The notes below the pieces were generated by a model. That model saw nothing but the letters and a program-made list of their open reading frames with translations, was not told the origin of the DNA and did no database searches. Of a stretch of 64,000 nt of DNA, positions 1-64,000 are shown piece by piece; the stretch's first letter is position 1, and each line of letters opens with the position of its first letter. Source of the stretch: an uncultured virus (IMG/VR IMGVR_UViG_3300035162_003174) (taxonomy: Duplodnaviria; Heunggongvirae; Uroviricota; Caudoviricetes); IMG/VR virus record IMGVR_UViG_3300035162_003174; one strand, given 5' to 3'. The translations under genes and the position numbers were made by a program.

Positions 1-36
1 TGATAGTCTCAGATTATTAGAGATTTATAAAGGCAT

Positions 37-60
37 AAAAAAAGAGGACTAAACCTCTTT
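37..60 (-). terminator. Intrinsic terminator after the last fibre gene
   Basis: Minus strand reads AAAGAGG-TTTAGT-CCTCTTT followed by a T run, 25 nt past the stop of 86..1180. Confidence 0.7.
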
Positions 61-85
61 ATTATTATTTCTATTAATTTTGGTT

Positions 86-1180
86 CTATATTGAACTATT
101 TCCTTGTGGGTACTCTACCAACATCTTATCAATATCTTTTCTTTCGGCTTGTATTAAGTAAAAACACTTAACTTTAGAACTTAAAATGTTTGAATTTCCT
201 ACGATTACAGTATTATCAACAATATCCTTAACAAATAAGTTTTGATGTGACCCAATAGGTGTTAACTGTACCGTTATAGTAGTTTCATCAACTAATTCTA
301 ACCAATAATCCGGTAACTCAATAACTTTACCATTCTCTAATTTACCTCTAACATAAACTCCGTGTTCAGGACCCTCTAATGAACCATGTCTTAAATTAAA
401 ACCATCTTTAGTTGGGTGAGGTATTAAGAACGACTTAGACGTGGCTTGTAAATTACCCAGACCATCTACTTCAAAATTTAGTTTACCATTTTGGTCATAA
501 CCTTCAATCTGATTAACGGTGGTATTAGAACTACTTCGTATTTGAAGAACCGTAGTGTATGAATTATCCGCTTCGAGATATACTCTTGGTCTGGTACCAG
601 TAATAATACTACTATTAGATTTATATATTTTTGTCGCTTCAGCACTTGTGGCTGCAAATGATAAATCATTAGCCGATTGAGTTAATATTCTTGCTGAACT
701 TAAATTACCATTTGAACCATATATATTAGTATTTCCCGCAGATGTAATAAATCCAGCGTCGTTATTAAATGATGATATCTTAATATTTCCTGGCGCAATT
801 TTAAATTGACTGTTAGATGAATTTACAACAGTAAAGAAATCAGCATCACTCGGAGTTGTTGTCGTAGATAATTCTGAAAGGTCAATCGTTAACGATAAAT
901 TACCCCCTAACGATACGGAAGCGGTTGACGTATCAATACCTATACCCGCAGTTACACTAAACGATGAATTGTCAAGTGAAGCGTTTGGTATTGTATTAAA
1001 ATCAACATTACCCACTCCATCAGTCATTAGGACTTCTTTAGCCCCACCATCCGAAGTTGGGAACGTATAGTCGCCGTTAAATGTTATCCCCCCACCAGTA
1101 GCAATGTTTAATCGTACACTACCTCCTGATGTTAGGTTTAACCCTGTTGAATTACTGTAATATGTTCCGTTAGTGGCCAT
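86..1180 (-). CDS. Tail fibre / receptor-binding-type protein with a conserved phage C-terminal domain
   Basis: 364 aa, G/S/T/N-rich. It carries a YTFPTSDG..VLMTDG fibre motif. The C-terminal KSFLIPHP..LRHGSLEGPE..VY.RG...LPDYW block is commonly seen at phage fibre ends. Confidence 0.6.
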   Translation of the reverse strand: MATNGTYYSNSTGLNLTSGGSVRLNIATGGGITFNGDYTFPTSDGGAKEVLMTDGVGNVDFNTIPNASLDNSSFSVTAGIGIDTSTASVSLGGNLSLTIDLSELSTTTTPSDADFFTVVNSSNSQFKIAPGNIKISSFNNDAGFITSAGNTNIYGSNGNLSSARILTQSANDLSFAATSAEATKIYKSNSSIITGTRPRVYLEADNSYTTVLQIRSSSNTTVNQIEGYDQNGKLNFEVDGLGNLQATSKSFLIPHPTKDGFNLRHGSLEGPEHGVYVRGKLENGKVIELPDYWLELVDETTITVQLTPIGSHQNLFVKDIVDNTVIVGNSNILSSKVKCFYLIQAERKDIDKMLVEYPQGNSSI

Positions 1181-1206
1181 TTTTTATTTTTTTTGTTTTT
1201 GGCTTT

Positions 1207-1228
1207 GGGAGAGAAATTAATCTCTCCC
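1207..1228 (-). promoter_or_regulatory. 5' leader hairpin, copy 1
   Basis: Perfect stem GGGAGAGA-TTAATT-TCTCTCCC followed by AAAGCCAA. It lies between the TATTTATC motif (1246-1253) and the ATG at 1180. Confidence 0.55.
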
Positions 1229-1245
1229 GTTAATTATAGTTTATT

Positions 1246-1253
1246 GATAAATA
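1246..1253 (-). promoter_or_regulatory. Putative late promoter motif TATTTATC
   Basis: Recurrent intergenic motif on the coding strand upstream of structural genes. Confidence 0.55.
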
Positions 1254-1289
1254 GTTTCAATACAAATTATATTGATTTTTTTATCTTAA

Positions 1290-3398
1290 TTATATTACTT
1301 GTACCCAACCGAATGATTTAAAGATATAAACCCCTTCATCATTATCTGTTTGATAAACCATCAAACCTGTTGCTGGACTAGAAATTGCGATACGTTGGTC
1401 TTCTATCATCCTTGGGAATAAGAAACCTTGAGTAGTTGACGATACCTCTAATTTCGCAGATACTACCGGTACATCAGTACCGATACCAACATTGTCATTA
1501 ACATTATCGTAATGGAAATCTCCACCACCAATTTCAAAATCACCACCTGTAAACCTTAATAGGTTACCAGATTGAGTAACTGTTCTTGCTCCTGCCAAAG
1601 TACCATCATCTGTATAGATGTTTTGAGATACTACCGAACCATCAATACTAAGGTCAAGTAAATTAGCCGCTCCATTAATTATTACTGAACCATCAGCAGA
1701 TGCGAAGGTTAGTGATTGACCTAAACCAATAGCTGGACTAGCACCTGTAGTACCAACAAATGTTAATGAATCATTCACTAATCTTGCGTTTGCAATAGAA
1801 CCATCAATTAACGCTGCCGTTACTGATGCTCCCGCACTTACCGTGAAATTAACTTCAGACGAATCAACAAAGTTACCACCCGTAAATACATCCGCTAAAA
1901 CTTCAGTATTAAAGTCAGAAACCTGAGACGCCGTAATATCAATTGTCTGAGAACCCGCCGCAGTTAATCTACCTTGAGAATCTACTGAAAATGTTGTCGT
2001 ACTCTGAGCATTAATAGGGTAAGATGCTGAATTTACTCCTGTATCATCTAAATTAATTTCAACTGAACCACCAGTATTAACAGATGTAAGAGCTGTTCCA
2101 CCTAAAATTGAGATGGTACCACCTAAGTTAATCGTTGATGAGTCATCATCAGCGGTAACTGTAAAATCAAACCCTGAAGCTGTTACATCAGGTTTACCGT
2201 TACTTAGTTCTAAGGTTAATGTTCCCGTACTTAATGTTGCTCCTGTTACATATGAATCCGAAACCGATGCCGCGTTAACCGTAAGGTCAAATGTACCTGA
2301 ACCGTTATCAGCAATTACTACTGAACTATCAGATGAACTGTACGTTATTGTTCCACCTAAATCTACCGAACCAGTACCTGTAGTACCAGCAGTATTAATA
2401 GATGAGTTTACTAAAACTCCTGATACGGATGCTCCGTTAACTACTGTGAAGTCAATACCTGACGCTCCTGTAGTATCTGTAAAGTTAGCCGCTGTAAAGA
2501 TAGCCGTTTCAGATGCTGCCGTAAAGTCAGAAACTTGAGATGCCGTAATATCAATTGATACGTCAGACGCCGCAGTTAATTGACCTTGTGCGTTAACTGT
2601 AAATGTTGCCACTGTATTAGCTGAACCATAAGAACCTAAAGTTACCGTAGTATTATCAAGGTTAATTTGCATGGTTAAAGACCCATCGTCAGCAGTTGAA
2701 ATACCTGTACCACCTAAAATATTAAGTCTATCACCGTTATACATTTGTGATGTACCAGCATCCCCATTTGTGAACCAAGATAAACCTGTCACATCTACAT
2801 TACTTCCATCATTTCTCTTAAGTCTTAATGTTCCATCAGATGGTGTGTTAATTGTTCCACCTGTTACGAATGTATCTGTTCCGTCAATACCTGTAATTGT
2901 AATGTCAGATTCTAATCCTCCGTTTATCGCTAAGGTAATTGTACCTGCGTTGTATGTTCCTGAAGTAATGAATGGAAGCTCAAAAGTTCCATTTACAGTA
3001 CCTGTACCTGAACCTGTAAGTCCCCATGAATTATCATAGGACATGTCTGTTAATGCGTCGATAGTGAATGATGAATTACCTATCGTGTTATACGCGACTG
3101 TTACTACGTTTGATGTCTCCGTTACGCCTGTTACTACCGTACCTACGGCGATATCATTACGTGTCTGGACGACACCGTTAGCGTCAGATACTAAAAAATT
3201 AGTATTTGAACTGGACGCCCCCAAACTTTCGATTCTAAACCCTGTCGTTGCTCCTGATACACTTTTAAAGTGAAAGTCAGTACTCGGAGTCAGTGTGTTG
3301 AAACCAAAATCACCTGCGCTGGTGATGAATTGTCTCTCTACTGTTCCCGTTGACAGTTTTAAACCGTTTGCTTGTAAATTTAAACCATTTGTTGCCAT
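1290..3398 (-). CDS. Tail fibre-like repeat protein
   Basis: 702 aa with VTGGT/GTLTL beta-repeats and a 204-aa-period internal duplication (IDITASQVSDF twice). It ends in a GIGT..SAKLEVSST.QGFLFPRM..QR.AI.SPA.GLMVY module. Confidence 0.65.
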   Translation of the reverse strand: MATNGLNLQANGLKLSTGTVERQFITSAGDFGFNTLTPSTDFHFKSVSGATTGFRIESLGASSSNTNFLVSDANGVVQTRNDIAVGTVVTGVTETSNVVTVAYNTIGNSSFTIDALTDMSYDNSWGLTGSGTGTVNGTFELPFITSGTYNAGTITLAINGGLESDITITGIDGTDTFVTGGTINTPSDGTLRLKRNDGSNVDVTGLSWFTNGDAGTSQMYNGDRLNILGGTGISTADDGSLTMQINLDNTTVTLGSYGSANTVATFTVNAQGQLTAASDVSIDITASQVSDFTAASETAIFTAANFTDTTGASGIDFTVVNGASVSGVLVNSSINTAGTTGTGSVDLGGTITYSSSDSSVVIADNGSGTFDLTVNAASVSDSYVTGATLSTGTLTLELSNGKPDVTASGFDFTVTADDDSSTINLGGTISILGGTALTSVNTGGSVEINLDDTGVNSASYPINAQSTTTFSVDSQGRLTAAGSQTIDITASQVSDFNTEVLADVFTGGNFVDSSEVNFTVSAGASVTAALIDGSIANARLVNDSLTFVGTTGASPAIGLGQSLTFASADGSVIINGAANLLDLSIDGSVVSQNIYTDDGTLAGARTVTQSGNLLRFTGGDFEIGGGDFHYDNVNDNVGIGTDVPVVSAKLEVSSTTQGFLFPRMIEDQRIAISSPATGLMVYQTDNDEGVYIFKSFGWVQVI

Positions 3399-3447
3399 GT
3401 TATTATATTTTTTTAATTGGTTATTATCCTCTTAGTATTAGTTAGGC

Positions 3448-4920
3448 TTATAGTATACTTACCCATCCTAAAGATTTATACATATATAAACCTTCCTCAG
3501 CATCCACAGTAGTGTTTGTACAATACAGTAAAAGACCAGGTAAAGGTGTGGGTATGTTTTCTCTCTGAGTTTGTGTCATCCTAGGTATTAATAACCCCTG
3601 ATTTTCACTCGCTAACTCTAATAAGGCGCATACAGGTGACGTTGTTCCTGTACCTATTGACACTCCTGTTCCACCACTAAATGTTATGTGATGAGTGTCT
3701 TGTTCTACGATACGGTCACCTTCAAGTGTTCCGTCATCCGTATATATATTAGTATTTATGGCTCCTAACCCTGTTATTGTAGATGTGGTACCATCATTAT
3801 TATTTAATGTAATTGTACCACCACTATTATATGTACCTCCCGTTACCTCAGCGGCAAATCCTGTGGCAATAAAATCCACTCCGTCATTTAACCCTAAAGT
3901 TAATTCTTTTGATACTTGACTATACGACATTCCTGTCACATAAGTGTCTTCTGTAGTTCCCGTAGTGAATCCTGAGATTGGTAAACTACCACCATCACTT
4001 CTATTTAAAGTTAATATCCCAGAGGCATTATCGTAAGTACCACCACTAACTACAATATCTGTAGGTACTATCCATTGCCCATCACCCCTATAGAATGTTG
4101 TTGAATCAGGAGTACCACCATTATTCATTAAACCAATGGTCATCTCGTTAGCACTAATCGCCGAATCGGTAGCTATTCCCGCTCCTCCTGATGTAATAAC
4201 GCCAGCAAACTTTAAAGTAAATCCGTCAACAACATCAATCGGTACTGCCGGAGCTTGATTATCACCTTCAGCAAACCAACTCGTGTAAGAACTAGAACTA
4301 CCCGTACTGAATCCTGTAACGTTGAATGTTCCACCCGTAGTATTAGTAAAAATGGCTGTACCATTACTATAGGTACCACCTGTTACTGTAACATCGGTAC
4401 CATAAAATATTCTCCATCTGGCGTTTGTTCGTGTAACTCCACTAACTCCTTCTATTGAGGAGTCTAACCATGCGTTAACTAAAGCTAAACCTGGTGTTGT
4501 GTTATCGAATACTGTATAACTTCCTTCGAACGGGTCGGTTTCAGTCGCTCCACTCGCAGCATTAAATAAAGTTTCATAATTAGGTATAATATACTGATAA
4601 ACTGTATCTGTTTCATGAACGTAAACTTGCATACCTAATCTACGTCTACCCGATGTTATACCATCATTTTCAATGGTTAACTTACTAGGTACAAATCCAA
4701 GGGGAGATTTACTATAAAAAATAGGTATAGTATTACCACTATTATATATAACCCCACTCGCCCCAAAAGTTTGGTAATTTAAATTAGAAAGTGACCACAC
4801 TTCCATATAACCTCCAGCACCTAATACACTAAAGTTAGTCCCTATAATTTCTACGGGGGAAACAACGTTTGTTTGTGGTAATATTACTCCGGAACTAGGG
4901 TTTCTATATATAAACGACAT
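3448..4920 (-). CDS. Tail fibre-like repeat protein, paralogous C-terminus to 1290..3398
   Basis: 490 aa with an RRRLGMQVYV module and four VTGGTY-type repeats. It shares NIYTDDGTL and the ..PRM..QR..I..P..GL..Y....EG.Y..KS.GWV C-terminus with the neighbouring gene. Confidence 0.6.
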   Translation of the reverse strand: MSFIYRNPSSGVILPQTNVVSPVEIIGTNFSVLGAGGYMEVWSLSNLNYQTFGASGVIYNSGNTIPIFYSKSPLGFVPSKLTIENDGITSGRRRLGMQVYVHETDTVYQYIIPNYETLFNAASGATETDPFEGSYTVFDNTTPGLALVNAWLDSSIEGVSGVTRTNARWRIFYGTDVTVTGGTYSNGTAIFTNTTGGTFNVTGFSTGSSSSYTSWFAEGDNQAPAVPIDVVDGFTLKFAGVITSGGAGIATDSAISANEMTIGLMNNGGTPDSTTFYRGDGQWIVPTDIVVSGGTYDNASGILTLNRSDGGSLPISGFTTGTTEDTYVTGMSYSQVSKELTLGLNDGVDFIATGFAAEVTGGTYNSGGTITLNNNDGTTSTITGLGAINTNIYTDDGTLEGDRIVEQDTHHITFSGGTGVSIGTGTTSPVCALLELASENQGLLIPRMTQTQRENIPTPLPGLLLYCTNTTVDAEEGLYMYKSLGWVSIL

Positions 4921-5007
4921 TTGTTACCTTTATTATTTTTATTATTATTATTATTACTATAAGTAGTTTAAAACCACCTTAGTATTTGTTTTTTTAATTC
5001 TTATTTT

Positions 5008-7983
5008 TTATCCGACAGTCAAACCTTTAAAATATATCTCATCAGTATTATTATTCTGGATGTTAAATGCGGTATTACCATACGAAGTATACATTCTATA
5101 AGTATCGGCCGCCCAATTAACTCCACTATAATTACCCGCTAAATTATATATTGATGGACTCAGAGACCTAGCAGTAAGTACACCAGGGTCAGAATTAACA
5201 TTATAACCAATATCTAATTGTCTATTAGATGTTAATCCTAACTGAGATTGTGGTATTAACCAATGGTACCAAGCTGCTCCTGAAACTGTTCCTATAGGTA
5301 TTTCAGTCGTTTCAAAATTATATTGAGTAATTGCATTACCAAAGGAATCAACCCCTCCTGACGTTTGAGGTATAACCGCCTCAATTACAGTAGGTGCGGT
5401 ACCGTTATAGAACCCTGGCCAATCCATAAATGTTACAATATCTGAACCTGTAGATGGTGGTGTTGAGAAACCAAACCCAAAGAATCCTGACCCTTGGTTA
5501 TTCATATAAGTCGCAAATGCGTTGTTATTAGTACTTTCAATAATAAATAATAAAGCTTTAGGTGCTACTCCTTGAGTCGGTGTTGGTGTTGGTGTCACAG
5601 TAGTTGTTGGAGTATTAGTTGGAGTAACTGTTGGAGTTACAGTATTAGTTGGCGTAATTGTCGGAGTTACCGCTGCCGTACCTGTTGGTGTATTAGTCGG
5701 AGTAACCGTATTAGTTGGTTCTGGAGTTGATGTTACCGCCGCAGTTCCTGTTGGTGTATTAGTTGGTGTAACCGTATTAGTTGGTTCTGGAGTTGATGTT
5801 ACCGCTGCAGTTCCTGTTGGAGTTACAGTATTAGTTGGTGTATTAGTTGGTTCTGGAGTTGATGTTACCGCCGCAGTTCCTGTTGGTGTATTAGTTGGTG
5901 TAACCGTATTAGTTGGCGTAATTGTCGGAGTTACCGCTGCCGTACCTGTTGGAGTATTAGTTGGAGTAACTGTTGGAGTTACAGTATTAGTTGGTTCTGG
6001 AGTTGATGTTACTTGAGCGGTACCTGTTGGAGTATTAGTTGGAGTGACCGTATTAGTTGGTTCTGGAGTTGATGTTACCGCCGCAGTTCCTGTTGGTGTA
6101 TTAGTTGGAGTAACTGTTGGAGTTACAGTATTAGTTGGCGTAATTGTAATAGTTGGTTTTGGAGTTGATGTTACCGCAGCAGTTCCTGTTGGTGTTACAG
6201 TATTAGTTGGTGTATTAGTTGGTGTTACTTGAGCGGTACCTGTTGGGGTAACGGTATTTGTTGGCGTTATCGTTGGTGTTACTTGAGCAGTTCCTGTTGG
6301 AGTAACTGTGTTAGTTGGAGTATTAGTTGGTGTTACAGTATTAGTTGGTGTGTTAGTTGGAGTTACTGACGCGGTACCTGTTGGTGTAACGGATGGAGTA
6401 TCTGTCGGTGTAGTAGTAACTGTTGGCGTATTAGTTACCGTAACTGATGGTGTACCTGTTGGAGTAACAGATGGAGTATCTGTTGGAGTTACAGTATTTG
6501 TTGGAGTATTAGTCGGAGTTACTGACGCAGTACCTGTTGGTGTATTAGTTGGAGTAACTGTATTTGTCGGCGTTATTGTTGGTGTAACTTGAGCGGTTCC
6601 TGTTGGAGTAACTGTAGTCGTTACCGAAGGTGTTGGGGTAATTTCAGCAGTAGCGGTAGGTGTGATTGTAGTGGTTACCGAAGGTGTTGGTGTTACCTCA
6701 GCAGTGGCAGATGGTGTCACTGTATTGGTTGGAGTCGGAGTTTGAGTTACTACAGCAGTTTGAGTTGGTGTTACAGTATTTGTAGGTGTAATTGTAGGAG
6801 TTACTTGAGCAGTTCCTGTTGGAGTAACTGTGTTAGTTGGTGTGTTAGTTGGCGTAACGGATGGTGTCGCAGTATTTGTTGGTGTCACTGTTGGGCTAGC
6901 ACCTGGAGTATCTGTCGGTGTAGTAGTAACTGTTGGCGTATTAGTTACCGTAACTGATGGTGTACCTGTTGGAGTAACTGATGGTGTACCTGTCGGTGTA
7001 GTAGTAACTGTTGGGGTATTAGTTACGGTAACAGATGGTGTACCTGTTGGAGTTACAGTATTTGTTGGGGTATTAGTTACGGTAACAGATGGTGTACCTG
7101 TCGGTGTAGTAGTAACTGTTGGGGTATTAGTTACGGTAACAGATGGTGTACCTGTCGGTGTAACTGTTGCAGTTACTGAAGGTGTAACTTCAGCAGTTAT
7201 TGATGGAGTTACAGTAGTTGTTGGTGTATTTGTTGGTGTTATCCCTGGAGTAGTTGCTGGTGTTCCTGTTGGTGTGTTAGTTGGAGTAACGGATGGCGTA
7301 CCTGTTGGTGAACTAGTAACCGTTGCAGTAATTGTAGGAGTTACTGTATTAGTGACTGTATTTGTTGGTGTGTTAGTTGGTGTTACACCTGGCGTAGTTG
7401 CTGGTGTTCCTGTTGGTGTGTTAGTTGGTGTAGACGTTAATGTTACTGTAGGAGTAATTGTAGGAGTTACTGTATTTGTTGGTGTACTTGTTGGGCTAGC
7501 ACCTGGAGTATCTGTCGGTGTTACCGTCACAGTTTGAGTTGGAGTATTAGTAGGCGTAACATCAATAGTGTTTGTTGGAGTAGTAGTAACTGTTGGAGTG
7601 ACTGTCATAGTCATCGTTACTGTCTGTGTTGGCGTTGGAGTGGCCTGAGCCTGAGTCGGAGTGTTTGTTGGAGTAACTGTATTTGTTGGAGTAAGAGTTG
7701 GAGTAACAGTAAGAGTTGGTGTAACAGTCGGTGTGACTGCCGATTCGTAAACAACTACCTGTTTAGAGACAGTTTCATTATTACAACCAACTTGTTTATT
7801 AACTACAAGTATAAGGTATTGAATACCTGCAACTGAACCTGGTAAGTCTAAAACAACTCCCGCAATAATTTGGTCTCTAGTTACACCCGTTTTAATCGGC
7901 GTAGTTGCGGTAGAGGCGGTATATATACTGAATGGTCCGACTGCATTTGAACTTAAGGTTAATCTTATTATTACTTGAGACAT
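5008..7983 (-). CDS. Putative virion surface protein with a very long Thr/Pro-rich (Thr-Xaa)n tract
   Basis: 991 aa: ~80-aa N-terminal domain, ~720-aa TPT/TVT/TNT tract, ~185-aa globular C-terminus. Confidence 0.7.
5575..7740. repeat. Coding low-complexity repeat with nested tandem units
   Basis: 6-nt periodicity throughout. 66-nt units start at 5711, 5777 and 5843, and 54-nt units at 7021, 7075 and 7129. Confidence 0.9.
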
Positions 7984-8001
7984 TTATTAATACGTTTGTT
8001 A

Positions 8002-8009
8002 TATAAATA
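8002..8009 (-). promoter_or_regulatory. Putative late promoter motif TATTTATA
   Basis: 18 nt upstream of the ATG at 7983. Confidence 0.6.
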
Positions 8010-8092
8010 CTACAAGATTGTAAAATACAATCTTCTATTTACTTTTTTATTTGGTTTTTAGTTATAACTTATTATATATATAACACCCATTT

Positions 8093-11000
8093 CTATGATA
8101 CCGTATACCCTATCAAAATATTCGGATTCGTTGTTGCGACAGTGAATTGGTGATTTCCACTCGCATTATCAACATTTATTTGTATAACACCATTAACAGT
8201 AACAGTTAAGTTAGTTGTCGGATATTGAACACATCCACTACCTGCAGGTATCTGACTAGCCCCATTGATTGATATTACATCCCCAATTTGTAAGGGTATA
8301 TTCTGAGTATTAGCATATGTGCCTGTACCCGACACTCTACTATAATTAAATATTGTTGACGAACCGTTAGTTATAGTTATCGAACCAAATGAACAATCTT
8401 GAGCATTAGTTTGAATAGTTAACGTTGACGCCGCTGGTGTCGGTGTAGGAGTTGGGGTTGGGGTTGGTGAAGGTCCACATGGTGGTACATTATAACCTAA
8501 ATTATTAATTGCTGTAATTATTAGGTCCATATAATATTGTGGTGTGGAACTAGGTGTCACATCATACGTATTATGTATTTCGGTTTTATCGGATAACCCA
8601 AAAGGTACCGTATATTGACCTAAACCACCTTCAACCGACTGTAATAATTCTTTAAAATTAGCGAATATGCCGGAAGTTGATGTCTGAACTTGGAAATACT
8701 CACCAAGAATATAATTAGTTGGATTATTATCGATGTTCGACCTTAAAGTTGTTATGTCGGTATTAAAGGTAGAGGTTCTCGGTGTTAAATTATTCCAACC
8801 GCCAGCCCCACCATATGGACTTGCCTCGTCTTGGAACGATAAGTTAATAACTTTAGTAATTGATGATGTTGTACCGGTTGTCGCTAAACATGCATATCCT
8901 CTCTCAAATAATCCCACGTCCGCCGCCATTTCTAAAACTCTAACTCTACTATCATATAGTGCTGAGTCATTGTTGTAAAACGGTAGTAGACATGTTTTAA
9001 GAATAGTAGTCGCCATAGTATTTAATGGCGTTTCAGTACCACTCATAGAACCTGAATCATCAAAGAATATATTAATTTCGGTTTCATCATCAATTACAAC
9101 CACTGCTTGTGTCGGAGTAGGTGTTGGCGTTAAAGTATTTGTTGGTGTTGGTGTTGGTGTCGGAATATCAATACACGTTATGTCATATATAATCTTAGTA
9201 CTCAACCTAAAGTACACTCCCTTTAATTCTTCACAGTCAGAAATAATAGTTATTTGATTATTATTAATGTCTAATGTAAAGCTTTCAATTTGAGGTATTA
9301 GTAAAAGTATAGTGTTAACGGCATCCATCCATTGTTGAGCACTTGGGTATTCACTTAATGTTGTTCCCGTATAAAATGGGTATTCGATATGTATTGGTGG
9401 AGTTATCACTCCCCCTGAAAAATCAACTATCGCGTAGAATACCGCACTATTTAAAGTACAATCAGTATGTCCTGAGGTTAAATCATTAAACCCTTCATTT
9501 AACATTGTTTCAAAATCCCTAATACCTGCTGACGTAGTTATAAAGTCATTCTCACAAATCTCGTTTAATTCGTAACATTCAACATTTTGACTGTTACAGT
9601 TAATTGTTACCGAATCAGTATCGACACAACCATTGGCATCTATTATGGTCGCAGAATATGTACCACCACTTAAACCGCTAATTGACATGGTAGTTTCACC
9701 ATTGTCCCACTGAATAATAAAAGGAGCTAACCCTTGGAAGATAGATATAGTCGCAGTACCATCGTTACCCGTAACACAGTTAGTTGTCATTATAGCGAAA
9801 TCCATACCTGTTGATGCACCTATAGTAATGGTTTCCGATACCGTACAATTTAAACGGTCAGTTACTTCTAAAAGGTATGTCGATGGGACTAAATTAGATA
9901 TTTGTAATGTAGTTAGGTTAACATCTATTACCGAATAAACAACCGCACTTGTGTTTATGTTAGTTAATGTATAATCAAATGGAAGTTGTAATGGTAATGA
10001 ACCCGCAGTTAAAGTAACATTAATCTCCCCATTATTACCGCAAGTCCCACTAACTATCGTAGTACCTACAGTGAATTTTGGATTATTAGTTATGGTTTCT
10101 TGAGTAGTGTAAGTACAAGAACCATTTTGTGTTGATATAGTAACAGTATAGGTATCTGAAGGTAAATTATTAAACGTGTGTGATTGGGAACTCGTACTAA
10201 TAGACTGTACTGAACCATTACTATCAGTTACACTGTAAGTGAATATCCCTTGTGGGGCGCTAATCTGTATAGATATATCCCCGTCATTATTACAGTCAGA
10301 GTTTGTAGTATTAACACTAACAATGTTAAATCCAGCAGTTGACGTTATATTTTGAATAGATGTTATACTACACCCACCAGCATCTGTGATTATGGTACTA
10401 TTAAACCCGCCACATAAACCTGTAAATACCTGACTTAAATTATTAGTGGTTACAACAGGACCACTACTGTTTTGAAAAATATATGGTGCACTACCTCCAG
10501 ATATCGTGATATTAACTTGACCATCACATATGAAACAATCGGCTTGGGTTGGAATTGTTGACACAACACCTAATGGACTAGCTAGACCAACGTTAAATGA
10601 ATCACTAACCACACATCCAAGTGAGTCCGTCACATTAACTGACCAATTACCTTGACCTAACCCTGTTGTGGTTACACCTGTCTGATTATTTGACCATAAA
10701 TACGTATATGGTGGTGTACCTCCGGTAATATCAGTAACAGTGGCACTACCAACTCCAACTCCACATGGTGAGTCATCAACAACAACAACATTATAACTAA
10801 TTACCGAAGTATTAACTATTACCGCGTTATTTGTTTGTGCCGTTGCACCTCCGAAATCGGTAACTATAGCATAATAGGTACCCGGTATTAACCCTATAAA
10901 ACTTTGGTTAGGTAATAAACTATTGTTTGATTGTGTAATACCTGCATTATTATATAAATCGTATTGATATGGTGAAGATAAGGAATTACTCGTAACCGTT

Positions 11001-14000
11001 AATTGTCCGGAATTAAAGTTACCACATGTTGTTCCTGACACACCTATTATTTGAGCGGTAAAACATCCAGCAACAGTTACATTTATAGTGACATCTTGAT
11101 TTGAACCACCAGAACTATCTGATAATATAAACACATAATTACCTTCATCTACACCATTAAATGTAAAGGGTCCGTTACCCGTTTGAGGAAGTAATAGAAG
11201 ACCTGATAATGAAGTTGTTGATGTATTTGTTATAGTATAAGGTTTAGTACCGTATAATGGTGAAATAATTATAATTCCACTACCACTAACACATGTACCT
11301 GTAACATCAAAAGTATAGTCTAATGGCCCTTCGTCACACCCCTGTACACACGCATCAGTAGTTATTCGAACTTCCGAGTAACTCACTGAAGTATCAACAC
11401 AGACATTTAATCCAACTTGACTACCTTGTTGTATAACACCACAACAATCAGTATACGTATAAAATCCAGTAGTTACACCTGAAAAACATCCCGTAGTTTC
11501 ACATTCATTACAACTCGTAAAGGGACCTATTTGATTAGAGGCATTACTAAGTGGTTGAGAGGTATTAATATTAACCTCTTCAACCGTATAACAATCACCT
11601 GATAGATTATAAACTTCATTTGTATTTCTTCCACCGGTAGGGACATAAATGATGTTTAATGGTGTTTGTATATTAAGTAAGAAACTATCTAAAGATGGTG
11701 TTACAACTCCCACCGTGAAATTACTAACTGTAGGGTCACTTAATATACCAAAGTTTTTAAGTCCCGAACCATTTTTGTATTGGGCGGGTAGATTTTGATA
11801 CGCGGTTGTTCCAGTAAGGCCAGAATAAACATTAGTTGTGGTTAACGCACTAAAATTTAAAAGCTGTGGTCCGACCTGAAGTATATTATCACCGTAAGTT
11901 GATAAGAAAGTCGAAGCGTCAATAGTTTCACCCTGAGATGCCGCAACTGAATGGAAAGCAAATGCCGGTTCCCCCCCATTATCAGTAGTAACTACAGGAT
12001 AAACCAAACCGTTTATAGTTCCACCACTTTGTCTTATTTCGTCCCAAACTTGTAAATATGACTCATAATCATACTGAAATCTATCTGTATATTGTGTTAC
12101 TAAATCACTACTCCAATATGTACCCCTTAAATTAAATGGTAACAGATAAATTTGTTCGGCTTTATCGTACTCACCAGTATAAAGACCAACATAACTGTCG
12201 GACTCATCTATAATAAAAATTGATATGTAATTACTTTCTTGACCTGAAAACGTACCTGGACCACTATTCGAGGAACCATCTAAATCGTTATGACTAAATG
12301 GTACACCATTAGTTCTACTATCGTTAATACCATAGGAACCTGTTAACATATACCCCCTATTAATTCTTCGGTAAATATCCCCAGTCGTCAATTCATCGTT
12401 AAATACTGATGGTTTAGGTACACACAGACTAGTGTTACCACTCCAACACCACTGACTATTATAAATTGAATTAGTTACTGGTCCACTAAACTCATTAATT
12501 TGAGTTCCATTAACCGTACCCCCACTTAATGAACCTAAATACGGATAAGATGCCCACCACATCCAATTCTCACCATTGTTTGAATTTTCACCAATAACTC
12601 CCTCATATAAATTATTCGCACTTAACTCTCCGTTATTTACTTTCGTGTTATACCAAGTACGTATAGAATCCGAAGCATCTTGAGCTTGTGTCGCATCTAA
12701 TGATGTTGCATCGTAAAAAACAAAAACTTTTTGACTTTCGCTTATTACCTCACAACTATTTAATTTATCGGCTAATGCTGGAGCTCCCGCTGAACTAGGA
12801 GCTGGTGTTGCCGTTATCGTAGGAGTTAAAGTTGGCGTAATCGTTGGTGTTAGAGTAGGTGTAATCGTTGGTGTTAGAGTAGGTGTAACGGTATTAGTTA
12901 TCGTTACTGTTGGTGTTGGGGTAACAGTCATTGTTGGCGTTGGTGTCGGAGTAGATGCCGAAAGACATAACGAGTCTGAGCAAGTCGCAATACCATCAGT
13001 AGAGGTAGCTGAAGCATATATATTAGTCAGGTCAGTATATGTTACCGCAGATGAGATATAACTATAACAACCATCAGGTATTGTTATAAAATTTTCAAGT
13101 AAGTAAAGATTAAATAAAACGGGAGGTGTTACCAACAACGCATCATAATCAATACTATTAACACGAAAAACTTCACTAGTGTTACATCCGGAAAAGTAAT
13201 AATGTAATACTGATGGATTAGTGTTACCGGTACAGTCATCGCAAGTGTCAAAAATTAAAGTTAGGTCTTCATTAGTTGACTCAGAAACCAAAATTTGAGT
13301 TATTGGACCACTATCACCTCCATAACACGATGGTTTTTGTAACTTTACAAAGTTACCATCAACAGGAATACTAGTTGCGTGTATCCCTAAGGGACTACCC
13401 CAACTTATTGTGTCAGCACTAAATTTAGTTAAACTAACTGAATTACCTTCACAAGTAGTATCCGCACTATACTTATAAACGTTTAAATTAGAATTACTTG
13501 TTTCACAGTCAACACAATCAGTATACCACGAATCAACAATCACCGGATAATTTGTGACACTACCACTGTACGGTGATTGAGCACTATTAACTCTTAAACA
13601 AGGTCCTCCCCATATCGATGAGTACGACTCACCCCTATCATGCATATCCCCAGGATATTTAATGACCAGTGTATTCGAGGTAAACACATTACCATAACAA
13701 TCATCAGAAGCCGTAACCCATCCATCATACAACCCATTAAAATAGTTTCTAGCTGATGTTGCAGTATATGGTATTAAAGTAGATACCGCCGGACTAATAT
13801 CTGAAGTAACAGACGTTGCAGTATCAAAATCGTAGTTAACAACACCTTGATTAGTTATATGGTTATAATCCTCTAAACTAAGTAAATAAATGGGGTCATA
13901 TCGATTAGTATCTGAACCTATTACCAATAATTGGTTATTGAATGTATTTGCACTATAGAATGAGGTATAGTATCTAGGAGAGTAAACGGTCGTTCCTGTA

Positions 14001-14344
14001 CCCGTTTCAATTTCTATATAATTTTGAGCAAAAAACGTAGTATTAATATCGAAAGTGTTACCAACCCAAACTGTCCTACCCGCAGTTAAATCTAATACCC
14101 ATAATTCACCAGATAGTATTTCGGTATCAAAAGATATTGGTGATGAACCTAAAGGGACAACTGTCCATATACGTGACCTAAATTTCCATGTTGAGTTTGA
14201 AAATAAACCTAAAAGACTTAAAGTACTGGCCAGAGTATTCCCCGCAGGAACTATAGTGTCATCCCACCTTAATGTGATTGTATCTCCGGTTATTGGAGAA
14301 GAGACCGATGAGGCCTGTTGTAATTGAAAATACTGAAACGCCAT
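8093..14344 (-). CDS. Giant adhesin-like virion protein (SprB-like repeats, two vWA-like domains, PT linkers)
   Basis: 2083 aa with ~8 repeats of the type GGTPPYTYLWS...VTDSLGC and MIDAS-like motifs FYDATS and FFDDSGSM. The N-terminal region is CxxC-rich, with three PTPTPT linkers. Confidence 0.65.
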   Translation of the reverse strand: MAFQYFQLQQASSVSSPITGDTITLRWDDTIVPAGNTLASTLSLLGLFSNSTWKFRSRIWTVVPLGSSPISFDTEILSGELWVLDLTAGRTVWVGNTFDINTTFFAQNYIEIETGTGTTVYSPRYYTSFYSANTFNNQLLVIGSDTNRYDPIYLLSLEDYNHITNQGVVNYDFDTATSVTSDISPAVSTLIPYTATSARNYFNGLYDGWVTASDDCYGNVFTSNTLVIKYPGDMHDRGESYSSIWGGPCLRVNSAQSPYSGSVTNYPVIVDSWYTDCVDCETSNSNLNVYKYSADTTCEGNSVSLTKFSADTISWGSPLGIHATSIPVDGNFVKLQKPSCYGGDSGPITQILVSESTNEDLTLIFDTCDDCTGNTNPSVLHYYFSGCNTSEVFRVNSIDYDALLVTPPVLFNLYLLENFITIPDGCYSYISSAVTYTDLTNIYASATSTDGIATCSDSLCLSASTPTPTPTMTVTPTPTVTITNTVTPTLTPTITPTLTPTITPTLTPTITATPAPSSAGAPALADKLNSCEVISESQKVFVFYDATSLDATQAQDASDSIRTWYNTKVNNGELSANNLYEGVIGENSNNGENWMWWASYPYLGSLSGGTVNGTQINEFSGPVTNSIYNSQWCWSGNTSLCVPKPSVFNDELTTGDIYRRINRGYMLTGSYGINDSRTNGVPFSHNDLDGSSNSGPGTFSGQESNYISIFIIDESDSYVGLYTGEYDKAEQIYLLPFNLRGTYWSSDLVTQYTDRFQYDYESYLQVWDEIRQSGGTINGLVYPVVTTDNGGEPAFAFHSVAASQGETIDASTFLSTYGDNILQVGPQLLNFSALTTTNVYSGLTGTTAYQNLPAQYKNGSGLKNFGILSDPTVSNFTVGVVTPSLDSFLLNIQTPLNIIYVPTGGRNTNEVYNLSGDCYTVEEVNINTSQPLSNASNQIGPFTSCNECETTGCFSGVTTGFYTYTDCCGVIQQGSQVGLNVCVDTSVSYSEVRITTDACVQGCDEGPLDYTFDVTGTCVSGSGIIIISPLYGTKPYTITNTSTTSLSGLLLLPQTGNGPFTFNGVDEGNYVFILSDSSGGSNQDVTINVTVAGCFTAQIIGVSGTTCGNFNSGQLTVTSNSLSSPYQYDLYNNAGITQSNNSLLPNQSFIGLIPGTYYAIVTDFGGATAQTNNAVIVNTSVISYNVVVVDDSPCGVGVGSATVTDITGGTPPYTYLWSNNQTGVTTTGLGQGNWSVNVTDSLGCVVSDSFNVGLASPLGVVSTIPTQADCFICDGQVNITISGGSAPYIFQNSSGPVVTTNNLSQVFTGLCGGFNSTIITDAGGCSITSIQNITSTAGFNIVSVNTTNSDCNNDGDISIQISAPQGIFTYSVTDSNGSVQSISTSSQSHTFNNLPSDTYTVTISTQNGSCTYTTQETITNNPKFTVGTTIVSGTCGNNGEINVTLTAGSLPLQLPFDYTLTNINTSAVVYSVIDVNLTTLQISNLVPSTYLLEVTDRLNCTVSETITIGASTGMDFAIMTTNCVTGNDGTATISIFQGLAPFIIQWDNGETTMSISGLSGGTYSATIIDANGCVDTDSVTINCNSQNVECYELNEICENDFITTSAGIRDFETMLNEGFNDLTSGHTDCTLNSAVFYAIVDFSGGVITPPIHIEYPFYTGTTLSEYPSAQQWMDAVNTILLLIPQIESFTLDINNNQITIISDCEELKGVYFRLSTKIIYDITCIDIPTPTPTPTNTLTPTPTPTQAVVVIDDETEINIFFDDSGSMSGTETPLNTMATTILKTCLLPFYNNDSALYDSRVRVLEMAADVGLFERGYACLATTGTTSSITKVINLSFQDEASPYGGAGGWNNLTPRTSTFNTDITTLRSNIDNNPTNYILGEYFQVQTSTSGIFANFKELLQSVEGGLGQYTVPFGLSDKTEIHNTYDVTPSSTPQYYMDLIITAINNLGYNVPPCGPSPTPTPTPTPTPAASTLTIQTNAQDCSFGSITITNGSSTIFNYSRVSGTGTYANTQNIPLQIGDVISINGASQIPAGSGCVQYPTTNLTVTVNGVIQINVDNASGNHQFTVATTNPNILIGYTVS

Positions 14345-17307
14345 TAACTACAATTAATTTCTATGTTTACTCCAACATTAACTGTTAAAGTTTTATTGGT
14401 AAAATCATCATTACACCCAGTATTACTGACTGTTAAAATATTATTACTATCTATACTATAATTTAAACCACTTTGATATAAATACTGTAACTTACTATTC
14501 AATGCATTAATCCATTCAATAAATGTTGGGTAATCTTGCATTCCATAACCTATATAGAAAATTTCTTGGACTAAAATGGTCGAATCTAACCTTACATCTA
14601 CATACCACGTACTCGTCAATGAAGATTGAATACAATCATTAACTGTGTATCCTGACTTCGCAACACATTGATTAACACTATTAGTTAGTAATGTCGGCAT
14701 CGAAGAGATATTAACATCACATGTTAGTGTTTGGTCAATGCAGTCATCCCTAAATAATTGACCATAATATATACAGGGGATACAATCGATAGGTATTATC
14801 TCACAACCTCTTTGCCTTCTCCATACATGTTTTTGTCTTTGTAGGACATTATTAACCATTTTTTGACCACCCATCCATATCGTAGACGCCGGAATCATTT
14901 GTTCAATTAGTTTCGTCCAATAATCCCCAATACCTAAAGTAAAATCAATCATTTTTTGATACGTATATTGATTAGACGGTATGTTAACTGCGGAGTCTGA
15001 TTGTAAATATTTCCAATATATTGATTGTAATGTCGGATAACTATTAACTGCACCATCACTAATTGTCTGCCTATTTCTTACATTAATTAATGTATTATAA
15101 AAAGTCTGAGCAAACTCAAAAAATGTCTTTTCTTTAGGAAGTGGATTAATTACTGTCCAATCCTGACCACCAGGTGACGGATAAGGTGACGTTAAACCTG
15201 AAGAAGGAAAAGGATAATCATATCTTCTCGACATTCTCCATATATCGTAGGTTATACCTTGAGCCATATTTAAATATATTTCTACATTTTTGGCGTTAAG
15301 CACTAATTTTTCATCAAAAACCTCATAATACGCGTTATACGCTCCGTCTCGGTTTCTTCTTATACCCGTTTCCGTATCATCCCAAGACTTATTATTATCG
15401 ATAGTTCTAGTTAAACCAAAACCAACATCCATAAATGGAAATTTCCTGAACCTATCAAAATATTTTTGACCATAAGTGAAAGTCTCTAAAGATGTTTGAA
15501 TACTAGGATTCGCCCCTGTAAATGTTGAATTAGTAATATCAAGTTTTTCTACGGCTCTATGGTCCGGAGTCTCGATATACCATCCCGCTCCTTTTTCAAA
15601 AAAGTATTCGTTGTTTGTAATTGCTCTTTTTGGGTAACCATACTCATTCATAGGGTAATCACCTCTAACCGTGTTAGTTTGTGTGACATATTTAGACGTT
15701 GTAAATCCAGTGTACGTCACCCCTTGGATATTATAAACAACCGCAGGGTCTAATGAGGGAACATCGTCAACTTTAGTACCTCCAGAAAACTTTAAGAATT
15801 CACCCTCAAACCTTTTAACATTTATCGGCCCATCGGCAACATAAACAATCTCATTAAATTCAATCAAATCTTTAGGTGCTCCCACCATTCTCAGAATAGC
15901 CTCAATTGAATGTCGGGTACCCTTAGATTTAAAGAGGTAAGCGGAATTTAATATTAAATTCCTGTAGAATTGGTAGTTTAACTGATTTGGTGTTGGGTTA
16001 TTTTGAAATCCAGAATATAACGATTTACCCTCAGAACCAAATATTGCAGTTAAAAAATTTTCATTAGTAATTGGAGATATGTCGGTATTCCAACCTAAAG
16101 TTTGTGCTAAATTTTGTAATAATTCAGATGGTATATCGTTTTGCGGAGTATAGTGTACCGAATTCATAAAAGATAACGCATCTATGAATTTTTTAGATTC
16201 ATCAAAACTTCTACCGTAAATCTGTAAGACTTTTTCTACTTTTTTATCTCCAGTATCGAAATCTTTAAATGCCCCGGTAGTTAAAAATCTAACAATTAAA
16301 TCTGTTTTGTATCTATCAATGAGTTCACCAATCTGACTAACCTGTGTAAGATAGTTATCAAACCTTACTGTTAATATATCTAAATTCCATACCCCAAATT
16401 TAGGCCATGTAACTTTTTTCTTACTTTTAACGAACTGACCGTTATCGTTTTCCTCAACTAAATCAAAAGTTGCGGTATATGGAGGATTACTAAATCTATT
16501 AAGTAGAAAATCTTCAACCTCATCAAAATACTCTTGAAATGCAAATTCAGTTTGGAAAGTATTTGGTCTTAAAATTAGTGTATCAGTAGTAGCTGTTAGA
16601 CCACTAAATGGGTTGCCTAATACGCTTACAGTAACCGTACCCGCAGATACATTTTGTGACGCTATAAAATTAACAAACTGATATTCTGTTTCCATATCAT
16701 TAACGTATAACGCATATTTGTTATAGTTAGTGGTCATATCTCTTAAAGGACTTGTTGGGTACGCTCTAACAGAAACATTACGTGCAGCATTCACCGAGTA
16801 GTCAATATCAAAAGGGTTATCGAATCTTGTAACGTCCATCGTAAATGTTGTTACTTGTTCAATACTATCGAACGATATATTATTAGCGGTATTAGCACTT
16901 GAATACGTTGGTAGTGACAATCTATTAACTTGTATCGACGCAGGAAAGAAATTAATTATCTTTGTGATTGAAGCTGAAAGTCTTTTTTGTAATGAACCGT
17001 AAAGAGCGTAATTAGTAACTTGACTAATGTCGTAATTTGGGTAAACCCTATAATTCTTTATCGCTATCGCTTTCGACTCTTCAATACTCGTAACATCCAA
17101 ATCTGTTAATGAAATAGGACTACTAAAAACACCAGTTTCAAATGTTCTATTAACTTTTTCAACAATAGATGTAGAAAACTCAAAATTACCCTGAGTTAAC
17201 CCACCACCCGCAACTACTTGAAGACCTACCAAATCTGGTGAAAATGATTCGTCCGCACTTGGTGGTGCCGGTGGATAGAAATACTTATTATTGTTGTTAT
17301 TTGCCAT
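14344..17307 (-). CDS. Baseplate wedge-type protein (P2 gpI / T4 gp7-like core)
   Basis: 987 aa. The DIPSELLQNLAQTLGW and YLFKSKGTRHSIEAIL motifs are typical of this family, and the gene lies in the baseplate cluster. Confidence 0.55.
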   Translation of the reverse strand: MANNNNNKYFYPPAPPSADESFSPDLVGLQVVAGGGLTQGNFEFSTSIVEKVNRTFETGVFSSPISLTDLDVTSIEESKAIAIKNYRVYPNYDISQVTNYALYGSLQKRLSASITKIINFFPASIQVNRLSLPTYSSANTANNISFDSIEQVTTFTMDVTRFDNPFDIDYSVNAARNVSVRAYPTSPLRDMTTNYNKYALYVNDMETEYQFVNFIASQNVSAGTVTVSVLGNPFSGLTATTDTLILRPNTFQTEFAFQEYFDEVEDFLLNRFSNPPYTATFDLVEENDNGQFVKSKKKVTWPKFGVWNLDILTVRFDNYLTQVSQIGELIDRYKTDLIVRFLTTGAFKDFDTGDKKVEKVLQIYGRSFDESKKFIDALSFMNSVHYTPQNDIPSELLQNLAQTLGWNTDISPITNENFLTAIFGSEGKSLYSGFQNNPTPNQLNYQFYRNLILNSAYLFKSKGTRHSIEAILRMVGAPKDLIEFNEIVYVADGPINVKRFEGEFLKFSGGTKVDDVPSLDPAVVYNIQGVTYTGFTTSKYVTQTNTVRGDYPMNEYGYPKRAITNNEYFFEKGAGWYIETPDHRAVEKLDITNSTFTGANPSIQTSLETFTYGQKYFDRFRKFPFMDVGFGLTRTIDNNKSWDDTETGIRRNRDGAYNAYYEVFDEKLVLNAKNVEIYLNMAQGITYDIWRMSRRYDYPFPSSGLTSPYPSPGGQDWTVINPLPKEKTFFEFAQTFYNTLINVRNRQTISDGAVNSYPTLQSIYWKYLQSDSAVNIPSNQYTYQKMIDFTLGIGDYWTKLIEQMIPASTIWMGGQKMVNNVLQRQKHVWRRQRGCEIIPIDCIPCIYYGQLFRDDCIDQTLTCDVNISSMPTLLTNSVNQCVAKSGYTVNDCIQSSLTSTWYVDVRLDSTILVQEIFYIGYGMQDYPTFIEWINALNSKLQYLYQSGLNYSIDSNNILTVSNTGCNDDFTNKTLTVNVGVNIEINCS

Positions 17308-17309
17308 AC

Positions 17310-18218
17310 TTAGTTAATTATATTGTTGAAATTCTTACTAAAATCAATATTATCGTCCCTATCTTGTCGAACCTCATATAGTAAATCATTAAACTCATCT
17401 CTAATCTCAAATAAGTTATATTGTTTGTAAATATTAAGACTACTATCATACATTGTGTATATCCCGTCTTCCATACTCTTAGTCTGATTACCATAAAGCG
17501 CAATAGCTAATGTATCTATATCGTGTTCCGCCAATTCCACGTCAACACTTATTGGATTAAAAAAAGTATTAGTCATCACAATATTCTGATTAGGTTGACC
17601 AATGAATGGTGTCGCGTTAGCTTTATTAGATGGTGCACTTGAAGGTGATACGGTACAGAAGATTAAATCACTTCCTCCGTCAACATATCTATAACGAATC
17701 GCTTTCTGCGAACTATTACTTAAATTAGTTACTACCGGCTCACAGTAAAATGCCGATGTAACGACCCTATAAAAGTTCGGTATTTTAGTGCCGTCACTAT
17801 TTAAATATTCAATACGATACCCGATTAGTCCTTGATTTATGAATCTGTTTCTAAACTCTTGTGGTACACTATTTAAATCTATGATTATACCTTTTACGTT
17901 AGGTAATGATGATAACACACCACAATCAGTAATTGTTGTCCGTATCTCCACAGGTCTTATATATAATGTATATATACCAATTTTATTAAATTCTTCAGCT
18001 GGAAGTTTTAAATTATATAAACCACCTAATATTTCAACATCAGCATTACCACCGGTTGTTGAACTGTGGAAATAAGGTGTTAAAACATCTGCGGCGTTCA
18101 GTTTTGTTAAAACAAAATTTGTTGTAACGTCTCTTGATGGAGTATAATTTAAAATTATCTCTACATCTTCTGGAGACATGTCAGCTGGTCTTACTGTTCC
18201 GTATGTTCCTAATGCCAT
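17310..18218 (-). CDS. Hypothetical virion structural protein
   Basis: 302-aa ORF tightly packed in the baseplate/fibre operon. Confidence 0.55.
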   Translation of the reverse strand: MALGTYGTVRPADMSPEDVEIILNYTPSRDVTTNFVLTKLNAADVLTPYFHSSTTGGNADVEILGGLYNLKLPAEEFNKIGIYTLYIRPVEIRTTITDCGVLSSLPNVKGIIIDLNSVPQEFRNRFINQGLIGYRIEYLNSDGTKIPNFYRVVTSAFYCEPVVTNLSNSSQKAIRYRYVDGGSDLIFCTVSPSSAPSNKANATPFIGQPNQNIVMTNTFFNPISVDVELAEHDIDTLAIALYGNQTKSMEDGIYTMYDSSLNIYKQYNLFEIRDEFNDLLYEVRQDRDDNIDFSKNFNNIIN

Positions 18219-18223
18219 TTTAT

Positions 18224-19306
18224 TTACTCGTTATTATTGTTTATTCTATAGTAACCATACCCATAAGATACCATGTCACCTAAGTTATCTACCTCCCCAA
18301 GTCTTTGTAATGATTCAAACCCTGAAAGCTTACCTCTCTCAATAAATATTTCAGATTGTATTTCTGGCGAGTCAACTACGTTAATTAATACTTCTTGTTT
18401 CGTAATCGCTGATGCAACTAACTCATTACTTGTTAATCCTGAAGATTCGGCTATGTAAAATGTTGTACCGTCAAGGTAATCGTAGTACTGAACATTATTT
18501 ATTGTGTACGATGTATAACCACTAGTTATTTCATCTACCTTACCAAAAGGTTGACCTCCCTTAACTACTGTTGTTGTTACATCAAATTGAGTCGTACCGT
18601 ATAGTTTTAGTTCGGTTAATCTTGAAGAACTAAAACCACTTAATATAAATGGTACCGTTGTAAAATTATTAGATGTCTGACTTTGTACTGTGTTTGAACT
18701 ATCCCCCGTAAAAATATAGTTATAATTTATTGGTATTCCCGACCAACTTCCTCCCTGAGGTGTAAATGTAATATTACCGTAAGGATTATTAATTGTAACA
18801 CCTGTGGTTGGTACATATACCTTTTTTTCTACTATTGTCTGACCCCATGGATTATTTTGAGTTAAAGTAATAGTATAATTAGTCGGTATATTAGGGTATG
18901 TGTGGGATAGAAATTGTGGCGCGTTTGAAGTTAATGGTTCGCTATTACCATCACCCCAATTAACCATATAGTTTGCTAACTTTAAAAACCCTTTAAACTC
19001 ATCAGAAGTATTAAATAGTCTTATAGTATATTGATTTGTTGTGTCACCTGATGTTATGAAATTAGAAACTACATCCTGTTGTAAAGCAAAACCATCAAAA
19101 GGAGTATAAAACCCGTAATTTTCATAAGTTTGCCTAAACACTATCGGAACGGTCAACCCCGTTAATAAACTAGCTCCATTAGTTCCCCCACTTAATATTT
19201 GAGTCATACCAGTATAAACACCAAAAGTATTACCACTAAAGTATTCCGTTATTACATCACCTTTTATTGACTCAGGAGATATTTTTATATAATATTTTTC
19301 TTCCAT
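18224..19306 (-). CDS. Hypothetical virion protein with a PKD/Ig-like segment
   Basis: 360 aa. VNWGDG...HTY...YTITLT is a PKD-like signature. Confidence 0.5.
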   Translation of the reverse strand: MEEKYYIKISPESIKGDVITEYFSGNTFGVYTGMTQILSGGTNGASLLTGLTVPIVFRQTYENYGFYTPFDGFALQQDVVSNFITSGDTTNQYTIRLFNTSDEFKGFLKLANYMVNWGDGNSEPLTSNAPQFLSHTYPNIPTNYTITLTQNNPWGQTIVEKKVYVPTTGVTINNPYGNITFTPQGGSWSGIPINYNYIFTGDSSNTVQSQTSNNFTTVPFILSGFSSSRLTELKLYGTTQFDVTTTVVKGGQPFGKVDEITSGYTSYTINNVQYYDYLDGTTFYIAESSGLTSNELVASAITKQEVLINVVDSPEIQSEIFIERGKLSGFESLQRLGEVDNLGDMVSYGYGYYRINNNNE

Positions 19307-20166
19307 TATTGTGGATTAACATATTCGTACCATTTTATGCCATTTGTTAACTGACCAACTCGATTACCTAATCCGTACCCTTCAAATACCTCATATTCAT
19401 AATTACTAACGTCTAAGTCAACTTTATAATAAAAGTACTCAGACTTATTAAATTTAAATTTTTCTGACATACTAGACTGTGGTCTATTAGTCATTCTCAC
19501 AAATTGACCTAGTTTAGCATTAAAGAATTTCGCGGACATATAAAATGTGTTAACATCTATATATTCCCTACTTTTTAACCAATAAATAAAATAACCTTCC
19601 TTATCCCCAACATAATCTAAATTAAATGTTGGTAATCTTATCTCGACAGGTTTAGGTATACTTGGGCTCCCTATATCAACTTGTTGTTTTTCTCCTTGTT
19701 GAGTCGGTATTACTATTGTGAAATATAACCTTTGGTTTTCAGATTGATTAGAATCGTAAAAATCTAACTTGAAAAAACTCCTTTTAAACGAATTAACATA
19801 ATAATATAACTCTTTATTAGTGAATGTTATACCACTATATGTATTATAAACTGATGGGTCAACATAGTTGTAATTAGAAACCCATAAATTACTATTTCCT
19901 GGTACGGTATTACTAATATCTATTGACCGATTAAAAAATGAAAACTCATATGTTGTCCCATTCTTAGGCTCATTATTATTTGTTAACCACTCTTTATGTG
20001 AATACCTAGTGGTCTCAAAATCTTCAACTGGGTTAATAATTTCTTCAAGCACGTCATTCTCATACTGTTTAATTAAGTCTTCCCTACCAAAATTATCAAA
20101 GTTAATTTCAATAGGTAAATTAATCTGTGTGTCGTTATTATTAACGGTAAATCTAAATTTATTCAC
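19306..20166 (-). CDS. Hypothetical structural protein
   Basis: The ORF track gives 19306..20175. The GTG at 20166, overlapping the upstream gene end, is the more likely start. Confidence 0.5.
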   Translation of the reverse strand: MNKFRFTVNNNDTQINLPIEINFDNFGREDLIKQYENDVLEEIINPVEDFETTRYSHKEWLTNNNEPKNGTTYEFSFFNRSIDISNTVPGNSNLWVSNYNYVDPSVYNTYSGITFTNKELYYYVNSFKRSFFKLDFYDSNQSENQRLYFTIVIPTQQGEKQQVDIGSPSIPKPVEIRLPTFNLDYVGDKEGYFIYWLKSREYIDVNTFYMSAKFFNAKLGQFVRMTNRPQSSMSEKFKFNKSEYFYYKVDLDVSNYEYEVFEGYGLGNRVGQLTNGIKWYEYVNPQ

Positions 20167-21907
20167 AATTATCAATTAAAGGTTGGTAGTTTATGTCATT
20201 GAAAACGTTATTATTTTTCATTAAAGGTGTTTGTAAAAACATTACATCAGCAAATGGATAGTGTTCACCATTTAAAAAAGGATTATTAACCCCATTTCCA
20301 CTTGAATCTACATACCCATAGGAATATATGTCTCTCCACCTCCATTGTCCTTCATACTCCGAAAAGAACGAGTAATCAGGTACACCACTGACCTCGTCTC
20401 TATCTCCAACCTCAATATAATCTGAATATACTCTTAACTTTACTGAGTGATGTGGACTATATGTGTATCCATCAGGTAAATTAACCGTACCTGAAGTTGT
20501 ATACACTGAGGGGTTAAATGAGTATTTATGTGAAATTGGGGATGTAACCGTTTCCTTTTGTTCGAATTCATTCCACTCGCATACATCACCCTTAAGTGTG
20601 GTACCAATAGGTAAATCTTTATTATAATAAAATCTAATATTTAAACCATTATCCCCTGGTTTATCATAAAAATCAACATTAATATTATCTTTATTATTAA
20701 CGTTTAATTTCGACCACCAATTATCTATTGTGGTTTTTAAGAAATTAAAACTCCACCCAATTTCTAATCCTTTAGTGGGTGTGGTAGGTGGTGGACTATT
20801 AAAGTAACCCATATACCCTTTATTAATAATTGTCACAAATAATTCGGTTAATGGTCTACCAAGATTATCCAAAAGAGATATTGTGTCAATATCTTTATCA
20901 AATGAAAAACCAATTCCGTCTCGACCATCTTTAGTAGATATTCTACCCACTTGGTTAGGTGTTAAGGCTGAGTATTCTAATTTTTTTCTGATAGGGAAGT
21001 TACTTCTTTCAAAACCTAACCTATGTAAATCAGTATTAGATACATCAGTCAATGTTTTATGTTTTCTCACATAATACTTAGACATAGTTTCTCCTGAATT
21101 TTTAGGGTTTATAACCCTTTTTAAGTTACCCATCGCACCATTACTAATTGTTGCACCAGTAAACCCATAGTTATAAACATTAACTATCTTATCTTCATTT
21201 CCAAATGATTGGTCACCTAAACTATAAACCTCGAAAACATTTTTACCATTTACAGGGGTTTGTAAATATATAGAATCACCTTCATTTATATTATGTTTAT
21301 AACCACAGTAAAAACTAATCATATTTTTACCATTCACGACTCGATTTTTAATTGAATACGGTATACCATCCGAGACCTGAAATGAAAGACTACTCCCGCT
21401 ATCCTCATTAGTATATGTCATTGTCTGACCAGAATCATTACTATATGGGTAAGTTATGTACGTTGACCAATTATATGTAGAGGCACTTTTACTACGATAA
21501 ATTATATGATTCGGTATACCTGTTGTACGAAAAAAATTAAATTCATCATAGGGTGGGTATCCTGTCCATATGGCGTTTGGTATAGAACCCCCTGAATTAA
21601 TGAGTACTTGTGTTGGATTAAGTAAATATAACTCATTCTCAAATGGAGCATAATTACTACATCTACCCGAAACAGTATTGTCAAACAAGTTAACTATTTT
21701 TCCGGCAATTCTAAATTTAGTTGAGATTTGTCGTTCGTGGTCAAACCTTTCTTCTAAATTTAATAGTACTGTTCGGTCCCCTTCAATAATACTTTTCTTA
21801 CTGTTTTCTATAGGTATCTGTATAGATAGGTCAGTATCAGGTGCCCCAGCATAACGGTCGGAACCCCTAACAATTCTAATATCTTGATTATTTTTTTGAT
21901 TACCCAT
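20159..21907 (-). CDS. Hypothetical structural protein (baseplate region)
   Basis: 582-aa ORF overlapping both neighbours, consistent with translational coupling. Confidence 0.55.
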   Translation of the reverse strand: MGNQKNNQDIRIVRGSDRYAGAPDTDLSIQIPIENSKKSIIEGDRTVLLNLEERFDHERQISTKFRIAGKIVNLFDNTVSGRCSNYAPFENELYLLNPTQVLINSGGSIPNAIWTGYPPYDEFNFFRTTGIPNHIIYRSKSASTYNWSTYITYPYSNDSGQTMTYTNEDSGSSLSFQVSDGIPYSIKNRVVNGKNMISFYCGYKHNINEGDSIYLQTPVNGKNVFEVYSLGDQSFGNEDKIVNVYNYGFTGATISNGAMGNLKRVINPKNSGETMSKYYVRKHKTLTDVSNTDLHRLGFERSNFPIRKKLEYSALTPNQVGRISTKDGRDGIGFSFDKDIDTISLLDNLGRPLTELFVTIINKGYMGYFNSPPPTTPTKGLEIGWSFNFLKTTIDNWWSKLNVNNKDNINVDFYDKPGDNGLNIRFYYNKDLPIGTTLKGDVCEWNEFEQKETVTSPISHKYSFNPSVYTTSGTVNLPDGYTYSPHHSVKLRVYSDYIEVGDRDEVSGVPDYSFFSEYEGQWRWRDIYSYGYVDSSGNGVNNPFLNGEHYPFADVMFLQTPLMKNNNVFNDINYQPLIDNCE

Positions 21908-24900
21908 TTAAATCAGCATTAAATATAAATTTAGTTATGAATCTATTCATCGCACTTTTACCCCTTTTCAATCCAAAATAGTTTTGGAACGGAGAACCAA
22001 CTCGAAAACCCTGTCCGGTAGCGTCATTTGGTGCGTTTATATTAGTATAAACGTTTATAGGTCTATTAAATATAAATCCTGTACCTAACCCCGCAGAAGG
22101 TTTAGGGTACTCATTAGCCCCATCAAATGTCTCGTCCTGATAAGGTCCTGATTGAGCCACATTAGTTTTCCACGTATTCTCTTCACCCCCCCATAATTTA
22201 TTATTATCGTATTTCCAAGTATAAAATGGTACTACTTGCGTTCCAGGATAATTAAATTGGTTTACTAATAGAGGGTTTTCTGAAAATGTAAGTTGGCCAG
22301 GACCTAGTATTCTTCTATCCGCAACTGTACTACCAATAGTGTTATAGGTACTTTTAGTACTACCCGTAAACCACACACCCATAACACCCTCAGCCACCGA
22401 AACTTCATCCTCATAGTTACCTGATAAATAAGGTAGTACTCCAAACTCAGTATTAATAGAAATCATTTGAGCGTAGTCTCCGTCAACTCTTGAATCAAAA
22501 AATCTTTGTATTAAATCATTTCCGTTATCTCTAGAAAATAATTTTTGTATCGAAGAGTCTCCCGAAGCTAAAATATTATTTAAGAAAGATGAACTAATTA
22601 ATCGTGAGATAATAAATAAATTTAATAATCCTGATATGTCTTGATATGATGAACTTTCAACCTCATCAATAATATATCCTTGAAATTCTGGAGTTAATAA
22701 AATTTCTTTTAGAAAGTCAGTTTTAGGTCCCAAATCCATTATTGTTGTTGGTTGCCAAATATTACCCTCGTTTCCCCCTATAGAATTAAGTGCCCCGTCA
22801 CATTGGGTTTGGGGTTTAAAATTTCCATTATAGTAAGGTGCCGACCTATAGAAGAATGAGTTACTATCAGTATTAAAATATATTGGACCACAGTTTACTC
22901 TATTAGCAAAGAATAGTCCCCCTGAACCTGATTGAGGGTCACCACAATACTTATAACGTTTTACCTCATTATCACTATTATAAAAAGTCTTTTTTTGAAA
23001 TGATGGCATGTATAAGGTACCATTAATCCAGTTATTTTGAAACATATGTCCAATAACTCCTCTACACGCTCCAAACATGAATCTAAACCTCGTTCTCCAT
23101 TCAAAGAAAAATTTAAAATCTTTTGGTATACTAACGATAAGTGGGTTATCTACAAATACGTAACATCCTCCTTGAGTTCTATCATCTAAATCACATGGGT
23201 CATCTATTGCGAAAGTATCCCCGTCCCCTGTATAACATTCTAAAACTTTTAACCCTTCACATGTGAAGCTTTCTAAAATCCCATTAGCCATGAAATTAGA
23301 GTCGGGGTCGTCATCAAAGTCACCCATATTTCCAGACGAATCTGTACTACCCACGGAACTATTAGGTGGTACTGTGGTGCTCTGACCATTGTCAGAAATG
23401 GTCCAATACGTAAATGATTCATTTAAATGTAAAGGAAAATCTTGGTATGGTGCGAGAGTTCCGCCTACGTCTCTCACTGAGGAAGTAGGTAATCTATCTG
23501 ACCTAAAAACTAATTTATCCGAGTTACTTATAGTTATTTTAGGCGCAATTGCATTCCAAACCCAATATGACGGAGAAATAGTCAATCCCTTATGAGATGG
23601 GTTATTGAAGTTTAAATTTACATTAGGTAGTACATTAGTCCATTGATACGACGCACCGTCAATACGTCCCTGACCATTAGTTCCTACACCAGTACTTATT
23701 GACATTATGTCATTTAATGAAGAACCAGCAATTGCATTACTGAGAGTATTAACAGTTTTTCCATCAGTACTACCATTATTATTAATGTATGTTGAAGAAC
23801 CCCATTGTACACCTAATGACGAATAGTAAGCAAGGGCGGTAGTTGTAAAGGAACTAAATGCACTTGTAGTAGGTGTAAATAAATAAGACCCATGAAATAA
23901 GTCATCGTCATTATTATTAGTAACGTCCGCGAATTGTGGCGTAGCGTTTATATTATTTAAAACCGGATAATGGGGTTTAGGTGTAAAAATATCCGAAGTC
24001 CCTGTTGTTTTTTGTATTGGAATATTTGGGTAATATTCACCTGTAAAAACATAATTAGGGTCATTCCCATAACTAGTCTCACCAAATATTTTTGAGACAT
24101 CATAACTTAATGTTTGTCTCGGAGAATAAGGGTCCACTCCCCTTGCAATGAAATAAACTTTTAAGTTGTCTGAGTCGTCAAAATAATCTAAAGCCAATTT
24201 ACTGGTTACTACATCAGGATTACCACCACCAAACTGAAACCCACTACAAAAATATTCAGTATGTTTATCTATAAAATAATTCCATAGTATGGAATTATCG
24301 GTATAATTCGCGGTAGTGCCAGAAAAGTAAGTTCTAATTTCAGATATACTCATACTACCGATTACTTGATAGTACTCAATACCTGATTTAAAATCATATG
24401 AAGCTCCATCTACCGGGGAATATAAATCTAATTGTGAAGTTACTTCAGTTCCATCTGGTTTAATATATGTACAAGGTCGTTGAACATAATTGGTGGGGTT
24501 ACTAACCATAGTACCTGTAATGGATTGTGAACCATATTGATTAATAGTTAATCCAGTATTATTTACGTTAAAGTCAGGAACTAGTTCACCATCCACAAAT
24601 GTTAATAACTGACCATTGTCCATATCAACATTACCATCCATAACAGTTATAAGTGGCATATCTTCATATCGATTAAATCCATTGGATGGTACAGTTTGAG
24701 GTGTACCATTTGTTGAAAATTGGTTATTTAACACATCAACTCTCATACGGTTAGGTAAGTCGTTTGCAGAACCTGAACTTAAAGTATTAAAATACCTTTC
24801 CCTTTGACTCATTAAGTTTAATGATTGAGGTACTGAGGTATTAAATACGGTATGTTGCCGATTGGCCTCTTCTAAACTATACGGAGTTTTATACCAACTA

Positions 24901-26948
24901 TTAGGTGGTGTGATATATGGTGAAGTCGGAGGTACTTCAGGGTCGTAACCTGAAAACATAACCCCGTTGTATTGTGTAGCTAATGAAGTATTATCATTAC
25001 CGTTATAACACGCAAAACATTCATCATTCATATTATTACCATAACAGGTAATATCATTATACGCACCAATACTTACGAAATCGGCTAAATTACTTTCGTT
25101 ATTATTCGCCAATAAAATATCCATATCATCAATAGTTTCACTTTCAGCTGGAGCCATTTGAGTATCTTGACAAGAACAAGCCTCACAATCGGGGTAAGTA
25201 ATCATAGGAAGAGTTAACCTTTTAAATGGGTTATCCTTCGATAGTGGTGTTATAGATTCTTTTTTACAGTCACTTTTCTTTAATTTACTACTTAAGAAAG
25301 CAACAACCTTACAAATCGCATAAACTAACTTATTGACAATCCAAAGAATTATATTAATAATAATTCTAAATATCGGGTATAATAATGCTAAAACATGCAT
25401 TATCGGTATAATAACAAAAATAGTAGGAGTAATAACACCAATTAATATATTAAATAAGAAAAATAGAAAATCAAAATTTCTTTGACCGTCATTCATAGGA
25501 AAACGATTGTTTTCACTCATACAGGACTTATCAAGTATTTCTTTTATACCATAATGGGATGCCCGGCTGAGACCATATTTCCAACGGTCTATATGTGCCC
25601 CTGTTGTATAAACTTTATTATAACCAAATAAATAAAACGTATCCTCACATTTTATTGCGGCATCTTTATCGTAATAATCATTCCAATCCAGTGAAAAAGA
25701 ATAAGATTTATTTAAGTCTACTCCACCTGAATTACCTATAGATGCGGGGTTTTGTCCTGACTCAGGAGTTTGTGACCAATGTTCTTTAATGTTAGGTATA
25801 AGATAATTGGCTCTCATAATTTGAGTTTGTAGTCCCGCCTCATTTTGCCATTTAATTTTAAACCTATATTTTGATTTAGTTGCGACACCAATAGTGGGGT
25901 CAATGGATATCACTCTCTCACCAAATTCGTTGGTGGTCATATATTCAAGGTTCATTGGTATGTCAATTAACCAAGTACCATTATCATCTATGACATTACC
26001 ACCATCTTCTAATTGGTATTGTTCAAGTACTGGGTCTCCATTTTCATCTTCTTGAATTGTGTGTCTTATCGCTAAAATTTCACCAGGACCCGCAACTGTG
26101 TCACATAAATTACCGGTATCTTTTTTAGGTTTACATGTTGCCTTAATATAGTCACCATCATTTGAAGAAAATACTGAACCCATGAATGTTGAATGTGGTG
26201 TTATTTCAACTCCTTGGTCACTTAAATCAAAATCAACTCTTGTAATACCAACATCACACATATCGTCTTGACCCCAAAACGACCCAACATCAATGTCTTT
26301 TATCTCAGTCATTATTTGAGGTAATGAAGAAATATCTTCTGAATCTTTAAATAATTGACCGTTAAATTGTGATGGTACCCCTCGACCCATTCTTATTAGG
26401 TCAGAAGGTCGAAGTGAAAATTCACCCATATTAGATAAATCTAAATCCATAACAATTTTTTGACTACCTAATGGTACACCAACAATCATAAAGTCACCAG
26501 ACTCATTAGTTCTTACTGAGTACTTATAATATTTTTCATATACTTGTAATACTTCTTTACGTGTTAAAATATCATCAACAGTAGGAAAAGTACCTGTGGC
26601 GTTATGTCCGTAATATTCATCCTCATATGGTAATAAATTATATCTATAACCATCTTCATTTTTAGTTGTAGGTGATTTATAAGGATATAAGGTCGATATA
26701 ATTGGGTCAACCTCATCGACAGCGTCTAACGGTATAAAAATTGAGATGTGGGCGTTAGGTATACCTAAACCATTATTAGCTATCACACGACCAACTACCA
26801 CACCATAGTCAGCGCAGAACTGTGTGTAGAGGTCTTCTTGTCTTAATTTTAAAGACAAAATTTCTAAAGAATCAAAATCTTGGTCGATTTTAACATTAAT
26901 GTTTCTATCGACGCCAGGTTGTGTTCTTAATCTAATTGATTTCGGCAT
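21900..26948 (-). CDS. Large baseplate-region protein with N-terminal transthyretin/carboxypeptidase-regulatory-like domain and a long hydrophobic segment
   Basis: 1682 aa. It contains GVVVGRV..NGLGIPNAHISIF and TNESGDFMIVGVPLG, then a ~65-aa hydrophobic stretch followed by CxxCxC. Confidence 0.55.
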   Translation of the reverse strand: MPKSIRLRTQPGVDRNINVKIDQDFDSLEILSLKLRQEDLYTQFCADYGVVVGRVIANNGLGIPNAHISIFIPLDAVDEVDPIISTLYPYKSPTTKNEDGYRYNLLPYEDEYYGHNATGTFPTVDDILTRKEVLQVYEKYYKYSVRTNESGDFMIVGVPLGSQKIVMDLDLSNMGEFSLRPSDLIRMGRGVPSQFNGQLFKDSEDISSLPQIMTEIKDIDVGSFWGQDDMCDVGITRVDFDLSDQGVEITPHSTFMGSVFSSNDGDYIKATCKPKKDTGNLCDTVAGPGEILAIRHTIQEDENGDPVLEQYQLEDGGNVIDDNGTWLIDIPMNLEYMTTNEFGERVISIDPTIGVATKSKYRFKIKWQNEAGLQTQIMRANYLIPNIKEHWSQTPESGQNPASIGNSGGVDLNKSYSFSLDWNDYYDKDAAIKCEDTFYLFGYNKVYTTGAHIDRWKYGLSRASHYGIKEILDKSCMSENNRFPMNDGQRNFDFLFFLFNILIGVITPTIFVIIPIMHVLALLYPIFRIIINIILWIVNKLVYAICKVVAFLSSKLKKSDCKKESITPLSKDNPFKRLTLPMITYPDCEACSCQDTQMAPAESETIDDMDILLANNNESNLADFVSIGAYNDITCYGNNMNDECFACYNGNDNTSLATQYNGVMFSGYDPEVPPTSPYITPPNSWYKTPYSLEEANRQHTVFNTSVPQSLNLMSQRERYFNTLSSGSANDLPNRMRVDVLNNQFSTNGTPQTVPSNGFNRYEDMPLITVMDGNVDMDNGQLLTFVDGELVPDFNVNNTGLTINQYGSQSITGTMVSNPTNYVQRPCTYIKPDGTEVTSQLDLYSPVDGASYDFKSGIEYYQVIGSMSISEIRTYFSGTTANYTDNSILWNYFIDKHTEYFCSGFQFGGGNPDVVTSKLALDYFDDSDNLKVYFIARGVDPYSPRQTLSYDVSKIFGETSYGNDPNYVFTGEYYPNIPIQKTTGTSDIFTPKPHYPVLNNINATPQFADVTNNNDDDLFHGSYLFTPTTSAFSSFTTTALAYYSSLGVQWGSSTYINNNGSTDGKTVNTLSNAIAGSSLNDIMSISTGVGTNGQGRIDGASYQWTNVLPNVNLNFNNPSHKGLTISPSYWVWNAIAPKITISNSDKLVFRSDRLPTSSVRDVGGTLAPYQDFPLHLNESFTYWTISDNGQSTTVPPNSSVGSTDSSGNMGDFDDDPDSNFMANGILESFTCEGLKVLECYTGDGDTFAIDDPCDLDDRTQGGCYVFVDNPLIVSIPKDFKFFFEWRTRFRFMFGACRGVIGHMFQNNWINGTLYMPSFQKKTFYNSDNEVKRYKYCGDPQSGSGGLFFANRVNCGPIYFNTDSNSFFYRSAPYYNGNFKPQTQCDGALNSIGGNEGNIWQPTTIMDLGPKTDFLKEILLTPEFQGYIIDEVESSSYQDISGLLNLFIISRLISSSFLNNILASGDSSIQKLFSRDNGNDLIQRFFDSRVDGDYAQMISINTEFGVLPYLSGNYEDEVSVAEGVMGVWFTGSTKSTYNTIGSTVADRRILGPGQLTFSENPLLVNQFNYPGTQVVPFYTWKYDNNKLWGGEENTWKTNVAQSGPYQDETFDGANEYPKPSAGLGTGFIFNRPINVYTNINAPNDATGQGFRVGSPFQNYFGLKRGKSAMNRFITKFIFNADLNG

Positions 26949-26961
26949 AATTAGTTTTTAA

Positions 26962-26969
26962 GATAAATA
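26962..26969 (-). promoter_or_regulatory. Putative late promoter motif TATTTATC
   Basis: 13 nt upstream of the ATG at 26948. Confidence 0.55.
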
Positions 26970-27019
26970 GTTATTCATCCTAATTTTAATTTGATTTTGT
27001 CAAAAGTATATGGATAGAT

Positions 27020-28858
27020 TTAAGAGAAGTCGACATTTTTAAGTGACTTAGCTCTCACTTTAATATCCGTATTAGGAAATCTTATTTGATAAACCTGATT
27101 TGGTTGAGCAAATATAGTATCATCAATTAACTTTATCTGTTTGGTTTGACTGTCCGAATATTTTTGAGATGTTTGAGAGTTAGAGTATCTACCACCTACT
27201 TTATTAAAAACTTTTAAATCTGAAAGAGATATGACACCAGGTATATCTTGCACAATTCGTCTAACATCTGAAACATTTACATTAAACCCTAATTGTTGTT
27301 TTTGTGGTGAGAAATAACTATCTACCGAATTAATAATACTTGTAATAATTTGCCCTTGGTTTTGTGTTGAATCCATAACTACTGAAAGTTCAAATTCTAA
27401 ATCAACCACATTAGCATTAGATATAGATATGTAATCATTTATCATTCTATAATGCGATAAGTAGTTTGCTATATTTTGTTTTAATGTATTAGAGATTGAC
27501 TCCGTTAGTTTTCCTTGAGTGTCATAGGATAATATCTCAATCTTAATTTTATTATCTTCTTCGGTAATTGCCGCCTTAGCTGGTGCTCCATACCTACTTG
27601 GCATTGTTCTAACTAATGAGTTATAATCATTAACAGTGACCGCTCTTTTTTGTGCTCCAAAATTAAACGAAACCATATTTCTTACTTCCTCAGTAGTTGG
27701 TAAGTCCCCACCTCCGATAGCCGCAGTTACATTGGTTACCCTTAAACTTTCACTAACATTCTGACTAATTGGGCTAGATGGTCCATTTACATCAAAATAT
27801 GTTGTCCCAAATTGCGTTATTACGTTAACACCAACATTAGACGCCTTACCTCCACCAATTCGATACTGAACAAATAAAGTAGTGTTAGCCCTTACCGTAA
27901 CCCCTAATCCAATATTATTTTGATAATCCTGTATTCTTAACGGTATCCCCGTTCTAGTAAACTCTTGTAATTGTTCTTCAGGTGTTGTTGTACCTCCACC
28001 AAAATTTATCTTACAATACCCTTCAGGCGTGTACTCAGAAACAAATCGTGTTTCAGTCTCAATGTATTTACCAACTTTAATCCCTGGTTGGTCAGCGGGT
28101 TTTGTTGGGTCTTCAATGAAAATTTTAGACTCGGCAAGCGCATCAACTTCATACCACTTATTAGGTGCGTTGATAAACTCATCATATGTTGGTGGTGATT
28201 GATAATTTGTACCATCCTTTTGTATTATGGATGTTATACTAATAACATTTTTTTCTGGTAAGAAAAATTCATAGAATGGTCTAACATCATTATTATTGAT
28301 AATTTTTTTAAACGTCTTAGTTAACCCATTAACCACAACCTCTCGTTTAGTCATCGTATAATTAATTAATCGGTTATTTGCATCAAAATTTGGTATTTTA
28401 GTACGATTAGGGTACCCTTCACTATTATATTGTGAACTAAAATCAATATCATTAGGGTTCTCAAAAACTTGACCTCCACCCACAAATTGTGACCCCGCTC
28501 TCATATTACCTAGATATCTTTCGTCTTCTTGGTCACCTAAAGCAGGTACGGTAATGGAAACATCAATTAAAGCGATTGACGGTCTATTACCCGGTATTTT
28601 TAACCCATAGGTTCTAGCTATATTATATATCGATGATTTTTGTTGTGCGTATTGTAAAACCGTCTCCTGAATACTACGGTCCATGTGGTAATGTAGATTA
28701 TCTCCGATAGCGGCATTTAAATCCATAAACACCGAATAAATGGATGCGTCATTAAAATTACCAATTAATTCAGGGTAATACTGTTGTGTGTAATTAATCA
28801 ATTCCTGTCTTAAGGATTGAAAATCTCTGTCTGTGTATGATATCTTACGGTTAGCCAT
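27020..28858 (-). CDS. Baseplate wedge subunit, T4 gp6-like (baseplate J family)
   Basis: N-terminal YTDRDFQSLRQEL, ETVLQYAQQKSSIYNIA, GG...EEVR and QKRAVTVNDY motifs. It directly follows the gp25-like gene. Confidence 0.85.
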   Translation of the reverse strand: MANRKISYTDRDFQSLRQELINYTQQYYPELIGNFNDASIYSVFMDLNAAIGDNLHYHMDRSIQETVLQYAQQKSSIYNIARTYGLKIPGNRPSIALIDVSITVPALGDQEDERYLGNMRAGSQFVGGGQVFENPNDIDFSSQYNSEGYPNRTKIPNFDANNRLINYTMTKREVVVNGLTKTFKKIINNNDVRPFYEFFLPEKNVISITSIIQKDGTNYQSPPTYDEFINAPNKWYEVDALAESKIFIEDPTKPADQPGIKVGKYIETETRFVSEYTPEGYCKINFGGGTTTPEEQLQEFTRTGIPLRIQDYQNNIGLGVTVRANTTLFVQYRIGGGKASNVGVNVITQFGTTYFDVNGPSSPISQNVSESLRVTNVTAAIGGGDLPTTEEVRNMVSFNFGAQKRAVTVNDYNSLVRTMPSRYGAPAKAAITEEDNKIKIEILSYDTQGKLTESISNTLKQNIANYLSHYRMINDYISISNANVVDLEFELSVVMDSTQNQGQIITSIINSVDSYFSPQKQQLGFNVNVSDVRRIVQDIPGVISLSDLKVFNKVGGRYSNSQTSQKYSDSQTKQIKLIDDTIFAQPNQVYQIRFPNTDIKVRAKSLKNVDFS

Positions 28859-28864
28859 ATACTA

Positions 28865-29326
28865 TTAAATATTAATGATAACAAAATCTTTAGATGAAAA
28901 CGTACCATTAACGATAGTATAGTCAATTCTTAGCTTTGCAGTGTACTCCTCAGTACCTTGTCCTGCTATCCTATAGATTTGACCCCCTAGTTCATCATAA
29001 TTTATTTCACCCGCTAAAGGTTCGGCATCGAGATATGGTTCTATCGATATATCATTTATTTGTAAGTTAGGAATATATTTATCGACCGCTTCCCTAACAT
29101 CCGCTTTGATAGCATCAAATGTTGGGCCATCCATTGGTTCAAAAATAAATTCATAAATACGGGTACCAAAATCAGGTAAGTAATATCTACTACCTCTTCT
29201 AGTTAATATCAGATGTAGTAAGTCTGCCCTAATCTCTTCGTTCGATGTGCGCGTCAATCTAAGGTAGTCCCCTTGTAAACTATCTCTAAATGGGAAAAAT
29301 ACTCCGTATGTTTTACCGTCTGCCAT
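28865..29326 (-). CDS. Baseplate wedge subunit / sheath initiator, T4 gp25-like
   Basis: IRADLLHLILTRRGSRYYLPDFGTRIYEFIFEP is the gp25/GPW signature. Confidence 0.9.
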   Translation of the reverse strand: MADGKTYGVFFPFRDSLQGDYLRLTRTSNEEIRADLLHLILTRRGSRYYLPDFGTRIYEFIFEPMDGPTFDAIKADVREAVDKYIPNLQINDISIEPYLDAEPLAGEINYDELGGQIYRIAGQGTEEYTAKLRIDYTIVNGTFSSKDFVIINI

Positions 29327-29330
29327 ATTT

Positions 29331-29338
29331 CATAAATA
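29331..29338 (-). promoter_or_regulatory. Putative late promoter motif TATTTATG
   Basis: Just downstream of the nrdA terminator and only 4 nt before the gp25 ATG. Confidence 0.5.
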
Positions 29339-29370
29339 TAATCACAGATTATTTTATTTAAATATAAAAG

Positions 29371-29400
29371 AAAAAAGGTTAGACGAATCTAACCTTTTTT
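29371..29400 (-). terminator. Intrinsic terminator ending the replication/RNR operon
   Basis: Perfect inverted repeat AAAAAAGGTTAGA-TTCG-TCTAACCTTTTTT on the minus strand, with a UUCG tetraloop and U tract. Confidence 0.9.
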
Positions 29401-29424
29401 CATAATATACTTGATTTCTACCTC

Positions 29425-31131
29425 TTATCCCTCACACGCAACACATTGTAAATCATTAAGATTCAACTTTTTTCTTGCGAATGCCTGTGCAGAATTCATT
29501 GAGTGTTGATAATAAAGTGTTTTTACCCCTAACTTCCATGAGTCAATAAGTAACTTATTAACGTCTTTAGTTGGCATTTCAGGTGAAACCATTAAATTTA
29601 ATGATTGTGATTGGTCAATATAGTCTTGTCTAATAGCTGCTTGGTTAATAATTGATGATTGGTTAATTTCTGCAAATGTTCTAAATACGTCTTTTTGGTT
29701 ATCAGTTAAGAAATCTAAATGTTGCACTGAACCATCTGCCCTTTTTATGGTATCCCAAACTTCTTTATTATCTTTACCCATAGTATTTAATAGTTCTTTA
29801 AGTACGGGGTTTTTAATTGTGATTTTCATCTTAGCAACATCTTTCACATAACAATTTGACCATATAGGTTCAATTGATTGTGAAACTTGACCAAGAATAA
29901 ATGCCGATGATGTCGTAGGTGCAACAGCATTAAGTGTTACGTTTCTTCGACCATAACCTTTCAAATATTCAGGTTCGCCAAATATTTTAGCAAGTTCTTC
30001 AGATGCTTGATATGATTTATCTTTAATAGTTTTAAACACCTCAACATTTAATTTTGCGGTTTCTTTTGTGTCGAACGGTAACCCTTTTGATTGGAGTAGT
30101 GAATGCCAACCCAATACACCTAATCCAAGAGCTCTTTGTCTTTTAGCAAAATTATAAGCTTTTTCCATATAGAAAAACGCCATTCGACCTTCCCTTGTTC
30201 CATTGTCTCTTAATTCTTCTAACTTATTACAATAGTCAGTTACTACAGCATCTAAGAAATAAACCATAGTCTCAACCGCATCAGTATCTTTCCATTCATC
30301 ATAATGAAGTACATTCATAGAAGATAAAACACAAACAAATGATTCGTCATCTGAATTATGTAATGCTATTTCAGAACAAAGGTTAGAGTTATAAATTTTA
30401 GCTCCTTTATCACGATAAACTTCAGGAGCATTATTATTCATTGTGTCATGAAACATAATATATGGATAACCTATCTCACCTCGTCTTTGAATAACTTTAG
30501 CCCATATCTTTCTTTTGTCGTCATCACCAGCAATCATTTCTTCCATAAACTTATCAGTCACAGTAACCGCATGTGTTAAATCTTGAATTGATGCCCCTTC
30601 AGTACCTATTTCTAAGAACTCCATAATGTCTGGATGTTCAACAGGTAAATAGGGTGAGAAACGACCCCTACGTGTCGCTCCTTGTGAAATATTATCTACC
30701 ACACTTTGAAAAAGATTCATGAAGTGGACCGCTCCAGGAGCATGTCCGTTATCTGTTATTTTGGCTCCACGACCACGAAGGTTACCAAAGTAACCTGAAG
30801 TTCCACCCCCCATTTTACTCATCTCACCAACTTCGGCTTGTGTGAAAAGAATTGATTCAATGTTATCACTCACATTAGAACCAAAACAACTGACAGGTAA
30901 TCCTCTTTCTTTGCCGAAGTTTGCCCATACTGGTGACGATAATGAATACCACCCTTTACTCATATATTCGTAAAATTTATCAGCAAACCCTTCTTTATTT
31001 AAAAGTTTTTCCGCGTGTTTAGCTATTGTTTTTATTCTATCTAAAGGTTCTTCACCCTCACTTAAATAACCTCTACGAAGAAACGTTATTGATTCTTCAT
31101 TAATCCAATTAAAAGGTTTTCTATTTTTCAT
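29425..31131 (-). CDS. nrdA: Ribonucleotide reductase class I alpha subunit, short and lacking an ATP-cone
   Basis: PVSCF, catalytic SNLCSEI, APTTSS, KTLYY and C-terminal CVAC motifs; 568 aa. Confidence 0.95.
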   Translation of the reverse strand: MKNRKPFNWINEESITFLRRGYLSEGEEPLDRIKTIAKHAEKLLNKEGFADKFYEYMSKGWYSLSSPVWANFGKERGLPVSCFGSNVSDNIESILFTQAEVGEMSKMGGGTSGYFGNLRGRGAKITDNGHAPGAVHFMNLFQSVVDNISQGATRRGRFSPYLPVEHPDIMEFLEIGTEGASIQDLTHAVTVTDKFMEEMIAGDDDKRKIWAKVIQRRGEIGYPYIMFHDTMNNNAPEVYRDKGAKIYNSNLCSEIALHNSDDESFVCVLSSMNVLHYDEWKDTDAVETMVYFLDAVVTDYCNKLEELRDNGTREGRMAFFYMEKAYNFAKRQRALGLGVLGWHSLLQSKGLPFDTKETAKLNVEVFKTIKDKSYQASEELAKIFGEPEYLKGYGRRNVTLNAVAPTTSSAFILGQVSQSIEPIWSNCYVKDVAKMKITIKNPVLKELLNTMGKDNKEVWDTIKRADGSVQHLDFLTDNQKDVFRTFAEINQSSIINQAAIRQDYIDQSQSLNLMVSPEMPTKDVNKLLIDSWKLGVKTLYYQHSMNSAQAFARKKLNLNDLQCVACEG

Positions 31132-31156
31132 ATTATTTTTTTATTATTATTTTGTT

Positions 31157-32437
31157 TTAAAATAAATCGTTAGATGTTATCGATTTTGATTTCTTACTGT
31201 AGTTAATACTTCTTTTATTAAAGAAATCAGTATGTTTTGTGGTTAAAATTTCATCGTCAAACCATTCTGTGGTTTCCAATAATGTCTCGTTGATATCGAA
31301 AATACTATCTACACCAATAGAGTTTAAGGATACGTTAAATCTATTCTTAATAAACTCCATGGTTTGATTTTTAGTTAAAAAGTCAAGGTCCCCCTTTTCA
31401 AATATCCAATTAACTATATCTACCTCAGCCTCATACGCTTCTCTTGTAGATAGTACTAAATCTTCAACTAATTGTGGTGTCCACCAATTTGGGTTTTCTT
31501 TCTTAATTAAATTTATTAAATCAAAACCAAACTCAGCATGTATGTTCTCTTCTTTAGATGTTGCCTCAACGGCATTACTAATACCTTTTAATTTGTTTTT
31601 ATGTTTATTAAATGACATAATAACTAAAAATTGTGAAAATAGCGACACGTTTTCAACAAACATTGAGAATAGTACAATAGATTCAAAATAGTCTTTATCG
31701 TCTACAGATTTAGAGTTTGAGAGCGCCTTTTCTAAATATTTAATTCTTCGTCTTACTTGTGGTACTTCTAATAGATTTTCAAATTCATTATTTAACCCTA
31801 ATAGTTGAATTAAGTGTGAGTAAGCATCCGCATGTCTAACTTCTGACTCTGCAAATGTTGCTCCAACATTACCAATCTCAGGTTTTGGCATTCTTTTATA
31901 AATGTCACCCCAAAATGACTTTACCGCGACTTCAATCTGTGAAATAGCTAACATTGCTCTTTCAACTGCAGATTTCTCTTTTTCATTTAAATGTACTTTA
32001 TAGTCTTGTATGTCAGACGTGTAGTTAAACTCAGTATGTACCCAATACGAATGTCTAATTGCGTCAACATACTCATTTAGATTTGGGTACTCATAAGGTT
32101 TAAGATTAATTCTTTTTGAAAAGATATTAGGTTGGTTTTTAGCTCGATAAATGATGTATTCTTTTGCAACATAATTTAATCCATTATCCATTAATTTATT
32201 TTCAACCATATCGTGAATTTCATCCACATTAGGTATATTATCTTTATTTCCTCTGAAAAGACTTTTAGTTGTTAGTCTGGCTATTTTTTCCGCCATTTCA
32301 GAATCAACTTCCCCAATACTTTTCATTGCGTTTAATATTGCAGTTTCAATCTTTTCAGATTTAAATACTACCTTATCACCACTTCTTTTTATTACGTAAC
32401 GAATGTCTTTATAGACACTATCAATTAGACTGCTCAT
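31157..32437 (-). CDS. nrdB: Ribonucleotide reductase beta subunit with N-terminal ATP-cone (class Id-like)
   Basis: ATP-cone VIKRSG...KIETAI...VDEIHDMVE...AKEYIIYR. Ferritin-like core motifs QIEVAVK, ESEVRHADAY, VENVSLFSQF, EENIH and DFF. Confidence 0.95.
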   Translation of the reverse strand: MSSLIDSVYKDIRYVIKRSGDKVVFKSEKIETAILNAMKSIGEVDSEMAEKIARLTTKSLFRGNKDNIPNVDEIHDMVENKLMDNGLNYVAKEYIIYRAKNQPNIFSKRINLKPYEYPNLNEYVDAIRHSYWVHTEFNYTSDIQDYKVHLNEKEKSAVERAMLAISQIEVAVKSFWGDIYKRMPKPEIGNVGATFAESEVRHADAYSHLIQLLGLNNEFENLLEVPQVRRRIKYLEKALSNSKSVDDKDYFESIVLFSMFVENVSLFSQFLVIMSFNKHKNKLKGISNAVEATSKEENIHAEFGFDLINLIKKENPNWWTPQLVEDLVLSTREAYEAEVDIVNWIFEKGDLDFLTKNQTMEFIKNRFNVSLNSIGVDSIFDINETLLETTEWFDDEILTTKHTDFFNKRSINYSKKSKSITSNDLF

Positions 32438-32460
32438 ATTGTTATTCTTTTTAAAAAAAT

Positions 32461-33840
32461 TTATATTTTACTTTCCCTTTGTTTTCTCTTTTGTAGTAGT
32501 TCTTGAATACGTACCTTGTTTTTCTCCTCTTTCTGTTCTTCCATACCTAAAAAGGTAACGCTTGAATCCGTATCAATCTCTATCATTTCGTTATCGAATT
32601 TACAATTTTCGAATACAATTCCATCTTTACCAATTCTTGATTTAGTAATTGCGATAGTTGCTAAATTCATTTCTTTCTGTTGTAGGGATTTTGCAATAGA
32701 AATAATAACGTGACCTACTTGAGCTTTTTTAATTGAACCCCCCATTTGGTCTGTGGTCACAACTTCAGAAGATATTGACGAACGGTTACCTTGAGTGGCA
32801 GTCCATCCCGCAATATCCAATTCATGACACATGGATTCAAATCCTCTCATAACTGAACCCTCACTTTTCCACTCATCCCCTAAATTTTTATCGGGAACAA
32901 TACAATCAATGTAGTCGACCACAACTAAGTCTAATTTAATTCCCTCAGCAATCATCTTACGCATTTGATTCTTTATCTGATTCATCGTTAATGTATCCGA
33001 AGGTAATTTTTTTAAAATAAGTCTGTTAGGTGCGTTTTCTTTAATCTGTCTAACTTTTTCCAAAACATCTTCTTTATATACTGACAAATTATCGGGTGCG
33101 ATTTTTGTCCACATAGTGAAGTGTTTTCTTTGTATAATTTTAGGGTTATCCTCAAAAAATATTTGTAAAACATTATAACCTAAGTTAAATGCATTATTTG
33201 CAATCTTACTAAGAACTGTGGTTTTACCTACACCTGTCGGCGCTAAAATAACACCAATTTCACCTTTTGCTAACCCACCTTTCAATAGGTTATCTATACC
33301 TGTTATTCCGAGAGGAATTGGGTGTCTGAAATCATCATCCAATACCTCATCTAAATTAAAGAAAACGTCTGCAGTTCCCGTATCAACTTCTCCCACCTGT
33401 AAAGCCTCTCTAACCATTTCCTCTAAATGGTCATAAGATTCAAAATCACCTTTATCGATAATTTTTTGAGCCTTAGTCATAACTTTCTGTAACTCTTGTT
33501 GTTTACAGAATTTTAAAGCTTTTTCTTGAACATATTGGTACCCATCTTCAGGTGCGTCAACTACCTGAGTTATCATATCTAAGACCATTTTTTGAGCCAT
33601 AGGTGATGAAACCTCAGATTTAGTTATTTGTTCAAGTGTTGAGAATGAAGGAGCGTGTTCGTATTTGTGATAATACTCCTTGGTCATCTGCATGATTAAC
33701 TTAAAATATTGATTGTCAAAATATTTTGGTTCGAGAACGTCTACAATTGAACTGGCAAAATCCTTATATAGGATAATATTATTAAGTATTTGTAACTGAA
33801 ATGTGTTTCCGAGGTACCCGAAATTTTTTTCTTTTGACAT
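32461..33840 (-). CDS. dnaB: Replicative DNA helicase (DnaB / T4 gp41-like)
   Basis: Walker A APTGVGKT, VVVDYID, ATQGNR and KSR motifs. Confidence 0.92.
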   Translation of the reverse strand: MSKEKNFGYLGNTFQLQILNNIILYKDFASSIVDVLEPKYFDNQYFKLIMQMTKEYYHKYEHAPSFSTLEQITKSEVSSPMAQKMVLDMITQVVDAPEDGYQYVQEKALKFCKQQELQKVMTKAQKIIDKGDFESYDHLEEMVREALQVGEVDTGTADVFFNLDEVLDDDFRHPIPLGITGIDNLLKGGLAKGEIGVILAPTGVGKTTVLSKIANNAFNLGYNVLQIFFEDNPKIIQRKHFTMWTKIAPDNLSVYKEDVLEKVRQIKENAPNRLILKKLPSDTLTMNQIKNQMRKMIAEGIKLDLVVVDYIDCIVPDKNLGDEWKSEGSVMRGFESMCHELDIAGWTATQGNRSSISSEVVTTDQMGGSIKKAQVGHVIISIAKSLQQKEMNLATIAITKSRIGKDGIVFENCKFDNEMIEIDTDSSVTFLGMEEQKEEKNKVRIQELLQKRKQRESKI

Positions 33841-33883
33841 ATTTTATTGCGTTTTAATCTTCTTTTGTAAATTATAAATATGG

Positions 33884-34336
33884 TTAAACTAGTTGATAAT
33901 CCATGTACTCGTATGTTAAATTTTCACTTGAAAAAGTGTCAGTTAACTCACGAAGTAACTTTTTTAGGTGTGGGCGTACGTCCACAGTGTATCTTGTCTT
34001 AGGTGGGTATAATTTAGCGTCCCATATTCTATGACAAATTGTCTCATCACCAATTTTAATATAAATATTAAAGTACTCGTCACCGTCAGTATTTGACGTG
34101 TCTAAAAGTTCAGGGTTAACCGCAATATGACTAGCATTTTCAGTTAAATAATTAGACGCTTTAGCCTTTAAGTCGTCTTGAATCACTTCTGAAGCGGTTT
34201 TTACTACTTCATAAAGCTCAACACTTCCCCTAGCTTTAGGATTGTACCCTTTAACATTAAAGTACCTCTGTACAACAAAGTTATCGTTTAGAGTCATTAA
34301 GAACTCTAATTTGGTTGTTTCTGTTTTTTCTTTCAT
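33884..34336 (-). CDS. Hypothetical protein in the replication operon
   Basis: 150-aa ORF between the exonuclease and the helicase, with an ATGA overlap. Confidence 0.6.
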   Translation of the reverse strand: MKEKTETTKLEFLMTLNDNFVVQRYFNVKGYNPKARGSVELYEVVKTASEVIQDDLKAKASNYLTENASHIAVNPELLDTSNTDGDEYFNIYIKIGDETICHRIWDAKLYPPKTRYTVDVRPHLKKLLRELTDTFSSENLTYEYMDYQLV

Positions 34337-35348
34337 CTTAAACGTTTTTTAGTTTTAAATCTTCTTTTTTCTTTTCTTGTTAATTTCATAAAAGGGGTTA
34401 AAAATTCAACCCATGCATTATCATGTTTTGGTAGATACTTAAAAATTCCATCACTCATCATCATTCTCATTAGATTTTTATAACCTCTACCATCTGGGTC
34501 TAAATTTTCTGTATGGTATTGTTCAATAATTACTTTTGAGTCTTCACTTAATAATGGTTGAGACAAATCTACGAGTTTTTTATTGATTATAAAAATTCTT
34601 CACCGTAAATTCCTCTTTTTGTTTTACCAGAGAGTAAATTTTGTAATGCTCGATTGTCTTTATCCGTTTTATGTAGTTCCTCTGCACGTATTATAATATC
34701 GTCAATAGTTACTACACTATCAACTATTTTGGGGAATAACTTAACAAATGTTTTTTCACCCATATATTGAATACCGTCAATATTATCAGATTTATCGCCT
34801 GATATAATTTTAAAAGTTGCTATGTTCTGATGTGGGATGGAGATATCCTTTAGAGGTACCAAATCTCCGTTTCTAAGGGTTATCTTCTTCATCGGTTGGT
34901 ACACTTCCACTTTGTCTGATATAAGTTGTGTGAGGTCCTTATCTGAAGAATATATAGTTTTATATTCATTTTCAGATATCTGACAGTAATACGCAATTAA
35001 GTCATCGCTCTCAGTATCTTTAACCGATACTTGCCTAATGAACATTTCTTCAAGATATGCTTTAACTTGTTGTACCTGCCATTCAAACGATTCTCTTTTT
35101 GCTTCGTTTAATGTCTGTTTACGATTACCCTTATATTCGGGTGAAATAAGTTTTCTTTGGGACGAGTTATTCTCCCCATCCCAAAACACAATCACTTTAT
35201 CGTGATTGTGTTCATTAAGAAACTTTTTGATTGTATTAACAAAATGGTATAAACCTCCAATATGTTTTCCCTCATGATAGAAATCTCTTACTCCATGAAA
35301 ACCTATTTTAAATAAATTATTTCCGTCAATTAATAATGTTTTAACCAC
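34333..35348 (-). CDS. 5'-3' exonuclease (T4 RNase H / PolI N-terminal-like), frameshifted at ~34591
   Basis: LLIDGNNL, YKGNR, ESDDLIA, SSDKDLTQL and GDKSDNIDGI motifs. One extra T in the T5 run joins ORFs 34587..35348 and 34333..34566 as ...GEEFFIINKKLVDLSQPLL. Confidence 0.85.
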
Positions 35349-35366
35349 TTTATTTGTGTTAAATTG

Positions 35367-36371
35367 TTACTGTTCTTTTTTTTCCTCTTCTAACTTAAAG
35401 TCACCTTCAACTCCGATAACTTCTTTCCAATACTCAGATTGTTCACCTTTGTATTTTTCAATTGATTTTTTTTCCTCAGTACTTTCTTTACCCGCCAAGA
35501 ATCCGTGAGGAGTTACAATTATTTTCCCATCAGCATACCCTAATCCGTTGATATGATTTTTCATTACCGATATTTTTGTTCTGGACGCGAACTTCACTTT
35601 TCTTTTGTTCTTAACTGCAGATATAGTGGTAGTACCCGCGTCTTTTTGATTACCAAATAAGAAAACTAAAGAAGAGTTTAACCAAATCGCTTCACCCCCT
35701 TTACTCTTTATCTTAGGTTGACCAAATGGATTATCAGGAAGTTGTACCCAAGGTTGATTAACGATTAATAAAGTGTTTTCATACTTAGAATCCGCTCTAC
35801 GCGAACCCGATATTCTTTGGTTGATACCCATACCTATTTTATCCGCTAACGTGGACGCATTATGCATTTTACCACCTTTACCATCAAAAGTCATTTTGCA
35901 TGGTACTGAACCTACGGAATCCCATAAGAACAATAAGTCGTAATCTAACTCACCCTTAGACTGAGCATCTAATAACTCATTAATAAAGTCAGTTATTTGT
36001 TCTATATAATTAAAATTATTATTAAAAATAAAAAACCCGTCCCAATCTAATTCACCCGTTTCTTCATCAACCACTTCATTACAATCAAAACCCATAAGTT
36101 TTGCGTGTTCAAAAGACCATTTTTGTTCCGTAATAATGAATACAGGTAATATACCTTTTTTCTGCGCGTCTACCGCGGCTTTTACTAACGCAGTTGTTTT
36201 ACCCGTATCTGAATGTCCTAAAAACATATTTAAATGACCTATTGCTGGTCCGGGTAATCCGACAGCATCTAAGAAATCCTCACCCAAATCAAAAAACCTT
36301 TGTGGTTTATATTTTGCAGATGTAGAAAATTTCTTTTTTATACTACTAAAATCTTTTTTCTTTATTGTCAT
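35367..36371 (-). CDS. recA: RecA/UvsX-like recombinase
   Basis: Walker A GHSDTGKTT, Walker B FLWDSVG, IVNQ, KGG and KNH motifs; it sits between the SSB and exonuclease genes. Confidence 0.85.
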   Translation of the reverse strand: MTIKKKDFSSIKKKFSTSAKYKPQRFFDLGEDFLDAVGLPGPAIGHLNMFLGHSDTGKTTALVKAAVDAQKKGILPVFIITEQKWSFEHAKLMGFDCNEVVDEETGELDWDGFFIFNNNFNYIEQITDFINELLDAQSKGELDYDLLFLWDSVGSVPCKMTFDGKGGKMHNASTLADKIGMGINQRISGSRRADSKYENTLLIVNQPWVQLPDNPFGQPKIKSKGGEAIWLNSSLVFLFGNQKDAGTTTISAVKNKRKVKFASRTKISVMKNHINGLGYADGKIIVTPHGFLAGKESTEEKKSIEKYKGEQSEYWKEVIGVEGDFKLEEEKKEQ

Positions 36372-36389
36372 ATTTTTTTAAGAATAATA

Positions 36390-36417
36390 ATGGTAACGAC
36401 ACGAATGTCGTTACCAT
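36390..36417 (-). terminator. 12-bp stem, UUCG-loop hairpin between ssb and recA (partial terminator or mRNA stabiliser)
   Basis: Minus strand ATGGTAACGACA-TTCG-TGTCGTTACCAT with only a weak U tract. Confidence 0.65.
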
Positions 36418-36443
36418 CAATTAATTAATTAATTAGTTTTTCT

Positions 36444-37304
36444 TTAAAACGGTAGATTTGTGTCTACACTTTCACTTGATTGTGGGTCAATGGTTTCTTC
36501 AGTCTTAGTCGGCTCATTAGAACCCCCTAATACCACTTCAGACGAATCGTCTCCATAAACGTACTTTTTTAAATCTGTATTCCAAACAGGTGTCTCACCT
36601 CTTGCAATAGCCTCTAAGTATTCTACGGGTTTCTGAGCGTACACGTCCTGCCATGTTGACCCATCAGTCATCCATTCTTTCATCTGAGCTTTGTCTTCAT
36701 GGATTACACAAGGGTCGTCATACATAACTGTTTGAACAACTGTGTACTCAATACCTTTAGGTGTTTTCGCCTTTGAAAGTTCGACCATTAGGTCACGACC
36801 TTCATCCGCATTTGTAATATCTCCCTTAGCTTTCCATATTGGAATAATCTTATCTAAAATACCTTCTTGTTTGTAGTTATCTTTGAATCTCCAAAATTTA
36901 GGTCCGTGGTCTTCGTTTTCTCTATCGATAAGTTTTACAATATAAAATTTACGTGGACGATATTGTCTAGCTAAATCTTTATCTGATTCTTTACCTGTTG
37001 AGATTAATTCTTCGTAAACCTCAGTAAGAGGTGAACGTTCTCCGTCATTTTTTCCTGGGTCATATAGTTTTGTCCATTTACCGTCAACCTGTACTTCATG
37101 GTACCACACTTCTTTAAAAGGGGATGAACCATCAGGTGTTGGTAAAATACGTACTCTTTTCTGACCTGATTTCGTACCTTTTGGTAGGTAAGTGGTGAAA
37201 TAACGTTTTAGTCTATCTTCTTGTGAGATAGATTGTTTTCCTGTGTTTGTTTTTGAAGTATTTTGCTCATACTGAGCCAATACTGCGTCTAATGCATTTG
37301 CCAT
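36444..37304 (-). CDS. Single-stranded DNA-binding protein, T4 gp32-like
   Basis: VRILP...PF..VWYH and DIT...GRDL motifs, with an acidic tail ending in LPF. Confidence 0.85.
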   Translation of the reverse strand: MANALDAVLAQYEQNTSKTNTGKQSISQEDRLKRYFTTYLPKGTKSGQKRVRILPTPDGSSPFKEVWYHEVQVDGKWTKLYDPGKNDGERSPLTEVYEELISTGKESDKDLARQYRPRKFYIVKLIDRENEDHGPKFWRFKDNYKQEGILDKIIPIWKAKGDITNADEGRDLMVELSKAKTPKGIEYTVVQTVMYDDPCVIHEDKAQMKEWMTDGSTWQDVYAQKPVEYLEAIARGETPVWNTDLKKYVYGDDSSEVVLGGSNEPTKTEETIDPQSSESVDTNLPF

Positions 37305-37352
37305 AGTTTTTCTGTTTTCTCTGTTTTTAAATTATTATCGTTTACTCAAGTA

Positions 37353-37382
37353 ATAATATAACAAAGAAACTCACTAAGTCAA
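37353..37382 (-). promoter_or_regulatory. Sigma70-like early/middle promoter of the replication operon
   Basis: TTGACT-N16-TATATT with an extended TGn, immediately after a terminator. The 12-bp core TTGTTATATTAT is shared with the SNF2 promoter. Confidence 0.6.
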
Positions 37383-37384
37383 AT

Positions 37385-37413
37385 AAAAAAAGACCATTAA
37401 TGAATGGTCTTTT
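37385..37413 (-). terminator. Intrinsic terminator separating structural genes from the replication operon
   Basis: Minus strand AAAAGACCATT-CATT-AATGGTCTTTT plus a T run. Confidence 0.85.
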
Positions 37414-37440
37414 AGTATTATTTATATTTGTGTTTGGGTT

Positions 37441-38061
37441 TTAATACTCTTCTTCAAATGGTGTATCAAATGATTTCCTAACATCACTATCGGTATAACT
37501 CTCCACTTCATCGGAAGTTAAAACATATTCATTTTTTCCCGTTTTTTCCATGTCAGGTCCTTTGTCCATAAAAAAGTCAGTTAACTTTTGATTGTAAGGG
37601 TAACTATCTAAACTCCTTAACGATAATTTTTCTTCAGGAGACTTTTGACGGTACTTCTCAACTTTATTTTCTAAGTCATTAATCTTAGTAATTATAGTGT
37701 CCATATCGGATAATTTAGAAGTTAAGTCGTTTAACCTATCCATCATACTATCCATGTACTCTTCTTGTTTAGTTGACATATCTTTTTGTGCCGTAACTAA
37801 ATCGGTAATATCTAATTCCTCAGTACCACTATCTTCTGAACTTACTGAATCAACTTCAGGTTCACCAACAACTTCAACATCGGGGTCAGACGCAACATCT
37901 ACTGGTTGTACGTCATCCATTTCAAGTTCATCACTATCTAAACTAATTTCTTCTTCACCACCGTCAATAGGTTCAGGTAAAGGTATTTCTTGTTCCGAAA
38001 TATAGTGGTTAATATTATTATATTTACGTATTTCTTCTAATATTTTTTTATCTACAGACAT
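37441..38061 (-). CDS. Acidic coiled-coil hypothetical protein (possible head-internal or scaffold-like)
   Basis: 206 aa, D/E-rich, with N-terminal ILEE..ISEQ and a central heptad region. Confidence 0.6.
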   Translation of the reverse strand: MSVDKKILEEIRKYNNINHYISEQEIPLPEPIDGGEEEISLDSDELEMDDVQPVDVASDPDVEVVGEPEVDSVSSEDSGTEELDITDLVTAQKDMSTKQEEYMDSMMDRLNDLTSKLSDMDTIITKINDLENKVEKYRQKSPEEKLSLRSLDSYPYNQKLTDFFMDKGPDMEKTGKNEYVLTSDEVESYTDSDVRKSFDTPFEEEY

Positions 38062-38073
38062 TTTGTTTTTTTT

Positions 38074-38298
38074 TTAACCGTTTAAAAGCGTCTTCACCCC
38101 TTCAGGTGTTTCAACTCTTAAAGTCCTATTTAATTTCATAGAATTATCAACTCGTTCTATAAGGCCATCTCTCATTCTTACGGTATAACAGTCCCCAGTG
38201 TCTAAATCACAAACTTCTTTGTAACCGTTACCTGTATTTTTTTCAGTAATTCTAGTGTCTTTTGACAAATACTGGTCTAATAATGTTTTAGTATCCAT
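38074..38298 (-). CDS. Small hypothetical protein
   Basis: 74 aa, preceded by a TATTTATA motif (38310-38317) and an A-rich leader. Confidence 0.65.
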   Translation of the reverse strand: MDTKTLLDQYLSKDTRITEKNTGNGYKEVCDLDTGDCYTVRMRDGLIERVDNSMKLNRTLRVETPEGVKTLLNG

Positions 38299-38342
38299 AA
38301 TCTTTTATTTATAAATATAAGCAAATTACTCTTTTTCTTAAA

Positions 38343-41300
38343 TTAACTGTTATCCCACACAATTATTTTACTTTTAAATTTCGCTTCGGCACTATCAAAA
38401 AGTTGTTTCGACTGGGAATTAGTTGTTAAATCGTGGTTTACTGATGCGATAATAGAATCATCAATATTACTACCGGCACTTAATTCTTTGTCAAAAGTTG
38501 TAAATCTAAAAGTGTAATACCATAAATAGGCATAAGTTTTAGAGATATTACCATTAATAGTTGAATTAGCTAAGAATGCGTCAATTATTTGACTATATTG
38601 TGAACATACTTTTTCCATAAATCTTACAGATTCATCTGCGGTTTTAAATGAAAGATAAGGTATTGCGTTGTTATTATCATCAACACAAGTTTGCTCCTCA
38701 AAATTAATGGTCCACGCGGCATTTTCCTTCATATTTTTTAGATTGAAGAGGTTATTGTTAACACTTCTAACCTCAGTATTAAACCCATTCTCAACATACC
38801 CAATACCAAAAATAAATTTCTTTACACTATCATCGAGGGTACCACTATTAATTATAGTTTTAAAATTGGATTGATTCAATTGGGTTTTTTCTAATTTAAC
38901 ATATGGTTTACTTATTTTTTGACATGCAACACATTTTTGGACATCACTTATTTCGGTCTTACTACCACTTTTAGTTGTACTATTTTTAATCGAGTTAGCT
39001 CTATTAACCGTATCCCCTGTTGAGCCAGCCAATGTTGGTATTCTCCTAACTTGAGAAAGATAGTTTTGTACAATTTCTCTATTTACGCTAGCAATTAACC
39101 CGTCAGGCATTTTTAACGAATATTTTGATATACGTACACCCTCAAAGCTAGTCACAAAATCTCTAGTTGTAATGTCATGCGTTACACTAGTTATTAAATA
39201 AGGACCATAAAACATTGGTACATATCTTAAATTAAAATACATTGTGGGTTGAATCATCACATTACCCATTGATGTGACATTACAATTATAACTGGCGCTT
39301 TTATAAAAATTATATAAACTAGCCGATTGTTGAGCCACTTTTTGACCGTCAGCCTGTGAACCCATATCTGCCAATATTTGGAATGTTGGGGCTATATTTT
39401 TTCTTTGAGCCATATCAATTGAAATTGACTTAAATATACTTTGATTTTGGATACCAAAATCTACATTAAACGCAACTACTTTGTTTCTATTTGAAAAATT
39501 AGTTACACCATCTTCCGATGCTCGAACGGGTGATTGTGAAGGTTTAGTTATATCAAACGAATCATCACCATATAAGTAATTCTGATTCTCAGGTGAAGTA
39601 TTTATAGTCTCAGAAACTTTACCAACATAAATAGCTAGTAATTTAGGTTCAGAAGTGTGAGTATCCACCTCTAAAAATGTTCCAAAGGTATTATTTGCGA
39701 TATCACTAAAAGATGGGTCAGGCATACCTTCTTTAACTCTTTCATTTCTACCATAGAAATTTGAATATGACGGTGTCGGCATAAAAATAAAGTTATTTTT
39801 TTCTAAAATGTGACCTATAAGAGATAAAACACTCGCACTACCATTAGAATTTTTTAAGAAATACCTTAACTCTTCAATATTAATAACTACATCATCACCT
39901 ATAGGTCTATTAGCTTTATCTAAAAATAAAAATTGTTCGAATAATGTTTTATTTTTAACTTCTTGACCCGATATCCACCTATCATTAAAGTTTTTAAATG
40001 TTGTCCATAATTCAGTCTTTAGTAGTCCGTCCTTATCGTCTAATTTAGATATTCTGACCTGAGCATTATTTACCTTTACCGATGGTAAAGTTTTATTTAA
40101 AGTAGTAAAAATCTGATTTAACATATTATTTTGATATGTAACCTGTTCAGACATAAACGAATCAAATGTTTGTTGGAAATCACTTTTAGTGAGGTTGTTA
40201 TTATCAAATTTTTCCGTCATAAATACTTTAATAATTTGTGACAAATCTCTTACATTTTCTTTAGTAAACTTAATATCCATTGTTGGAAAGAAGTCCGTAA
40301 TGTATGACCCATTATCTGAATACTTAATATTGTTTTCAGAGTAGTCACCCACTCTTAGATATAACTCACTCCATACCTCAGGAAAATTACCCTGACTACC
40401 TAACAACGTAGTCGCATTTGATGACGTAGGTACCGTACCTTCTACATAATAACTAAAATCTATGGGGTCAATAGGTACTATTTTTTCATTCTTTGAGAAT
40501 GAGTCAAAAACTCTTCTATTAAACCTACCTGGGTTACCAATCTTTAAAACGACATCTCTTTCAGTAATTTGTGTTTTATTTAAGTTAACAAAGTTTTCCA
40601 TTTGTTTTTCCGAAATACTCTTTGCATCGTCTTCTGAATCAGTACCTAAGTTAGGTTTATCAATAATCAATAGACTTTTCATCACCCTTTCGATGTTATT
40701 ATCATATTCAATATTAAATGACCCTAAATACTCGTCATCATTTTTAGCAGATGGATTAAAAACTATCTGATTGTAATCTTTTTCTTTTTTACAGAAGTTT
40801 AAGAAATGTCTTTCAAACTCATCTAACATTTCTTTAGAAAATATTGCAAAGATTTCTTCTATAGATTTATAGTCATCATCACTACTTGTATTAATTAAAT
40901 TAAATGCATTTTGTTGATTTTTATCATTATCAATAAGTTTGATATACTCTGTAGTCTTTGGCTTTTTAACCCATTGGTTATTAAAGTAACCGTTATTTGA
41001 GGCCGACCATAATGACCTAACATTCCCATTCTGAATAGACTTGTTATTAATATCAATATTTTGAGTTAATTTACCTTGTGCATTTAAACATTCTCTTTGT
41101 GCTTGTGTAAATTTTAAATACCCTGAAGACGGTATTATTAACATCTTATGGTTAGGTTCCGTTATACCCGAATTAGATGGTGCAGTTAGATTGAAATTAC
41201 TATTACTATAGTTATAGGTGGATGCGCTTGTCATTAAATCTACTGGTCTGCCCATATCAAAATCAAAACTTGTATTACCTTCAATATCAAAGTATTGGAA

Positions 41301-44300
41301 GTAACTACTATATTGCATGGTCTTACCTGTATTACTTGGGTCATACCCCGCAGATAAAATATTACTTTGTGATTTACCTAATTTAAAATTACCGTTATTA
41401 AAAAGGTCATTCATTTCACTATTACTATAATTGATTAGGGGAGATTTACCAGTAAAAAATTTATAAGTGTCGTTAACCACTTTAGGGTAAAAACCATTAT
41501 TAGTGAATTGAAAATCTGTTGTAACACCACTAACAGTTGTAGTTAAAGTTGTTTGAGGCACGTAAGTCGTTGAACCACCAGTATAGTTTTGAATGTCATA
41601 TACTTTATTTATATTATTAGTAACCGGGTCATATGCGTTAACATAATTAAAATCCCCCCATATATCATTTAATATATCACCATTACCATTTTTATCCTCT
41701 TTATATCTATGCCATATTGAACCGTATTTTAATAACCAAAGATAGGGTATCTTATGTATTGCCGCAAATTTACTTAGTCCCGCATATATGTTATCCCCCC
41801 ATTTAGTTGTTGTAACACCTTCCTCACTTTCATTTCGACTTAAATATTTTTCGCTTAGTGTTGGTAATGGAAGTGAGTTTAAATAAAGGTAACCTAAACC
41901 AACATATGGATTAACATTACCATTAGTTTCGCCCGACACACCTTTTAATAATGCGTTAGTAAAATAAGGGGTATTTAAAAGTGATGTTGTCTGTGTCGAT
42001 GTTAGGTTATTAGTCGCTCCATTATAGTCCGTACCATAATTTAAACTTCCCTCAGTTAAATAAAAATCTTTATTTTCTCGATTATTGTAGTAAACAATCG
42101 ACTGAGCATTTGTTTCATACTGAGTACTATCACTATTATTTGACGTGTTTTGGTTGGGGTTTGATGGGTAATTTTTTTCATACTGAAAATAAGTCATATA
42201 ACTATTATTATACCTCTCATCGGTATCAGATTGGTCATCAAATGTCGCGATAGTTTTTTTAAGTATATTAAAATTCATAACACTTTCAGTACCATTTGCT
42301 TTTTCAATGCTACCCACCGAAGTACCTTTTGAGGTATTTTTTTGTAACCATATTAAGTTATTAAATGGGTACACATCCATTAGTGTTGTGGCGTTTGATG
42401 ATGAACTTGTAATATATTGTTCTAAATCTTTTACTGAATCCACTGAAGACACAATTTCCATTGAATTTGAATTCATACTTTCGATACTATAAATGCCGAA
42501 ATCAACATCCATATAACCTTTGATATAGTCCTGAGTAAAAATATCTCTGGATTTTCTCGCGTAATAACTACCTTCCCCGTTATTTGAAATAGATAGTAGG
42601 TATTGATTAAATGTGGACGCGTTAAATTTAAACTCCTTTAATATTTTCATTAATTCAGGAATATTATCTAAACCATCCTTAATGTTGACAGATTCAAAAT
42701 CAGCTAATACATTATATAATGTTTTTCTAAAATTATTATTTCTTATAACCTTAGTATAGTTAGCCCCTAAATAAGTTCTTTCATATATTTCGTAAAAAAA
42801 TGAAACAAACTCTTCATTACTATATGGGGTATGTTCAAATGGAAACTCCACAGAATTTATACCAATATATTTAGAAACTTGAGTTTCGTTACCATAATTA
42901 ATATTAATTTTAGGTTTATCTCGTTCTAATGACGCGGTAAGGTATTCCTCAACAAACTGTATCTCTGGCCATATATTATAATCATATCCTTGGATTGTGT
43001 TTATGACATCTTCTTGACCAGGATACTTTAAAACATACTCAGCGTCACCTTTTTTGGTTGATTCCTCTTCAAAATATTGAGGCCAAGGGTAAACGATTTG
43101 AGGATTTTCCAATGTATCACCTAATCCACCTACAGTAACTGTTTTTAATGAATTTTTACCCTCAACACCAAAAGATTTCTCAGGAGGTATGATAGCACTT
43201 AACCTTACGGGGTCAGTTCTAACCTCCCAAGCGTCGGTATGGGTATCATCCATTAACCTATAGAACGCCTCTGCATTTGCACATATAACGGCCAAAACAT
43301 TGTTCATGGTGGGATTAAATCCTAAACCAACATCAGATGATATTATTTTTTTCGCTAAGGCTTCTGATAATAGTTTTTCAATAGTTTCTCTTTTCTCCTT
43401 GAATGTGCTCTCAATTTTGGATAATTTAGCTAAGAAACTTCCATTCATGTAGTTTTTATCTTTAACTACGTTACCAAATGAAATTAAGACTGATGGGCTT
43501 TCCGTTTCTTGTAATTCTCCGTCAGGACCTACTTTATAACTTTTTGACTCAACCGCAAATTCCGCTTTAAGTTTTAACTCAAAATCAACTAATTGGGTTT
43601 CAGTTGGTTCATTACCATTTCGTCCAATATATGTATCTTTATAATTAATAACGCTTGGGTCCGTGATATTAGTTATAAAATCACTAGCTTTAATATTAAC
43701 TGATATCTTCGATGGATTATCTTTACCTTCAATCACATATTTACCCGGACTGTAAAAGGTGGGATTATCTTTTAATGTTTTATTACCCTCATCAACGATT
43801 ATCTTTAATTTAGAAATTGCGGTTCTTCGTCCTTGAGCATCAAGTTCTTTTTTTAAACCATATAACTTAGAAGCTTTGGTATCATTTAAAATATATAATG
43901 ATGTCGAATCCACATACTGATTAAACCAATTCTCACCAATATCAGGATATACCTTAGTTCGGTATGTTCTGATACCTTTTTCATAACTAACAACGTCATT
44001 TAATACTGACATATCTTCTTTAGAGTATGCTTCCATAACATACCTATTGAAGTACTCTAACCTCATCCTCATTTGATTCAGGGTTATTTCAGGAAAATCT
44101 TCGGCAATTAATCCTTTAGATTTATATAAAGAATAGACTTCTTTTATTTTCTCCATTCCTTTAGTCGTATCTATCTTATCTATTGCCACTGTTCCTCCGG
44201 CAGGAATACCTTTAACGTTTTCTAATTCGTAACTCTTAGGGTACATATGTGGTGTAGTATAAAGATAGTCTAATAACGTATCTTGTAAAAAAGCGTGTGA

Positions 44301-44993
44301 CCTAGCAACATATGATGTGGTAATTTTATAACTACCATCAGATGGGTCAAATCTGGCGTTAAAATCTTTTAACATTAACTCTAACTTAATAGCTTTACCA
44401 TAGTGCCCTTTGACTGTTAATATAAAAATTGGGTAAGGTAAGTTCATGAATAATGAATAAGGTGACTTATCCCCTTTTTCAAATAGTACTCTACCCTGTA
44501 CATCAGTCATTTCAATAGTCACTGTAGGTACAAAGGCTGGGTTCATTTTAATATTAATTTTCGTAATACCTAATAGTTGAGCATCAACATTGTTAGTGTC
44601 GCTAAAAATATCGGTTGAACCATTGCTGTCTTGCCCAAAAAATTGGTCTGTCCAAGAGGTATCAAAGTACTTTGGGTCATCATTCATTGAACCCCCTAAA
44701 TTAACGTTAGGTTCTTTTTGGTTCTGAGCATTACCCTCTAAAAAATTAACTTTTAATTGGGCTACCCCAACATTTTTTACACTATCCCCATAATTTGAGC
44801 CGGCGGCTAGTTTAGTTCTTGGAATAACTCTAGCCTCTAAGTTAGCGTATGTCATTAAGTTCTCTGCCTTAATGTTACGTTCTTGAACTGTACCGTCAGA
44901 ATTTACAACTTTATTTGGGTCAACCACAACAACATTGTCATAATCAGTCTCCACATAAACTTTATCGTTACCAAAGAATTTATTATCTGCCAT
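38343..44993 (-). CDS. Giant baseplate hub-like protein with a C-terminal lysozyme/glucosaminidase-like domain
   Basis: The ORF track gives 38343..45014; the likely ATG is at 44993. Hub-like motifs are VTIEMTDVQGR and CNVTSMGNVMIQP...YLITSVTHDI..TSFEGVR. The C-terminus has YVENG...NNLFNLK...FKTADESV. Confidence 0.55.
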   Translation of the reverse strand: MADNKFFGNDKVYVETDYDNVVVVDPNKVVNSDGTVQERNIKAENLMTYANLEARVIPRTKLAAGSNYGDSVKNVGVAQLKVNFLEGNAQNQKEPNVNLGGSMNDDPKYFDTSWTDQFFGQDSNGSTDIFSDTNNVDAQLLGITKINIKMNPAFVPTVTIEMTDVQGRVLFEKGDKSPYSLFMNLPYPIFILTVKGHYGKAIKLELMLKDFNARFDPSDGSYKITTSYVARSHAFLQDTLLDYLYTTPHMYPKSYELENVKGIPAGGTVAIDKIDTTKGMEKIKEVYSLYKSKGLIAEDFPEITLNQMRMRLEYFNRYVMEAYSKEDMSVLNDVVSYEKGIRTYRTKVYPDIGENWFNQYVDSTSLYILNDTKASKLYGLKKELDAQGRRTAISKLKIIVDEGNKTLKDNPTFYSPGKYVIEGKDNPSKISVNIKASDFITNITDPSVINYKDTYIGRNGNEPTETQLVDFELKLKAEFAVESKSYKVGPDGELQETESPSVLISFGNVVKDKNYMNGSFLAKLSKIESTFKEKRETIEKLLSEALAKKIISSDVGLGFNPTMNNVLAVICANAEAFYRLMDDTHTDAWEVRTDPVRLSAIIPPEKSFGVEGKNSLKTVTVGGLGDTLENPQIVYPWPQYFEEESTKKGDAEYVLKYPGQEDVINTIQGYDYNIWPEIQFVEEYLTASLERDKPKININYGNETQVSKYIGINSVEFPFEHTPYSNEEFVSFFYEIYERTYLGANYTKVIRNNNFRKTLYNVLADFESVNIKDGLDNIPELMKILKEFKFNASTFNQYLLSISNNGEGSYYARKSRDIFTQDYIKGYMDVDFGIYSIESMNSNSMEIVSSVDSVKDLEQYITSSSSNATTLMDVYPFNNLIWLQKNTSKGTSVGSIEKANGTESVMNFNILKKTIATFDDQSDTDERYNNSYMTYFQYEKNYPSNPNQNTSNNSDSTQYETNAQSIVYYNNRENKDFYLTEGSLNYGTDYNGATNNLTSTQTTSLLNTPYFTNALLKGVSGETNGNVNPYVGLGYLYLNSLPLPTLSEKYLSRNESEEGVTTTKWGDNIYAGLSKFAAIHKIPYLWLLKYGSIWHRYKEDKNGNGDILNDIWGDFNYVNAYDPVTNNINKVYDIQNYTGGSTTYVPQTTLTTTVSGVTTDFQFTNNGFYPKVVNDTYKFFTGKSPLINYSNSEMNDLFNNGNFKLGKSQSNILSAGYDPSNTGKTMQYSSYFQYFDIEGNTSFDFDMGRPVDLMTSASTYNYSNSNFNLTAPSNSGITEPNHKMLIIPSSGYLKFTQAQRECLNAQGKLTQNIDINNKSIQNGNVRSLWSASNNGYFNNQWVKKPKTTEYIKLIDNDKNQQNAFNLINTSSDDDYKSIEEIFAIFSKEMLDEFERHFLNFCKKEKDYNQIVFNPSAKNDDEYLGSFNIEYDNNIERVMKSLLIIDKPNLGTDSEDDAKSISEKQMENFVNLNKTQITERDVVLKIGNPGRFNRRVFDSFSKNEKIVPIDPIDFSYYVEGTVPTSSNATTLLGSQGNFPEVWSELYLRVGDYSENNIKYSDNGSYITDFFPTMDIKFTKENVRDLSQIIKVFMTEKFDNNNLTKSDFQQTFDSFMSEQVTYQNNMLNQIFTTLNKTLPSVKVNNAQVRISKLDDKDGLLKTELWTTFKNFNDRWISGQEVKNKTLFEQFLFLDKANRPIGDDVVINIEELRYFLKNSNGSASVLSLIGHILEKNNFIFMPTPSYSNFYGRNERVKEGMPDPSFSDIANNTFGTFLEVDTHTSEPKLLAIYVGKVSETINTSPENQNYLYGDDSFDITKPSQSPVRASEDGVTNFSNRNKVVAFNVDFGIQNQSIFKSISIDMAQRKNIAPTFQILADMGSQADGQKVAQQSASLYNFYKSASYNCNVTSMGNVMIQPTMYFNLRYVPMFYGPYLITSVTHDITTRDFVTSFEGVRISKYSLKMPDGLIASVNREIVQNYLSQVRRIPTLAGSTGDTVNRANSIKNSTTKSGSKTEISDVQKCVACQKISKPYVKLEKTQLNQSNFKTIINSGTLDDSVKKFIFGIGYVENGFNTEVRSVNNNLFNLKNMKENAAWTINFEEQTCVDDNNNAIPYLSFKTADESVRFMEKVCSQYSQIIDAFLANSTINGNISKTYAYLWYYTFRFTTFDKELSAGSNIDDSIIASVNHDLTTNSQSKQLFDSAEAKFKSKIIVWDNS

Positions 44994-45300
44994 AATAGAA
45001 GAAGTGATTTTCAACAGCCGCTTTATAATCCTGTAACGAGTTCGTTAACGGAAAAGGTATGAATAAAAGTGCGTTATCAGGAATATTAGACTCTAAACCA
45101 CCGTATTGTGGATTCGCAGCTAAAATTAACCACCCAAAATATGGTGACTCATAAAACTCATAACTTAATTTATCTAACCTACTACGTCCTGTCCTAAAGA
45201 TGTACCGTTTATCTGAAGGTTTTGACGGTATTCTTACGAAAGGTACGATGGTCTGTTGTCCATTAACCAAAAAGTCAGTATATCTATTCCAATATCTCAT
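44983..45300 (-). CDS. Baseplate LysM-like protein (T4 gp53 / P2 gpX-like)
   Basis: RLDKLSYEFYESPYFGWLILAANP...IP...LFIP signature. Confidence 0.8.
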   Translation of the reverse strand: MRYWNRYTDFLVNGQQTIVPFVRIPSKPSDKRYIFRTGRSRLDKLSYEFYESPYFGWLILAANPQYGGLESNIPDNALLFIPFPLTNSLQDYKAAVENHFFYYGR

Positions 45301-45302
45301 AA

Positions 45303-48300
45303 TTAATTAAACGTATTTTTTCCATTAAACGAGTTCTTACCACCCTGATTTAGTCCTGAGTATAAATTATTGAAGTATCCGTCTTTAACTGTATTAATAT
45401 TCGCTAGAGGAACGTCTATATAGTAAAATATTCTTTCTTTTTCTTTAGTAAATGGCGAATAGTCGTTAAACTTTCTAACTGAACTACGTTTACTAAATCT
45501 ATCTAATTCTCTTTCAGTCTTATTCTGAACTTTTTCGTAGTCTTTATTTAAGTCATCAACAATATTATTTACATACCTTACCCATTTATTAATACCGTTT
45601 AACCTATCATTCAATAATTTTTCAATAATAATTTCTTTAGTATTTAATATTTTTTGGTACATCGCATTCATAAACCTGGCATAATACATTCCTTCACTTT
45701 GGTATTCAACCGAAAAAGAATAATCAGACGTAAATGGTTTTTCAACAAGCTTATTATTATCTGTGAATATTTGGTTGTAGTAGTTCTGTAAATCGGTACC
45801 TAACGTTATCATATCGTCCTGCATCTCTTCATATGTGTTATTAACATTTTTAGAGGTCTTATCTACCTTATCTGTCGCATTTAAAGATTGTTGTACGTTT
45901 CTCGCCTTTGAAGCGTAACCATCGGTATTAGTCATAACAAAATTAATTCTATCAATTGTCTGAACTAAACTTAATTGATTATTAACAACTTTTGACATAA
46001 CACTCATATAGTCAGAGATATAGTTAGTTTTAGTTTCATTTATTAAGTTCATAATATTAAACTTATAAAGGTCTATATCCGCATTACTGAAATTTTTATT
46101 CTGTATGTTTTTCAATAATGGTGAATTTCCATTACTAACATCCATAATTATTTCATCAAATAAATTATTTATTTTAGTTTGTAACTCATCTTCTTTTGGT
46201 TTACCAAATAAATTAGTTGTAGTACTTGTTCCTGTGAACCCGTCAGTAAAATACCCTAAAACATTACCATCGACATAATCTCTTTCATCTGTAAAATAAG
46301 CTAAACCATCGATAGAGTACTTATTCGCAACTTCATTAAGTGAATCAGTTATCGAACTTGTATAATCCTGAACATCCTCGATTGCTGTTGCCATTATAGT
46401 TTCAAATGATGTCTGACCACTAAGGGTAGAAATATCAGTTGTCGGATAGGTTGTGATAACATCTGTTTTAATTGTACCAATAGTAACACCTTTAGTCGGT
46501 ATATCTGTAGTGGTCGGTCGGTTATCGGAACCAAATGGTACTGTCGACTCAATTGCTTCCCATATTTCTTGATTTAACTCGGTTCTATCTTCAGTAACCA
46601 CCGCCCTATCATCATAAATTTCAGTATTTGCGAAGTAATTAAATGAAAGTGCGTTTTGTAACCTATTAACGGGTTCCTTTAATCCTTGTCCCCCAATAAA
46701 ATAAAAGGATAGATTAACATCTGCTATCATCGGTTGCACACCAATACCTTCAGGATTTAAATCAAATAATAATGGTTCATAAGTAATCGATAATTGATTA
46801 ATTGCTATTTTAGTATGATAAAAATCACCAATTCTAAGTATACAAATTGGTGGTGCACCAAACGAGGTGTTCTTAGCGTTAAATTCTGTTGGTCTACCAT
46901 CGTCCCCAATCACAGGTATAGTGTCACCAGGTCTGATACATTGGTGTAAGAACGTGAGTCTAGAGTTTAAACCTTCTGGAGTTGTTGAGTGGAACGCTGG
47001 TTGGAAGTACTTTATTTTCTCCTTAATGCCATTATATACCATAGGGGAACTTTCCTTTACTAAGTCGAAGTAATCACACTCAGTTAATAGTTTTCTAACA
47101 ATTATTTTTGCTACTTCTTGTCTTTGTTTTTCAGTCCTTTCAGGCTGTTTTATTGCCGGCACTTCTTGAGTGCTTTGGTCGACATCATTAGATACCGTAG
47201 GTGGTACAATTACTTCATCAGTCACAGGAACCTCTTGAATCGGTTCAGGTGTTTCAACAACACTATGGAATAGAACTCTTCTGCAGGCCATGGCTTGTGG
47301 TGAATATGTTCTATCGGCTTCAGATAAATCGGCGGTACAATTAACTCCACCTATAGTAATTTCCTCTCCAGACTTAACCGATTCTATTATAAACTTACCA
47401 TCGTCTTTCCATTGCTGTAAGGTTTTAGTGGTACCGTCTGGAGTTAGTGGTAACATATATTTTGTTACACTATCGATTCTCCTACTCGATAATGATTTAT
47501 TATATGCGGTACTATTAGGTGCGGATGCCGAACCCTGTAGTAATATTTTAACCGTAGAACCCGCGTTTAACGCTTCCCCAACTCCCCGTATAAATTGTTG
47601 TGTTTTATAAAGAGGACCTTTAGTTGCCCCTGTTAAGATATTTTCTTGATAAAATTCCTCAACACCTACCGTATTTTCTGGTGAGGATTCGTTTTTATAA
47701 GTTTGTTGTAAAGCAATATAAGACTTTAAAGTTGATTGATAGGTCTCTGTAGTCGTTGTAACATTTTTGTCCTTTGGACCCGGAACGTCATTATGGAAAT
47801 AATACGCAAAATCGTATGAAGTCTCAGTAACCTTAGGTTCGTACTCTTCAATCGTTGGGTCTTCAGTTCCTGGAACCTGAGGGTTTATTATATCAAAATT
47901 TTCTTTTACTTCACCAGCAACCGGTGAATTAACAATAATTTCATATATGTCACTATATGTGAACTGAGGGTATCTCAATGCTAACTCATATATATCATAC
48001 TTTCTACACCCCGCAAAGAATGAATCAACAATACTTGTTACTTTATTATTATTACTTTGATTGGCTAGTTCTTTATCAACAATAGCATTTAATATTGAAG
48101 GGTGGTCAACAACAATTTTCCAACTTAGTGACCCTTGTCTTGTCGTATTATTATACGTGTATATCGGTTCAGGTCTCCCTAAAAATTCGTTTGTATTCCA
48201 ATTAACCGAGTTTTGTTCACTAACTTTCATATCATAAGGAGGGAACCACATAATTCTTCCTCCATTAGGTCCCCTCTCGCAATGAGGTAAGTCCTGGTAG

Positions 48301-50066
48301 GTAAAACCTTTTTTTCTTGATGTTCTCCATGATAAATTCTCTAATGAGAACATATATTTTTTAACCTTACTGGCTAATCCTTCCCCTATTAGATTTGTAC
48401 TTTCATTACCTCTAATAGGTGCAATGTTTAAATTATAAGTACTGTCTAATACTGAGTAAGAAAATCGTCTTCCACTATTAACTATTCCGTCACCTTTTTG
48501 TAGGTCGGCCATAGAAAAGTAAGGAGTGTCTTTAGTAAAAACTCGACAATATTCTTGACCTACAATATCGCCTGCAATATCTTTATATGCTATTACTCTT
48601 GAACCTTTAGTTAATTCTCTAGTACCGTCATGAAAAACTTTAGATATTTGGTCTATCGCATTACCAACATGTTGTAATTTTCTAACACCAACAACATCAT
48701 CCGCCGCGTTAATTAATTTTTGAGTATTATCTAATATTGAACCCGTTGTGTACTCATAATTACCTGAACCATCAACAGATTGTGTCGCAGTAAAAGTATT
48801 TTGAACCCCTTGTTCGTTCCAATCTGTGTCAATGGTACCATAAAACTCAGCCCCTTTACCAACTTTTTGTCCTGCTCTTTCTTGATATTTAGGTGATACC
48901 CACGTAAACCCACCTTGTAACCCACCACTATCGTATGTTGAAGTTTGGTTTAGACCAAATTGATATATGTTATCCCTCTTTTCATTCTCATATATTTTTG
49001 CGATTTCATCATATCCATAAACCGGCGATTGAGTCTTATTACCATCTCTATCTAACGGCAATGACTCAGCGGGGGCAACAATATCCCTCATTTCTTGTTG
49101 TGAACTACCTACATAATAATTTTGTTTAGGTACTTTAGTAAATAAATCGGTTAAGAAATTTTTATTATAATCAGGAATATACCGATTTAATCTAAGTCCG
49201 TGAAATAGTCTTGACCGTTGACCCCCACCTGTGTTGTCCAAGAATATTTGCATCCCTGTTTTTTCAGTTGGTAGTTTTAATACACCTCTCTTATCAAATA
49301 GACCAGTAACTTGGTTAGCTATCTGATTTAAGTACATTTGTTTTGGTTCCGAACTAAAGTAATCTCCCGGTATCCATGAGTATGGTGAGTAAATTCCACT
49401 AATACGACTTATAAAGTCTAACCCTTTACCAATTAAACTTTTAGGTACTGAAATTTTCCAATCTCTCTCGATGACTGATTTGTTGCCTGTAACTATAGCT
49501 AATAAATCAAATGGGTCAGATAATGCGTCAATGGCATTTACCCTACCTATTGTTTGTTGGTAGGTTTCTTCAGCGACTCTATATTGAAACTCAGTTTTAA
49601 GTGATTCCGCGGCTATTCTCGCTAAGTCTGAATCCTGAGATAATGAACCATTATTTCCTTGTGGGTTTTGACTAGTTAATAGTGTGAATGGATTATATGA
49701 TGAAGCAATAAATGTATTGTAAGGACTTTTACCAACCAATGCGGGTATTCCTTGTCCCATATCAAGGTTTATGGTATTACTAAAACTTGTAACTGAATTA
49801 ATAAACGTAACATCTTCAATAGATTTAGGTAACCCAAAACCTCCTTCAGGACCATATTGGTTTTTAATATAGGCATAAGTACCCTCGCTTTGACCTATAA
49901 CTTCAACCTCTTGGGTATCAATAACTGCTGCGTCATTAATAATGATTTCACTTTGACCTGGCTGGCTAGCCGGTCTAAATCCATCACTATTGTATGGTTG
50001 TAAATTTTTAACTAATAACTTTTTTCTAAAGTTCTCAGTTGAATCAAATGATAACGGGCTCTGCAT
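45303..50066 (-). CDS. Large tail-tube initiator / baseplate protein with an inserted OmpA-like domain
   Basis: WNTNEFLGRPEPIYTYNNTTR and APPICILRIGDFY...ADVNLSF are tube-initiator-like motifs. They flank an OmpA-like GSAS....YNKSLSSRRIDSV...RRV segment. Confidence 0.6.
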   Translation of the reverse strand: MQSPLSFDSTENFRKKLLVKNLQPYNSDGFRPASQPGQSEIIINDAAVIDTQEVEVIGQSEGTYAYIKNQYGPEGGFGLPKSIEDVTFINSVTSFSNTINLDMGQGIPALVGKSPYNTFIASSYNPFTLLTSQNPQGNNGSLSQDSDLARIAAESLKTEFQYRVAEETYQQTIGRVNAIDALSDPFDLLAIVTGNKSVIERDWKISVPKSLIGKGLDFISRISGIYSPYSWIPGDYFSSEPKQMYLNQIANQVTGLFDKRGVLKLPTEKTGMQIFLDNTGGGQRSRLFHGLRLNRYIPDYNKNFLTDLFTKVPKQNYYVGSSQQEMRDIVAPAESLPLDRDGNKTQSPVYGYDEIAKIYENEKRDNIYQFGLNQTSTYDSGGLQGGFTWVSPKYQERAGQKVGKGAEFYGTIDTDWNEQGVQNTFTATQSVDGSGNYEYTTGSILDNTQKLINAADDVVGVRKLQHVGNAIDQISKVFHDGTRELTKGSRVIAYKDIAGDIVGQEYCRVFTKDTPYFSMADLQKGDGIVNSGRRFSYSVLDSTYNLNIAPIRGNESTNLIGEGLASKVKKYMFSLENLSWRTSRKKGFTYQDLPHCERGPNGGRIMWFPPYDMKVSEQNSVNWNTNEFLGRPEPIYTYNNTTRQGSLSWKIVVDHPSILNAIVDKELANQSNNNKVTSIVDSFFAGCRKYDIYELALRYPQFTYSDIYEIIVNSPVAGEVKENFDIINPQVPGTEDPTIEEYEPKVTETSYDFAYYFHNDVPGPKDKNVTTTTETYQSTLKSYIALQQTYKNESSPENTVGVEEFYQENILTGATKGPLYKTQQFIRGVGEALNAGSTVKILLQGSASAPNSTAYNKSLSSRRIDSVTKYMLPLTPDGTTKTLQQWKDDGKFIIESVKSGEEITIGGVNCTADLSEADRTYSPQAMACRRVLFHSVVETPEPIQEVPVTDEVIVPPTVSNDVDQSTQEVPAIKQPERTEKQRQEVAKIIVRKLLTECDYFDLVKESSPMVYNGIKEKIKYFQPAFHSTTPEGLNSRLTFLHQCIRPGDTIPVIGDDGRPTEFNAKNTSFGAPPICILRIGDFYHTKIAINQLSITYEPLLFDLNPEGIGVQPMIADVNLSFYFIGGQGLKEPVNRLQNALSFNYFANTEIYDDRAVVTEDRTELNQEIWEAIESTVPFGSDNRPTTTDIPTKGVTIGTIKTDVITTYPTTDISTLSGQTSFETIMATAIEDVQDYTSSITDSLNEVANKYSIDGLAYFTDERDYVDGNVLGYFTDGFTGTSTTTNLFGKPKEDELQTKINNLFDEIIMDVSNGNSPLLKNIQNKNFSNADIDLYKFNIMNLINETKTNYISDYMSVMSKVVNNQLSLVQTIDRINFVMTNTDGYASKARNVQQSLNATDKVDKTSKNVNNTYEEMQDDMITLGTDLQNYYNQIFTDNNKLVEKPFTSDYSFSVEYQSEGMYYARFMNAMYQKILNTKEIIIEKLLNDRLNGINKWVRYVNNIVDDLNKDYEKVQNKTERELDRFSKRSSVRKFNDYSPFTKEKERIFYYIDVPLANINTVKDGYFNNLYSGLNQGGKNSFNGKNTFN

Positions 50067-50084
50067 CTATATATATTCTTTTTA

Positions 50085-50092
50085 GATAAATA
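50085..50092 (-). promoter_or_regulatory. Putative late promoter motif TATTTATC
   Basis: 18 nt upstream of the ATG at 50066. Confidence 0.55.
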
Positions 50093-50163
50093 GATGGTAA
50101 CATAATTTTGCGTAATCTAAACGAGTAGAATTATCTCAAGCCACCAACATTATTTTATAACGA

Positions 50164-52110
50164 TTAGGAGTTATAAGTTCCTAACGTATTATTTATTTGA
50201 GAATTAATCGTAGCCATTGCGGTTGGGTTATTAATTAGTAAGTTAGCTAACGCATCTTTATCTAATACTGAGTTGGTTGGTATCCCTTCAAGTGTGAGGT
50301 TAACTTGACCACTCACAGTTACATTAGAATTAGATGCCATCATAGTTGTTGGTTCACCTATACTACTAGTGTTGGTATTAAGACTAGATATAGATGGATT
50401 ACCTCTACCCCCAGTTTCGTTGTTAGTTGATGGATTACCTCTACCCCCAGTTTCTTGGTCAATTATCTGAGTGTTACCATCCAAACTAGAGTTTCGTCTA
50501 CTTCCAGTTTCATTAGAATTCATTATGTTTTCATATCGTTCCATTAACTCGTCACTCATAGTGTCCCAACCTTCACTTAATCCTTCTACGATTTTAGCCG
50601 CATTAAATTTCTTCAATGCCTCCGCAAAGAATATGTCAGCAGCAGCATTAAATGTTCTTAATCCATCAGCAACAGATGAAGCCATTAATTTGGCGGTACT
50701 ATCGAAATCTTTTAAACCCCCTTGTAATTGGGTTTCAAGCATTCCCGCACCATCAATTACTGTCTGATTCATTTCAAACCCACCTTTTTTGTCTTCGGTC
50801 ATAAATGCATCGGTAATTAATTTTTGGGCTTCCATAGCTTTTTCCGCGAAATTATCAAAACCCCCACTTTTAACTAGATTCATTGTAGTTAACTGTATTA
50901 AAGCCTTCTGAGCTGCCTCAATTTGGTTAAGATAACCCATAGATTCCTTAGCCACCTCAATTTCTGACATGTTATTAACATCCATCATATCGCCTAATTT
51001 TTCATAATCACCTGCAACTAATTGATTAAATCCTTCACCAATTTTTTTAACCGTACCGTCTGGCATAGTTATTTCTAAATTACCATTAGCCCCAATTTTA
51101 CCCATATTAGCGATTAGTTCTTTTTGCTCTTCAGGTACAGTATTAAAATTATCTAATATTTTTAACTTTTCAGTCTTTTGAGCCGCTTTCATACCCATCT
51201 CCGCAAACTCTTGATATCCCATTCCCGCTAATTTTGCCGCTTCTCTAAGACGGTACATCTCAGTAACAGGTATATCAAACTCCCCTGACTCCTTATTAAA
51301 TGAAACTGCCCCCGCTGCCATATCAACAAGACTATCTTGTAGTCCCGCCATATCTGTTTGAGCCATATTTAATAATGCGAATGGGTCCCCTAATTTACTA
51401 ATTGACCCCCCTAACATTTGGAACCCCGCTGCGGTTTCAATCGCTTTTTCTGGTGACATTAGTTCATCAGCAAAACTAACCGTCTTACTCATATCAATTC
51501 TTAAGGCTTGTGCTTGAGCAACCATTTTAGAAAGACCTGTGACACCGTCTTTAAAGTTATATGTAACCATTAACTTTAAATTCTTGTTAACCTCACCCAT
51601 AAATGCGGAAACGTTTAAACCATAAGACCTTGCTTTATCAGTCATTTCTCCCATCATAACAAGTGTTTGGTCTGTGGTGTAACCTAAGGTATCGAATGAA
51701 GTTGCCATAGTAGCTAAATCGGTTGCCGTCATATTAGCGGTCATACCTAACGCTTGAAATCCTGTTATTTGTGAATCCGTGAGAAATGTATTTCTCATCA
51801 TTGAATTATTTATCGCTGCAAATAATTCTATATTTTTTTCAGCACTAACACCAATTTGAACAGTGCTTTTAGCTGACTCAGCCATAACTTTTTGAACATC
51901 ATTACTTACCGCTCTAGTTTGCCCTAAATTTTCTCGAACGGCATTTGCGGTCTTAGTTTGAATTGCCGCGGCGTCATTAATTAAAGAACCAACATTCGTG
52001 ATACTTTTTCTTAACTTATCAACAAAACTTGTAAGTGCAATATCGGCTAATGTAATATTAACGCCAATATCTTTAACTTCCTTAGCTACTCCGTCTGTAT
52101 TTAAAAACAT
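50164..52110 (-). CDS. Tape measure protein
   Basis: 648 aa, A/M/G-rich and helical in character, in the canonical position after the tube and chaperone genes. Confidence 0.7.
   Translation of the reverse strand: MFLNTDGVAKEVKDIGVNITLADIALTSFVDKLRKSITNVGSLINDAAAIQTKTANAVRENLGQTRAVSNDVQKVMAESAKSTVQIGVSAEKNIELFAAINNSMMRNTFLTDSQITGFQALGMTANMTATDLATMATSFDTLGYTTDQTLVMMGEMTDKARSYGLNVSAFMGEVNKNLKLMVTYNFKDGVTGLSKMVAQAQALRIDMSKTVSFADELMSPEKAIETAAGFQMLGGSISKLGDPFALLNMAQTDMAGLQDSLVDMAAGAVSFNKESGEFDIPVTEMYRLREAAKLAGMGYQEFAEMGMKAAQKTEKLKILDNFNTVPEEQKELIANMGKIGANGNLEITMPDGTVKKIGEGFNQLVAGDYEKLGDMMDVNNMSEIEVAKESMGYLNQIEAAQKALIQLTTMNLVKSGGFDNFAEKAMEAQKLITDAFMTEDKKGGFEMNQTVIDGAGMLETQLQGGLKDFDSTAKLMASSVADGLRTFNAAADIFFAEALKKFNAAKIVEGLSEGWDTMSDELMERYENIMNSNETGSRRNSSLDGNTQIIDQETGGRGNPSTNNETGGRGNPSISSLNTNTSSIGEPTTMMASNSNVTVSGQVNLTLEGIPTNSVLDKDALANLLINNPTAMATINSQINNTLGTYNS
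50393..50454. repeat. 26-bp exact direct repeat (36-nt period) in the tape measure 3' region
   Basis: GATGGATTACCTCTACCCCCAGTTTC at 50393-50418 and 50429-50454, encoding ETGGRGNPS twice. Confidence 0.9.
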
Positions 52111-52123
52111 CCTTTTCTTTTAT

Positions 52124-52131
52124 TATAAATA
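52124..52131 (-). promoter_or_regulatory. Putative late promoter motif TATTTATA
   Basis: 13 nt upstream of the tape measure ATG. Confidence 0.6.
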
Positions 52132-52135
52132 TTAG

Positions 52136-52342
52136 TTAACGAGATTTTTGCCTTTGTTTCTCTATTTGTTCATTTTTTTCTTGAAATTCGGTCGATAACT
52201 TATCAATAAAGAATTTTCTTTCGAATGTCGGCATAATAAGTAGGTCCGAGTAAGACATATTTACATGTTTACTTAGATAGTAGAACTCATCGAGCAGAAC
52301 TTTTCTATAACTAGAAGAAAGGACGAAAAAACTCCGCCCCAA
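52136..52342 (-). CDS. Tail assembly chaperone extension (gpT-like), probably reached by frameshifting
   Basis: Overlaps the end of 52311..53060 in the +1 frame, has no ATG near the overlap, and lies directly before the tape measure gene. Confidence 0.6.
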   Translation of the reverse strand: MGRSFFVLSSSYRKVLLDEFYYLSKHVNMSYSDLLIMPTFERKFFIDKLSTEFQEKNEQIEKQRQKSR

Positions 52343-53060
52343 AAGTGATACGCATATTCACTTTTTCTCCTGACGGGGCTGTAGTAGTTCTATTAAGGTC
52401 CAATTTAGGTTCACAATCTGACATTGTGTTCCTAATAAACTTTGAATCCATAATAGGTAGCGTACTTATAAAGGTTGATATTTTTTCTCTGTTTTCATCA
52501 CCATCGATAGACATAATGTGTTTTTCTAATCTTTTAGTGACAAGTGGTACAGTTACTCCATTGGGGTATGAGTCGGGTAATGCAGATAATTCATTAGTGT
52601 CCTGAACATTTAAAAGTCTACATTTTACATTAACGCCCGATTTAGGTAGGTTAAATTCAAATAACCCTTTTTCGTTTGGTGTTATTTTAGCTTTTATAAT
52701 ATTTAATTCATCTAAAGCGATTGTCGTCTCAAAATCTTTCCCTGTTTTAGGGTCTTTTAATTTAAAATTATAATCTGAGCCGAAAGCGGTATTTCTTAAA
52801 AAGATTAAGATAGCTTCCGCATCGCCGTCAAGTAATTCATTTACGTTAAAATCTGGCTCATAAATTTTATTCTTCAGTAATGTCATCACTAAATTGTTAT
52901 TCCCTGCGTTTGATAATAATATATTTTCATCTTGAGCAGTTAAATAACCCACCTTAAGAGATTTTTTCTTACTTGTGTAGAATAAACCTTGTGATGGTAA
53001 TGGTACCACATCATGTGGTAAGTCCATATTCATTTCTCCGTATTGTTTTCCTTGGTCCAT
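52311..53060 (-). CDS. Tail/baseplate assembly chaperone (T4 gp26-like)
   Basis: LPSQGLFY, YLTAQDENIL, duplicated LPKSG and a C-terminal EFFRP; it lies between the tube and tape measure genes. Confidence 0.75.
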   Translation of the reverse strand: MDQGKQYGEMNMDLPHDVVPLPSQGLFYTSKKKSLKVGYLTAQDENILLSNAGNNNLVMTLLKNKIYEPDFNVNELLDGDAEAILIFLRNTAFGSDYNFKLKDPKTGKDFETTIALDELNIIKAKITPNEKGLFEFNLPKSGVNVKCRLLNVQDTNELSALPDSYPNGVTVPLVTKRLEKHIMSIDGDENREKISTFISTLPIMDSKFIRNTMSDCEPKLDLNRTTTAPSGEKVNMRITFGAEFFRPFF

Positions 53061-53076
53061 AATTGTTTATTAAAAT

Positions 53077-53112
53077 AAAAAACCATAGAAGTTCAATGAC
53101 CTCTATGGTTTT
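53077..53112 (-). terminator. Intrinsic terminator/attenuator after the tail tube gene
   Basis: Minus strand AAAACCATAGAGGTC-ATTG-AACTTCTATGGTTTTTT. Confidence 0.8.
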
Positions 53113-53154
53113 AAATATACTATTGATTGTTTTATTATCAACACTTGTTTTCTA

Positions 53155-53643
53155 TTAGTACACCAAAATACATCTATCAGGACGTAATGTTGCTGTAATT
53201 GTCGCTAACGCGTCGTCACTATAACCTAAACTGTCGAAATTAACGTCAGTTAAGAATGTCCCTTGTAATATCCATTTCTCAACTGCTACCCCTGTTGGGT
53301 CTAACATCTCTAAGTCTAAATCTTTCTTATAACCTGCTGCGTATCCCATACGACCTGTAACAGACTCTGAGTGTAGTCTAACCCACTCCATTAAAGCTTG
53401 TGAGGCTGATGGCCCGATTGGGTCACGGAAAGTAACGTTTATTGTGTTCCAGGTAAATCTACCTGCCACGTAAGTGGATGTGTTTAGAAAAGGAATTTCT
53501 GTGGACCCGATTTGGATGTTAGGTCTTGATGTAGACTCAACATACCAAGAATTAATCCCCAATGAAGATGGGAAAGATAAGATAAATCTATTCTTTCTTT
53601 TTGGTTCATAAGGAACGGGCATTTTCATTAATAAGTCTGCCAT
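53155..53643 (-). CDS. Tail tube protein (T4 gp19-like)
   Basis: EPKRKNRF, YVAGRFTWNTINVTFRD, YKKD..LEMLDPTG..VEKWILQG and TLRPDR motifs. Confidence 0.9.
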   Translation of the reverse strand: MADLLMKMPVPYEPKRKNRFILSFPSSLGINSWYVESTSRPNIQIGSTEIPFLNTSTYVAGRFTWNTINVTFRDPIGPSASQALMEWVRLHSESVTGRMGYAAGYKKDLDLEMLDPTGVAVEKWILQGTFLTDVNFDSLGYSDDALATITATLRPDRCILVY

Positions 53644-53680
53644 TGTATTTTGGTTTTATATTTCTTTTAGTTTATTTAAT

Positions 53681-53688
53681 TATAAATA
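53681..53688 (-). promoter_or_regulatory. Putative late promoter motif TATTTATA
   Basis: 37 nt upstream of the tail tube ATG. Confidence 0.6.
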
Positions 53689-53765
53689 TCCAGTTTAAAA
53701 GTTTTTCTATTTACTTTTATTTTTTTTTCAGTAATCTACTAGAGCAAATAAAATAATAATAATTA

Positions 53766-54617
53766 TTATACTTCTTTTTTATTTCCTCCTTTAGTTAAAT
53801 ATGTTTTAACTGGTTTATCTTTATATTCTTTATTTAAAAAGGCTTTAATTTTTTCTACATTGCCTGGGTCGTCATCAGAAAACCCAATCATTGGTACAAA
53901 ATTATTTTTTATATCATTTTTAAGAAAGGCTTCTTTACCAATTTTCTTACTTATATCTCTAACATAAGAGATAAATTCACGTAAAGCTTTAATCTTCCCT
54001 TCTTCAGGGTCAGCAGCATCACCTTCACCGTAAGTTACGGGGTAATACCTATTAAGGTCCAAATAGTCGTTAATCATACCGAAGTAATTTTCTCTGTCGT
54101 CACCCGTAATATTACGATATTTTTTAAGGTTGTCAATTAAAGATTCCTTACTAATACCATTATGGTCAGTAACTATCATATTATAAATAGCTTCACGTAA
54201 AACTGAAGGTGTGTGACCTCTAGCGGTGATTATTGAAAAAATGGAACCCCCATTTATCGCTTCAACAAAATCACCCCATGATGGACCTGGTTTAGCTAAC
54301 ATAGAATCAATTATAAATGCGCTATCACCTTGTATACCGAAATTTTTATAAGGGTCCTTAGAGTATCCCACAATCATCTTACCGTTGTATTCAAAAGGCT
54401 CTTTACCTATCATACTTCGATAATCTGCAAAATCTTCAGTAGACATACCTACCTCTTCATCATTGTCAGTTAATACTAAAATTTGGGTAGGCATGGTGGC
54501 GATGTTATCGTCCCAGTCGAATGCATAATATTTTAAGTCTGGATTACCTTCAGGGTCAAACCCTTCACATAGTAACCTTTCGTTAAAAAATTCCCTTATG
54601 ACTCCCTTTAAACTCAT
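53766..54617 (-). CDS. HAD-superfamily hydrolase/phosphatase-like protein
   Basis: Motif I AFDWDD, motif II IITARG, conserved Lys (EEGK) and motif IV GFSDDD..N. Confidence 0.7.
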   Translation of the reverse strand: MSLKGVIREFFNERLLCEGFDPEGNPDLKYYAFDWDDNIATMPTQILVLTDNDEEVGMSTEDFADYRSMIGKEPFEYNGKMIVGYSKDPYKNFGIQGDSAFIIDSMLAKPGPSWGDFVEAINGGSIFSIITARGHTPSVLREAIYNMIVTDHNGISKESLIDNLKKYRNITGDDRENYFGMINDYLDLNRYYPVTYGEGDAADPEEGKIKALREFISYVRDISKKIGKEAFLKNDIKNNFVPMIGFSDDDPGNVEKIKAFLNKEYKDKPVKTYLTKGGNKKEV

Positions 54618-54766
54618 TATCTATTTGGTTTCTTATTAATTTTCTCTATTAATCTTTCTAGTTGAGTTTCAGAAATAACAATATTCTGAGGTTTTTCTGA
54701 GAAAGACTTACTACCGTTAGACTTTACGTCTAAAGCTTCGTTAAGTATTTTTTTCTTAAATTCCAT
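54617..54766 (-). CDS. Small 49-aa protein not in the ORF track
   Basis: MEFKKKILNEALDVKSNGSKSFSEKPQNIVISETQLERLIEKINKKPNR. It has an A-rich leader and an upstream TATTTATA, and its stop overlaps the next start (TAATG). Confidence 0.75.
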   Translation of the reverse strand: MEFKKKILNEALDVKSNGSKSFSEKPQNIVISETQLERLIEKINKKPNR

Positions 54767-54795
54767 TTTATTTTTATTTAAACTTTTAATTGGCT

Positions 54796-54821
54796 AAGAA
54801 GGGAGAATTAACTCCCCTCTT
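54796..54821 (-). promoter_or_regulatory. 5' leader hairpin, copy 2
   Basis: Minus strand AAGAGGGGAG-TTAATT-CTCCCTTCTT followed by AGCCAA, directly after TATTTATA (54825-54832). Confidence 0.55.
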
Positions 54822-54842
54822 TATTATAAATATAGTTAGTTA

Positions 54843-57800
54843 TTAAATATCTTCAAAAGATGCTCCTGTAGGAGTAATCAAAAATTCAATATCAATAAAT
54901 TCAAGTGCTCTTGTTGGTTTCAAGTAAATTTTACCTGTTAACGTATTAGAGTCCAAATCTTCAGGTGTACCTGAAACTGTAACTCTAAAGTCAATTAAAC
55001 CTCTGTCTCTCCTAATACTATCTAAGATAGGGTTAACTGAGTCTAAGAACTCTTGTCTTACTTGTTCGTCATTTTGTTCGAACAATAATCTTACCGCCAC
55101 AGCTGAAATTAGTTTACGTGCTTGTAGTAATAATCTTCTAACGTTTATTCTATCAAGTGCAGATTCTTTAACTTGTAAAGTTTTGTTACCCCATATTACA
55201 GTACCAACATCAGAGAAGGTTGCAATTGGGTTTAATCTACCTTGGTATAGTGTATCTCTATCTTCTTGTGTTAATTTCTTACGTGCTTTAACTGAGTTAA
55301 CTAAACCTCTTGTGTAACCCGCTGATGCGAACCATGGGAAAGCTATATTATCAGTTAATGCTAAGTTCCTAACAACCTCACCTGTTGGTGGGAGATATAT
55401 TTGTGTATTATTAACCGTGTCTCTCGTAAGTATCCATGGATAATAAGTTGCCGTGTAGTTAGAGTCTATTCCCGTATCTACTAAATTATCTACCGCCTCT
55501 TCAGGGTAAATAAAGTCAGTATCAAAACTACCTAATGAAGGTGTAAACATTTGATAGTCAGGTGTAGTACAGATATAAATTGAATCTGCTCTATCCTGTT
55601 CAACCATATCAATTGCTGACTCAACTAAGTTTGAGTTATTTACATAATCAATACCTGTTGTAGTAAACACATTAATGTTAACTGATTCAGGATTATTAAA
55701 TGTATATTGACCCCATAAGTAAGCGTAATAATCTGTGTTAGCCCAAGTTAATTGGTCTGGTCCTACAATTTGTTTAAATGCTCCCCATCCTGTTGCGGTT
55801 GGATAACTTATCGATGGTGCCGCCCCTTTTCTAAATCCTGCAGCTCCTAATTGATATCTGTCACCGTTAGTTCTATATTGTCTATAAATATCCCATCCAT
55901 CGAAACCTCCCGATGGAACTACTGTGAACTTACGTGCATTTAATCTAAAATATGGACTACCTTCAGTTGGTTCTGAATCGAAACTCGCGTCTCCAACTTC
56001 AAAAGCCGTTTCACCTGACGTAACATAATTAGAAGAAATCCTAATAACCGTTGCTCCTGAATCCATATGGTAACCTTTAGTAAGGTAACCCCATGGTTGT
56101 GAATCAGTTGCAGTCCCTAAATTTGTAGGGTTTTGTTTTCCTTTATACTGTAAGAAATCTGAATCAATCCCTACGGTGTTTGAAACACCTAAGAAAGTTC
56201 TTCTTACTCTATCACCTGAACTTCTCGATTCATTGTCACTACCTGTCGCCGCTCCAAATGGTGGGTTCCAAATAACTTCACCTGGTGTGTCGTATTTTGT
56301 TTTATATTCTAAGAATGGTGAATTAACTCCTGAGTATTGTCTAGTTTGGTATCCACGGAAACCACAAGGTAGTGAGTCATAAGGTGCGTCCTCATTCATC
56401 TCTAACATTATAAATCTTGACCTTAACTCAAACTCCCCATTAGATGTACCAATTCTTTTAGCTACAAAACTATTTTGATTCATATCCATCGTACAGTTAG
56501 TAAATTTCTCTAAAACTACTGGATTAGCGTCGGTATCGAAGAAATCACGTACAACTACATCGAATGTCCCATTATTAAATGAAATGTTCATAATGGAAAC
56601 TTTTATCTCTCTATTTGCGGTGTTACCATCAGATATCGTTAATACCTTAAACATATTGTAAATTTGATTACCCCTTAATTCAGAAACGAAATAAGGTGTT
56701 TCAGGTGTTTGGTATCTTTCTAAGTACCACCCAATACTTGTATTGGTCGCTAAATCTTGTCTAGCACTTGGTAAATCAATTAGTTCACAACTTAATCCAC
56801 GGACTTTACCTAAACGATACCCCGTATTTAATAAGTTATAATATTCTTCCTCAACAAATAATGGTACCTCTGATTTCGGTTTCGCAAAATTTGATTTACC
56901 AAATACCTTTGAAAGGTAGTTTGAACTAGATAAGTTAAATGATGTTTGGAATATAAAGTTATCTCCATCGGTAGTTGTTGCAGAGACTGCAAAAGTCGAA
57001 AAAGGATTAGTGGATATACCAGAATACGCTCCTGTACAATCTAAAAGAACGTCAGTTACCCCTGATACCTCATAAACTGGTCCGTCATCATTTGTATAGT
57101 TATCTATACCTCTTGAACGTAAAGTTGCAACTACCACATCGTGGTAACCGCTATATGGTGTACCCGAATAGTTTGTTACATAAACATTAGCCGTACCTTG
57201 GAAGTTAAGACCTACATTCGTCATTGATGTTACACCCATACCAAAACCTGTACCGTTATACACGTTAGCGGTTTCAGTAAATAATGCGTAATACCATGGG
57301 TCATTAACCGATGCGGTTAAATCACAAGATTCAAAAAGAATATCTTCCACATTAAATACATTAGTATTAACTGACCCAAGAGCTCCCGTTTGATTAACCG
57401 TATCACCTGTAGTACTATTAAATGTATCCGCACTTACCGACCCCCAAAAATAAGAGGTTTCTCCTGAAGTAGTGTTGTTTACAATCTCCGAATATAAGTA
57501 TGTATTCATATCACGAATGATAGAGGACTCTCCACCAGTATACGTAGTGTATGGATTTGTTATCACATCTTCTATTTCTGAAGGTAATGAGGTGTAGCTG
57601 GTTACCTCAAGACTTGTGGATGTTCCTGAAACTCCTGTAAATGAAATAGCAAAAGGTCCAGCTACTCCCGTAGCGGTTGTACCTGAGCTATCTAAGTTAC
57701 CGATAGTTGTTATTGACCATGAAGGTCCTGCGTCGTACCCTGATAAACCAAGTACTCTAGTAACAAACAATTGATTTGATTGTTGTAGATAAGACTTTGC

Positions 57801-58040
57801 TATGTAAGCTGCCTCGTACTTAGGTATCTGAGTATTTACGAATTTAGTTGGATTTGTACCACCAAAATAGGATTGGAACTCATCGTAATTAGTTATGAAA
57901 ATCGGCTCGAACGCTGGTCCCGAAATTGTTTCACCTACTAACCCAAGAGTTGTGACTCCCACACTTTGTGCTACAAAACTTAAATCTCTTTCTGATGTAT
58001 AAACACCCGGAGATACAAATACTTTGTTAGATGTTGCCAT
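54843..58040 (-). CDS. Tail sheath protein (T4 gp18-like)
   Basis: N-terminal SPGVYTSERDLS. C-terminal PWFASAGYTRG, RDTLY..RLNPI, WGNKTL, LDRINVRRLL, FEQND and IYLKPTRALEFI. Confidence 0.97.
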   Translation of the reverse strand: MATSNKVFVSPGVYTSERDLSFVAQSVGVTTLGLVGETISGPAFEPIFITNYDEFQSYFGGTNPTKFVNTQIPKYEAAYIAKSYLQQSNQLFVTRVLGLSGYDAGPSWSITTIGNLDSSGTTATGVAGPFAISFTGVSGTSTSLEVTSYTSLPSEIEDVITNPYTTYTGGESSIIRDMNTYLYSEIVNNTTSGETSYFWGSVSADTFNSTTGDTVNQTGALGSVNTNVFNVEDILFESCDLTASVNDPWYYALFTETANVYNGTGFGMGVTSMTNVGLNFQGTANVYVTNYSGTPYSGYHDVVVATLRSRGIDNYTNDDGPVYEVSGVTDVLLDCTGAYSGISTNPFSTFAVSATTTDGDNFIFQTSFNLSSSNYLSKVFGKSNFAKPKSEVPLFVEEEYYNLLNTGYRLGKVRGLSCELIDLPSARQDLATNTSIGWYLERYQTPETPYFVSELRGNQIYNMFKVLTISDGNTANREIKVSIMNISFNNGTFDVVVRDFFDTDANPVVLEKFTNCTMDMNQNSFVAKRIGTSNGEFELRSRFIMLEMNEDAPYDSLPCGFRGYQTRQYSGVNSPFLEYKTKYDTPGEVIWNPPFGAATGSDNESRSSGDRVRRTFLGVSNTVGIDSDFLQYKGKQNPTNLGTATDSQPWGYLTKGYHMDSGATVIRISSNYVTSGETAFEVGDASFDSEPTEGSPYFRLNARKFTVVPSGGFDGWDIYRQYRTNGDRYQLGAAGFRKGAAPSISYPTATGWGAFKQIVGPDQLTWANTDYYAYLWGQYTFNNPESVNINVFTTTGIDYVNNSNLVESAIDMVEQDRADSIYICTTPDYQMFTPSLGSFDTDFIYPEEAVDNLVDTGIDSNYTATYYPWILTRDTVNNTQIYLPPTGEVVRNLALTDNIAFPWFASAGYTRGLVNSVKARKKLTQEDRDTLYQGRLNPIATFSDVGTVIWGNKTLQVKESALDRINVRRLLLQARKLISAVAVRLLFEQNDEQVRQEFLDSVNPILDSIRRDRGLIDFRVTVSGTPEDLDSNTLTGKIYLKPTRALEFIDIEFLITPTGASFEDI

Positions 58041-58072
58041 TGTGTAATTTTTTTCTTAAGTTTTTATTTATT

Positions 58073-58080
58073 GATAAATA
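58073..58080 (-). promoter_or_regulatory. Putative late promoter motif TATTTATC
   Basis: 32 nt upstream of the sheath ATG. Confidence 0.6.
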
Positions 58081-58140
58081 TTATGAAAAATACCAAAAAA
58101 CTATTAAGCTAAGACTATATTTATAAAGAGTATGAAAAAC

Positions 58141-58162
58141 TTCTACCTTTTTTCTACCTTTT
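58141..58162 (+). repeat. 11-bp tandem direct repeat (candidate operator)
   Basis: TTCTACCTTTT twice, 13 nt upstream of the small RHH-like gene. Confidence 0.7.
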
Positions 58163-58175
58163 TAAAAAAACACCT

Positions 58176-58325
58176 ATGAGTAAAATAAAAAACATAAAAA
58201 TTTCACCTGAGTCTCATGAGACATTAAAACTCTACTGTAAAAAACATGGTTTTACGTTATATAAATTCATTGAGAAATTAATTGAAGAAAAGTGTAAAGA
58301 AGAAAAGGATATTTATGGGGAGTGA
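58176..58325 (+). CDS. Small ribbon-helix-helix-like DNA-binding protein, not in the ORF track
   Basis: 49 aa MSKIKNIKISPESHETLKLYCKKHGFTLYKFIEKLIEEKCKEEKDIYGE. The pattern (beta strand, helix, Gly turn, helix) matches CopG/Arc-type proteins, and the ORF exactly fills the intergenic gap. Confidence 0.7.
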   Translation: MSKIKNIKISPESHETLKLYCKKHGFTLYKFIEKLIEEKCKEEKDIYGE

Positions 58326-59366
58326 CTAAAGTAAACGAGCTTTAGCTTTTAAAACTGACTCCTTACTATTATCATTCTTTACTACATCAATTTTAATTGA
58401 GTCATTAGTTGAAACCTTAATAACCGGAACATCGTCACCAATATAATTACCATTAATGTATGTGGAGTAACTATCGACATTAGTACTCTCTAAAATAGAT
58501 AAGTTAATCTCATATCTATAAGTCTCTGTTAAAGACGTAACACCATTAATAAAACGTATGTCTAAATCAAAATTATTTGGATTAGAAGGGTACTTCTCTA
58601 CTTTCCGACCAGTATTCAATGTGTCAACCTCAAAGATAGTCGCGGTTCTTGAAATTGCCGGTGAAACCTCAAACTCTTCTTCATCCAATAGAAACCCCAT
58701 CATTAGAAATTCATAACTTTGTACGTAATACTTTCTTTTCTCCAATTCTAAAACAGATTCATCAGACGAACTGTTTAAAATCATTGGGATATAATGTCCC
58801 TTTATTTCGGTATATGCTTGTCTTGATGAAAATTTCTGTAAGACTTTTTTATTAAAATCATTCAGTTCCCTCATTCTATTACAGAATATTTTAACGTTAA
58901 ATGTTATATCTACGGGCACAGGTTGGGGTATCTTGTAAATGTCCATACCCTTTCTTTGACCATCCCATGTGGGTACTTTAGCGTAGTAAAATTGTCTACG
59001 ATTAGGTATTGTATATTGTAAGGATGGGTTAGTCCCAAATTTAACATCAGGATTTCTAACTGTGGCAACAAAGGGTGGTTTTATATTTTTATCTAAATCT
59101 TGAAAATTCCATGTTTCAGTAAATTGTGCCCAATTTTGGGTAGTAATAATTAAATCAATATTACTTATATTTTTACCGTTTACTGAAATACCTAATTCAT
59201 TCTTTACGAAATCTAACATACCCCTATCTAAATCGGCGTGTAGAATAGATTTAGGTAGGTAAGTCCCATTTTCTTCAATTTGTTCCAACAACTCTTCCCT
59301 CCTTTTAAGCAGAATCTTATTGAGAGTTAAGGGTAAATGTTTCTTTACGTTTTTAGGTAATCCCAT
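58326..59366 (-). CDS. Tail completion / sheath terminator-like protein (T4 gp15-like)
   Basis: IPQPVPVDITFNVKIF...MRELN motif; it lies between the head-closure and sheath genes. Confidence 0.55.
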   Translation of the reverse strand: MGLPKNVKKHLPLTLNKILLKRREELLEQIEENGTYLPKSILHADLDRGMLDFVKNELGISVNGKNISNIDLIITTQNWAQFTETWNFQDLDKNIKPPFVATVRNPDVKFGTNPSLQYTIPNRRQFYYAKVPTWDGQRKGMDIYKIPQPVPVDITFNVKIFCNRMRELNDFNKKVLQKFSSRQAYTEIKGHYIPMILNSSSDESVLELEKRKYYVQSYEFLMMGFLLDEEEFEVSPAISRTATIFEVDTLNTGRKVEKYPSNPNNFDLDIRFINGVTSLTETYRYEINLSILESTNVDSYSTYINGNYIGDDVPVIKVSTNDSIKIDVVKNDNSKESVLKAKARLL

Positions 59367-59926
59367 TATTTTTTATTTTCACTTATAAAAAAAACTTTAT
59401 TTTTAGAGTTAATCATCTCAACCTCATTAGCGTTATAGATTGGTTTTTCACTTCCCTTTCTGACGAATGAATCGTACTTATACGGATTATAAGTGATTAT
59501 GTTTTCATTTGGCTCATCAGGTAAATCTTCACACGGGTAATTACAAAACTCCACTAAGGTTCCGATAACAAACGCGTGGACATTTTTTCTCATCTCATCC
59601 CTTACTTTTTCTTTTCCTCCCTGTCTAACTCTAAACTCTACGTCATTTAATTTAACGTAATCGGCATACATAACAATTTTACCCTTATATGAAACTGAAA
59701 ATGTGTGTTTATGTAAATTATAATAAACCATAACTTTTTCACCTACGTAGTTTACCTCTTGATTATTGTTACCACATTTATGACAAATATATGGGTCATC
59801 CCCACCGTCACTTAAATCCCAAGACCAACCACAATCATCACACACAACTTTTTCGCCCTCGATACCTTCACACATATGTACCATACAACTTTTAATTAAA
59901 TTTATCTCTTTTATTAATTTTTTCAT
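59366..59926 (-). CDS. Hypothetical two-domain protein with a zinc ribbon
   Basis: CDDCGWSW...DPYICHKCG followed by a VYYNLHK..FSV...RKNVHAFV.G domain. Confidence 0.65.
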   Translation of the reverse strand: MKKLIKEINLIKSCMVHMCEGIEGEKVVCDDCGWSWDLSDGGDDPYICHKCGNNNQEVNYVGEKVMVYYNLHKHTFSVSYKGKIVMYADYVKLNDVEFRVRQGGKEKVRDEMRKNVHAFVIGTLVEFCNYPCEDLPDEPNENIITYNPYKYDSFVRKGSEKPIYNANEVEMINSKNKVFFISENKK

Positions 59927-60438
59927 ATCCCTCTAAATTCACCGTCATTAACAGGTGCTGCAATTATACTTCGGTAGAAAGGTTTGTAACCTCCATACGT
60001 ATGTTTATTATCACTAACAACTCGGCCGTCATTTACAACTGAATAATATCTTACTCGGTCCTCAGTTTCATAATACCCTAAGTAATCACCATAATCGATG
60101 TCGATATTTAACTCATCTAACGATTCTTGATAGACACCCACTTTTAAGTTCCCGGGCTCCATTTGAGATAAGTTAGAACTAGCATAATTTTGATTATCAG
60201 GTGACTCAATGGTAACATAACCTTTAAACTCTACAGGTGGTAAAAATTGTATTCCGTCTTCTAATGATTCACCATAAACATCGTCAGTTTTTGTTTTTTG
60301 TCGGTCAACCCGATATAAAACTATAGTAAAATGCATGTCACCCTCAAGCCATTCTCGACCCATACTTTGTTCTAAACCAAAATCTTCGGACCCAAAAAAC
60401 TTCTCTAATCGTGTTATAGGTATCTTTCTGTTACTCAT
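59923..60438 (-). CDS. Head closure / neck protein-like (gp14-type)
   Basis: VLYRVD...DDVYGE...F.PPVE and L..L.IDI..GD motifs; it is the first gene of the tail operon. Confidence 0.6.
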   Translation of the reverse strand: MSNRKIPITRLEKFFGSEDFGLEQSMGREWLEGDMHFTIVLYRVDRQKTKTDDVYGESLEDGIQFLPPVEFKGYVTIESPDNQNYASSNLSQMEPGNLKVGVYQESLDELNIDIDYGDYLGYYETEDRVRYYSVVNDGRVVSDNKHTYGGYKPFYRSIIAAPVNDGEFRGI

Positions 60439-60441
60439 ATA

Positions 60442-60472
60442 TTGATAAATACATAGTTTATTGTTATATTAT
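60442..60472 (+). promoter_or_regulatory. Sigma70-like promoter of the SNF2 gene, overlapping a divergent TATTTATC motif
   Basis: TTGATA-N17-TATATT with TGn extension. Minus-strand TATTTATC (60444-60451) and TATTTATA (60470-60477) overlap it. Confidence 0.55.
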
Positions 60473-60484
60473 AAATATCTCAAT

Positions 60485-62248
60485 ATGGAAAGTAATAAAG
60501 ATAAATTATCCAAAATACCTGAAGTAAGGGCTCAACGTATATTAGAAGTATACGATGGGTTCAATAACTATATACAATCTATTCAAAAGAAGTTTAGAGA
60601 ACAGAAACATTTTAAACTCACAAGAGCCCAATCAGACTATATTAATACTTACCATAATCTTGTCCCAAAAATAGCGAGAAAATGGGTTGATTTAGATAGT
60701 TATTTTGGTAAAAAAATGATGGAGGATAAGTTACTTACAAAAGTACCTGAAAAAATATTTGTTGAAAAACTTTTAGTAGAAAAAGATAAGTCCTTTCACA
60801 TTTGGGGTAAAATCTTTGAGAGTGAAAAATTACACTCATTTTGGTTACCTCGTGTATCATTGATTAAAACTCAAGAGAACCTAAAAGTATCGATTGACTA
60901 TTCAAAATATTCTCATCGTCCACCGTTAGAACATCAGATAGAGTCAATTGAAAAATTGGCGACACATGATAAATATATTTTAGCGGATGATATGGGTTTA
61001 GGTAAAACTACTTCTACAGTAATAGCCGCTTTAGAATCTGGAGTAGAAAGAGTTTTAATTGTTTGTCCGGCATCTTTAAAATTTAATTGGAAAAGAGAAA
61101 TTGAAAATTATACCGATAAAACAATATCAATTGTTGAGGGTAAGAAATGGGAGAGCGCCGACTTTGTAATAATAAATTACGATATTTTAAAAAATTTCCA
61201 TGACTTAAAAAATAAAGAAGAATCTATTATTCTACAAGAAGGGTTTGATTTAGTAGTTGTGGATGAGGCCCATTATATACAAAATGTACAAGCTAAACGA
61301 ACTAAACTTATTAACGACATAATTAATTCAATAGGTAAAGTGTGGTTATTAACGGGAACCCCAATGACATCGAGACCTATAAATTATTATAATTTACTAA
61401 ATTTAGTTGAGTCCCCCGTTGCATATAATTGGATGGCTTATGTTATTAGATATTGTGAGGGGTACCAATTTAATGTAGGTAACCGTAGAGTTTGGAACGT
61501 AAATGGGTCATCTAATTTAACTGAACTACGTGATAGAACTAAAACCCATGTACTACGAAGATTAAAACAAGACATTTTAGATTTACCTGATAAAATAATT
61601 ACACCAATTTATTTAAATTTAAAGTCTAGAGACTATGAAGGACTAATGGGTGAATATTATAATTGGATTGAAGATGACAGTGAACAGAAATCATTAACCG
61701 TTCAATTCTCTAAACTAATGAAAGTAAGACAAGTCATCGCTGAGAGTAAAGTCAATGAGACCTGTGAATTAGTTGAAAATATAATTGAGCAGGGGAAAAA
61801 AGTTATTGTATTCACAAATTTTACTGACGTTTTAAATAGAATAACCGACCATTTCGGGAACAAAGCGGTTAAGTTAGATGGGAAAATGAGTAAAATTGCT
61901 AGACAAAACTCGGTAGACCAATTCCAAGAAAATGATAAAATTAAAGTCTTTGTCGGTAATTTAAAAGCCGCTGGTGTTGGTATAACATTAACCGCTGCGG
62001 AAGCCGTTATAATGAATGACTTATCTTTTGTACCTTCAGACCACTCACAAGCTGAAGATAGGGCATATCGATATGGTCAAAATTCAAATGTTTCAGTATT
62101 TTACCCAATCTTTGAAAATTCTATTGAAGGGGCGATTTATGATATTTTGTCCCGAAAAAAGAATATATTTGAGACAGTTATGGGTGATAACGAAGATAGA
62201 GGAGACATTATGGAACAAATTATAAATCAAATATCAGTAAGACGATGA
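60485..62248 (+). CDS. SNF2-family (HARP/SMARCAL1-like) helicase
   Basis: LADDMGLGKT, VVDEAH, LLTGTP, LRRLK, AAGVGITL and QAEDRAYRYGQ motifs. The ATG at 60485 is preferred over the TTG at 60461. Confidence 0.92.
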   Translation: MESNKDKLSKIPEVRAQRILEVYDGFNNYIQSIQKKFREQKHFKLTRAQSDYINTYHNLVPKIARKWVDLDSYFGKKMMEDKLLTKVPEKIFVEKLLVEKDKSFHIWGKIFESEKLHSFWLPRVSLIKTQENLKVSIDYSKYSHRPPLEHQIESIEKLATHDKYILADDMGLGKTTSTVIAALESGVERVLIVCPASLKFNWKREIENYTDKTISIVEGKKWESADFVIINYDILKNFHDLKNKEESIILQEGFDLVVVDEAHYIQNVQAKRTKLINDIINSIGKVWLLTGTPMTSRPINYYNLLNLVESPVAYNWMAYVIRYCEGYQFNVGNRRVWNVNGSSNLTELRDRTKTHVLRRLKQDILDLPDKIITPIYLNLKSRDYEGLMGEYYNWIEDDSEQKSLTVQFSKLMKVRQVIAESKVNETCELVENIIEQGKKVIVFTNFTDVLNRITDHFGNKAVKLDGKMSKIARQNSVDQFQENDKIKVFVGNLKAAGVGITLTAAEAVIMNDLSFVPSDHSQAEDRAYRYGQNSNVSVFYPIFENSIEGAIYDILSRKKNIFETVMGDNEDRGDIMEQIINQISVRR

Positions 62249-62266
62249 AGATTTCTAATTGACCAT

Positions 62267-62274
62267 TATTTATA
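62267..62274 (+). promoter_or_regulatory. Putative late promoter motif TATTTATA (plus strand)
   Basis: 11 nt upstream of the sod-fusion ATG; the orientation follows the gene strand. Confidence 0.6.
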
Positions 62275-62285
62275 ATTAAAAGAAA

Positions 62286-63848
62286 ATGAAGTTCAAAAGA
62301 TTAATAAATAAAATCTCATTTATAGAACATAAATTAAATAGCCGAGAAGAATTAACAGAAGTTAATCACAAAAACTCGCAATTCCCTAAAGAAATTTTAA
62401 CAGAAATGAAAAAAATAGGTATTGAAAAATTGCCGTACTCTTATTCTGCCTTAGAGAGATTTATAGACTCAGAAACTATGGATACTCACTATAACAAACA
62501 CTATAAAGGATACGTAAAAAAATTAAATGACGCGCTATCAAGTAAAATTGATGGAGATATTGGATTAGAACAAATAATAAAAGGTATATCGAGATATAAT
62601 AAAACAATCAGAGACAATGGTGGAGGAGTATTTAACCACTCACTTTTTTGGAAAATCATGTCACCTGAAAAACAAAAAGCTCATGGAGAAATCTACAATA
62701 AAATAATCAAAGATTTTGATAATTTTCCAAAATTTAAAAAAATATTTAGTAATGAGGCACTTAAAAACTTCGGGTCTGGATGGACATGGTTGGTTCTGAC
62801 TAAATCGGGTAGGTTAAAAGTTATGTCAACACCGAACCAAGATAACCCATTAATGGATGTTGTAAAAAATGGTGGTTATCCATTACTTTGTTTAGATACA
62901 TGGGAACACGCATATTACTTAAAATATCGTAATAAAAGAGATGACTATATAAGGAATTTTTGGTCGGTAATTAATTGGGATTACGTTAACGAATTATACG
63001 TATCTCAAACATCAAAAAAATTAAATGAGACAAAAATAGTAAAAAGTATTATCTCTGAAGGGGCAAGTGCCGGATGTAATAGAAATCAAGTTCAAACATA
63101 TAGACGACTATTTAATACTAATCCTGAAATTAAAAAACGTTTTATGTATACCATTATGGATATATTAAAAGAGGTCTTTTCAGAATATTGGTATGAAAAA
63201 AATAAGTACTCTGAAGGTCAAATGTCAGGTATTTACGATTACGAACAAAAAGGTCGTTCAGTTATTAATAAATTAAACACTAATTATACTGCGTTTTGTA
63301 CATTAGTTAGTGATATTAATAAGTACTTAAGAAAATATGGTATCGATGCCATTAACTTTAACGATAAAAACCGTAACCAACAATTATCGGAAGTAGATAG
63401 ATTAAATAAATATTTAGTTGAATTAAGATATAGTATTTTTAATTCAGACTCCCCAACATTTAAAACTATCATGTCTGGTTTAGATAAAACTAATAAGTTT
63501 GGTGATAAACGTGAAGTAGATGCAGTTGTAAGTTTAAGGGAAATTTTTAAAACCGAGAAAGTTAAAAAAGTTGGAGAATTAGGTGATGTTGATGATATGA
63601 TTAAAGGTATTGACGCAATTGTCCAATTACCTGAAGGGGATAAAACCATACAAATAAAACCATTTAACGGAGTTAATAAACGAAACGGTAAAGTGGTTGT
63701 TTATGGTACTGGTAACGTTAAGCCCTATAAAACAGATTACTTAGTTTTCCATAGTGATAAGTTAGGAACTGTTGTTTTTGAGAATAATTCTACCAAAATA
63801 GTTAATGGTAGATACGTTTTTAACGAATCATCTGAATATATTAATTAA
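62286..63848 (+). CDS. sod: Fe/Mn superoxide dismutase fused to a ~270-aa C-terminal domain
   Basis: LPYSYSALE, HYNKH, NHSLFW, FGSGWTWL, NQDNP and DTWEHAYY motifs, with all four metal ligands present. The ORF continues to 520 aa. Confidence 0.9.
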   Translation: MKFKRLINKISFIEHKLNSREELTEVNHKNSQFPKEILTEMKKIGIEKLPYSYSALERFIDSETMDTHYNKHYKGYVKKLNDALSSKIDGDIGLEQIIKGISRYNKTIRDNGGGVFNHSLFWKIMSPEKQKAHGEIYNKIIKDFDNFPKFKKIFSNEALKNFGSGWTWLVLTKSGRLKVMSTPNQDNPLMDVVKNGGYPLLCLDTWEHAYYLKYRNKRDDYIRNFWSVINWDYVNELYVSQTSKKLNETKIVKSIISEGASAGCNRNQVQTYRRLFNTNPEIKKRFMYTIMDILKEVFSEYWYEKNKYSEGQMSGIYDYEQKGRSVINKLNTNYTAFCTLVSDINKYLRKYGIDAINFNDKNRNQQLSEVDRLNKYLVELRYSIFNSDSPTFKTIMSGLDKTNKFGDKREVDAVVSLREIFKTEKVKKVGELGDVDDMIKGIDAIVQLPEGDKTIQIKPFNGVNKRNGKVVVYGTGNVKPYKTDYLVFHSDKLGTVVFENNSTKIVNGRYVFNESSEYIN

Positions 63849-63867
63849 AGAAATGTAGTTTTCTTAA

Positions 63868-63875
63868 TATTTATA
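63868..63875 (+). promoter_or_regulatory. Putative late promoter motif TATTTATA (plus strand)
   Basis: 14 nt upstream of the ATG at 63890. Confidence 0.6.
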
Positions 63876-63889
63876 AAGAAAACATACAT

Positions 63890-64000
63890 ATGTCAGTAAT
63901 TAATGAACCACAAAGAACAAAACTATATACTCGCGTAAAACACCTACTAGGTGCACCAATACGTAGTGTAGAAGTCGAAGATGAAATGATGGACTCACTA
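63890..64000 (+). CDS. Neck / head-tail adaptor protein (T4 gp13-like), 5' part only
   Basis: MSVINEPQRTKLYTRVKHLLGAPIRSVEVEDEMMDSL. LGAP...VE resembles the gp13-type N-terminus; the ORF runs off the window. Confidence 0.65.
   Translation, partial: MSVINEPQRTKLYTRVKHLLGAPIRSVEVEDEMMDSL

Follow-up and report, generated by a model that had tools for sequence, protein, structure and literature searches.

Two spacers on the minus strand of this phage DNA, termed sites A and B, carry look-alike hairpins, which raises the question of what part of them is kept in related phages, to which neighbouring gene it belongs and what it may do. The window (the whole stretch analysed, 64,000 nucleotides) is part of a virus record of 72.6 kb rated 24% complete by CheckV, which places the genome near 300 kb. 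Its genes code for tail sheath, tube, baseplate and replication proteins (Pfam, PHROG), and the phage, a myophage of about 300 kb, has relatives with a bS21 gene. The gene of bS21 was found above the cut-off in relative G001, which carries all four sites described below (A–D), and below the cut-off in relative G002; it was not found in the 24% of the genome represented by the window's own record. Large phages encoding bS21 are known from Bacteroidetes (PMC9723584), and with its bS21 gene G001 would fit these phages. The family is an abundant and widespread one of uncultured giant aquatic phages: about 4700 stored stretches match the sheath query, and the end of the sheath is less than 47% identical to GenBank phage records. 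Five records retrieved with the site A gene, one of them matching distantly, are fragments in which a sheath search gave no match.

Both minus-strand sites are laid out as in the original prediction, with coordinates, stems, loop, AGCCAA and ATG confirmed. The features are the following:

86..1180, minus strand: gene downstream of site A, 364 aa, matching PHROG 17490 and 28536, where function is unassigned
1201..1204, minus strand: AGCC tag of site A, separated from the stem by 2 nt and from the ATG by 20 nt (AGCCAA at 1204-1199, ATG at 1180)
1207..1228, minus strand: site A hairpin, 8-bp stem (1228-1221 with 1214-1207), 6-nt loop TTAATT, no U-tract
1247..1253, minus strand: TATTTAT box at site A, promoter-like, a separate genome-wide element
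1290..3398, minus strand: gene between sites C and A, 702 aa
3426..3448, minus strand: site C, AGCCT overlapping the stop codon of gene 3448..4920, with AGGAT following at a variable distance
3448..4920, minus strand: gene upstream of site C, 490 aa
53766..54617, minus strand: gene of a 283-aa protein with a DxDxN motif
54617..54766, minus strand: 49-aa ORF downstream of site B, missing from one large clade of relatives
54792..54795, minus strand: AGCC tag of site B, 25 nt before the ATG (AGCCAA at 54795-54790, ATG at 54766)
54796..54821, minus strand: site B hairpin, 10-bp stem (54821-54812 with 54805-54796) including one G-U pair, loop TTAATT
54826..54832, minus strand: TATTTAT box at site B, 4 nt before the stem
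54843..58040, minus strand: tail sheath gene, upstream of site B (Pfam PF17482, PHROG 23)

The labels "fibre" and "HAD", given earlier to the genes downstream of the two sites, correspond to no named family in Pfam or PHROG. The product of gene 86..1180 is probably fibre-like, and a fibre role is likely for the genes at A, C and D. The 283-aa protein has no Pfam or PHROG match and falls in Atlas clusters that are mostly unnamed; its DxDxN motif is one that we take, from the motif only, to be HAD-like. Sites A and C each follow one of two paralogous genes (the 702-aa carboxyl terminus is 41% identical to the 490-aa gene product over 117 aa), and the genes downstream of these sites start alike. 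The fibre-like genes (86-4920, minus strand) share short amino-terminal starts (MATNG) and carboxyl-terminal ends (GWVxVL/I), and their counterparts in relatives code for about 270 to 2300 aa. The 49-aa ORF has a stretch, ISETQLERLIE, that is similar to the way several further proteins of the family begin.

For site A, 97 loci were found through the carboxyl terminus of the upstream gene product and kept only if the next gene starts like the orthologue, unrelated, truncated and duplicate loci being dropped. All 31 distinct orthologous spacers have AGCC, with the GCC 2-3 unpaired nucleotides from the stem, and in 30 of them TATTTAT precedes the stem by 13-19 nt (18 nt in the window). None of 200 shuffles folds as well as the spacer (z -7.3), whose folding energy does not favour the coding strand (11 vs 16). 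That the stems keep pairing while their sequence changes holds here, 4 of 8 pairs being changed on both sides among 27 aligned sequences. The covariation score of 0.309 (0.190 after shuffling) was reached by 0 of 500 shuffles, for sequences selected with AGCC required and whose kinship can inflate the score, and a control slid by -2 is nearly as high (0.283). A second predicted helix, AU-rich, lies upstream of site A (1290-1240, minus strand) and overlaps the TATTTAT box.

At site B, 80 sheath relatives, of which 2 are incomplete, yielded 65 distinct spacers from the other 78. All 65 have a GC-rich hairpin after the stop codon of the sheath gene, irrespective of the next gene and of the place of the box; in the window it starts 21 nt after the stop codon. 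The hairpin therefore belongs at least equally to the 3' end of the upstream gene, and its description as the leader of the downstream gene captures half of the picture. The spacer in the window, whose AGCC directly adjoins the stem (0 nt), folds better than all 200 shuffles (z -3.2), and the strand test on folding energy gives 23 vs 11. (A/T)GCC stands just 3' of the hairpin in 36 of the 65 spacers, in 35 of these at 0-4 nt from the stem. A second set of 35 new spacers, found through the 283-aa gene and counted by eye, has it in 24; one of them is identical to the window over the stretch shown. Low-depth RNA contigs, none of which covers site A, flank site B on both sides and none spans the spacer; a single one of 425 nt, with 99.5% identity and too low in depth to count as evidence, ends at 54818 inside the stem. 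A 12-nt palindrome (TTAAACGTTTAA) lies 3' of the GCC in many lineages with the small ORF (L002-L033) and is degenerate in the window (54789-54778, minus strand).

Stems and loops vary widely between the site B relatives. The TTAATT loop, originally taken as part of the element, is kept in 2 of the 65 distinct spacers and in 5 of the 27 sequences at site A; 33 different loops occur among the 65, which rules out the loop as a binding site. The GGGAG arm, another proposed part, varies freely in relatives and is likewise ruled out as a signal. Two relatives (L721, L733) have a C-rich 5' arm at site B and still keep AGCC.

Two further sites extend the series. Site C has GCCT..GGAT in 35 of 35 distinct relatives and no upstream hairpin in its spacer; folding is weak in the window (z 0.64), and the CCT may pair with AGG, possibly forming a short helix closed by a G.A mismatch. 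Site D, a hairpin with AGCC before a gene starting MAREF or MAKEF in 10 of 10 relatives, is not in the window, whose lineage is without such a gene at that place; it lies at about 14600-14640 in L237 (G001) and about 4400-4440 in L262 (G020), on the minus strand in both. The spacer sets of A, C and D were selected through the downstream protein and without regard to the motif, and in each of them GCC is fixed within AT-rich sequence.

What is kept across relatives is a strong stem of free sequence with (A/U)GCC within a few bases 3' of it, the GCC remaining constant while flanks, stems and loops turn over. The combination of hairpin and GCC exceeds chance because it is conserved at each site across relatives, and the notion of a conserved cis element common to two non-homologous loci was borne out in this form; the further copies and the conservation in relatives, whose absence would have spoken against it, were both found. 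The A of the tag's AGCCA form is not fixed past the GCC (AGCCA, AGCCT and AGCCG occur). The distance from GCC to ATG is highly variable (1-46 nt) and that from GCC to stem nearly constant. The element was found only inside operons, at four loci, with 3-4 loci per genome fragment, and the three AGCC-bearing spacers of the window's genome are all these sites. A promoter -10 box is an unlikely role for GCC, since many relatives have just 1-4 nt between it and the ATG; base pairing of GCC to the region of the start codon, or to bases upstream, fits only some sites (by eye); and a tRNA-like CCA end or RNase P site disagrees with the variable A and with the finding of no CCA-adding family in 17 partial genomes.

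A covariance model built from site A alone, rather than from both copies as had been proposed, was run over 1.26 Mb; its three best matches outside the training set are two B sites and one D site, each of them weak (E about 0.1-2.5). The comparison with Rfam 15 gave no family at the gathering threshold, with 0 matches in the window, none at site A and a best E of 0.19, far below threshold, at site B. The motif is not described in the literature searched, supplements and most subscription papers being outside its scope. Part of the likeness between sites A and B is generic: hairpins of the type GGGAG..TTAATT..CTCCC occur in about 2000 viral stretches, among 120 of which, those listed, none has AGCCAA or TATTTAT, and TTAATT loops are also present in ordinary terminators of the phage family. 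A loose scan for wider spread returned mostly chance matches. The site-A-like pattern was found in 25 viral stretches, 5 of them from this phage family, and the 119 bacterial or archaeal matches listed show no excess of Bacteroidota (by eye), with 2 stretches meeting the intergenic filter. Note that the unrelated phages L356, L380 and L382 have a hairpin and TAGCCA after a stop codon, in which GCC pairs with an upstream GGC and lengthens the stem. Another hairpin of the window, with a UUCG loop and a short U tail, stands between the gp32-like and recA-like genes (36390-36417, minus strand), and relatives keep it at this position. The GCC element is a real, conserved and uncatalogued cis element that is narrower than first drawn and whose function is predicted.

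The TATTTAT motif, also counted into the element at first, is a separate, strand-specific, promoter-like box found genome-wide: it is present in 199 of 437 co-directional spacers and its reverse complement in 35 (13 related genome fragments), which rules it out as a part of the element. It is also present in 17 of 27 spacers of the cultured Flavobacterium phage immuto 2-6A, in which the stretches read have no hairpin 3' of the sheath gene. The cultured Microcystis phage Mel-JY01 (L663), with an annotated bS21, has TATTTAT boxes too and, in the stretches read, a post-sheath hairpin with a box 3' of it and without GCC. The box may act as a late promoter. The T4 late promoter, read by gp55, is likewise a short strand-specific box before virion genes, with a different word.

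The position of the box at site B bears on the role of GCC. The box is upstream of the hairpin in 17 of the 65 relatives and downstream in 18; GCC is found in 0 of the 18 spacers with TATTTAT 3' of the hairpin against 36 of the 47 without. The corresponding counts in the second set, by eye, are 2 of 10 and 22 of 25, giving for both sets GCC in 2 of 28 spacers where the box lies 3' (the exceptions are L711 and L716). In the tree the 18 spacers of the first set whose box lies 3' cluster in two main clades, so that few events stand behind the pattern, and GCC spans the deepest split. That GCC is mostly missing when a box follows the hairpin suggests that it serves a read-through message. At site A, where the box precedes the stem by 13-19 nt, transcription must cross the stem if the box is a promoter.

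A stem of free sequence, a fixed GCC, the restriction to virion operons and the loss of most GCC where a new box has arisen together suggest an RNA boundary signal between certain virion genes, acting on the read-through message. The best reading, which we put forward tentatively and as our own analysis, is a signal for processing between cistrons and for 3' stabilisation, by which the ratios of virion genes would be set. A factor such as a nuclease would cut the long late message at or beside GCC, the hairpin would shield the upstream RNA piece after the cut and the downstream gene would receive a short new leader. A cut at GCC would leave leaders of 1-33 nt; most TATTTAT boxes lie less than 20 nt from the ATG. 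Upstream and downstream products would then be made in unequal amounts, for example sheath subunits in large numbers and the proteins after them sparingly.

This reading has a relative in the SRPS stem-loops of the cip-cel operon of Ruminiclostridium cellulolyticum, which both bring about a cut on the 3' side of the stem and protect the resulting pieces (PMC10311766, PMC4423207); the cut is independent of the sequence at the site and set by the stem (PMC10311766). Both systems place GC-rich stem-loops between operon genes for a multi-subunit machine, and stable stem-loops between co-directional genes of one complex are found here as in SRPS, the fibre role at A, C and D being a probable one. 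A further likeness lies in the cip-cel cuts, which often fall 3' of the stem, and in stem-loops that turn into terminators when U-rich. There the stem sequence matters, whereas here the stem is free and the 3' GCC fixed, and the phage element lies in a late region with a cut that is only predicted. What would be new here among known intercistronic stem-loop controls is an uncatalogued motif whose stem is free in sequence and whose 3' word is fixed.

Several observations count against processing. Cutting by a sequence-specific RNase should show as clear avoidance of its site; the coding strands are depleted of AGCC (0.65, against 1.08 for its reverse), AGC alone is as depleted as AGCC, late genes are no more depleted than other genes and the ratio in the window's own genome is 0.94, an avoidance too unspecific to serve as an RNase signal. 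The exclusion between box and GCC is weakened as support by coming largely from two clades and by having two exceptions. Site C, without an upstream hairpin, has nothing to protect the upstream piece, the folding energies of the two strands give a mixed picture, and the cip-cel precedent is one of cuts independent of the sequence at the site. The RegB, RegA, RNase III, CsrA and CCA-adding families were not found in 17 partial genomes. The coding DNA of cyanophage P-RSM1 (L517) shows an about tenfold depletion of AGCC, GGCT and AGCT, to the same degree for a word and its reverse complement, which suggests restriction-site avoidance.

A possible, if doubtful, alternative is a leaky non-canonical terminator or pause, at which the RNA polymerase, host or phage-modified, would stop part of the time, with transcription of the next gene lowered. 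The hairpin always stands 3' of a stop codon, as do the GC-rich hairpins of the family's intrinsic (Rho-independent) terminators shortly after theirs. The T tails at site B range from 2 to 8 T, with full U-tracts in some lineages, so that a continuum with terminators exists there, and relative L046 has a complete T-tract in this position and lacks GCC. The terminators of phiKZ, too, have a common fixed motif 3' of the stem, and terminators within 5' UTRs are reported in the same paper (PMC10914365). Like the present element, the terminator motif of phiKZ and 201phi2-1 (PMC10914365, PMC11512511) joins a phage-specific stem-loop to a short word that is fixed; it has a TTAT tail, fits an intrinsic terminator and occurs at tens of mapped 3' ends, in a phage with polymerases of its own, unlike the (A/T)GCC tail at about four loci, mostly without a U-tract, seen here. 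The claim that the element lacks the long U-tract of ordinary terminators was upheld: the 8 nt beyond the last G-C pair contain 0-5 T in GCC-class hairpins (median 2, n=11), while other co-directional hairpins, free of GCC in the case of the family's terminators, have at least 6 T (6-8) after the stem in 59 of 69 cases. The U-tract of about 7-8 nt of an intrinsic terminator is thus not a feature of the GCC class, although some site B relatives reach 5-8 T. Termination is further opposed by the tails at site A (0-1 T in 19 of 27 sequences, 0 T in the window), by the missing hairpin at site C, by the confinement of the element to four loci within operons and by the terminator scan, which makes no call at site B on the coding strand. 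The loss of most GCC where a new promoter-like box makes read-through unnecessary also counts against termination.

A translational operator is unlikely. A phage or host protein would bind single-stranded GCC by the helix and tune downstream initiation, the hairpin only stabilising RNA ends. This would cover site C, where GCC adjoins the downstream CCU/AGG pairing, and would agree with GCC lying 1-46 nt before the ATG, within reach of the ribosome in the clade without the small ORF; bS21 in relatives hints at translation control (PMC9723584). The GCC-ATG distance is, however, the one that varies, GCC-stem distance being nearly fixed, the loop is not conserved and no known repressor family was found in the partial genomes. 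Least probable of the alternatives, and improbable altogether, are ordinary stabiliser or terminator hairpins whose GCC at A, C and D was inherited by duplication of fibre genes and at B arose by coincidence: the paralogy around A and C, the lack of AGCC enrichment across spacers overall (19 vs 15.3 shuffled) and the E values of only 0.13-2.5 given to site B by the site A model would agree with it, but GCC stays while its surroundings change and persists across deep branches at site B, and the model's three best matches outside its training set are B and D sites.

A more far-reaching form of the processing reading is a private sequence-addressed RNA code in which a phage-made factor would read GCC beside a helix and cut polycistronic late messages into short-leader mRNAs, the tag standing in, evolutionarily, for an internal TATTTAT promoter and setting virion stoichiometry, perhaps in connection with phage-bS21 ribosomes; we regard this extension as quite improbable. 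Were the element only a weak terminator variant, it would have little significance. Beyond a few models, little has been mapped of how large phages draw virion parts in differing amounts from long late operons, and in these phages a motif present at four loci may represent a small, mutable handle on the ratios of virion parts and point to a putative factor that reads it.
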